Assembly: GCA_024682015.1 (NCBI GenBank)
Contig: JAIKZT010000011.1
Location: 1 to 43,783, forward strand
Source: Clostridia bacterium
GTDB lineage: Bacteria; Bacillota; Clostridia; Peptostreptococcales; Anaerovoracaceae
DNA: 43,783 nucleotides
Direction: 5' to 3'
Shown in pieces: positions 1 to 43,783 of the stretch (position 1 is its first letter; each line of letters starts with the position of its first letter). The notes under the pieces are model-generated. The model was not told where the DNA came from, did not search any database, and saw only the letters and a program-made list of their open reading frames with translations. The position numbers were made by a program, and so were the translations under genes.

Positions 1-1
1 C

Positions 2-208
2 AAGTTCGTGACGATCACGACCGACGAAGTATCCGAAGAGGCGCCCGTCCTGATCGCTTCCTACGATGCGGACGGCAGGTTCCTGGGACTCGTCGTGGTC
101 ACCGAACCCGGCGGCAGCGGCGAATCCGAAGGCGGCGCCGCTGAAGTGAAGCTCTTCTGGGTCGACGAGGCCTGCGCGCCGAAGGAAGAGGAAAAGGACC
201 TGCCCTGA
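2..208 (+). CDS. 3' end of an unidentified protein-coding gene, open at the window edge
   Basis: Frame open from base 2 to TGA at 206-208. No recognisable domain in the 68 residues. A hairpin plus T-run follows at 295-345. Confidence 0.35.
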   Translation, partial: KFVTITTDEVSEEAPVLIASYDADGRFLGLVVVTEPGGSGESEGGAAEVKLFWVDEACAPKEEEKDLP

Positions 209-293
209 GTCAGGGGACGTTTCCGCCGACTCAAGTGGAACAAGGAAACATCTCCATGTCTCATGTGATTCACTGAACTATATTTGATAGAGC

Positions 294-331
294 CAATCCG
301 AACGTCCGGTAAATGCCGAACGTTCGGATTT
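294..331 (+). promoter_or_regulatory. Inverted pair of PurBox-like sites, candidate PurR operator of the pur operon
   Basis: On the minus strand, 319-331 reads AAATCCGAACGTT, 12/13 to the PurBox consensus AWWWCCGAACWWT. On the plus strand, 294-306 reads CAATCCGAACGTC, 10/13. The boxes are inverted with a 12-nt spacer. A weak promoter, TTCCCA (348-353)-17-TGTAAT (371-376), lies just downstream. Confidence 0.4.
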
Positions 332-345
332 TCTTTGTGTTTTAT
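295..345 (+). terminator. Rho-independent terminator-like hairpin downstream of the upstream gene
   Basis: AATCCGAACGT (295-305) pairs with ACGTTCGGATT (320-330), followed by TTCTTTGTGTTTTAT. The same inverted repeat also resembles a PurBox pair (next feature). Confidence 0.5.
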
Positions 346-594
346 CGTTCCCAAATCACCACATCTGCATTGTAATCATGCCACTTTTCCTGTACATTTA
401 TTCTGTACCAATACGCATCTGAAATCTTTTTCACAGACCGATGGCCGAAGGGGTGGCCGCAGAGAGGCTCATGCCGAGAAGCGCAGTCCGAGGCGACCTC
501 GTCCGAGGCGAGCATCGCAGGGCATGAGTACGGCTGCGGACAGGACCCCGAAGGAAAATTTCACTCTAAAATGATCCAACAAAAGGAGATCCAC

Positions 595-1083
595 ATGAAA
601 AAAGTCGGCATCATCATGGGCAGCGACAGCGACGCGGGCGTGGTCAAAAAGGCCACCGACATTCTGCGGACGCTGGACGTGCCCTTTGAAGTTCACGTAT
701 ACTCGGCGCACCGCACGCCTCTGCAGGCGGCGGAATTCGCCAAGAGCGCGCAGGCAAACGGCTTCGGCGTGCTCATCGCGGCGGCCGGCATGGCGGCTCA
801 TCTGGGCGGCGTGCTCGCTTCGTACACCTGCCTGCCCGTCATCGGCATTCCCTGCAAGTCCTCCGCGCTCGAAGGAATGGATGCCCTGCTCTCCACGGTC
901 ATGATGCCGCCCGGCATCCCCGTGGCGACCGTCGCCATCGACGGCGGCGCGAACGCAGGGCTTTTGGCAGCGCAGATCCTGGCGCTGTCCGAACCTGCCC
1001 TCGCCGAAAAGCTCGCGGCCAAGCGGGCTTCGGACGCGGAAAAGGTCCTGGAAAAAGACGCGCGCATTTTAGAAAAACTATAG
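595..1083 (+). CDS. purE: N5-carboxyaminoimidazole ribonucleotide mutase (PurE, class I-like SAHRTP motif)
   Basis: MKKVGIIMGSDSD..., SAHRTP and GIPC motifs. AAGGAG RBS at 583-588 before ATG 595. The track ORF starts at 571, but the internal ATG has the RBS. Confidence 0.9.
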   Translation: MKKVGIIMGSDSDAGVVKKATDILRTLDVPFEVHVYSAHRTPLQAAEFAKSAQANGFGVLIAAAGMAAHLGGVLASYTCLPVIGIPCKSSALEGMDALLSTVMMPPGIPVATVAIDGGANAGLLAAQILALSEPALAEKLAAKRASDAEKVLEKDARILEKL

Positions 1084-1092
1084 GAGGCAGCC

Positions 1093-2529
1093 ATGGGCGG
1101 ATTTTTCGGCATCACTTCTTCCAAGGACGTCGTCCTGGACGTCTTCTTCGGAACAGACTATCACTCGCATCTGGGCACGAAGCGCGGCGGCATGGCCGCC
1201 TGGGACGCTCAGATCGGCCTGCAGCGCGAGATCCACAACATCGAAAACTCCCCGTTCCGCACGAAATTCGACCACGTGCTGGACGAAATGCGGGGAACGG
1301 CGGCCATCGGCTGCATTTCCGACACCTATCCCCAGCCGCTGCTGATCCGGTCCAACCTGGGTGTATACGCCATCACGACGATCGGCGTCATCAACAACGC
1401 AGCGGACCTCATCGACAACTACCTGTCCTTCTCCGGCGGACACTTCGACGTCATGACCGGCGGCCAGGTGAACGGCACAGAGCTCATCGCGGCGCTCATC
1501 AACCAGAAGAGCACGTTTGAGGAAGGCATCAGTTTCGCGCAGAAAAGCATCGAAGGGACGGCCAACATCCTCATCCTCAAGAACAACGGCAGCCTCATCG
1601 CCGCCCGCGACCGCCTCGGCCGCATCCCCGTCAAGATCGGCAAGAACGAGGAAGGCTACGCGGTCTCGTTCGAGGACTTCGCCTATCAGAAGCTCGGCTT
1701 CGACGACTACAAGGAGCTCGGCCCCGGCGAGATCGTCGAGGTCACCCCAAAGCAGGTGAAGCAGCTGAAGGCGCCCGGCAAGAAGAAGCGCATCTGCGCG
1801 TTCCTGTGGAGTTACTTCGGCTACCCGACCGCCACGTATGAGGGGGTCACCGTCGAGGCGATGCGCTACCGCAACGGCGCAATCATGGCGGAGAACGACC
1901 TGAAGCGTGAAGGCGGCCGGGAGCTGATCGACGCGATCGACTACATCGGCGGTGTGCCCGATTCCGGAACGCCCCACGCCATCGGCTATTCTAACTGCAG
2001 CGAAAAGCCGTTCGCGCGGGCCTTCATCAAGTACACGCCCACCTGGTCGCGCAGTTTCATGCCCACAAACCAGAAGGACCGCAACAAGATCGCCGAGATG
2101 AAGCAGATCCCCGTGAAGGAGCTCATCAAGGACAAGGACCTGCTGTTCGTCGACGACTCCATCGTGCGCGGCACGCAGCTGCGCGAGACCGTCGAATTCC
2201 TGTACAAGAGCGGCGCGAAGGCCGTGCACATGCGCTCCGCCTGCCCGCCCATCATGTACGGCTGCAAATACCTGAACTTCTCGCGCTCCATCTCCGACAT
2301 GGAGCTGCTGGCGCGGCGCGTGATCCTCGAGCTCGAAGGGCCGGAAGGCTTCCAGCACATCGATGAGTACGCCGATGACAAGACCGAGCGCGGCAAGAAG
2401 CTGCGCGAAACGATCTGCGAAAAGTTCAACTTCTCTTCCCTCGAATTTCAGACGCTCGAAGGCGTCATCGAAGCCATAGGCCTGCCCGAGTGCGACCTGT
2501 GCACCTATTGCTGGAACGGCAAAGAATAA
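1093..2529 (+). CDS. purF: Amidophosphoribosyltransferase-like protein (divergent PurF; N-terminus MGGFFG, no Cys after Met)
   Basis: PRTase motif [14 protein letters not shown]. Cys cluster [12 protein letters not shown] ... [10 protein letters not shown]. Sits in the pur operon, with TAGGAGG RBS before ATG 1093. Confidence 0.8.
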
Positions 2530-2539
2530 GGAGACACGC

Positions 2540-3586
2540 ATGAAGAATTCCCAATCCGCAAGCTACGCCGCGGCAGGCGTGGACATCACCGCGGGCTACA
2601 AGGCCGTGGAACTGATGAAGGAGAGCGTTAAGAGCACGTACACCCCGGGCGTCGTAGGAGACATCGGCGGCTTCGGCGGGCTGTTCATGCCCGATCTGTC
2701 CGGCATGAAGACCCCCCTGCTCGTGTCCGGCACGGACGGCGTGGGCACGAAACTGCGCATCGCCTTCCTGATGGACAAACACGACACCGTCGGCATCGAC
2801 TGCGTGGCCATGTGCGTCAACGACATCATCTGCGTCGGCGCGAAGCCCCTGTTCTTCCTCGATTACATCGCCTGCGGCAAGAACGTGCCCGAGCGCATTG
2901 CATCCATCGTGTCCGGTGTCGCGGAAGGCTGCCGGCAGGCGGGAGCGGCCCTCATCGGCGGTGAGACCGCAGAGATGCCAGGTTTCTATCCGGTGGACGA
3001 ATACGACCTGGCCGGCTATTCCACCGGCATCGTGGACCGGGACGCCATGATCGACAATAAGGCCATGAAGGCCGGCGACGTCATCATCGCCCTGCCCTCT
3101 TCGGGTGTTCATTCCAACGGATTCTCCCTCGTGCGCAAGGTATTCGACGTCGAGAACGCGGACCTGAAGAGCCCGGTCGAAAAGCTCGGCGGCAGGTCCC
3201 TGGGCGAAGCGCTGCTCGCGCCGACGAAGATCTACGTCAAACCCGTGCTGGCGCTGATGAAGGAAGTGCAGATCAAAGGCATCTCCCACATCACCGGCGG
3301 CGGTTTCTACGAAAACATCCCCAGAAGCATTCCCGAAGGGCTGTGCGCGTCCATCGACAAGGCCAGCGTCCGGGTCCTGCCCATCTTCGACCTCATCGCC
3401 GAGACGGGCGGCATCCCCGAGCGCGACATGTTCAACACGTTCAACATGGGCGTGGGCATGAGCATCGTCGTCTCCCCCGAAGACGCGGACAAGGCGCTGC
3501 AGATCCTGAAGGCAAACGGCGAAGACGCGTACGTCATCGGCACCGTAACGGAGAGCAAAAATGGCGAAGGCATCGAACTCTGTTAA
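2540..3586 (+). CDS. purM: Phosphoribosylformylglycinamidine cyclo-ligase (AIR synthetase)
   Basis: [18 protein letters not shown] and GGETAEMPG motifs; AGGAGA RBS. Confidence 0.92.
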
Positions 3587-4244
3587 GCGGCCTGACCCGC
3601 CCAAAGCCCGCATCGCCGTGCTCATCTCCGGCGGCGGCACGAACCTGCAGGCCATCCTGGACGCCCAGAAGGGCGGGCTTCTCACCGACGGCGAGGTCAC
3701 GCTCGTCATCAGCAACCGCAGCGGCGCCTTCGGCCTTGAGCGCGCGAAGAACGCGGGCGTACCGGCTCTGACGATCACCAGGAAGGGCTGCGGCAGCCAG
3801 GAGGCTTTTGAAGACGCCCTCATGAAGGCTCTCGACGAGAACCGCACCGACCTCATCGTGCTGGCCGGCTGGCTCGCGATCCTGTCCGAGCGCTTTACCC
3901 GCCATTACGAACAGCGCATCATCAACATCCACCCGGCGCTCATCCCGAGTTTCTGCGGCGAAGGCTTCTACGGGCTGAAGGTCCACGAAGCGGCCCTCGC
4001 CAAAGGGGTCAAGGTGAGCGGCGCTACGGTGCACTACGTCAACGAGATCCCCGACGGCGGCGCGATCATCGCGCAAAAGGCCGTGCGGGTCTACCCGGGC
4101 GACACGCCCGAAAAACTGCAGCTGCGCATCATGAAGCAGGCTGAATGGAAGCTGCTTCCCAAGGCCGCGCAGGACATTTCCAGACAGATACGCCTGGGGG
4201 CTCACCCGGGCTTTGCGAAGCCCGCCCGCGGGCAGAACGAATAA
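3561..4244 (+). CDS. purN: Phosphoribosylglycinamide formyltransferase
   Basis: [26 protein letters not shown] and GATVHYV motifs. GGAGAG RBS; overlaps the purM end by 26 nt. Has a C-terminal extension of about 35 aa. Confidence 0.88.
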
Positions 4245-4257
4245 GGAGGACAAACGC

Positions 4258-4977
4258 ATGGACATTTACGCAATCCCTCAGATCGCAGACCGCATCCGGG
4301 GCAATTCCTACGTAGGCCGCGGCATCGTGCTCGGCGAGAGCGAGGACGGCAAGTGCGCCGTTGCCGCGTATTTCATCATGGGCCGCAGCGCCAACAGCCG
4401 CAACCGCATCTTCACCGTGAAGGACGGCGAAGTCTTCACGGAACCGTTTGACGCCTCCAAAGTCGAAGATCCCAGCCTCATCATCTACGCGGCTGTGCGC
4501 TCCTACGAGAATCACCTCATCGTGACGAACGGCGACCAGACCGACACGATCTACGAAGGACTCGCCAAGGGCAAGTGCATCCGCGGCAGCCTGAAAGAAC
4601 GCTGCTTCGAGCCGGACGCGCCGAACTTCACGCCGCGCATTTCCGGAGACATGGAGTTCGCAGAAGGCGGCCTCGCCTATCACATGAGCATCCTCAAGAG
4701 CATCGACGCGGAAGGCACGGACTGCTGCCGGTTCACGTTCGACTATCCGGCCAAGGCAGGCCTCGGCCACTTCCTGCACACGTACGTCTGCGACGGCAGC
4801 CCCATCCCCACGTTCCAGGGAGAACCCGAGCGGGTCGCGATCCCCTCGGACATCGATGCCTTCACGGATGACCTTTGGGATGCGCTCGACGCGGACAACA
4901 AGATCTCGCTGTACGTGCGCTACACCGATTTAGAGACGAAAGAATACAAAGAGAGACTGATCAATAAGAACAAATAG
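4258..4977 (+). CDS. purO: IMP cyclohydrolase, archaeal PurO type
   Basis: YVGRGIVLG..., AAYFIMGRSANSRNR, IVTNGDQTDTI and NFTPRISG resemble the PurO family. AAGGAGG RBS before ATG 4258; the track ORF start at 4213 lacks an RBS. Confidence 0.8.
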   Translation: MDIYAIPQIADRIRGNSYVGRGIVLGESEDGKCAVAAYFIMGRSANSRNRIFTVKDGEVFTEPFDASKVEDPSLIIYAAVRSYENHLIVTNGDQTDTIYEGLAKGKCIRGSLKERCFEPDAPNFTPRISGDMEFAEGGLAYHMSILKSIDAEGTDCCRFTFDYPAKAGLGHFLHTYVCDGSPIPTFQGEPERVAIPSDIDAFTDDLWDALDADNKISLYVRYTDLETKEYKERLINKNK

Positions 4978-5039
4978 ACAGCCAACTGTCGGGCAGAACA
5001 GACGGTATCACCACGACAAACTCTGAAGAAATCGTCTGT

Positions 5040-5183
5040 GGGCACGGTTTTCGAGCGGATTAAGTTCCGGACGCGCGCTGAAGCGCTGCGGCGAAGCGGT
5101 GTCTGAGGCCGGTTTTGCATAGACAGAACCGGCCGAGTTCGCGAAGCTGCGCCGGAACTTCACGCGATGAAAACCGATTGCCC
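5040..5183 (+). other. Nested-helix (rod-like) structured element in the purO-purH spacer
   Basis: Three nested complementary pairs: 5040-5051/5170-5183, 5062-5070/5152-5160 (AAGTTCCGG/CCGGAACTT) and 5107-5114/5127-5134 (GGCCGGTT/AACCGGCC). No T-run follows. Confidence 0.4.
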
Positions 5184-5287
5184 GCCAGATTTCTGAAGGT
5201 GCGGAGAGGCGATCACGTCTGAGCTGTCTGAATACACATACATCGTTTATCGTTTGGTTATTGTTTGTTATATACAGGAGCATCTTT

Positions 5288-6472
5288 ATGAAAGAATTCG
5301 AACTGAAATACGGCTGCAACCCCAACCAGAAGCCGGCAAAGATCTACATGGAAGACGGCAGCGAACTGCCCCTGCAGATCCTGAACGGCCGCCCCGGCTA
5401 CATCAATTTTCTCGACGCACTCAACTCCTGGCAGCTCGTCAAGGAGCTGAAGGAAGCCACCGGCCTGCCTTCCGCGGCCAGTTTCAAGCATGTCAGCCCC
5501 ACGTCTGCCTCCGTCGGCCTCGTCCTGCCCGAGAAGCTGAAGAAAGCGTGCTTCGTGGACGACATCGAAGGGCTGGACGACTCCCCCATCGCCTGCGCCT
5601 ACGCCCGGGCCCGCGGCACGGACCGCATGTGCTCGTTCGGCGACTGGGTCGCCCTGTCCGATACCTGCGACGCGACTGCGGCCCGCATCATCAAGCGAGA
5701 GGTCTCCGACGGGGTCATCGCGCCGGGCTACACGGATGAAGCGCTGGAGATCCTGAAACAAAAGCGCAAGGGCTCCTACAACGTCGTGCAGATCGAGGCG
5801 GACTACGTGCCCGATCCCCAGGAAAAGAAGCAGGTGTTCGGCATCGTCTTCGAGCAAGGCCGCAACAACTTCAAGATCGACCGCGCGCTGCTTTCCAACA
5901 TTGTCACCGCCAACAAGGAGCTGCCCGATGACGCCGCCAGAGACCTCATCGTCGCGCTCATTACCCTGAAATACACGCAGTCCAACTCCGTCTGCTTCGC
6001 CTACGGCGGGCAGGCCATCGGCGTCGGCGCCGGCCAGCAGTCCCGCGTGCACTGCACGAGGCTCGCCGGAAGCAAGGCCGACACCTGGCTGCTGCGCCAG
6101 TCCGACAAGGTGCTGAACCTGCCGTTCAAGGAAGGCCTGGGCCGCGCGGACCGCGATAACGCCATCGACGGCTACATCAACCAGAACGAGCTGGACGTCT
6201 GCGCCGAAGGCAACTGGCAGCGCTACTTCAGCGAGCAGCCCGAGCCGTTCACGAAGGAGGAGCAGAAGGCCTACCTTTCAACGATCGACGGCATCGCCCT
6301 CGGATCCGACGCGTTCTTCCCCTTCGACGACAACATCGAGCGGGCGAAGCTCTCCGGCGTCAAGTACATCGCCGAGCCCGGCGGCTCCGTGCGCGACGAC
6401 CTCGTCATCGGGTGCTGCGACAAGTACGGCATGGTCATGGCCTTTACCGGCATGCGCCTGTTCCACCACTAA
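5288..6472 (+). CDS. purH: AICAR formyltransferase (PurH transformylase domain only, no MGS/IMPCH domain)
   Basis: LKYGCNPNQ, SFKHVSP and GGSVRD motifs of the AICARFT domain. AGGAG RBS at 5276-5280 before ATG 5288. Confidence 0.88.
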   Translation: MKEFELKYGCNPNQKPAKIYMEDGSELPLQILNGRPGYINFLDALNSWQLVKELKEATGLPSAASFKHVSPTSASVGLVLPEKLKKACFVDDIEGLDDSPIACAYARARGTDRMCSFGDWVALSDTCDATAARIIKREVSDGVIAPGYTDEALEILKQKRKGSYNVVQIEADYVPDPQEKKQVFGIVFEQGRNNFKIDRALLSNIVTANKELPDDAARDLIVALITLKYTQSNSVCFAYGGQAIGVGAGQQSRVHCTRLAGSKADTWLLRQSDKVLNLPFKEGLGRADRDNAIDGYINQNELDVCAEGNWQRYFSEQPEPFTKEEQKAYLSTIDGIALGSDAFFPFDDNIERAKLSGVKYIAEPGGSVRDDLVIGCCDKYGMVMAFTGMRLFHH

Positions 6473-6484
6473 GGAGGTCCTTGC

Positions 6485-7768
6485 ATGCGAATTTTAGTCA
6501 TCGGCGGAGGCGGGCGTGAACACGCCATCATCCGCAAGATCAAGGAGAATCCCGAGGTCAGCGCCATCTACGCCCTGCCCGGCAACGGAGGCATCGCGGC
6601 GGACGCCTACTGCGTGGACGTCAAGGCCACGGACCTCGAAGGCATCAAGGCCTTTGCGGCGGGTCACCCCGTGGACTATGCCGTAGTCGCGCCGGACGAT
6701 CCCCTCGCGGCAGGCTGCGTGGACATGCTCGAAGGCATGGGCATCCCGTGCTTCGGACCCCGCGCGAATGCGGCCATCATCGAGGCCAGCAAAGTCTTCG
6801 CGAAGGACCTGATGAAGAAATACGGCATCCCCACGGCGCGGTACGAAACGTTTGACGACATGGGCAAAGCCCTCGCCTACCTGGAGGACGCGCCCATTCC
6901 CACCGTCATCAAGGCGGACGGCCTGGCGCTCGGCAAGGGCGTCATCATCGCCCAGACGCGGGAGGAAGCCAGGGCAGCCGTCGTCTCCATGATGCAGGAC
7001 AAACAGTTCGGCAAGAGCGGCGAGCGCATCGTCATCGAGGAATTCCTCGAAGGGCCGGAGGTCTCCGTGCTGTCGTTTACGGACGGCAAGACCATCGTGC
7101 CCATGGTCTCCTCGATGGACCACAAGCGCATAGGCGACGGCGACACGGGGCTGAACACGGGCGGCATGGGCACCATCGCCCCGAACCCGTATTATACGCC
7201 TGCCATCGCGAAGCGCTGCATGGACGAGATCTTCCTGCCCACCGTCGCTGCGATGAACGCCGAAGGCCGTCCGTTCAAGGGCTGCCTGTACTTCGGCCTC
7301 ATGATCTGCCAGGACGGGCCGAAGGTGATCGAATACAATTGCCGCTTCGGCGACCCCGAGACGCAGGTCGTGCTGCCGCTGCTGGAAAGCGATCTGCTCA
7401 CCGTCATGCGCGCCGTTACGGAGGAGCGCCTCGATGAGACCGAGGTGAAGTTCGCGGACAAGTCCGCCTGCTGCGTCATCCTGGCGTCCGGCGGCTATCC
7501 TGGCGCCTATCCGAAGGGCTTTCCCATGGACATCCCCGCCGACGTGCTCCCGCACACCTATGTTGCGGGCGCCGCGATGAAGGACGGACAGCTCGTCACG
7601 GCCGGCGGCAGAGTGCTGGGGGTCACCGCCGTGGCGGACGACCTGCCCAAGGCCATCGAAGAAGCCTACGAAATGGCCGGCCGCGTGCGCTTTGAAGGCG
7701 CGTACAAGAGAAACGATATCGGCGCGAGGGCGCTGCAGGCCCTTGGCAGCAAGCAGACGGAGGAATAG
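6485..7768 (+). CDS. purD: Phosphoribosylamine-glycine ligase
   Basis: MRILVIGGGGREHA N-terminus and ATP-grasp core; AAGGAGG RBS. Confidence 0.93.
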   Translation: MRILVIGGGGREHAIIRKIKENPEVSAIYALPGNGGIAADAYCVDVKATDLEGIKAFAAGHPVDYAVVAPDDPLAAGCVDMLEGMGIPCFGPRANAAIIEASKVFAKDLMKKYGIPTARYETFDDMGKALAYLEDAPIPTVIKADGLALGKGVIIAQTREEARAAVVSMMQDKQFGKSGERIVIEEFLEGPEVSVLSFTDGKTIVPMVSSMDHKRIGDGDTGLNTGGMGTIAPNPYYTPAIAKRCMDEIFLPTVAAMNAEGRPFKGCLYFGLMICQDGPKVIEYNCRFGDPETQVVLPLLESDLLTVMRAVTEERLDETEVKFADKSACCVILASGGYPGAYPKGFPMDIPADVLPHTYVAGAAMKDGQLVTAGGRVLGVTAVADDLPKAIEEAYEMAGRVRFEGAYKRNDIGARALQALGSKQTEE

Positions 7769-7773
7769 TGCAT

Positions 7774-10700
7774 ATGGTTTATAGAATATTTGTGGAAAAG
7801 AAGCCCGGCTTTGACCTGGAAGCGAAGAGCATGCTGGCGGATCTGAAGTCCAGCCTGGGCATCGACGCGCTGGAAAACGTGCGGATGTTCAACCGCTACG
7901 ACGCCCAGAACCTGTCGAAGGAGCAGTTCGACTACGCCGTGAAGTATGTCTTCTCCGAGCCGCAGATGGACATCGCTTCGGAAGCGCCCGACTTCGGCGA
8001 TGCGACCGTCTTCGCCGTGGAGTTCCTGCCCGGCCAGTTCGACCAGAGAGCCGACTCCGCCGTGCAGTGCATCCAGCTCATCTTCCAGGGCGAGCGTCCC
8101 CTCACCCGCTCCGCGCGCGTCTACGCGCTGTACGGCGATCTGAGCGAAAAGGACGTGAACGCCATCAAGAAATACGTCATCAACCCCGTCGAAGCCCGGG
8201 AAGCGGCGGCGGAAAAACCCGAAACGCTCGTCGTCAATTACGACATCCCGACCGAAGTCGCAACGGTCGAAGGCTTCATCGACATGGTCGACGAGGATCT
8301 GCCCCGGTACATCGCGGACAACGGCCTGGCCATGGATGAACAGGACCTGGCGATGGTCCGCGACTACTTCGCTTCAGAGCACAGAGACCCGACCATCACC
8401 GAGATCAAGATGATCGACACCTACTGGTCGGATCACTGCCGCCACACGACGTTCAACACCGTCATCGACGACGTTACGTTCGAGGACGAGCTGCTGCAGA
8501 ACGCCTGGAACGACTACATGAACACCCGCAAGTTCCTCGGCCGCACGAAGCCCGTCTGCCTCATGGATCTGGCCACCATCGCGGTGAAGCAGCTCAAGAG
8601 CGAAGGCAAGATGGACAAACTCGACGAATCCGACGAGATCAACGCCTGCACCATCAAGATGACCGTGAACCACGACGGCAAGGAAGAGCCCTGGCTGCTG
8701 CTGTTCAAGAACGAGACGCACAACCACCCGACGGAGATCGAGCCGTTCGGCGGCGCGGCGACCTGCACGGGCGGCATCATCCGTGACCCGCTTTCGGGCA
8801 GAGCCTACGTATACGCGGCCATGAGGGTCAGCGGCGCGGCGGATCCGACGCGGCCTTTAAGCGAAGCGCTTCCCGGAAAGATCCCCCAGAAGCGCCTGAC
8901 CCAGACCGCAGCCGCGGGCAACTCCTCCTACGGCAACCAGATCGGCCTGCCGGCCGGCGTCGTGGAAGAGATCTACCACCCCGGCTACGTGGCCAAGAGA
9001 ATGGAGCTCGGCGCGGTCGTAGCGGCCGCTCCCGCGGAGAACGTCCGCAGAGAAGTGCCCGCTCCCGGAGACGTCGTCATCCTGCTCGGCGGCGGTACGG
9101 GCCGCGACGGCATCGGCGGCGCGACCGGCGCGTCCAAAGCGCACGACGTGCATTCCGTCGAGACCTGCGGCGCGGAAGTCCAGAAGGGCAACGCTCCGGA
9201 GGAAAGAAAGATGCAGAGGCTGTTCCGCAACGGCGAAGCGACGCGGCTCATCAAGCGCTGCAACGACTTCGGCGCCGGCGGCGTATCCGTCGCGATCGGC
9301 GAACTGGCGGACGGCCTGGACATCAACCTCGACCTCGTTCCCAAGAAGTACGAAGGCCTGGACGGCACGGAACTGGCCATCTCCGAATCCCAGGAGAGAA
9401 TGGCCTGCTGCGTGGCCGCCGAGGATGTCGAAAAGTTCCTGGCGCTGGCGGCTGAGGAAAACCTGAACGCCGTGCCCGTGGCGAAGGTCACCGACACGAA
9501 CCGCCTCGTGATGCACTGGAACGGCAAGACCATCGTGGACATCTCCCGGTCCTTCCTAAACACGAACGGCGCGGACAAGCACATTACCGCTGCGCCCGCA
9601 CCCGCCGTCTGGGACGAAGAGCTGGCGGAAGGCAGCTTTGTCGATAATCTGAAGAGAGTTGCCGGCGACCTGAATTCCTGCTCCCGCAGAGGCATGGTCG
9701 AACGCTTCGATTCCAACGTTGGCGCAGCAACCGTCCTGTCCCCGTTCGGCGGCAAATATCAGCGCACGCCCATCCAGGCGATGGTCCACAAGGTCGCCGT
9801 CGAAAAGGGCGACACCGATACCTGTTCGCTGATGGCGTTCGGCTTCAACCCGTTCATCTCCAGCAGCAGTCCCTACCACGGCGCGTACCTGGCGGTCGTG
9901 GAATCCTGCGCCAAGCTCGTCGCAGCCGGCGCGGAATTCAAGGACGTCTATCTCACGTTCCAGGAGTACTTCGAGAAGCTCGGCAAGGACCCGAAGCGCT
10001 GGGGCAAGCCGCTCGCGGCCCTGCTCGGCGCGTTTGAGGCGCAGATGGCGCTCGGCGTCGGCGCGATCGGCGGCAAGGACTCCATGAGCGGTACGTTCGA
10101 AAACCTCGACGTTCCGCCCACGCTCGTCTCCTTCGCGGTGACCACGGACAAGATCGATCACATCATTTCCAACGAATTCAAGGCTCCCGGCCACAAGGTC
10201 GTCTGGATCCGCCCCGAGATGAATGAGGCGGGCCTGCCCACCGGCGAATCCCTGATGAAGATCTTCGGCGAGGTCACAGAGCTGCAGAGATCCGGCAAGG
10301 CCGCCGCCGTTTACACGCCCGGCATGGGCGGCGTGGCAGCAGCCGTCATGAAGATGGCCTTCGGCAACCGGATCGGGTTCTCCTTCGCGGACGACCTCGA
10401 CCTGCAGGATGTCTTCGCAACCTCCTACGGTTCTTTCATCGTCGAGATGGCAGACGGCTACTGCGAGAAGTGCGCGGCGAAGGTCGCGCCCGAAAGCACG
10501 CTGCTGGGCGTTACGACAGAGGAGGAAGCGTTCACGGCGGGCGAAGAGAGCATCAGCATCGCGGATGTCGCGGAGATCTATGAGAGCCGCCTCGAAGACG
10601 TCTTCCCCTGCAACATCCCCACGGAAGAAGACGCTCCGATCGAGACGTTCAGTTCGGACAAGAAATGCTTCGCCGCCCCGGCCATCAAGGTCGCGAAGCC

Positions 10701-11493
10701 CCGCGTGTTCATCCCGGCCTTCCCGGGCACGAACAGCGAGTATGACTCCGCCAAATACGCGGAGGCGGCCGGCGCAGAAGCGAAGATCTGCGTCATCCGC
10801 AACCTCACTCCGGACGACATCCAGCGCTCCGTCGAGGAAGTGGCCGAGGAGATCGCAAAGAGCCAGATGATCTTCATCCCGGGCGGTTTCTCCGGCGGCG
10901 ATGAACCGGACGGATCCGGCAAATTCATCACGGCGTTCTTCCGCAGCGGCGCCATCAAGGAAGCCGTTACGGAGCTGCTCGAAAAACGGGACGGTCTGAT
11001 GCTGGGCGTCTGCAACGGATTCCAGGCCCTCGTCAAGCTCGGCCTCGTTCCCTACGGAAAGATCATCGACACCGACGAGAACTGCCCGACCGTCACGTTC
11101 AACAAGATCGGCCGCCTGCAAAGCAAGATCGTGCGCACGCGCATCAGCTCCTGCATGTCGCCGTGGCTGGCGAAGACCCAGGTGGGCGACGTCTACAACG
11201 TGGCCATCTCCCACGGTGAAGGGCGCTTCTACGCGAGCGAAGAGCTGATCCGAAAGCTGGCTGCCAACGGACAGATCGCGGCGCAGTACGTCGACCTCGA
11301 CGGAAAGCCGTCCATGAGCGTGGACGTTACGCCGAACGGCTCCGCTTATGCCATCGAAGGCATCACCTCGCCCGACGGCCGCGTCTTCGGCAAGATGGGC
11401 CACATCGAGCGCTACAGCAAGGGTATCTTCCGCAACATCCCGGGCAACTACGACCCGAAGCTGATGGAAGCGGCGGTGGAATACTTCAAATAG
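7774..11493 (+). CDS. purL: Phosphoribosylformylglycinamidine synthase, single-chain (PurS/PurL/PurQ fused)
   Basis: About 1240 aa with the FGAM synthetase core and a C-terminal glutaminase (GVCNGFQAL, HGEGRF). GGAGGA at 7759-7764 favours ATG 7774 over GTG 7768. Confidence 0.92.
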   Translation: MVYRIFVEKKPGFDLEAKSMLADLKSSLGIDALENVRMFNRYDAQNLSKEQFDYAVKYVFSEPQMDIASEAPDFGDATVFAVEFLPGQFDQRADSAVQCIQLIFQGERPLTRSARVYALYGDLSEKDVNAIKKYVINPVEAREAAAEKPETLVVNYDIPTEVATVEGFIDMVDEDLPRYIADNGLAMDEQDLAMVRDYFASEHRDPTITEIKMIDTYWSDHCRHTTFNTVIDDVTFEDELLQNAWNDYMNTRKFLGRTKPVCLMDLATIAVKQLKSEGKMDKLDESDEINACTIKMTVNHDGKEEPWLLLFKNETHNHPTEIEPFGGAATCTGGIIRDPLSGRAYVYAAMRVSGAADPTRPLSEALPGKIPQKRLTQTAAAGNSSYGNQIGLPAGVVEEIYHPGYVAKRMELGAVVAAAPAENVRREVPAPGDVVILLGGGTGRDGIGGATGASKAHDVHSVETCGAEVQKGNAPEERKMQRLFRNGEATRLIKRCNDFGAGGVSVAIGELADGLDINLDLVPKKYEGLDGTELAISESQERMACCVAAEDVEKFLALAAEENLNAVPVAKVTDTNRLVMHWNGKTIVDISRSFLNTNGADKHITAAPAPAVWDEELAEGSFVDNLKRVAGDLNSCSRRGMVERFDSNVGAATVLSPFGGKYQRTPIQAMVHKVAVEKGDTDTCSLMAFGFNPFISSSSPYHGAYLAVVESCAKLVAAGAEFKDVYLTFQEYFEKLGKDPKRWGKPLAALLGAFEAQMALGVGAIGGKDSMSGTFENLDVPPTLVSFAVTTDKIDHIISNEFKAPGHKVVWIRPEMNEAGLPTGESLMKIFGEVTELQRSGKAAAVYTPGMGGVAAAVMKMAFGNRIGFSFADDLDLQDVFATSYGSFIVEMADGYCEKCAAKVAPESTLLGVTTEEEAFTAGEESISIADVAEIYESRLEDVFPCNIPTEEDAPIETFSSDKKCFAAPAIKVAKPRVFIPAFPGTNSEYDSAKYAEAAGAEAKICVIRNLTPDDIQRSVEEVAEEIAKSQMIFIPGGFSGGDEPDGSGKFITAFFRSGAIKEAVTELLEKRDGLMLGVCNGFQALVKLGLVPYGKIIDTDENCPTVTFNKIGRLQSKIVRTRISSCMSPWLAKTQVGDVYNVAISHGEGRFYASEELIRKLAANGQIAAQYVDLDGKPSMSVDVTPNGSAYAIEGITSPDGRVFGKMGHIERYSKGIFRNIPGNYDPKLMEAAVEYFK

Positions 11494-11496
11494 CGC

Positions 11497-11525
11497 TTGC
11501 AAATTGGCAAAATCTGTGATATATA
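11497..11525 (+). promoter_or_regulatory. Sigma-A-type promoter directly after purL, driving a short transcript
   Basis: TTGCAA (11497-11502), 17-nt spacer, TG at 11517-11518 (extended -10), TATATA (11520-11525). Confidence 0.55.
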
Positions 11526-11531
11526 TGATTT

Positions 11532-11621
11532 GAGGGACGAAAATACCGCTGTTGGACGGCGGTGTCTCCTCTAAAAGTTGAGTAGAATCAGCCGCTTATC
11601 CAGCGGCTGATCCTATTTTTT
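11532..11621 (+). ncRNA. Candidate ~90-nt sRNA, putative type I antitoxin convergent with the small toxin-like ORF
   Basis: Bounded by the promoter at 11497-11525 and the terminator hairpin at 11587-11611 plus T6. No ORF with an RBS. Contains a CUCCUC anti-SD-like tract. Its 3' end overlaps the 3' end of the minus-strand ORF. Confidence 0.4.
11587..11621. terminator. Bidirectional intrinsic terminator
   Basis: ATCAGCCGC-TTATCCA-GCGGCTGAT hairpin. Followed by CCTATTTTTTG on the + strand and TCTACTCAACTTTTAG on the - strand. Confidence 0.7.
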
Positions 11622-11702
11622 GCGGCCTTTCCAGGCCGCGGCTGCAATCAGGACCGTAAGCAACACCAAGGTGTATTGGAATAGTCCTTCATATGTCACC
11701 AT
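11613..11702 (-). CDS. 29-aa hydrophobic peptide resembling putative holin-like toxins (type I toxin candidate)
   Basis: MVTYEGLFQYTLVLLTVLIAAAAWKGRKK: one TM segment and a basic tail. Strong RBS AAGGAGGTGATCC before ATG 11702. The 62-aa track ORF start at 11801 has no RBS. Confidence 0.5.
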   Translation of the reverse strand: MVTYEGLFQYTLVLLTVLIAAAAWKGRKK

Positions 11703-11771
11703 AGGATCACCTCCTTTCCTTTGCCCGAAGGCTCCGTAATCAGAGGAGGCACCGCCCAGCGGTATGATGGA

Positions 11772-11801
11772 ATTGTAAATTATATCCAGTCTCTTTGTCA
11801 A
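11772..11801 (-). promoter_or_regulatory. Promoter for the small toxin-like ORF
   Basis: On the minus strand: TTGACA (11796-11801), 18-nt spacer, TACAAT (11772-11777). The predicted ~63-nt leader has GCCUCCU able to pair with the SD AGGAGGU. Confidence 0.5.
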
Positions 11802-11824
11802 GAAAAATTTACCATTATTTGCAT

Positions 11825-11856
11825 AAAAAAGAGACGGCCTGCAGACAAGCCGTCTC
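11825..11856 (-). terminator. Intrinsic terminator of the PNPOx-family gene
   Basis: GAGACGGC (11831-11838) / GCCGTCTC (11849-11856) hairpin, followed on the minus strand by TTTTTT. Confidence 0.7.
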
Positions 11857-11885
11857 AGCTGCTTTTGAGCTGTCCTTCGCGCCTT

Positions 11886-12284
11886 TTAGAACCGGATCTC
11901 CCGGGGCGGCGCCGTAAAGGAACTGATGGTGGCAACAGCCTCCGTGATGCGATAAACCACGGCGTTACCGTCGCCGGGCGCATACATGGCCTTCAGATCC
12001 GGATAGGATTCCAGCATGTGGGCGACGGCCTCCACGCTGTCATCCGCGACAGCCTTGCCGCATACGCGGATCCATTCGCTGCCGTTGAAAGCGCAGATCT
12101 CGACCTTGGGGTTGGACTCCATCTGCTTGGACACGTCCTTCACCTTGCCAGTCTGAATCGTCAGGCATCCGTCGTAGAGATCCACCGTGCCGAAGGGCCG
12201 TACCCGGGGCTGATCGCCGTCCGCCGTAGCCAGATAATACGTACCGCATGCCTTTAAAAATTCATACACTTCGTTCATAAACAT
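11886..12284 (-). CDS. Pyridoxamine 5'-phosphate oxidase family (FMN-binding split-barrel) protein
   Basis: Small split-barrel-like sequence (GTYYLATADGDQPRVRPFG...); AGGAGA RBS. Confidence 0.6.
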   Translation of the reverse strand: MFMNEVYEFLKACGTYYLATADGDQPRVRPFGTVDLYDGCLTIQTGKVKDVSKQMESNPKVEICAFNGSEWIRVCGKAVADDSVEAVAHMLESYPDLKAMYAPGDGNAVVYRITEAVATISSFTAPPREIRF

Positions 12285-12296
12285 TGTCTCCTATTC

Positions 12297-12710
12297 TTAA
12301 AACCTCGCTTCAATGTATCTGTTTAATTTTTTTGTGTCGTACTCGCCCTTGAAGTTGCTCTGGAAGCGCTTGACCGTAAAGCTGTTGAACTCGACGATGT
12401 GGCGGTATCGGATGAGCCCCACGACAAAGGGTATGCCCGCGCACACCCATCCGAAAGGCGCCGTCCTGATGCAGGCGGTGAAGAGCACGAACAGCATGAG
12501 CGCTGAGATGATGACGCCGGCGATCTGTTTTTTCGGCAGCAGGTCCTTCACCGTCTGCCGCGCGATGACGCCCTCCCGCACCATCTCCTCGCTGAACTGC
12601 TTCAGCACCGTAAACTGCGCCACCGTCGTCAGCAGCACCGGCACAACGCCGAAAAATGTGAAGAGAGCCAGCAGCACGTCGCCGATGAGCTGTCCCATAT
12701 TGCCGTTCAT
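12297..12710 (-). CDS. Hypothetical integral membrane protein
   Basis: Three to four hydrophobic segments. GAGAGGAG RBS favours ATG 12710 over the TTG at 12716. Confidence 0.55.
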   Translation of the reverse strand: MNGNMGQLIGDVLLALFTFFGVVPVLLTTVAQFTVLKQFSEEMVREGVIARQTVKDLLPKKQIAGVIISALMLFVLFTACIRTAPFGWVCAGIPFVVGLIRYRHIVEFNSFTVKRFQSNFKGEYDTKKLNRYIEARF

Positions 12711-12723
12711 ACGCAAACTCCTC

Positions 12724-13626
12724 TCAAATGAAATCCTCTATCCATTGTAACACGGAAAGGTCCGGCTGCGTGGAAAAGTTGCCCATGCGCTTGATAAGCC
12801 GGGCGTTTTCGCCGTGGTCATCCGATCCCCGCGACACGAGCAGGCCCAGGCGCTTCGCCATGTCCAGCAGAAATTCCGTCTGCTCGGGGCTGTGCGTGGG
12901 GTAGTAGCATTCGATGCCGGCAAGGCCGGCCTGAGCCAGCCCCCGTATGACCGCCTCCATGCGCCGGCGGTACGTTTCGTCTGATTCGTCCCTGTCCGGC
13001 TTGAATGACAGCTGGAACGGATGGGCAAAAAAGGCCTTGCCGCCCGCCCCGTTGATCAGGGCGATCGCCTCCTCCGCGGGTATCTTGTAGCGATGGACGG
13101 CCTTCACCTCGGGACTGGCCAGCAGGTCGGTCCTGTCGAACGCTTCCTCCGGCCTTTCGCACACGCCTCTGTCCGTGAACAGCCGGGCAAAGGCAACTTT
13201 GCCCACGAAACCGTTCACGGCGTAGCTCTTCAGCTCCTCCATCGTCATCGGATACCCCTTCGCGACGAAGATCTGCCGCAGGCTTTCGTTGCGGGCAGCG
13301 CGCTTCTCCAGGATGAAGGCGAGCTTTTTCTTCAGCGGCTCATAACCGGGATCCATTCCGTAGCCGAGGATGTGCATGTAGTGCGAAACGCCTTCAAATC
13401 CCTCGACGGGCGCTTCCCAGACGGCGGAGAACTCCACGCCGCGGATGACGGGCAGTCCCAGCCGCTTTCCTTCCGCGACAGCTTCCTCCACGCCGCCCAT
13501 GCCGTCGTGGTCCGTGATGGCGCAGACGTCGCAGTCCGCTTTCAGAGCGCGTCTCACCACGACCGCGGGCGCCTCCTTGCCGTCGCTGTAATACGTATGC
13601 ATATGCAGATCAGGGTTGTTGATCAT
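12724..13626 (-). CDS. PHP-domain metal-dependent phosphoesterase
   Basis: DLHMHTYYSDG and AITDHD motifs. ATG 13626 overlaps the addA stop by 17 nt. The longer track ORF (to 13830) lies out of frame over the addA C-terminus. Confidence 0.75.
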   Translation of the reverse strand: MINNPDLHMHTYYSDGKEAPAVVVRRALKADCDVCAITDHDGMGGVEEAVAEGKRLGLPVIRGVEFSAVWEAPVEGFEGVSHYMHILGYGMDPGYEPLKKKLAFILEKRAARNESLRQIFVAKGYPMTMEELKSYAVNGFVGKVAFARLFTDRGVCERPEEAFDRTDLLASPEVKAVHRYKIPAEEAIALINGAGGKAFFAHPFQLSFKPDRDESDETYRRRMEAVIRGLAQAGLAGIECYYPTHSPEQTEFLLDMAKRLGLLVSRGSDDHGENARLIKRMGNFSTQPDLSVLQWIEDFI

Positions 13627-16600
13627 CGATGGACAGCTCCTCGTCAATTCCAAACAGATAGAGAACGGCTTTTCGCACCGGTTTTCCGGTGATCCCTTCC
13701 AAAGCCTCCCGATACAGGGCCAGCTGTGGGAGATACTCCTCGCGCAGGCGCGCCATCTCCTCCTCGCGCCGGCCGCGGTCGACGTAGTTCGACTTGTAGT
13801 CCACGAGAACCCAGCCGCCATCCTCTTCAAAATAGCAGTCGATGGTGCCCTGAACGAGCACGGTCCGCCCGTCGAGCTCGTGGCTCATCGTGAAGGGCGC
13901 TTCCTTGCGCAGCGTTCCGGCCGTTGCCGCTTTTCGCGCCGCGAGGCCGACCGCTGACCCGAAGAACGCGCAGACGCGGTCCGGGTCCACGACGGAGCGC
14001 TCATCCTCCGTCAGGACGTGCTTTTCGAGCAGGCCGTCCATGAAGGACGAGACCTCCATCGGCTCGTACGATTCCCACGTGAACGGCAGATGCTCCATGA
14101 TAGTGTGGTAGGCAGTCCCGCGCGCCGCCGCGCTCATGCGGCGCTTTCCGGACAGAAAGACGGGCAGCTTCGCCGGCGCATCGGGATCGGGCACGATGCC
14201 CGCGTCCGCTCCTTGAGGCGGGTCATCCGACGAAAGCCCTTCCGCCTCCAGCCGGCGGGGCAGCGCAGACTTTTCCCGGGCCATCCGCGCGATCTGGGAT
14301 ACGCTGTACTTGCGCTTTTCCTGCTCCGAAAGCTCCGAGCTGCTGTCGAAGGCGAGGCGCGAGGCGATCTCGGCGCGCAGCGCTTCATCCAGTTCTTCGG
14401 AGGACACATGAAAGCCCGTCCGCAGATCCCGCGCGAGATCCTCCGATTCCTGCAGAGCCTGTTTCTTCGCGTCCTGCAGCGTTCGCTGCGGCACGATCTC
14501 GAGGCAGTCTTCCCCCAGCAGGGAGAGCAGCAGCGTCGCGTAGTCCGGCGCGCGGGCGATGTCCGACGGCGCCAGGCAGCGCGCGTTCTTCCGCTTGGAA
14601 TCCGCATTTCTCGCCGTCGCCGTCATCAGGAGGACGTCCTTGGGGCGGGTCAGCGCCACGTAGAGCACGCGGACCTCCTCGGCCAATTCCTCCGCCTTCT
14701 TCCGCTTTCGGATGAGTTCCATGGAAAGCGGTTCGTGATAGAGGCCTGTCTTCGGATTCACGAGGCGCAGCGACGCGCCCATGTCCTTGTGGAAGGCCGC
14801 CAGCGACGTATCCTGCCGGTTGTTGCGCGATTTGCCCAGGCCCGCCAGCAGCACGAAGGGGAATTCGAGGCCTTTGCTCTTGTGGATGGTCATGATGCGC
14901 ACGACGTCTTCGCTTTCGGACATCACCTTCGCCTGGCCGACGGAGACCTTCAGCTCCTTGCCGGCGATCGCGTCGATGTAGTTGATGAATCCGTACAGCC
15001 CTCCCACGTCCTTCGCGTCGTACTCCTGCGCCTTTTCCGTGAGCGTCCGCAGGTTCGCCAGCCGCTGCACGCCTTCCGGCGCAGCTCCGGCGAATACCGC
15101 GTAGCCCGTCTCGTCCAGCAGCTGCCACAGGAAATCGCCCAAAGGCATGTACTGCGCTTCGCGCCGCCACCGATCCAATTTTGCCGCGAAGGCTGCGCAT
15201 CTGTCCCGAAGAAGCCCTTCGGGTCCTTCCTCGCAGTATTCCGCGAAAATGCGGTTGTACGGCGCGCGCGTTTCACCCCGTCCCATGGCCCAGATACGGA
15301 TGTCCGCCAGGTCCGATGCGCAAAAGCCAAAGACCGGCGCGCGCAGGACGGACAGCAGCGGCACGTCCTGGCTGCGGTTGTCGATGAGCCTCAGCAGGTT
15401 CAGAAACACCTGGATCTCCACCGTGTCGAAGTACCCTTCGCTGCGCTCGAGATAGACCGGGATGCCCGCTTCCAGGAACGTCTTATAGAAGACCTCGCCG
15501 TCGTTTCTCGTCGCCCGCATCAGCACGGCCATGTCGCGGTACGCAAGAGGCCTGTCCTGCTTCGCGGGATCCTTCACCTTGCCGTCGTGAATGGTCTTGC
15601 CATGGTACTCGCGGATGAGCCGCGCGGCCTGCAGCGCTTCCAGCTCCGCCGCCTTCAGCTCCTCGATCTCCTCGTCGACGGACGGGCCGCCGGCGGAACC
15701 GATCTCCCCGCCGCCAGCCTCGCCGCTTTCGCCGGCATCATCCGACGCATCCTCCGCCATATCCACGAGGTAAAACCGGGGCGGATACAGGTGCTCGCCT
15801 TCGTAGGTGGCGCCTTCGACGAGGCGCTGATCCTGCGTATAATCCATGCCGCAGGAGCTGCGGGTCATCAGCTGTTCGAAAACCCGGTTGACGAGTGCGA
15901 TCACCGGACTTTTGCTGCGGAAATTGCTGTTCAGCGCGATGAGCTCGCCGCCATCGCCTGTCCTGAACGCTTCCGCCTTCCGCAGGAACAGCTCGGGCTC
16001 GGCCAGGCGGAACTTGTAGATGCTCTGCTTGACGTCGCCGACCATGAAGACGTTGTCGCCCCGGGACACGTTGCGGATGAGTTCTTCCTGCACCATGTTG
16101 CTGTCCTGATACTCGTCCACGAAGATGCAGGAGAACTTTTCGCGGTATTCGCGGCGCACGTTCTCGTCCTTCAGGATCTGCAGCGCGAAGTGTTCTATAT
16201 CCCCGAAATCCAGCAGCCCCAGAAGGCTCTTTTTCGCCCCGTAGCGCGCCGAAAAGTCTTTCGTAAGGGAAATGAGCGTCCGCAGGGGTTTGAGGCCCAT
16301 TTCGCGCTCTTTTTCGAGCTCCTCGCGGGTGACCCCCAGATAGTCCTTCTTCGCTGCGTCGAGGTGCTTCTTCGCATTAGCCCGAAGGCCCTGGACGATT
16401 TCTTTGACGGCTTCCCAATCCGCCTTCTCCGCCTTGGAGGCTGCCAGCGTCGTAAACTTGGCGGGCAGCGCGGCCAGCGCGCCGGAAAAATCGCCTGTCC
16501 GCGCGTGCGCATGCGCCGCCTCGAAGCACAGCATGTCCAGGCGGACCTTTTCCTCCAGGCGAGGAAGTCCCGACAGCTCCTCGCAGGCCTTTTCAAAATA

Positions 16601-17260
16601 CGCGTGCGCCGCGAGGATGTGCGACGAGGCCTGCTGCGCGGCGAAATCCAGGAAGACATCCGCGTCGCCCGGACCTGCCAGGCTGTCCATCCACTCGTCC
16701 GGATAGGGCAGGCTCTGGAGAACTTTATGGAACGAAAGGATCATGCCGCGGACGGGTTCGTCGCTGTCGGGCCGGGCATAGCAGTCCAGGAAGGCGCGGA
16801 AATCCCCGTCTTCTGCGGCATAGCGCTCTTCCATCAGCTCGTCCATCGCCTCCCGCATGAGGACCTCCTGACGGGATTCGTCGCAGATCCCCAGGCCCGG
16901 CTGGATGCCGATCACGTGGTAGTACCGGTGAACGATCTCCAGGGCGAAACTGCTGAACGTGCTGATGTTGGCCCGCCCGATGCCGGACAGCTGCGCGCGC
17001 AGGCGCCTTTGCTCGGCCGGATCCTTCTCCGCTGCCAGCCTTTCGCTGAGCGTGCCGTAGATGCGGTGCTTCATCTCCGCGGCGGCAGCGTTCGTGAACG
17101 TGACGATGAGCATGCTGTCCAGATCCACGCGGTCCTCAAGAATGAGCTTCTTCACGCGTTCCGCGAGCACGGACGTCTTGCCCGAACCCGCTGCCGCGGA
17201 TACGAGAAAATTGTTTCCATTTGCCTCGATCGCTCTCTTCTGACTGTCTGTCCAGGCCAT
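13610..17260 (-). CDS. addA: ATP-dependent helicase/nuclease subunit A (AddA/RexA type)
   Basis: UvrD-type Walker A VSAAAGSGKTS. C-terminal RecB-like nuclease motif GTIDCYFEEDGGWVLVDYKS. AAGGAGAG RBS before ATG 17260. Confidence 0.88.
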   Translation of the reverse strand: MAWTDSQKRAIEANGNNFLVSAAAGSGKTSVLAERVKKLILEDRVDLDSMLIVTFTNAAAAEMKHRIYGTLSERLAAEKDPAEQRRLRAQLSGIGRANISTFSSFALEIVHRYYHVIGIQPGLGICDESRQEVLMREAMDELMEERYAAEDGDFRAFLDCYARPDSDEPVRGMILSFHKVLQSLPYPDEWMDSLAGPGDADVFLDFAAQQASSHILAAHAYFEKACEELSGLPRLEEKVRLDMLCFEAAHAHARTGDFSGALAALPAKFTTLAASKAEKADWEAVKEIVQGLRANAKKHLDAAKKDYLGVTREELEKEREMGLKPLRTLISLTKDFSARYGAKKSLLGLLDFGDIEHFALQILKDENVRREYREKFSCIFVDEYQDSNMVQEELIRNVSRGDNVFMVGDVKQSIYKFRLAEPELFLRKAEAFRTGDGGELIALNSNFRSKSPVIALVNRVFEQLMTRSSCGMDYTQDQRLVEGATYEGEHLYPPRFYLVDMAEDASDDAGESGEAGGGEIGSAGGPSVDEEIEELKAAELEALQAARLIREYHGKTIHDGKVKDPAKQDRPLAYRDMAVLMRATRNDGEVFYKTFLEAGIPVYLERSEGYFDTVEIQVFLNLLRLIDNRSQDVPLLSVLRAPVFGFCASDLADIRIWAMGRGETRAPYNRIFAEYCEEGPEGLLRDRCAAFAAKLDRWRREAQYMPLGDFLWQLLDETGYAVFAGAAPEGVQRLANLRTLTEKAQEYDAKDVGGLYGFINYIDAIAGKELKVSVGQAKVMSESEDVVRIMTIHKSKGLEFPFVLLAGLGKSRNNRQDTSLAAFHKDMGASLRLVNPKTGLYHEPLSMELIRKRKKAEELAEEVRVLYVALTRPKDVLLMTATARNADSKRKNARCLAPSDIARAPDYATLLLSLLGEDCLEIVPQRTLQDAKKQALQESEDLARDLRTGFHVSSEELDEALRAEIASRLAFDSSSELSEQEKRKYSVSQIARMAREKSALPRRLEAEGLSSDDPPQGADAGIVPDPDAPAKLPVFLSGKRRMSAAARGTAYHTIMEHLPFTWESYEPMEVSSFMDGLLEKHVLTEDERSVVDPDRVCAFFGSAVGLAARKAATAGTLRKEAPFTMSHELDGRTVLVQGTIDCYFEEDGGWVLVDYKSNYVDRGRREEEMARLREEYLPQLALYREALEGITGKPVRKAVLYLFGIDEELSIDDQQP

Positions 17261-17347
17261 GTGCTCTCCTTGTATGAATACAGCCAATTGCTCAAATGTC
17301 TTCGGGGTCCTGTCGGCCGACCATTATTATCCAAGCTATGATATAAT

Positions 17348-17520
17348 GTCCTGCCAGCAATGGAATGTCCTTAAGCGTATGACGCGAGGATCCGCTATCC
17401 ATAAGCGAGGTCGTCGCAAGCGCTGCCCGCAGGGCCCGACGAAGGAGGGGCGGAGGGCAAAAGCGGGCCGAGCGTTGGATAGCGGTTCAAGCCTGCCAGA
17501 GGGGCAACTCCACATTTCAC
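17348..17520 (+). ncRNA. Unclassified structured RNA candidate in the addA-gpmI intergenic region; strand uncertain
   Basis: Extended -10 TGaTATAAT at 17339-17347. Perfect 10-bp long-range helix 17392-17401/17476-17485 encloses helix 17425-17430/17463-17468 and small hairpins. No ORF with an RBS. A minus-strand TATAAT at 17521-17526 makes an addA leader an alternative. Confidence 0.3.
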
Positions 17521-17583
17521 ATTATACACTACGGATAGGCCCATTTGTGGTACAATCTAAAGGATCGGAGGGCACGAAACTCT

Positions 17584-19239
17584 ATGAACAAAACCAATGC
17601 GATGAAATACAGGCCCGTCATGCTCTGCATCATGGACGGGTTCGGCCTCGCGCCGGCAGGCCCTGGGAACGCTATCGCGGCAGCCAGAACGCCAAACCTG
17701 GACGCGATCTGGAAGGCTCATCCCCACGCGCAGCTGCAGGCCTCGGGCAGAGCCGTCGGCCTGCCCGACGGGCAGATGGGCAATTCCGAAGTGGGTCATA
17801 CGAACATGGGCGCGGGGCGCGTCGTCTGGCAGGATCTGGCCAAGATCACGGCAGACATCGAGAGCGGCGTCTTCTTCGAAAACAAAGCCTTTGCGGCTGC
17901 GATAGATCATGTGAAGTCACGCGGCACTGCCCTGCACCTGTTCGGGCTGATGTCCGACGGGGGCGTGCATTCGCACATCGAACACATCAAGGCGCTGGCG
18001 CGCCTGGCGGCTGCGCGGGGCGTTCAGACGCTCTGGGTGCACTGCTTTCTGGACGGCCGCGACACGCCGCCCACGTCGGGCGCAGGCTACGTCGAGGACA
18101 TGGAGCGCGCGCTGCAGGCAGAGGAGAAAACGCTCCGGGACAGCGGTCTGGACGCCTCCTACCGCATCGGCAGCGTCTGCGGGCGCTACTACGCCATGGA
18201 CCGCGACAAGCGCTGGGAGCGGGTCAAAGAAGCCTACGAAGCGCTCACCGAGCCGGTTCTGCCGGGCTCCATCGGCGGCAGCGATGCGGTGAAGGCCGCC
18301 TACGCCATGGATGAGACCGACGAATTCGTGCGGGCCCGCGTCTGCAACGGGTTTGACGCCATCGAGGACGGCGCAGCCGTCATCTTCGCGAACTTCCGCC
18401 CGGACCGGGCGCGGGAGATCACGCGGGCGTTCGTGGATCCGGACTTCGACGGTTTTGAGCGGCAGCGCGTCGTAAAGGACCTCTGCTATGTCTGTATGAC
18501 GACCTACGACGCGGCCATCCCGAACGTGCTCGTCGCCTACCCGCCCAAGCAGTTGAAAAACACGCTCGGCGAATACGTCTCCGGCCTCGGCCTGACACAA
18601 CTTCGCATCGCGGAGACGGAGAAATATGCGCACGTAACGTTCTTCTTCAACGGCGGCGTGGAAGAGCCGTATCCGGGCGAAGAACGCATCCTCATTCCCT
18701 CCCCCAAGGTCGCGACCTACGACCTGCAGCCCTCCATGAGCGCCCCCGAAGTCACGGACGCGGTCTGCGCGCAGCTTTCGGCAGCGGACTGCCCGGACTT
18801 CATCATCCTGAACTTCGCCAACTGCGACATGGTCGGCCACACCGGCGTGTTCGATGCGGCCGTCAAGGCCGTGGAGACGGTGGACGCCTGCGTGGGGCGG
18901 GTCTGCGAAGCCATGCGCAAGGCAGGCGGCCGCCTGTTCATTACGGCGGACCACGGCAACGCGGACGAGATGCTCGACGAGGCAGGCAACGTGGTAACGG
19001 CCCACTCCACGAACCCGGTGCCATTCATCTTCTGCGACTTCGCCAAAGACGCCGCATCCTGCGGCGCTGCAGACGCCCCAGCCGGTCGAGGCCTGCACAA
19101 AACAGCCGCAGACAGTGACCCGCAGCCTTGTTTTACCGGATTGTCGGACGGTGCGCTATGTGACATCGCACCGACCATGCTGGAAGCCGCAAGCCTGCTC
19201 CAGCCGCTCGAAATGGAAGGAAAAAGCCTGCTGCGCTGA
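17584..19239 (+). CDS. gpmI: 2,3-bisphosphoglycerate-independent phosphoglycerate mutase
   Basis: CIMDGFG, MGNSEVGH, NFANCDMVGHTG and ITADHGNA motifs. GGAGGG RBS before ATG 17584, with extended -10 TGgTACAAT just upstream. Confidence 0.9.
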   Translation: MNKTNAMKYRPVMLCIMDGFGLAPAGPGNAIAAARTPNLDAIWKAHPHAQLQASGRAVGLPDGQMGNSEVGHTNMGAGRVVWQDLAKITADIESGVFFENKAFAAAIDHVKSRGTALHLFGLMSDGGVHSHIEHIKALARLAAARGVQTLWVHCFLDGRDTPPTSGAGYVEDMERALQAEEKTLRDSGLDASYRIGSVCGRYYAMDRDKRWERVKEAYEALTEPVLPGSIGGSDAVKAAYAMDETDEFVRARVCNGFDAIEDGAAVIFANFRPDRAREITRAFVDPDFDGFERQRVVKDLCYVCMTTYDAAIPNVLVAYPPKQLKNTLGEYVSGLGLTQLRIAETEKYAHVTFFFNGGVEEPYPGEERILIPSPKVATYDLQPSMSAPEVTDAVCAQLSAADCPDFIILNFANCDMVGHTGVFDAAVKAVETVDACVGRVCEAMRKAGGRLFITADHGNADEMLDEAGNVVTAHSTNPVPFIFCDFAKDAASCGAADAPAGRGLHKTAADSDPQPCFTGLSDGALCDIAPTMLEAASLLQPLEMEGKSLLR

Positions 19240-19254
19240 TCAGCGGAAGCCCCT

Positions 19255-19655
19255 TCTCAATCGCCCCAAGGGATGGATCTGATCAAACGCTGAGAGCAAT
19301 GAATTTACCAGTTGTTGCAAGAGATACATTTTCCAGTTTCTGCAGGCGTTGAATTCGCCAGACGTCGGAAACGGTAGATCTAATCAAATGCTGGGAGCGG
19401 TGGATTTGTCAGTGGTTGCGAGTGGTGGATTTATCAATTGCTGCAGGCAACGAATTCGCCAGCCGTCGGGAGCGGCAGATCTAATCAAATGCTGGGAGCG
19501 GTGGATTTGTCAGTGGTTGCGAGTGGTGGATTTATCAATTGCTGCAGGCAACGAATTTGCCAGCCGATACGAGCGACAGACCTGATCAAACAATGGGAGT
19601 AGCGAATCTTTCACTAGTTGCAGACTGTTGGCTTGGTCAAACGGCATGGAAAAGG
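19255..19655. repeat. Noncoding tandem repeat of about 4 x 101 bp, each unit made of four degenerate ~25-bp subrepeats
   Basis: Units start at 19351, 19452 and 19553. Units 19351-19451 and 19452-19552 differ at 4 of 101 positions; the flanking units are diverged. Approximate subrepeat consensus GGNGGATNTNTCANNNGNTGNGAGY. Confidence 0.85.
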
Positions 19656-19774
19656 ATGCATCTCGCTCTGTGGACTTAAAGTTCCCATTACTGCCCATTT
19701 ATGGCCTTGGCATGGAGTTCCAGAGTTATCACAAAATGTTGCATAATATACTGGGATCGTGCATATATACCCGT

Positions 19775-19887
19775 ATTATTCACCCCCTCCAAATGAATCA
19801 TTCCATATGATGATCCGTATGGATTCGCGGAACGTAAAAGATATCCGCAAATCGCCTGTTTAGGATGATTTGCGGATATTTGTTTTC
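19775..19887 (+). ncRNA. Candidate ~110-nt sRNA with a C-rich tract
   Basis: Promoter-like TTGCAT (19739-19744), 18-nt spacer, TGc-ATATAT (19760-19768). Contains a CACCCCCUCC tract. Ends at the hairpin 19841-19853/19867-19879 plus TTGTTTT. No RBS-preceded ORF. Confidence 0.3.
19841..19887 (+). terminator. Intrinsic terminator-like hairpin
   Basis: ATATCCGCAAATC / GATTTGCGGATAT, a 13-bp stem followed by TTGTTTTC. A diverged second copy of the hairpin at 20022-20058 lacks the T-run. Confidence 0.6.
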
Positions 19888-20274
19888 ATTCCAGGATAAT
19901 GACAAACCCTTTATCGACCTGCTTCCAAATGTCCTATCGGGATTCTGAAACGATATAAGGCATGTATCGACCTGCATACCTTGTTTCAGAACCCTTTGGA
20001 CACCCTATTATCCCATACCTATATCCGCAATTCTCGCATTCTGGCGATTTTGCGGATAATTGTTCCGTGCCGCGTTGCAATTCGCCACAGAAATACCATC
20101 ACTGGGGACATCCTCTGCGGGCAGCACATCCGTGCAACAAGTCCCCAAGGTTTCAATCTGGCAGAGGAGACATCCCCCACAGGCAGTCCATCAGGACGGA
20201 TATTCCTCGCTGGTACTTCGTCAGTGCGGCCATCCCCCATGGTTCAGTCTGTTAGTGGAGACATTCCCAGCGGT

Positions 20275-22131
20275 TCAGTCCTTCAGCGCTGTTAGCACGC
20301 GCATGGCGGCACGGTAGCCGTCAGCCGCCGCGGACATAATGCCGCCCGCATAACCGGCGCCTTCCCCAGCCGGATAAAGACCTTCAATGGCGACGAAGGC
20401 TTTGTCCGCCTGAGAAACCGCCACAGAGCCATCATCCGGAATGCTTTTGCATGACTTGTCCTGATCGCAAAGCGCCAAGCCCCTTTCATCCCGCCGGATC
20501 CGCACGGGAGAAGAACTGCGGGCTTCCAGCGCCGTGAGCACCGCTTCGGGGGCGTCGAATCCATGCAGTTTGCGACCGAGCGCGGGCAGCGCTTCCGCGA
20601 GGGAATCGCTCACGAAAGCAGGCAGGCACTTTCGGATGTCGGTCCAGGTTACGCCGGGGCGGTACGTGGGCTGCACGGGACCTGCCGTTTCAGGACCGCG
20701 GGTTTCGCTGCCAGCCTGAGGATCGCCGCGGTCAAGCGCCTCGTCCGGCGCTGCGGAGGGTCTCCCCGCCAGAAAATCGCCCACCCGCTGCGCGGGCGCG
20801 CGGTAATCGCCGCCGCCGAGTTCAAAGGCCAGGCGCTCGTACTTCCGCTGAAATTCAACGCCTGCCAGGGGATGAGAGCTGCCGAAATCTTCCGGCCGCA
20901 CGTCCACGAGCAGACCGGAATCGGCGTTGCGGCCGTCTCTGGCGCGGTCACTCATGCCGTTCGTGCAAAGCCCGCCTTCCTCCGAAGCCGAAGCCACCAC
21001 ATAGCCGCCCGGGCACATGCAGAACGTGTAGACGCCCCGGCCCGCCTTCGTGCGGCAGGAGAGCTTGTACTCCGCCGCGCCGACGCCCAGCGCCTCGTGC
21101 GGAGCCGCCAACTGCGCCATGTCGACGTCTTCCTGCCGGTGCTCGATGCGTACGCCCATGGAGAACGGCTTCTGCTCCAGGGCCAGGCCCGCTTCCAGCA
21201 GCATGGCGAAGCTGTCCCTGGCGCTGTGACCCAGCGCAAAGATGAGCGCATCCGTCTCCAGATACGCCCTCTGCGCATCGTTCTCCGTCCATATGCCGCA
21301 AAGCCGTCCGCTGCGGATATCCAGGCCGGCGAGCTTCGTGCCGAAGCACACGATCCCGCCCAGGTCTTCGATCCGCCGGCGAAGGTTCACGACGACCCGC
21401 CGCAGGACGTCCGTTCCCACGTGCGGATGCTGCCGGTACAGGATGTCCCGCGGCGCGCCTGCATCCACGAACGCCTGCAGGATCAGTCGGTGCGAAGGGT
21501 CCTTCGTGCCCGTCGTGAGCTTGCCGTCGGAAAAACTGCCGGCCCCGCCTTCGCCGAACTGCACGTTCGAGGCAGGATCCAGCACGCCTTCGCGCCAGAA
21601 GCGCTCCACCGCCGCCACGCGCGCATCCATGGACGCGCCGCGTTCGAGCACGATGGGCCGCCTCCCCGCCTCTGCCAGCGTGAGCGCGGCGAATATGCCG
21701 CAGGGTCCGAATCCGGCCACGACGGGACGCAGCGCCCCTTCCGGCTGCGGATACGACCCCGGCTTTGGAAAACCAACCGTTTCCGGCTGCATCAGCGCAG
21801 CCTTCGCGTGTGCGTGGCGCGCGAGCGCCAGCAGCTCTTCCGCCTCGAATTCGCTGTTCAGCACGTCCAGGCTGAAGACCCGGTAGACAGCCGGCTTCTC
21901 CCGGGCGTCCAGGGATTCCTTCGCGATGCGGACCTGCCGCAGGCTCCCCGCCGGAAGGCGCAGACGCCTCTCCGCGCGGCGGGCCAGGAAGCGCTCAAGC
22001 TCCCCGGGCTCGAAAGGACCGGCCTCGGGACGAAAAGACGGGTCCCGGTCCAAAAGGCCGTCCCCCGCATCGCGGAGTTCGCGCATCTCTTCCGCCCGTA
22101 TTTTAATTTCGTGTATCCTTACAAATTCCAT
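20275..22131 (-). CDS. FAD-dependent protein (COG2509-like NAD(FAD)-utilising dehydrogenase)
   Basis: Dinucleotide-binding motif VVAGFGPCGIFAALTLAEAG, plus FGEGGAGSFSDGKL. Its ATG lies 3 nt after the stop of the upstream flavoprotein gene. Confidence 0.75.
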   Translation of the reverse strand: MEFVRIHEIKIRAEEMRELRDAGDGLLDRDPSFRPEAGPFEPGELERFLARRAERRLRLPAGSLRQVRIAKESLDAREKPAVYRVFSLDVLNSEFEAEELLALARHAHAKAALMQPETVGFPKPGSYPQPEGALRPVVAGFGPCGIFAALTLAEAGRRPIVLERGASMDARVAAVERFWREGVLDPASNVQFGEGGAGSFSDGKLTTGTKDPSHRLILQAFVDAGAPRDILYRQHPHVGTDVLRRVVVNLRRRIEDLGGIVCFGTKLAGLDIRSGRLCGIWTENDAQRAYLETDALIFALGHSARDSFAMLLEAGLALEQKPFSMGVRIEHRQEDVDMAQLAAPHEALGVGAAEYKLSCRTKAGRGVYTFCMCPGGYVVASASEEGGLCTNGMSDRARDGRNADSGLLVDVRPEDFGSSHPLAGVEFQRKYERLAFELGGGDYRAPAQRVGDFLAGRPSAAPDEALDRGDPQAGSETRGPETAGPVQPTYRPGVTWTDIRKCLPAFVSDSLAEALPALGRKLHGFDAPEAVLTALEARSSSPVRIRRDERGLALCDQDKSCKSIPDDGSVAVSQADKAFVAIEGLYPAGEGAGYAGGIMSAAADGYRAAMRVLTALKD

Positions 22132-22134
22132 GTT

Positions 22135-23436
22135 TTATAGGGTCTCCGCCGTCCGGCCTTCCAGGGATGCCGCAGCCGCGCTGCCCGCGATCCAGCCGCT
22201 GGCGAACGCCCAGGTGAGGCTGTATCCACCGCAAGGGCCGTCCATGTCCAGGATCTCTCCTGCGAAATACAGGCCCGGCTCGCGCGCGGATGCCATGGTC
22301 TTCGGGTCCGCCTCGTCGAGCGCCACGCCGCCGCTGGTGGTGTGAGCCTCCTTCCAGCCTTTGCTCGCGACCGGCGTAAACCGCATGCCCTTCAGAAGCT
22401 GAGACAGTTCCTCCGCATCCTGGCAGCGCTTTTCTGCGAGATCCGCCAGTTTCCGGGGCAGCAGCGCAACCAGGAAATAGTCGCCGAGAACCTTTTTTCT
22501 GTCCTCCAGTTTCGTCTGCAGTTCTTCCCCGGAACACTCCGGGAAGAGATCGAGCTGCAGCGCGAAGCGTTCACCGGCGCCCAGCGCGCCATCGGTGCGG
22601 AAACCCCGGGAAACGTCCATCACGCAGATGCCGCTGACGCTGTCCGCATTGAACTGGATCTCCCCTTCACTTTCGCCCAGCAGCCGATCGCGGCACTCCC
22701 CCGCTCTGCGGCAAAGCAGCCTGACCCTGCCGCGCACGCGCACGCCGGCGAGCTGCCGCAGCAGGCTCTCCTCCTCGCAGACGAGCCCTGTAAGCGCAGG
22801 GATGGGCTTGATGACCCGGCATCCAAAGCTTTGCGCGATCTTCAGGGGACGTCCTTCGCAGCCGTACTGGATGCCGGCCTTTCCGCCGCCCGCCAGGATG
22901 AGCCGGCGGCACAGCACCGTCCTGCCGTCCGAAGCTTCCACGCGGAACACGTCTCCGTCCCGGAACGCCGTACGTGCATCGAACCCGTACAGGATCTCTG
23001 CCGGACAGCCCGGACCGGCCGCTCCGAACGCGCCGCGCTCCAGCGCCTCCACGACGCTGGCGGCCTGCAGGCTCCTGGGGTACAGCCTCCCCTGCTCCTC
23101 CTCACGGCACTCGAGGCCAAGCTCCGCGAACAGTTCCTGCAGCCGCTCGGGCCCGCAGAGGTCCAGCGCGGCGCCCGCGAAGGCGATCGTTTTTTCGCTC
23201 GCCTTTCCGGAAAGCGCGGTCGCCTCCCCGCTGCGGTAGTCCTCCGCGCGGGCGGTCCTGTTCAGCAGGTTGCAGCGTCCGTTTCCAGTGGCGTAAAGCT
23301 TCTTGCCCGCCTTATCGTTTTTTTCGAGCAGTGCGAGGGTCAGCCCCCGCTCGGACCGCCTGACGGCGATGGCCGCCATCAGGCCCGCGGCGCCTGCTCC
23401 CAGCACCGCGACATCGTAAATTGTTTGCTTGCTCAT
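22135..23436 (-). CDS. HI0933/BaiN-family NAD(P)/FAD-dependent flavoprotein
   Basis: YDVAVLGAGAAGLMAA and ATGNGRCN motifs. Start set at ATG 23436; the upstream part of the 740-aa track ORF is antisense to yqeY. Confidence 0.8.
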   Translation of the reverse strand: MSKQTIYDVAVLGAGAAGLMAAIAVRRSERGLTLALLEKNDKAGKKLYATGNGRCNLLNRTARAEDYRSGEATALSGKASEKTIAFAGAALDLCGPERLQELFAELGLECREEEQGRLYPRSLQAASVVEALERGAFGAAGPGCPAEILYGFDARTAFRDGDVFRVEASDGRTVLCRRLILAGGGKAGIQYGCEGRPLKIAQSFGCRVIKPIPALTGLVCEEESLLRQLAGVRVRGRVRLLCRRAGECRDRLLGESEGEIQFNADSVSGICVMDVSRGFRTDGALGAGERFALQLDLFPECSGEELQTKLEDRKKVLGDYFLVALLPRKLADLAEKRCQDAEELSQLLKGMRFTPVASKGWKEAHTTSGGVALDEADPKTMASAREPGLYFAGEILDMDGPCGGYSLTWAFASGWIAGSAAAASLEGRTAETL

Positions 23437-23517
23437 ATGTTTATTGTAATCTATCCCGCGCATTTCGTGGTAAAATATTTTCCAAAGAGCAGCACACCGA
23501 AAAGGAGGATACGATAC

Positions 23518-23955
23518 ATGGAATTCAAAGCACTGCAGGCAGAGATGATCAAAGCACTCAAAGCGGGTCAGAAGGAGCGCAAGGAATCGATCTCCGCGCT
23601 CGTGGCGGCTGCGAAAAAGCTCGCCATCGACGCCGGCTGCCGGGACGACATCCCCGAGGAGATGGTGACCCAGGCCATCCTCAAGGAAGTCAAGAGCGCC
23701 AAGGAGCAGATCGAGACCTGCCCCGCCAGCCGGGAAGACCTGCTGGCGCAGTACAAGGCGCACCTGGCGGTCATCGAGGAGTTCGCGCCGAAGATGCTGT
23801 CCGCCGAGGAGGTGGAAGCCCTGCTTCAGGAGAAATACGCGGATGTCATCGCCAGCAAGAACAAGGGCCTCATCATGAAGACCGTCATGGCCGACCTCAA
23901 GGGCAAGGCCGACGGCAAGGTGATCTCCGGCGTCGTCGCAAAGCTCTGCCAGTAG
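23518..23955 (+). CDS. yqeY: GatB/YqeY domain-containing protein
   Basis: About 145 aa with the typical YqeY sequence (ALKAGQKERKESISALV..., KGLIMKTVMADLKGKADGK). AAAGGAGGA RBS. Confidence 0.8.
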   Translation: MEFKALQAEMIKALKAGQKERKESISALVAAAKKLAIDAGCRDDIPEEMVTQAILKEVKSAKEQIETCPASREDLLAQYKAHLAVIEEFAPKMLSAEEVEALLQEKYADVIASKNKGLIMKTVMADLKGKADGKVISGVVAKLCQ

Positions 23956-23968
23956 ATCGATCAAAGCG

Positions 23969-24005
23969 AAAGCCCCGCCCGGAAATGCTCCGAGCGGGGC
24001 TTTTT
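23969..24005. terminator. Intrinsic terminator between the convergent yqeY and XRE/AbrB genes
   Basis: AAAGCCCCGC / GCGGGGCTTT hairpin followed by TTTTGCGTGTTTTC. Confidence 0.7.
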
Positions 24006-24020
24006 GCGTGTTTTCAAGCG

Positions 24021-24455
24021 TTATTCCTTCTGCGAAGACAGGTACTCCATGATGCTTTGCAGGCCTTTCTCGAACACCTCCGCCTGGATGAGCGCGATCC
24101 CCTGCTCGTCGCTGCAGACGATGAGCCGCTGTCCGCCGGACAGTCCGAACTTGTCCCGCGCTTCCTTGGGGATGACGATCTGCCCCCTGTCGTTGATCGT
24201 GACGGCCCCCCAGAGATACTTGCCTTCCGGGGCCGGAGGGATCAGCCCGACGCCCTCCACCGATTCGGTCTTGAGCAGGGCGTCGACGGTCGTTCCGTAC
24301 ACTTTCGCCAGGAGGCTGCATTTCTCCACGTCCGGGATGGTCGCACCGCTCTCCCACTTCGCATAGGCCTGGCGAGAAATGCCTATCTTCTCGGAGATCT
24401 CCTCCTGGGAATACCCGTTGATCTTGCGAAGCATCGCCAGATTATCCTTCAGCAT
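24021..24455 (-). CDS. XRE-family HTH regulator fused to a SpoVT/AbrB-like domain
   Basis: N-terminal HTH YSQEEISEKIGISRQAYAKWESG. C-terminal GQIVIPKEARDKFGLSGGQRL looped-hinge-helix-like motif. AAAGGAGG RBS. Confidence 0.75.
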   Translation of the reverse strand: MLKDNLAMLRKINGYSQEEISEKIGISRQAYAKWESGATIPDVEKCSLLAKVYGTTVDALLKTESVEGVGLIPPAPEGKYLWGAVTINDRGQIVIPKEARDKFGLSGGQRLIVCSDEQGIALIQAEVFEKGLQSIMEYLSSQKE

Positions 24456-24467
24456 GGCCGGCCTCCT

Positions 24468-25121
24468 TTACAGGTCGATAGTCTCAAAATGTCTGCACGC
24501 ATCTCGGCAGGACAGCAGGGTCATCAGCAGGAAGGCGATGACCCCCGCAGCCAGGCACCCCAGCTGCAGGCCGATGCAGTCCGTCCCGAATGCGTTCAGC
24601 TTTTCCAGTCCCGGGATGTGGTGCAACGCCTCGAACGCGCCGATGGAGAGAAAACCAGCGATCAGAAAGCCTACGAAGGGCTTTCCGAACTGGTAGCCCG
24701 TCCTGAAAAATCCTCCCACGAAGATCCAGTTGAACAATCCGAAAAGGAAGAACGCCGCGCCCAGGGCGAAGAGATTCGCGTTCATCAGCGGGTTTGAGCG
24801 GTACACCGCTGACCCCGCCAGGAGGGTCATCCGAAGGCCTGTGCAGACCGCCATCAGCGCCAGCGTGCAGGCCTCGATGAAGCAGGTGAACATATAGCGG
24901 CCTTTCACCACGTCCCGCTTGGCGATGGGCAGCAGCACGGAGAACACGGTGTCGTTCGCTTCCCGCGCCGTCTGGAAGGTCTGAAAGATCCCCAGCGAGG
25001 AGAAGATCGCGCCGCAGAGGACGGGGTAGCCGGGAAGCAGGAACATCGCTCCGAATGCGATGAACAGGTACGAGAGCACGGACGCGCTCAGTTTCATTTC
25101 CTTCAGCAGAACGTTACGCAT
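24468..25121 (-). CDS. ABC-2 type transporter permease
   Basis: Six hydrophobic segments. Start overlaps the stop of the ABC ATPase by 8 nt. Confidence 0.7.
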   Translation of the reverse strand: MRNVLLKEMKLSASVLSYLFIAFGAMFLLPGYPVLCGAIFSSLGIFQTFQTAREANDTVFSVLLPIAKRDVVKGRYMFTCFIEACTLALMAVCTGLRMTLLAGSAVYRSNPLMNANLFALGAAFFLFGLFNWIFVGGFFRTGYQFGKPFVGFLIAGFLSIGAFEALHHIPGLEKLNAFGTDCIGLQLGCLAAGVIAFLLMTLLSCRDACRHFETIDL

Positions 25122-25836
25122 GGATCTCCCCCCTTTCCAGCCGCAGCATCGTATCCTCCAGCGTCTCTCCGTCCAGGGAGAACCGCGCTTCGAAATCCGC
25201 CTTCGGCATGGCCGCGACGATCTCGCCCTTCGAGATGTACACGATGTCGTCTGCGCACTTTTCGATGTCCGAGATGACGTGGGTGGAGAAGAACACCGCG
25301 ACGCCTTCCTTCTTCAGCTCGGTGAACAGATCCAGCAGCTCGTTGCGGGAAAACGGGTCCAGCCCGCTGGTCGGCTCGTCCAGGATCAGCACCTGCGCCC
25401 TGTGAGACAGCGCCAGGAGAAGGTTGAACTTCACCTTCATGCCCTCGGACAGCGCCAGCGGCGTCTTCGCCTCATCGAGCTGAAACAGATCGAGATACTT
25501 CCGGTAGGCCGCGTCGTCCCAGGTATCGTAGAACCGCCGGACGATGGATGCGATGTCGCGGATCTTCTTTCTCGGATACCAGCTGACCGTGCCCGTCGAA
25601 TATCCGAGCCGCTTCTTGATCGCCGCCTCATCTGTCATCAGCGGCTGTCCGAAGTAGCAGACACTGCCGCCGTCCGGGTGGATGAGGTTCAGCATGGCCT
25701 TGATCGTCGTGGTCTTGCCGGCGCCGTTTCTGCCGATGAAGCCCGTGATCCGGCCGCTTTCGATGCTGAAAGACACGTCTTTCAGCGTAAATGACGGGTA
25801 TTTCTTGACGAGGCCCCGCACTTCCGCAATACTCAT
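25114..25836 (-). CDS. ABC transporter ATP-binding protein
   Basis: Walker A GRNGAGKTT, signature LSEGMKVK, Walker B LILDEPTSGLD. GGAGG RBS before ATG 25836. Confidence 0.88.
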   Translation of the reverse strand: MSIAEVRGLVKKYPSFTLKDVSFSIESGRITGFIGRNGAGKTTTIKAMLNLIHPDGGSVCYFGQPLMTDEAAIKKRLGYSTGTVSWYPRKKIRDIASIVRRFYDTWDDAAYRKYLDLFQLDEAKTPLALSEGMKVKFNLLLALSHRAQVLILDEPTSGLDPFSRNELLDLFTELKKEGVAVFFSTHVISDIEKCADDIVYISKGEIVAAMPKADFEARFSLDGETLEDTMLRLERGEIHA

Positions 25837-25963
25837 AAAAACCTCCGCGAATTGAATTTCTATGATTATTGTAAAGCATGGTTGCCTATCTTTCCACCAA
25901 CCCAAAATAACGCAAAACTATGTTTTTCGTTATTTTAGGTTGCATTCTGTCCTTCCGGAGCAG

Positions 25964-26470
25964 CTACTCCCGCAGCTGGCGGTCGAACTCCAGAGACTCC
26001 TTCTTGCCGTGGATGCGGCCGAGGCCGTACATCAGGACTGTGGCGCAGACCAGGTTGAGCCAGCCAACGGGCGATCCCTGAAAACTGTTCAGGAGCCCGA
26101 TGAACAGGTTCAGCCCGCCGATGATGGCCAGCATGCGGCCGATGCGGTCCAGATGCGCGATCTTGGAATCGATGTCGGAGTAGATGTCGAACGCGCCGTC
26201 CGCCGCTTTCTTGCGGAAATAGATCCACATTATCATGCGGCCGATGAATTCCGCGCCGGACTCTTCCATAAAGCTTACGTATCCTTCGTCATAAGGCCGC
26301 ATCTCCAGCCGCACCGTGTATTCGCCAGGCTCGCAGCGCTTAAAACGGTACGTGCACCAGCCAACGCCGTCCAGAACCCAGCCCTCGAGCGCCATCTCGT
26401 TCAGCCAGCGCTCTTCCTTGTCGAAGTCCCAGACCCAAAACCACTTTTTGATCGTCTTTCTCTCGCTCAT
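25964..26470 (-). CDS. DUF2812-like membrane protein (usual PadR partner)
   Basis: N-terminal KKWFWVWDFDKEERWLNEMALEGWVL pattern and two C-terminal TM segments. GGAGG RBS. Start lies 1 nt after the PadR stop. Confidence 0.65.
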   Translation of the reverse strand: MSERKTIKKWFWVWDFDKEERWLNEMALEGWVLDGVGWCTYRFKRCEPGEYTVRLEMRPYDEGYVSFMEESGAEFIGRMIMWIYFRKKAADGAFDIYSDIDSKIAHLDRIGRMLAIIGGLNLFIGLLNSFQGSPVGWLNLVCATVLMYGLGRIHGKKESLEFDRQLRE

Positions 26471-26471
26471 G

Positions 26472-26795
26472 CTATGCCTCCTGCGCCTTTCCCAAAATGC
26501 GCTCCCCGTTGTCCGCCAGTTCCCTCAGCCGCGCCACTTCCTTTTCCAGGATGACCCGGCCGCGCTGCGTCAGCTGATACTCTTTCTTGCGGCTGCCGCT
26601 CTCAACGGGCAGCTGTTCGATCCAGCCCTTGTCCACCATGGCGCTGAGTGCGCCGTACAGAGTGCCCGCCGCCAGCCGTACCCGGCCTTTGGACAGTTCC
26701 TCCGCCTGCTGCATGATCCCGTAGCCGTGCTGCGGACTGACCAGCGAAAGCAGGATGTAGTAGGTGCTTTCCGTTAATGCTATGCTGTCTATCAT
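26472..26795 (-). CDS. PadR family transcriptional regulator
   Basis: Winged-helix pattern YYILLSLVSPQHGYGIMQ ... GTLYGALSAMVDKGWIE. Confidence 0.85.
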   Translation of the reverse strand: MIDSIALTESTYYILLSLVSPQHGYGIMQQAEELSKGRVRLAAGTLYGALSAMVDKGWIEQLPVESGSRKKEYQLTQRGRVILEKEVARLRELADNGERILGKAQEA

Positions 26796-26799
26796 ACGT

Positions 26800-26881
26800 T
26801 CACTTCTTTCTATCGGCGACCGCTATATCGCCTCTCGATATATCGTGATTAGAGTATATCGGATGACGATATAATTGTCAA
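26800..26881 (-). promoter_or_regulatory. Promoter plus ATATCG/CGATAT operator-like repeats upstream of the PadR operon
   Basis: On the minus strand: TTGACA (26876-26881), 17-nt spacer, TATACT (26853-26858). ATATCG-N5-CGATAT lies in the spacer/-10 region. The CGATATATCG palindrome and another CGATAT lie in the leader. Confidence 0.55.
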
Positions 26882-26905
26882 CGGGTTTTTGAAAAATTTT
26901 TCAGG

Positions 26906-26951
26906 ATAAAAAAGGACGGTTTTCCCCGATGAGATCGAGGAAAAACCGCCC
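26906..26951 (-). terminator. Intrinsic terminator downstream of the SPFH operon
   Basis: On the minus strand: GGGCGGTTTTTCC ... GGAAAACCGTCC hairpin followed by TTTTTTATCC. Confidence 0.65.
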
Positions 26952-26977
26952 GCTTTACCGTTATTGGGTCCGGTTTC

Positions 26978-27526
26978 TCAATATTCTCCGTTGTCCACGG
27001 AATCGTCGTGCTCCGCGAACAGATGGTAGCGCTTCAGCATCTCCGCATCGCAGCTCGCCGCGTGAGAGGCACCCAGATCCATCAGATCGCCGCGGCGCAG
27101 GATGCGCTCCTCTTCGCGCATCTGCCGCGCCAGCCAGTCGTGCTGGCGATCGTCCTTCATGAACGTTTCCGCCAGACTGGATCTGCCTTCCGCTCTCATC
27201 GAAGAGCCCAGCGATTTGCCCAGGGCGCGCTTGTCCGAGACCTTGGAAGGCTCAAGCGTTGCCGGCGCGTGATACTCACCGGAGTTGCCGGACGACAGCG
27301 GCCGTACCAGCTTGCCGCTGCCCGAAGACCTGCCCGGCCCGCTCCAGGCGGACGGCGTCTGCTGCGTATTCTGCCGCAGCCACGCGTTCGGATCGCCCTG
27401 GCTTCTGCGGGTGTTCTTTGCGGCCTTGCTGACCCTGCTCAGCACGAACAGTACGACGATCAGCGGCAGGATGCTGCTGAGAAAAGCAAATATACCGGCT
27501 ATCATCTCCTGCACCCCGCCGTACAT
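26978..27526 (-). CDS. Hypothetical N-terminally membrane-anchored protein, translationally coupled to the SPFH gene
   Basis: One N-terminal TM segment, a low-complexity S/G/P linker and a charged C-terminal region. Its ATG overlaps the SPFH stop (TAATG). Confidence 0.5.
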   Translation of the reverse strand: MYGGVQEMIAGIFAFLSSILPLIVVLFVLSRVSKAAKNTRRSQGDPNAWLRQNTQQTPSAWSGPGRSSGSGKLVRPLSSGNSGEYHAPATLEPSKVSDKRALGKSLGSSMRAEGRSSLAETFMKDDRQHDWLARQMREEERILRRGDLMDLGASHAASCDAEMLKRYHLFAEHDDSVDNGEY

Positions 27527-28443
27527 TATTCGGCCTTGCCTTCCTTGGCAGGCTCATCCTTGACGGCAGCAGACAGCGCGCCGAGCGTGCCTGCCAGATT
27601 GGCGATGTCGGAGGGCACGATGATCTTCGTGGCCTTGCCGTCCGCCATCTTTTCGGCGGTCTTGTAGCTCTCCAGCGTGATGTAACCGGCCGACGGGCCC
27701 GCCTCGTTGATGAGCTTGATACCTTCGGCCCGCGCCTTCTGCACGGCGAGCAGGGCTTCGGCTTCACCTTCAGCCTCGCGGATGCGCTGCTGCTTGACGG
27801 CTTCTGCGCGCAGGATCGCGGCTTCCTTTTCACCTTCGGCGAGCGTGATCGCGCTCTGCTTCTTACCTTCGGCGGTGAGGATCGCTTCTCTCTTTTCGCG
27901 TTCAGCCTTCATCTGCTTTTCCATCGCTTCCTGGATGCTGCGCGGCGGCGCGATGTTCTTGACCTCAACGCGGCTGACCTTGATGCCCCACTTGTCCGTT
28001 GCGTTGTCGAGGATGGACGTGATGCGGCTGTTGATGTCGTCGCGGCTCGTGAGCGTTTCGTCCAGCGTCATGGAACCGATGATGTTGCGCAGCGTCGTCG
28101 CAGACAGGTTCTCGATGGCGGCGATGGGACGCTCCACGCCGTAGGCGAACAGCTTCGCGTCGAAAATGTAGAAGAACACGACCGAGTCGACCATCATCGT
28201 AACGTTGTCCTTCGTGATGACCGGCTGCGGTTCAAAGTCCGCGACCTGCTCCTTCAGGGACACTTTCTTGACGATGCGATGAATGATGGGCACCTTGAAG
28301 TGCAGGCCGGCGCCCCAGGTCGCCTTGTACTGGCCGAGCGCTTCCACGATCCACGCGCTTGCCTGCGGTACGATGCAGATGCAGCGAATGGCGAGGATGA
28401 TCAGCAGCAGAACGATGATCACACCAATGATAGTTCCTAACAT
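27526..28443 (-). CDS. SPFH/Band 7 (stomatin/prohibitin-like) domain protein
   Basis: N-terminal TM segment, SPFH core (VDSVVFFYIFD ... WGIKVSRVEVKNI) and an EA-rich coiled region. AAAGGAGAA RBS. Confidence 0.88.
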   Translation of the reverse strand: MLGTIIGVIIVLLLIILAIRCICIVPQASAWIVEALGQYKATWGAGLHFKVPIIHRIVKKVSLKEQVADFEPQPVITKDNVTMMVDSVVFFYIFDAKLFAYGVERPIAAIENLSATTLRNIIGSMTLDETLTSRDDINSRITSILDNATDKWGIKVSRVEVKNIAPPRSIQEAMEKQMKAEREKREAILTAEGKKQSAITLAEGEKEAAILRAEAVKQQRIREAEGEAEALLAVQKARAEGIKLINEAGPSAGYITLESYKTAEKMADGKATKIIVPSDIANLAGTLGALSAAVKDEPAKEGKAE

Positions 28444-28646
28444 CTCTTTCTCCTTTTCTTCCTTTTGCGTTTCCGGGCGGTGACCCGCCCATTTTCTGAA
28501 AAAACTCTTGCAAGACCCATTTATGGGACTTTACGCGTGTTATGATGGCTCCGTCTTAAAGAAGAGAGCCGCCGCGCACGTATTTCCGGTTCATTTGTTC
28601 GCACAAAACCAAACTCTGCGGCGGCTTTTTCGTGCGATCTTCTGCG

Positions 28647-29180
28647 CTAAGGAACCAGATTCTCCTCTTTCATGTTCTTCGACAGGATGCTCCAAACCGT
28701 CCAGAACGATTCCTTGCCATTATCGGGCATGTGCTCGGACGTGACCCGGGTGTACTCCCCATCGCGGTAGAATTTCGTCACGTACAGGAAGCCCGTGATC
28801 CCGCTGTAGTCGTCGTGGTCCTTCCACGCGCCCATCTCCGCCTTGTCGATGGCCGCCATGGCCTCGTCGTAGACCGAGACCGGAACGATGTAGCTGACCT
28901 CTTTTTCGGGCGCCTCTTCGCTCTCGCGGGTATAACTCGTGAGCGTAAGGTGTTCCGCGTCGAGGCTGTAGAGGACGAGCTCGGAATAATGGGTGTCGCC
29001 GGGGACCGCCTGCGGCTGTTCGAAATAGTCGATCAGCAGCGTTCCTTCTTTCAGCCCTTCCAGCGCGTCCGAATACGTCGGCGCATCGATTTCTTCCACG
29101 TTTGCCTTCTTTCCCTTGCAGCCCGCCATCGTCAGTGCAAGCGTCAATATGAGCAGCAGAATGAGGATGAGCCTCTTCAT
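28647..29180 (-). CDS. Hypothetical lipoprotein
   Basis: Signal peptide with lipobox LTMAGC; GGAGGGAAGG RBS. Confidence 0.6.
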   Translation of the reverse strand: MKRLILILLLILTLALTMAGCKGKKANVEEIDAPTYSDALEGLKEGTLLIDYFEQPQAVPGDTHYSELVLYSLDAEHLTLTSYTRESEEAPEKEVSYIVPVSVYDEAMAAIDKAEMGAWKDHDDYSGITGFLYVTKFYRDGEYTRVTSEHMPDNGKESFWTVWSILSKNMKEENLVP

Positions 29181-29192
29181 CGCCCTTCCCTC

Positions 29193-30062
29193 CTATTCCA
29201 GGGGTTTGCCGGTGAGCAGTTCGAAGGCCTGCTCGTACTTGGCGATGGTCTTGTCCACGATGTCCTGCGGCAGCGTCCAGTCGTGCTCGTTGGCCTTGAG
29301 CCAGTCGCGGGCGAACTGCTTGTCGAAGGAGGGCTGACCCTTGCCGGGTTCATAGCCTTCCAGCGGCCAGAAGCGGGAGCTGTCGGGCGTCAGCATCTCG
29401 TCACCCAGCACGATGTTTCCGTCTTCGTCCAGGCCGAACTCGAACTTCGTGTCCGCGATGATGATGCCTCTCTCCAGCGCATACGCCGCGCACTTTTTGT
29501 AGAGCTTCAGCGTAAGGTCGCGCAGGGCGCAGGCGTATTTGTAGCCGCAGCCGGGGAAGCGGTCCTCGAGCCAGACGACGCTCTCCAGGAAGGAGATGTT
29601 CTCGTCGTGATCGCCCAGATCCGCCTTCGTGGACGGCGTGTAGATGGGCTCGGGCAGCTGCTGGCATTCCTTTAGCCCTTCGGGCAGGCGGATGCCGCAG
29701 ACAGTGCCGTCCTTCTGGTAGCTCGCCCAGCCGCTGCCGGTGATGTATCCGCGTACGACGCATTCCACGGGCAGCATCGTGAGCTTTTTGACCATCATGC
29801 TGTTCCCGTCGAAGCGCGGCTGGCGGAAGAACTCCGGCATGTCGTTTACGTCCGTGGAGATCATGTGGTTGGGCACGATGTCCTGCGTGAGCTCAAACCA
29901 GAACTTCGACATCTGGGTGAGCACTTTTCCTTTTTTGCTGACGGTATTGTGCAGGATCACGTCGAAGCAGCTGATCCGGTCGGTAGCGACCAGGATGAGG
30001 CTGTCGCCGATGTCGTAGATCTCGCGGACTTTTCCTTCCTTGATGGGCTTGTATTCTGTCAT
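29193..30062 (-). CDS. purC: Phosphoribosylaminoimidazole-succinocarboxamide synthase
   Basis: GKVREIYD, LVATDRISCFD and ADTKFEFG motifs. AAGGAGGGAG RBS before ATG 30062; the track ORF start at 30113 lacks an RBS. Confidence 0.9.
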   Translation of the reverse strand: MTEYKPIKEGKVREIYDIGDSLILVATDRISCFDVILHNTVSKKGKVLTQMSKFWFELTQDIVPNHMISTDVNDMPEFFRQPRFDGNSMMVKKLTMLPVECVVRGYITGSGWASYQKDGTVCGIRLPEGLKECQQLPEPIYTPSTKADLGDHDENISFLESVVWLEDRFPGCGYKYACALRDLTLKLYKKCAAYALERGIIIADTKFEFGLDEDGNIVLGDEMLTPDSSRFWPLEGYEPGKGQPSFDKQFARDWLKANEHDWTLPQDIVDKTIAKYEQAFELLTGKPLE

Positions 30063-30139
30063 GGACTCCCTCCTTGCAACGCGCACTATTTTCCTTATTT
30101 TAGAATAATACAAAAGCGGCCCTGCCGCAAGGGTCTTGT

Positions 30140-30168
30140 TTGACTAATCCGCCAAGTTCCTCTATAAT
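30140..30168 (+). promoter_or_regulatory. Sigma-A-type promoter of the DUF308 gene
   Basis: TTGACT (30140-30145), 17-nt spacer, TATAAT (30163-30168). Confidence 0.6.
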
Positions 30169-30193
30169 GGATTAGTTTCAGAAAGGTTTCATC

Positions 30194-31732
30194 ATGAGAA
30201 TACTGACCGTCATATCCGGCATCCTGCTGGCCGCAGCGGGAGCCTTCACATTCGCGTTTTATACGAACGCGTTCACGGGACTCGCGTTCATCCTCGGCAG
30301 CGTCATGCTCGTCTCGGGGCTCTGCAGTCTCGGCGCGTACATCATCTCCGGCAGGACGAACCGTCTGCCCGACACCGTGCTGGTCGAGGGCATGGTCTGC
30401 GCCCTGTTCGGGTTTGCCGTGCTCAACAACTCCGTGTCCGACGCCATGGTCGTGCTGTTCTTCGGCACGTGGATGACCCTGGCAGGGGTCACCCGCATCT
30501 CGCAGAGTTTCGCGGTGAGCCGCTTCAGGCCGAAAGACTGGGCGAAGATCATGCCGCTGGCCATGATGGGCACCATTCTGGGGCTCATCATGCTGATGCC
30601 TTCGCTCACGAGCGAGATCGACCCCATGTTCCTGGTCGGCGGAGCGTTCATCGTCAACGGGTTTTCCCAGCTCATCTACGCCATGTACATGCGCAAGCAC
30701 AAGCTGACGCAGCGCGAGATCGAGGCGCAGGAGCGCGCGGAAGCCAGAAAGATCGCCAAGGAAGCCGAGCGCATGGAGCGCGACAAGAACCGCAGCGTCA
30801 GCTGGCACGAGCGCGAAGAAAAGCGCGAGGAGGAGCGGCGTCAGGAAAAGCACCGCCTCGCCGAGCAGCGGGCCGCCAAGATGCAGGAACTGCAGGAAAG
30901 GCGCGCCTCGCGCAGGCCGGCCGAAGAGGCCACCATGGAGTTTACGCCCGAGGAAGTGGCGGAGATCCGGGCTGCGGCGGGCGCACAGGAACAGGATGGC
31001 ACGCAGCCGGAGGCAGTATCGCCGGGCAGCCAGCCCGAGGAACCCTTCGCGCAGGATGAGCCTATCGAAGAGATCCCAGCAGAAGAAGCGCCTGCAGAAG
31101 AGACGGTGACAACGGAGCAGGCCCCGGAGCCTTCCGCAGAGGAATCCGCTGCGGAAGAGCCGGGCGAAACGCCTGCCCGCGAGGAGGCGTTCCCTGCGGA
31201 GGAGGCTGAAGAAGAGCCCGCGCCCGTTGAAGAAAGCGCGGTTTCCAAGGAGGCCGAGGCCGAACCCGAGCCGCAATTCTCCGAGGAAGAGTTCCTCCGC
31301 GAGACGCGCGAAAAGGCAAAGGCGCCCGTCTGGAAGGCGCCGGAAAACATTCCGTCGCTTCGCGCCGCCATGAAGGCCGAACCTGCGGAGACCCCTGCTC
31401 CGGCCGCAAAGGAGCCGGAAGAGCTCGTCCCCGCCAAGCGCGCGGCCGTCAACATCGAGAAGATCGAAGAAGGCCTGACGAGCGTGGAATTCGCCCCCAT
31501 CGAACTGCCGCAGCTGGAACTGGCGTCGGAAGGCGGCGAAGCGGAAGCGCGCGGCGAGATCATCCAGGAACTGGAGAAGGAAGTGAAGAAGGAAGACCCC
31601 TTCAAGCCCTTCCAGGCGCTCAAACTGGAGGACCTGTTCGGCGACGATTACGTTCCCCTGCGCGAAAAGGATCCCAAGGAAGCCACCCGCTTCACCCAGT
31701 CCCTCAATCTGGACTGGACGAAGAGACCGTAG
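30194..31732 (+). CDS. HdeD/DUF308-like membrane domain protein with a long E/P/A-rich acidic tail
   Basis: About 170-aa N-terminal multi-TM domain, followed by a charged coiled segment and a low-complexity acidic region. Confidence 0.65.
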   Translation: MRILTVISGILLAAAGAFTFAFYTNAFTGLAFILGSVMLVSGLCSLGAYIISGRTNRLPDTVLVEGMVCALFGFAVLNNSVSDAMVVLFFGTWMTLAGVTRISQSFAVSRFRPKDWAKIMPLAMMGTILGLIMLMPSLTSEIDPMFLVGGAFIVNGFSQLIYAMYMRKHKLTQREIEAQERAEARKIAKEAERMERDKNRSVSWHEREEKREEERRQEKHRLAEQRAAKMQELQERRASRRPAEEATMEFTPEEVAEIRAAAGAQEQDGTQPEAVSPGSQPEEPFAQDEPIEEIPAEEAPAEETVTTEQAPEPSAEESAAEEPGETPAREEAFPAEEAEEEPAPVEESAVSKEAEAEPEPQFSEEEFLRETREKAKAPVWKAPENIPSLRAAMKAEPAETPAPAAKEPEELVPAKRAAVNIEKIEEGLTSVEFAPIELPQLELASEGGEAEARGEIIQELEKEVKKEDPFKPFQALKLEDLFGDDYVPLREKDPKEATRFTQSLNLDWTKRP

Positions 31733-31786
31733 GAAGTCCTCTGTGGTATCCTGCTTTCCCCCGGGCATATCCCCTTTATAAACACG

Positions 31787-31824
31787 CCCCGCAGAAAGTT
31801 TCATGAGCTTCTGCGGGGTTTTTG
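31787..31824. terminator. Bidirectional intrinsic terminator between the DUF308 gene and the ABC-F gene
   Basis: CCCCGCAGAA (31787-31796) / TTCTGCGGGG (31809-31818), followed by TTTTTGC on the + strand. Confidence 0.7.
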
Positions 31825-31886
31825 CATGGATCCCCGGAAGGTCAGACAGACGCGCGGGCACCGTGCCATCCGCCGCATGCAGGGGA

Positions 31887-33443
31887 TCAGCGGCGCTTCA
31901 GAAGCCCTTGCTCCGTCAGTTCGAAGACGGTCCCGCACACCTCTTCGATGTACTTGCGGTCGTGGGATACGCTGATGACCGCGCCCGGAAAGCCCGCGAG
32001 CATGCCGCGGATGACCGGGCCGGACAGGGGCGAGAAGTTTCTGGTCGGCTCATCGAGCAGGAGCGCGTTGGCGCCGGAGAGGTTCAGACGCAGCAGGAAG
32101 ATCTTCGCCTGCTGCCCGCCGGACAGTTCCTTTGCCGGATGTTCCATTTCCGCGGTCGTAAACCGCAGGGCGCCCAGAAACGTCCGGACCATCGTGCGCT
32201 CCTCCGCACCGCCTTTCGTGCAGATGCAGTCCACGGGATTCTGTTCCAGATCGAGCAGATCCGCGTAGTTCTGCGGCATGTAGGCGGCGCGGATGTCCGT
32301 CCGGACCTTCAGCTGTTCCCAGACAGCCCGCAGCAGCGTCGTCTTGCCGCAACCGTTAGGACCGATGATGCAGACCTTTTCCGGACCGCGCACGAGCAGG
32401 CGGATGTCCGAAGCGAGCAGGCGGCTGTCCGGAGCCTTCAGCTGCGGGAGCGCAAAGTCCAGCACGGTCTTGCCGGCCGGGATGGGCTGTGCGTTTTCCC
32501 CCAGCGTGAAGTCGATCGGGTTCTCCTTGACAGGCTTTTCGGTCATCTGCGCGTCTTCACGCTCAAAGCGCTTTTTCAGCGACTTGACCGTGTGCATCTT
32601 GTCCTTGAGGTTCCTGGCAGCCTGCATCGGATCGGGCATGTCCTTGCCGGCATGGTTGATCGTGACCTGCGCGCGGGCTACGCTCTGCAGGATGCGTCTG
32701 TACTTTTCATCGCGGATGCGCTTGTCCCGCGCGTCGCTCGCCGCCTGCTGGGCCTGCTTTTCGAACGCGTTCAGCCGTTCCCGCGCGTACTGCGCGTACG
32801 GCATGCGCGCCACCGTATGGCGGCACTGCTGCTTGCGGTGCACCTGCTCCAGGTGGATGACCACGCCGGCCGTGCGCTCGATCAGCGTCTCGTCGTGCGA
32901 AATGAAGAGGACGATGCCGGGGAAGCCAAGGATGACCCGCTCCAGGTACTCGAGCGCGCCGATGTCGATGTCGTTGGACGGCTCATCCAGCAGAAGGACC
33001 GTCGGCTGGGAGATCAGCAGGCGCAGCAGCTGGACCTTGACCTTCTCCCCGCCCGACAGGCTGCCCATGCGCTGATCGCTGTAGCAGATGTCCGCGCTCA
33101 GCCCGAGGCGGGCGGTTTCCTTCGCCAGCTTGCCGGGCGGAGTGTCGAAGAACAGAGGTTCCTCGCAGAAAAACTCGTAGACGGTCCTTTCCGCATCCTG
33201 CAGGGACAGCTGCTGCGGCAGATATGCAAGCCGCTCGCGGGCAGCGCTCAGGATTCCATCCGCTTCCGCATAGTCCTCGATCAGGGCGGGATCCGCGATC
33301 CACTTCAGCAGCGTGGACTTGCCGTTGCCCTCCTCCCCGATGATCACGGCCTTGTCGCCCGCGTTCAGCGTGCAGGAAAAGTCCTCCAGGATCGTCCGCA
33401 GATCCTTCGTGTGGACGATCGTCAGATGTTGTATTTGAAGCAT
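31887..33443 (-). CDS. ABC-F family ATPase, possible ARE-type ribosome-protection protein
   Basis: Two NBDs: Walker A GEEGNGKST and GPNGCGKTT, signatures LSGGEKVK and LSGGQQAK. No TM domain. Charged interdomain linker of about 80 aa. GAGGTGAT RBS before ATG 33443. Confidence 0.85.
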   Translation of the reverse strand: MLQIQHLTIVHTKDLRTILEDFSCTLNAGDKAVIIGEEGNGKSTLLKWIADPALIEDYAEADGILSAARERLAYLPQQLSLQDAERTVYEFFCEEPLFFDTPPGKLAKETARLGLSADICYSDQRMGSLSGGEKVKVQLLRLLISQPTVLLLDEPSNDIDIGALEYLERVILGFPGIVLFISHDETLIERTAGVVIHLEQVHRKQQCRHTVARMPYAQYARERLNAFEKQAQQAASDARDKRIRDEKYRRILQSVARAQVTINHAGKDMPDPMQAARNLKDKMHTVKSLKKRFEREDAQMTEKPVKENPIDFTLGENAQPIPAGKTVLDFALPQLKAPDSRLLASDIRLLVRGPEKVCIIGPNGCGKTTLLRAVWEQLKVRTDIRAAYMPQNYADLLDLEQNPVDCICTKGGAEERTMVRTFLGALRFTTAEMEHPAKELSGGQQAKIFLLRLNLSGANALLLDEPTRNFSPLSGPVIRGMLAGFPGAVISVSHDRKYIEEVCGTVFELTEQGLLKRR

Positions 33444-33460
33444 GTCGATATCACCTCGCA

Positions 33461-33494
33461 ATAAAAAGGCCCGTTTCGCAGGCGAAACAGACCC
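33461..33494 (-). terminator. Attenuator-type intrinsic terminator in the ABC-F leader
   Basis: On the minus strand: GGGUCUGUUUCG-CCUG-CGAAACGGGCC followed by UUUUUAUU, ending about 10 nt before the SD of the ABC-F gene. Confidence 0.55.
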
Positions 33495-33822
33495 AAACAA
33501 AAAGCGCCATTGATATCGATGCGATCAACAGGGCTTCTGAACGGCGATCTGATTCGGCCTGCGCACAAAAGGAAGGCACCCCGTAGAGGAGCCCTGCTGA
33601 CGCAAGATCCAAATCAAATCGTTATTTTCTCATCGGCTACCTGTTATCCCTTCTCAAAATCTCTTGTATTGTTATGATACACCGCCCGGCAGGCCTTCGC
33701 AAGAAGGCCGCCCGGTTTGTAACATGATTTTCATATAACCGCGCTTATACTCTCTTCCGGCTGTCCTTAACGCTATTTACACCATTCAAAAGTCCGCCAT
33801 ACAGCAGCCTTCCCTAAGCCGA

Positions 33823-33985
33823 GAAAGAAGGTGCGATGTTACCAAAGCCGCTTATCTGCTGGTTTGGTAACTGAATTTCGTTGCAGTTATCGCGAAACAC
33901 TGCCAAATGGAACGATTCGGCGCCTATTTCGTTACCGTTCGCAAAAACCCAACTGGATGGTAACCATTTTTCGTTACCATAAGAA
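33823..33985 (-). repeat. R module copy A (GGTAAC/GTTACC hairpin array)
   Basis: Aligns base-for-base with copy B at an offset of 244 bp. Contains GGTAAC-N8-GTTACC at 33959-33978 and degenerate sites at 33866-33885 and 33909-33936. Confidence 0.8.
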
Positions 33986-34066
33986 ACCAGCATAACCCAC
34001 AGGTCCGCTACTGCCACATCCTAACCATTGATTCTAACATCATCCGCGCACCTGCCTTTGATTGGT

Positions 34067-34229
34067 GAAAGAAGGTGCGACGTTACCATGGCCGCTTATT
34101 TGCTGGTTTGGTAGCTGAATGTCGTTGCCGTTATCGCGAAACACTGCCAAAGGGAACGATTTGGAACCTTTTTCATTACCATTCGCCAAATCTCAATCAG
34201 ATGGTAACCTTTTTTCGTTACCACAAGGA
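34067..34229 (-). repeat. R module copy B
   Basis: Same about 160-bp module as copy A. GGTAAC-N8-GTTACC at 34203-34222. Confidence 0.8.
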
Positions 34230-34261
34230 CTAACACAATCCGTAACACTGCAGGAGCACGG

Positions 34262-34316
34262 TCTTTTATGCCACGCAAAATGCACAGATCTGGCGCCCTA
34301 CCTTTTCCGTACGAAC
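34262..34316 (-). repeat. Duplicated 3'-terminal fragment of the orphan gene
   Basis: About 55 bp (cacggtcttttatgccacgcaaaatgcacagatctggcgccctaccttttccgt) match 34330-34386, the stop-codon region of the CDS, with a 68-bp offset and a handful of substitutions. Confidence 0.7.
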
Positions 34317-34341
34317 CACAGCGCTGTAGAAACACGTCCTT

Positions 34342-42689: not shown

Positions 42690-43508
42690 CTACGCGAAGA
42701 TCGACGCGAGGTCGATCTCCAGTTCTCCGTCATAGATCCCTACCGGCACCTTGCTGCCGAATCCGTAGATGCCGCTGTGCGGGTCTTCGCCAAACGCATA
42801 CGTAAGCACCGTCTGATGCTCCAGGTCTACGATCCAGTACTCCCGAACGCCCGCATATTCGTATTTTTTCAACTTTAAAACCATGTCCCTCTGCTTGCTG
42901 GACGGAGAAAGGATCTCCAGCACAAAATCCGGCGCGCCCCAGATGCCCCATTCCCTGACCTGCTCCGGATTGCAGACGATCAGAAAGTCCGGCTGCACCA
43001 TGGTATAGTCGTCGCAGTCGAGCTGCACGTCGAGCGGGGCAAAGAAGGCATCGCAGCGTCCATTGCGGGAACGGATGAAGTCCATAAAACGAAAAGCCAG
43101 TTCTGCCAGCGCCCTCTGATGACCCGTGGTTGGCGAACTTTTCTGATACAAGACCCCGTCGATCAGCTCGTACCGAGGCCATTCCGGCAGCGCCCGGTAA
43201 TCTTCCACCGTATAGGTCCCCTGCTTCTTTTCCGTAGACGCGCCGGAATCGCTGCTGTAATAGCTGTACGGATCCTCTGTCTCCCGCACGAACCCCGGAA
43301 TATCCGTATCCGCCGGCTTATATTCCACCTTTTGAGGACGGTCCTTCAGAACTCTTTCCAGCGCAGCCATCGTCTCCAGCCGCGGATATTTCGTCTCCCC
43401 GCTGAAGATCTTCTGCACCGTGCCGAGCGGCACGCCGGAAAGCTCTGCGATCTTCCGATTCGTGTAATGCCGCTTTTTTTTCAGTTCCTTCATCTCTTCA
43501 AACGTCAT
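42690..43508 (-). CDS. HTH (XRE-like) domain fused to a Uma2/DUF820 PD-(D/E)xK endonuclease domain
   Basis: N-terminal NRKIAELSGVPLGTVQKIFSG. C-terminal YELIDGVLY ... QPDFLIV ... APDFVLEILSPSS ... KYEYAGVREYWIVD. Confidence 0.75.
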   Translation of the reverse strand: MTFEEMKELKKKRHYTNRKIAELSGVPLGTVQKIFSGETKYPRLETMAALERVLKDRPQKVEYKPADTDIPGFVRETEDPYSYYSSDSGASTEKKQGTYTVEDYRALPEWPRYELIDGVLYQKSSPTTGHQRALAELAFRFMDFIRSRNGRCDAFFAPLDVQLDCDDYTMVQPDFLIVCNPEQVREWGIWGAPDFVLEILSPSSKQRDMVLKLKKYEYAGVREYWIVDLEHQTVLTYAFGEDPHSGIYGFGSKVPVGIYDGELEIDLASIFA

Positions 43509-43583
43509 TCAGACCACCGCCTTTCACGGAAAGTTTACCCGAATTGCAACCGTTCGTCAACCGTTTTATTTCCATTTATCGGT

Positions 43584-43618
43584 TAAAAATTGGGCGGATC
43601 ACTTCGCGTAACCCGCCC
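43584..43618 (-). terminator. Intrinsic terminator of the molybdopterin oxidoreductase gene
   Basis: GGGCGG / CCGCCC hairpin followed on the minus strand by AATTTTTAA. Confidence 0.5.
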
Positions 43619-43623
43619 ATCGC

Positions 43624-43783
43624 CTATCCTTCGCATTTCCTCACGTCCGCCAGGTTCGTGTGCTGCGGATTCGCCCGCGAATACGGCGTGGGCACCGTGT
43701 GCGTAAGCACGTTGATCGATCCGCGCTCGTCGATGCCGTCCGGCCCCGGTTTGTACCAGACGCCTTCGCTCATGGCGATCACC
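43624..43783 (-). CDS. 3' end of a molybdopterin (DMSO reductase family) oxidoreductase catalytic subunit, partial
   Basis: Not in the ORF track because no start lies in the window. The minus frame reads ...VIAMSEGVWYKPGPDGIDERGSINVLTHTVPTPYSRANPQHTNLADVRKCEG-stop, which is typical of the C-terminal molybdopterin-binding domain. Confidence 0.6.
   Translation of the reverse strand, partial: VIAMSEGVWYKPGPDGIDERGSINVLTHTVPTPYSRANPQHTNLADVRKCEG

Follow-up and report, generated by a model that had tools for sequence, protein, structure and literature searches.

A compact cassette of 330 bp lies immediately 3′ of purL in the genome of a rumen Clostridia bacterium, and we consider it probable (roughly 0.7) that the segment from 11497 to 11801 of the window (the whole stretch of DNA analysed, 43,783 nucleotides) forms a type I toxin-antitoxin-like cassette of the bsrG/SR4 kind that is complete in itself, set between the convergent purL and PNPOx-like genes. 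This assignment draws on analogy with probed systems and on comparison of related sequences. By Pfam, the purL product carries GATase_5, AIRS_C and FGAR-AT linker domains (stop codon at 11491-11493), and the gene on the other side is PNPOx-like. A sequence-only reading of the region had proposed a hydrophobic peptide gene with a converging small RNA, and every feature that it named was found in place when the sequence was inspected, scanned and folded. The layout is given in Table 1.

Table 1. Features of the cassette behind purL and of its outer edge, with the basis of each call
Feature	Position	Strand	Basis and remarks
Promoter of antisense RNA, TTGCAA-17-TGaTATATA	11497..11525	+	Read from sequence; begins 4 nt past purL stop codon
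Predicted antisense small RNA, ~90 nt	11532..11621	+	Fold; same two-hairpin layout in family
AUUUUCGUC after closing-helix 3′ arm	to ~11536	-	Likely true 3′ end of toxin transcript
Closing-helix 3′ arm, GAGGAGACACCGCC...CAGCGGUAU	11543..11574	-	Inverted repeat, MFE, covariation
Hairpin directly behind toxin stop codon	11583..11621	both	Terminator scan, folds
29-aa peptide gene, MVTYEGLFQYTLVLLTVLIAAAAWKGRKK	11613..11702	-	ORF, strain variants, family
Predicted 5′ leader of toxin mRNA	11703..11765	-	Folds; start ~11765 inferred from -10 box
SD GGAGG (in leader)	11710..11714	-	
GCC-UUCG-GGC hairpin (in leader)		-	
Closing-helix 5′ arm (in leader)	11740..11765	-	
Anti-SD CCUCC (in leader)	11745..11749	-	
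Promoter of toxin gene, TTGACA-18-TACAAT	11772..11801	-	Promoter scan; 11/12 match to consensus
Terminator of upstream PNPOx-like gene	11831..11856	-	Scan; outer edge of cassette on that side

The minus-strand reading frame opens with an ATG at 11702, 7 nt downstream of its SD, and runs for 29 codons to a stop codon at 11615-11613; the peptide consists of a single hydrophobic helix and a basic tail. Strain variants were available from a JGI contig (L001), a metagenome contig (L082) and Logan assemblies of rumen samples. The L082 copy differs from that of the window at six places in the 90-nt frame, all six synonymous, and strain X3 adds one synonymous change and Tyr4His, giving seven synonymous changes against one non-synonymous change overall. 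Together with the conserved family described below, this bears out the proposed reading frame and indicates that it is a real gene under purifying selection. A 62-aa run-on frame used as query recovered one near-identical strain and nothing else. The proposed TTGACA-18-TACAAT promoter was likewise confirmed, being the sole promoter called by the scanner in the 1.4 kb from 11000 to 12400; it is identical in L001 and L082 save for one spacer base, and toxin promoters occur at the equivalent place in L083 copy 2, L092, L094 and L103.

A search for the peptide family in other genomes had been suggested along with the sequence-only reading. Searching 1.84 billion representatives with the peptide returned two relatives, and a follow-up profile search returned 26 related proteins (family P0002-P0026), conserved across unrelated contexts. 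Family peptides are 26-29 aa long and share a start of MVTYEGLF(Q/A)(F/Y), a hydrophobic stretch and a basic end. Across 14 distinct DNA sequences, codons 2-8 showed 312 synonymous and 0 non-synonymous codon-pair differences, as against 280 synonymous and 1074 non-synonymous ones in codons 10-26. That MVTYEGLF is invariant despite 312 synonymous differences points to selection on the protein as what keeps the eight-residue head. Members adjoin sepF (L083-L088), an AAA_14 gene (L089), csoR/copA (L094), a MoxR-type ATPase gene (L096), DUF1385/prmC (L099), Phd/YefM (L101), LytTR (L102) and an HTH/S24 repressor pair (L103). The L083 contig has two copies, 3.6 kb from each other, and some copies have lost their stop codon. 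Viral contigs gave one match (L097, IMG/VR), and annotated phage and plasmid collections gave none. The family had no name and is apparently undescribed, MVTYEGLF being found in no paper of the literature searched, and its members occur across gut bacteria.

Resemblance to holin-like toxins, which had been put forward for the peptide, held for its relatives more than for the peptide itself. The window peptide gave no match to PF16935 (Hol_Tox) even at E ≤ 10, and nothing in Pfam, NCBIfam, PHROGs or PADLOC. Seven of 12 family members matched PF16935 over the full profile length at 14.7-21.4 bits, all below the curated cut-off of 23.3 bits; BsrG scored 34.5 bits. A PHROG holin family drew weak matches from four relatives, and an hhalign comparison of the family with the single BsrG sequence was not significant (probability 14%). 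NCBIfam PepG1/ComI matches of relatives were set aside as evidence of kinship, lying far under the cut-offs and reflecting the hydrophobic helix only. The peptides nevertheless have the traits of Hol_Tox-like proteins of about 30-40 aa, namely an M-x-x-Y-E-x-L N-terminus, one hydrophobic helix and a C-terminal lysine cluster, as is apparent when MVTYEGL...GRKK of the window is read beside MTVYESL...QKKK of BsrG. Membership of the family in Hol_Tox thus seems probable though below the curated threshold, and the window peptide is likely to be a distant relative of the Hol_Tox/BsrG peptides. Clostridiales have been reported to encode TxpA-like peptides, a part of which carry the annotation of holin-like toxin (Fozo et al. 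2010, PMC2887945).

The same data can be read as describing a small, conserved membrane protein whose task is specific and non-toxic, the antisense RNA tuning its level and no toxin-antitoxin pair being involved. Such a task might be, for example, to modulate a membrane enzyme or a factor of competence or division. That MVTYEGLF never varies speaks for a specific interaction more than for general damage to membranes, membrane permeabilisation is not an effect of BsrG (PMC8309996), and the weak matches of relatives and of BsrG to ComI, a competence inhibitor, are a reminder that Hol_Tox-like peptides can be regulatory. We nonetheless think this reading unlikely, since the family is multi-copy and found in unrelated contexts, with some members beside type II antitoxin or phage-repressor genes, the stop codon is lost in some copies, and the SD is tightly sequestered and faced by a dedicated cis-antisense RNA.

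On the plus strand, a TTGCAA box (11497-11502) is followed after a 17-nt spacer by TGaTATATA (11520-11525). The sequence-only reading had called this promoter strong; taken by itself it is weak. Its -10 hexamer, TATATA, is missing the conserved T at the end, the scanner passed the promoter over, and its score of 9 was within chance, since 9% of random 90-nt windows and 22% of AT-rich ones score at least as high. What gives the promoter weight is its recurrence. Every other complete module has a promoter at the same position, the signals of the antisense gene being conserved there in nine further modules, and the best scores in the expected 90-nt window were 9, 9, 11, 11, 12, 12, 12, 10 and 9, against a background in which a score of at least 11 occurs in 0.45% of windows. 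The antisense promoters read TTGACT-16-TGnTATAAT in L094 and L097, TTGACA-17-TGcTATCAT in L099, TTGACA-18-TATACT in L092, TTGTAA-16-TATAAT in L101, and TTGCCA/TTGCTG-17-TGaTATAAA in L083 and L085. Those of five other modules are near-consensus, at a score level met by fewer than 1% of random windows, so that the conserved convergent promoter for which a search of related genomes had been proposed was indeed found.

The small RNA predicted from this promoter would comprise a 5′ stem-loop (11532-11571), an A/U-rich linker, the terminator hairpin and a run of six U, and as a 91-nt RNA its fold is markedly more stable than that of shuffled sequence (z = -5.9). The promoters of the other complete modules would each drive an RNA of 83-117 nt with two hairpins. 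The seven predicted small RNAs compared by their individual folds (83-110 nt) all show the same succession of 5′ stem-loop, A/U-rich linker and terminator, and six of the seven have fold z-scores between -2.8 and -6.2. Locus L085, where the convergent gene is sepF, matches the window element by element past the reading frame: the two have in common the hairpin that adjoins the stop codon, CAACUUUU-GAGG and CACCGCC...GCGGU, and on the opposite strand CTTGCTGATTTCCAGAATTTGTGATATAAAG of L085 corresponds to CTTGCAAATTGGCAAAATCTGTGATATATATG of the window. By these comparisons the convergent promoter and the predicted two-hairpin antisense RNA form a unit conserved with the reading frame, whatever the neighbours. 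No Rfam family matched anywhere in the window; the best match between 11400 and 11900 scored 19.6 bits against a threshold of 75.

A simpler account of the plus strand would dispense with an independent small RNA, taking its features for the untranslated 3′ end of purL with its terminator, and the promoter for an AT-rich spacer. The -35 box indeed begins 4 nt past the purL stop codon, as a terminator of purL the hairpin is a textbook case, and the promoter score in the window alone is no better than chance. We regard this account as very unlikely, because promoter, 5′ stem-loop and terminator accompany the peptide gene whether sepF, a different gene or no gene follows downstream, because the promoter is near-consensus in five such loci, and because in the nearest purL relatives the sequence past the stop codon is unrelated, so that the element came with the cassette. 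Read-through from purL would, in any case, still supply antisense sequence. The peptide was absent from all 80 purL loci of the nearest sampled genomes (Oscillospiraceae and Acutalibacteraceae MAGs with purL identity of at most 66%, plus one at 91%). The contig of the nearest genome stops 37 nt beyond purL, and those 37 nt are unrelated to the cassette. This lack of relationship past the purL stop suggests that the cassette reached its present site as a unit.

The hairpin between the two genes had been described as a shared bidirectional terminator, a description that fits one strand better than the other. On the plus strand, a 13-bp stem (11587-11611, extendable to 11583-11615) followed by T6 at 11615-11620 has the form of a canonical terminator for the antisense RNA and for purL; given the purL stop codon at 11491-11493, it is foremost the terminator of purL. 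The U-tract of the small RNA is templated by the Lys-Lys-stop codons of the toxin gene (AAAAAATAG), and the same is true of the last lysine and stop codons of all complete modules. On the minus strand, a poor U-tract, UUCUACUC, comes after the first hairpin, and AUUUUCGUC comes after the second. The poor U-tract implies that the toxin mRNA may read on past the hairpin, in which case the 3′ overlap of the two RNAs may be about 85 nt rather than the tens of nucleotides first proposed; the overlap is thus probably the whole antisense RNA and not just the terminator. No RNA run containing this stretch of the window was found. In the rumen metatranscriptome X13, depth was 0 over 11537-11871, though reads fell on the PNPOx-like gene. 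For L097, unstranded contigs from two mouse-gut metatranscriptomes cover positions 429-732 only, which is about the span of that module, beginning near the toxin promoter and stopping a little before the start of the small RNA.

The fold of the toxin leader reproduced the pairing that had been predicted for it, with GCCUCCUC bound to GGAGGU around the GCC-UUCG-GGC hairpin. Folded alone, the leader was no more stable than shuffled sequence (z = -0.3), and the SD hairpin of the isolated leader was accordingly rejected as a statistically unusual structure. The SD and the pyrimidine tract upstream of it do covary in the family (CCUCC/GGAGG, CCCCC/GGGGG and CUCCC/GGGAG).

The leader is, moreover, complementary to the 3′ region of its own transcript, a feature that the sequence-only reading did not contain and that emerges from the arrangement of repeats. 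In the window, GGCGGUGCCUCCUCU (11756-11742) and AGAGGAGACACCGCC (11572-11558) form an inverted repeat of 15 nt at 93%. Inverted repeats also flank the reading frame in L085, L083 copy 2 and L094, that of L083 copy 2 being 27 nt long and reaching into both promoters; by inspection, L092, L097, L099, L101 and L102 have them as well. The variable part of the arms differs completely from module to module yet remains complementary, as in CCUCCUC/GAGGAG, UGCCUCC/GGAGGCA, UCCCC/GGGGA, CUCCC/GGGAG, CAGUC/GACUG and GUUCCA/UGGAAC. When the arms were joined in one alignment (A7), 86.7% of cells were paired, as against 72.6% in shuffles, a level reached by 0 of 500 shuffles, with changes on both sides in nine of 15 pairs; sliding the partner by 1-3 columns lowered pairing to 37-62%, and these values apply to arms and model transcript ends picked with the repeats known. 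In principle, inverted repeats might also be preserved by processes acting on the DNA itself.

In models running from the predicted start to the second hairpin, a closing helix of 22-40 bp was part of the MFE structure of all eight transcripts, and the 230-nt model of the window, in which nt 1-26 pair with nt 192-223, had an MFE of -109.4 kcal/mol (z = -8.0). In the strain variants L001, L082 and X2 the leader changes from GCCUCCUC to GCUCCCUC and the 3′ arm has no matching change, which places extra mismatches in the closing helix. In the window model the closing helix occupies CCUCC of the leader, leaving the SD in a weak 4-bp hairpin only; once the stretch complementary to the small RNA is masked, CCUCC goes back to pairing with GGAGG. 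This change of SD partner is predicted for the window, L085, L083 copy 2 and L097, and not for L092, L099 and L101, in which the SD pairs with a pyrimidine tract of the leader whether or not the region is masked. For the CUCCUC tract of the small RNA, the best explanation is that it is the complement of the closing-helix 3′ arm. As a direct anti-SD acting in trans it was tried for the window and rejected, with 4-5 bp at most and a duplex energy within the range of shuffles.

Repeats of this kind also raise the question of whether the cassette is chiefly a mobile element, small and palindromic, with inverted repeats that serve as recombination ends and not as RNA pairing partners. The 27-nt repeats of L083 copy 2 run into both promoters, and the cassette occupies various sites, frequently just past a convergent gene, as such an element might. 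The arms, on the other hand, covary and tolerate G-U pairs on the toxin strand, they lie inside the predicted transcribed regions and form a helix that matches the probed P1 of bsrG, and no transposase, target-site duplication or empty-site pair was seen. We consider this reading very improbable.

Under the toxin-antitoxin reading, the minus strand would give a structured mRNA of about 180-230 nt encoding the 29-aa membrane peptide, and the plus strand an antisense RNA of about 90 nt, made from its own promoter and ending at the hairpin behind the toxin stop codon; antisense sequence would be present too at the 3′ end of purL transcripts. The toxin mRNA would read beyond the hairpin, so that its leader and 3′ region could pair in a closing helix of about 25 bp. 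In this closed state the anti-SD tract would be occupied and the SD held in the weak 4-bp hairpin only. The antisense RNA, fully complementary to the 3′ region, would make first contact probably via the terminator loops and then open the helix, forming a long duplex that is a likely substrate of RNase III. CCUCC of the freed leader would then pair with GGAGG and translation would be switched off. We infer both transcripts, their ends, the SD switch and the toxicity from analogy with the probed bsrG/SR4 system and from covariation.

In bsrG mRNA, structure probing showed that nucleotides 1-35 and 232-262 form a long helix, P1, and that the SD sits in a 4-bp G-C region; SR4 first contacts the mRNA through its terminator loop, and once it is bound, nucleotides 1-33 are single-stranded and the SD helix has grown to 8 bp, so that translation is inhibited on top of RNase III-dependent decay (Jahn and Brantl, PMC3834814). 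As a positive control, the folding procedure used here recovered the probed P1 of bsrG mRNA; the BsrG sequence used was 100% identical to that in the SPbeta genome. At the bsrG locus, too, the stop codon is followed at once by the SR4 terminator, whose U-tract is templated by KKK codons, and the SR4 promoter reads TTGCAA-18-TATAAT.

The cassette and bsrG/SR4 thus share a peptide start of M-(T/V)-(V/T)-Y-E-(S/G)-L, one hydrophobic helix and a lysine end, a convergent antitoxin gene, a terminator hairpin behind the toxin stop and lysine codons that template its U-tract. In both, a long helix between the 5′ and 3′ ends closes the toxin mRNA with the SD in a short G-C hairpin (in the window, according to the model). 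SR4, by binding at the 3′ end, frees the 5′ arm and tightens sequestration of the SD; a comparable effect of the antitoxin is predicted by the models of the window, L085, L083 copy 2 and L097, and not by those of L092, L099 and L101. They differ in that the window peptide has 29 aa and falls under the Hol_Tox threshold, whereas BsrG has 38 aa; that the antisense RNA of the window is about 90 nt long with two hairpins, unlike SR4 with about 180 nt and four; that the window has no separate toxin terminator past the closing helix, the 3′ arm followed by AUUUUCGUC probably serving instead; and that the window cassette is chromosomal, behind purL in an uncultured rumen Clostridia, whereas bsrG belongs to the SPbeta prophage of Bacillus subtilis. 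The 3′-overlapping, bsrG/SR4-like geometry claimed for the region is therefore upheld, as far as sequence and modelling reach, by the conserved antisense unit, a peptide family near Hol_Tox and a P1-like closing helix.

Other type I systems resemble the cassette in part. The txpA/RatA, bsrE/SR5 and yonT/SR6 pairs share its convergent promoters, overlap at the 3′ ends and small hydrophobic toxin; the antitoxins RatA, SR5 and SR6 act mainly via mRNA decay, and bsrG is the system for which coupling between a closing helix and the SD has been described. The fst/RNAII pair (par, of pAD1) is, like the cassette, a compact convergent pair with a shared bidirectional terminator and an antitoxin of less than 100 nt. 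In par, direct DNA repeats render the antitoxin complementary to the region of the toxin translation start. The repeats of the window are, by contrast, inverted, so that its small RNA resembles the leader rather than complementing it. Complementarity of the par type between small RNA and leader or start region was not above chance in the window, the best duplex, with large loops, reaching -28.6 as compared with -23.2 ± 3.0 for shuffles; a par-like 18-nt copy of the start region was found only in L099 and L100 (-37.2 as compared with -20.8 ± 2.6). With the hok/Sok fold-back and aapA1/IsoA1 the cassette shares pairing between the mRNA ends that governs access to the ribosome binding site. In hok/Sok and aapA1/IsoA1 the antisense RNA targets the 5′ region and trimming at the 3′ end is needed for activation, whereas the antisense RNA of the window covers the 3′ arm, and there is no mok-type leader ORF. 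We class the family as a new member of the bsrG/txpA kind and not as a new kind of system.

As a whole the cassette is quasi-palindromic, with two homologous promoter-leader ends inverted around the 29-aa gene and the shared terminator. It is conceivable, if rather doubtful, that such a cassette is a selfish unit that inserts time and again just past the stop of a host gene convergent to it (purL, sepF) and takes over as the terminator of that gene. Were this so, read-through from the host gene would add antitoxin, and a target-specific MVTYEGLF peptide would be coupled to transcription of the host operon.

Cassettes of this type have peptides too short for gene callers and profile thresholds, and RNAs that are in no RNA family library. 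The family can be recognised by its signature, namely the MVTYEGLF start, the lysine codons that template the antisense terminator and the inverted, leader-like repeats around the reading frame, and the invariant eight-residue head is a starting point for finding the binding partners of the peptide. The family would extend the known bsrG/SR4-type mechanism to uncultured gut Clostridia, and it suggests that the antitoxin-opened closing helix, described for one Bacillus prophage system, is an ancient and conserved design.

The translation start region of the toxin gene in L099, a locus with another member of the MVTYEGLF peptide family, recurs in its 3' region as an 18-nt direct repeat, as it does in locus L100. 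This repeat extends the complementarity of the L099 antisense RNA to the start codon region (−37.2 versus −20.8 ± 2.6, RNAduplex). The L099 and L100 antisense RNAs would have a second contact with the start codon region, reminiscent of the par/fst system of pAD1 and absent from the window.

The spacer and start region of the window toxin mRNA is perfectly complementary, over 9 bp, to the mRNA's own stop codon and terminator base; 8 bp of the counterpart pairing are kept at family locus L085, with one G-U. For an RNA of 230 nt, one such 9-mer match in the window is close to what chance would give. The window toxin promoter is flanked by an 11-nt inverted repeat (91%), which may serve as an operator or have arisen by chance.

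Locus L083, on one rumen contig, carries two copies of the peptide gene 3.6 kb apart, each with a separate antisense module; the promoter pair of the second copy is itself a 27-nt inverted repeat. In several other family copies the stop codon is gone, or the frame is lost beyond the lysine tail, and the ORF runs on to 40-70 aa; L094, for example, has TGG in place of TAG. L089 has lost the antisense part too. These run-on copies may be decaying or may reflect assembly errors.

Coordinates of repeats, complementary segments and variant peptide genes
Feature	Position	Remark
18-nt direct repeat GACGCTATGGTTACATAC	L099:1244-1261 and about L099:1362-1379	also in L100
Complementary pair UGAUCCUAU / AUAGGAUCA	window 11701-11709 / 11612-11620	spacer-start region / stop codon and terminator base
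Inverted repeat AATTGTAAATT / AATTTACCATT	window 11771-11781 and 11806-11816	brackets toxin promoter
L083 peptide copies	129-218 and 3708-3797	AAAFHGRKK and AVAFHGRKK variants
Run-on family copies	L089:159-371, L094:3001-3189, L096:3001-3162, L102:1507-1629	

The window copy has a housekeeping neighbourhood of purD, purL, a PNPOx-like gene, a PHP-domain gene and an AddA-like helicase-nuclease gene. Elsewhere in the window, G+C falls to 0.48-0.54 at 19001-20000 and 33001-36000, clearly below the ~0.62 of the remainder; these stretches could mark acquired islands or RNA genes.

Mobile or prophage regions are suggested for some family members by an IMG/VR contig classed as viral (L097:1-3211), an adjoining HTH_3/Peptidase_S24 repressor pair (L103:750-1402) and an adjoining Phd/YefM antitoxin gene (L101:809-1069). 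Mouse-gut metatranscriptome contigs matching L097 (runs X25, X26 and X28) diverge from it immediately on either side of the conserved MVTYEGLF codons (L097:520-600), leading into different leaders and different hydrophobic tails. The same mouse-gut samples must therefore contain several paralogous modules, which are probably expressed there.
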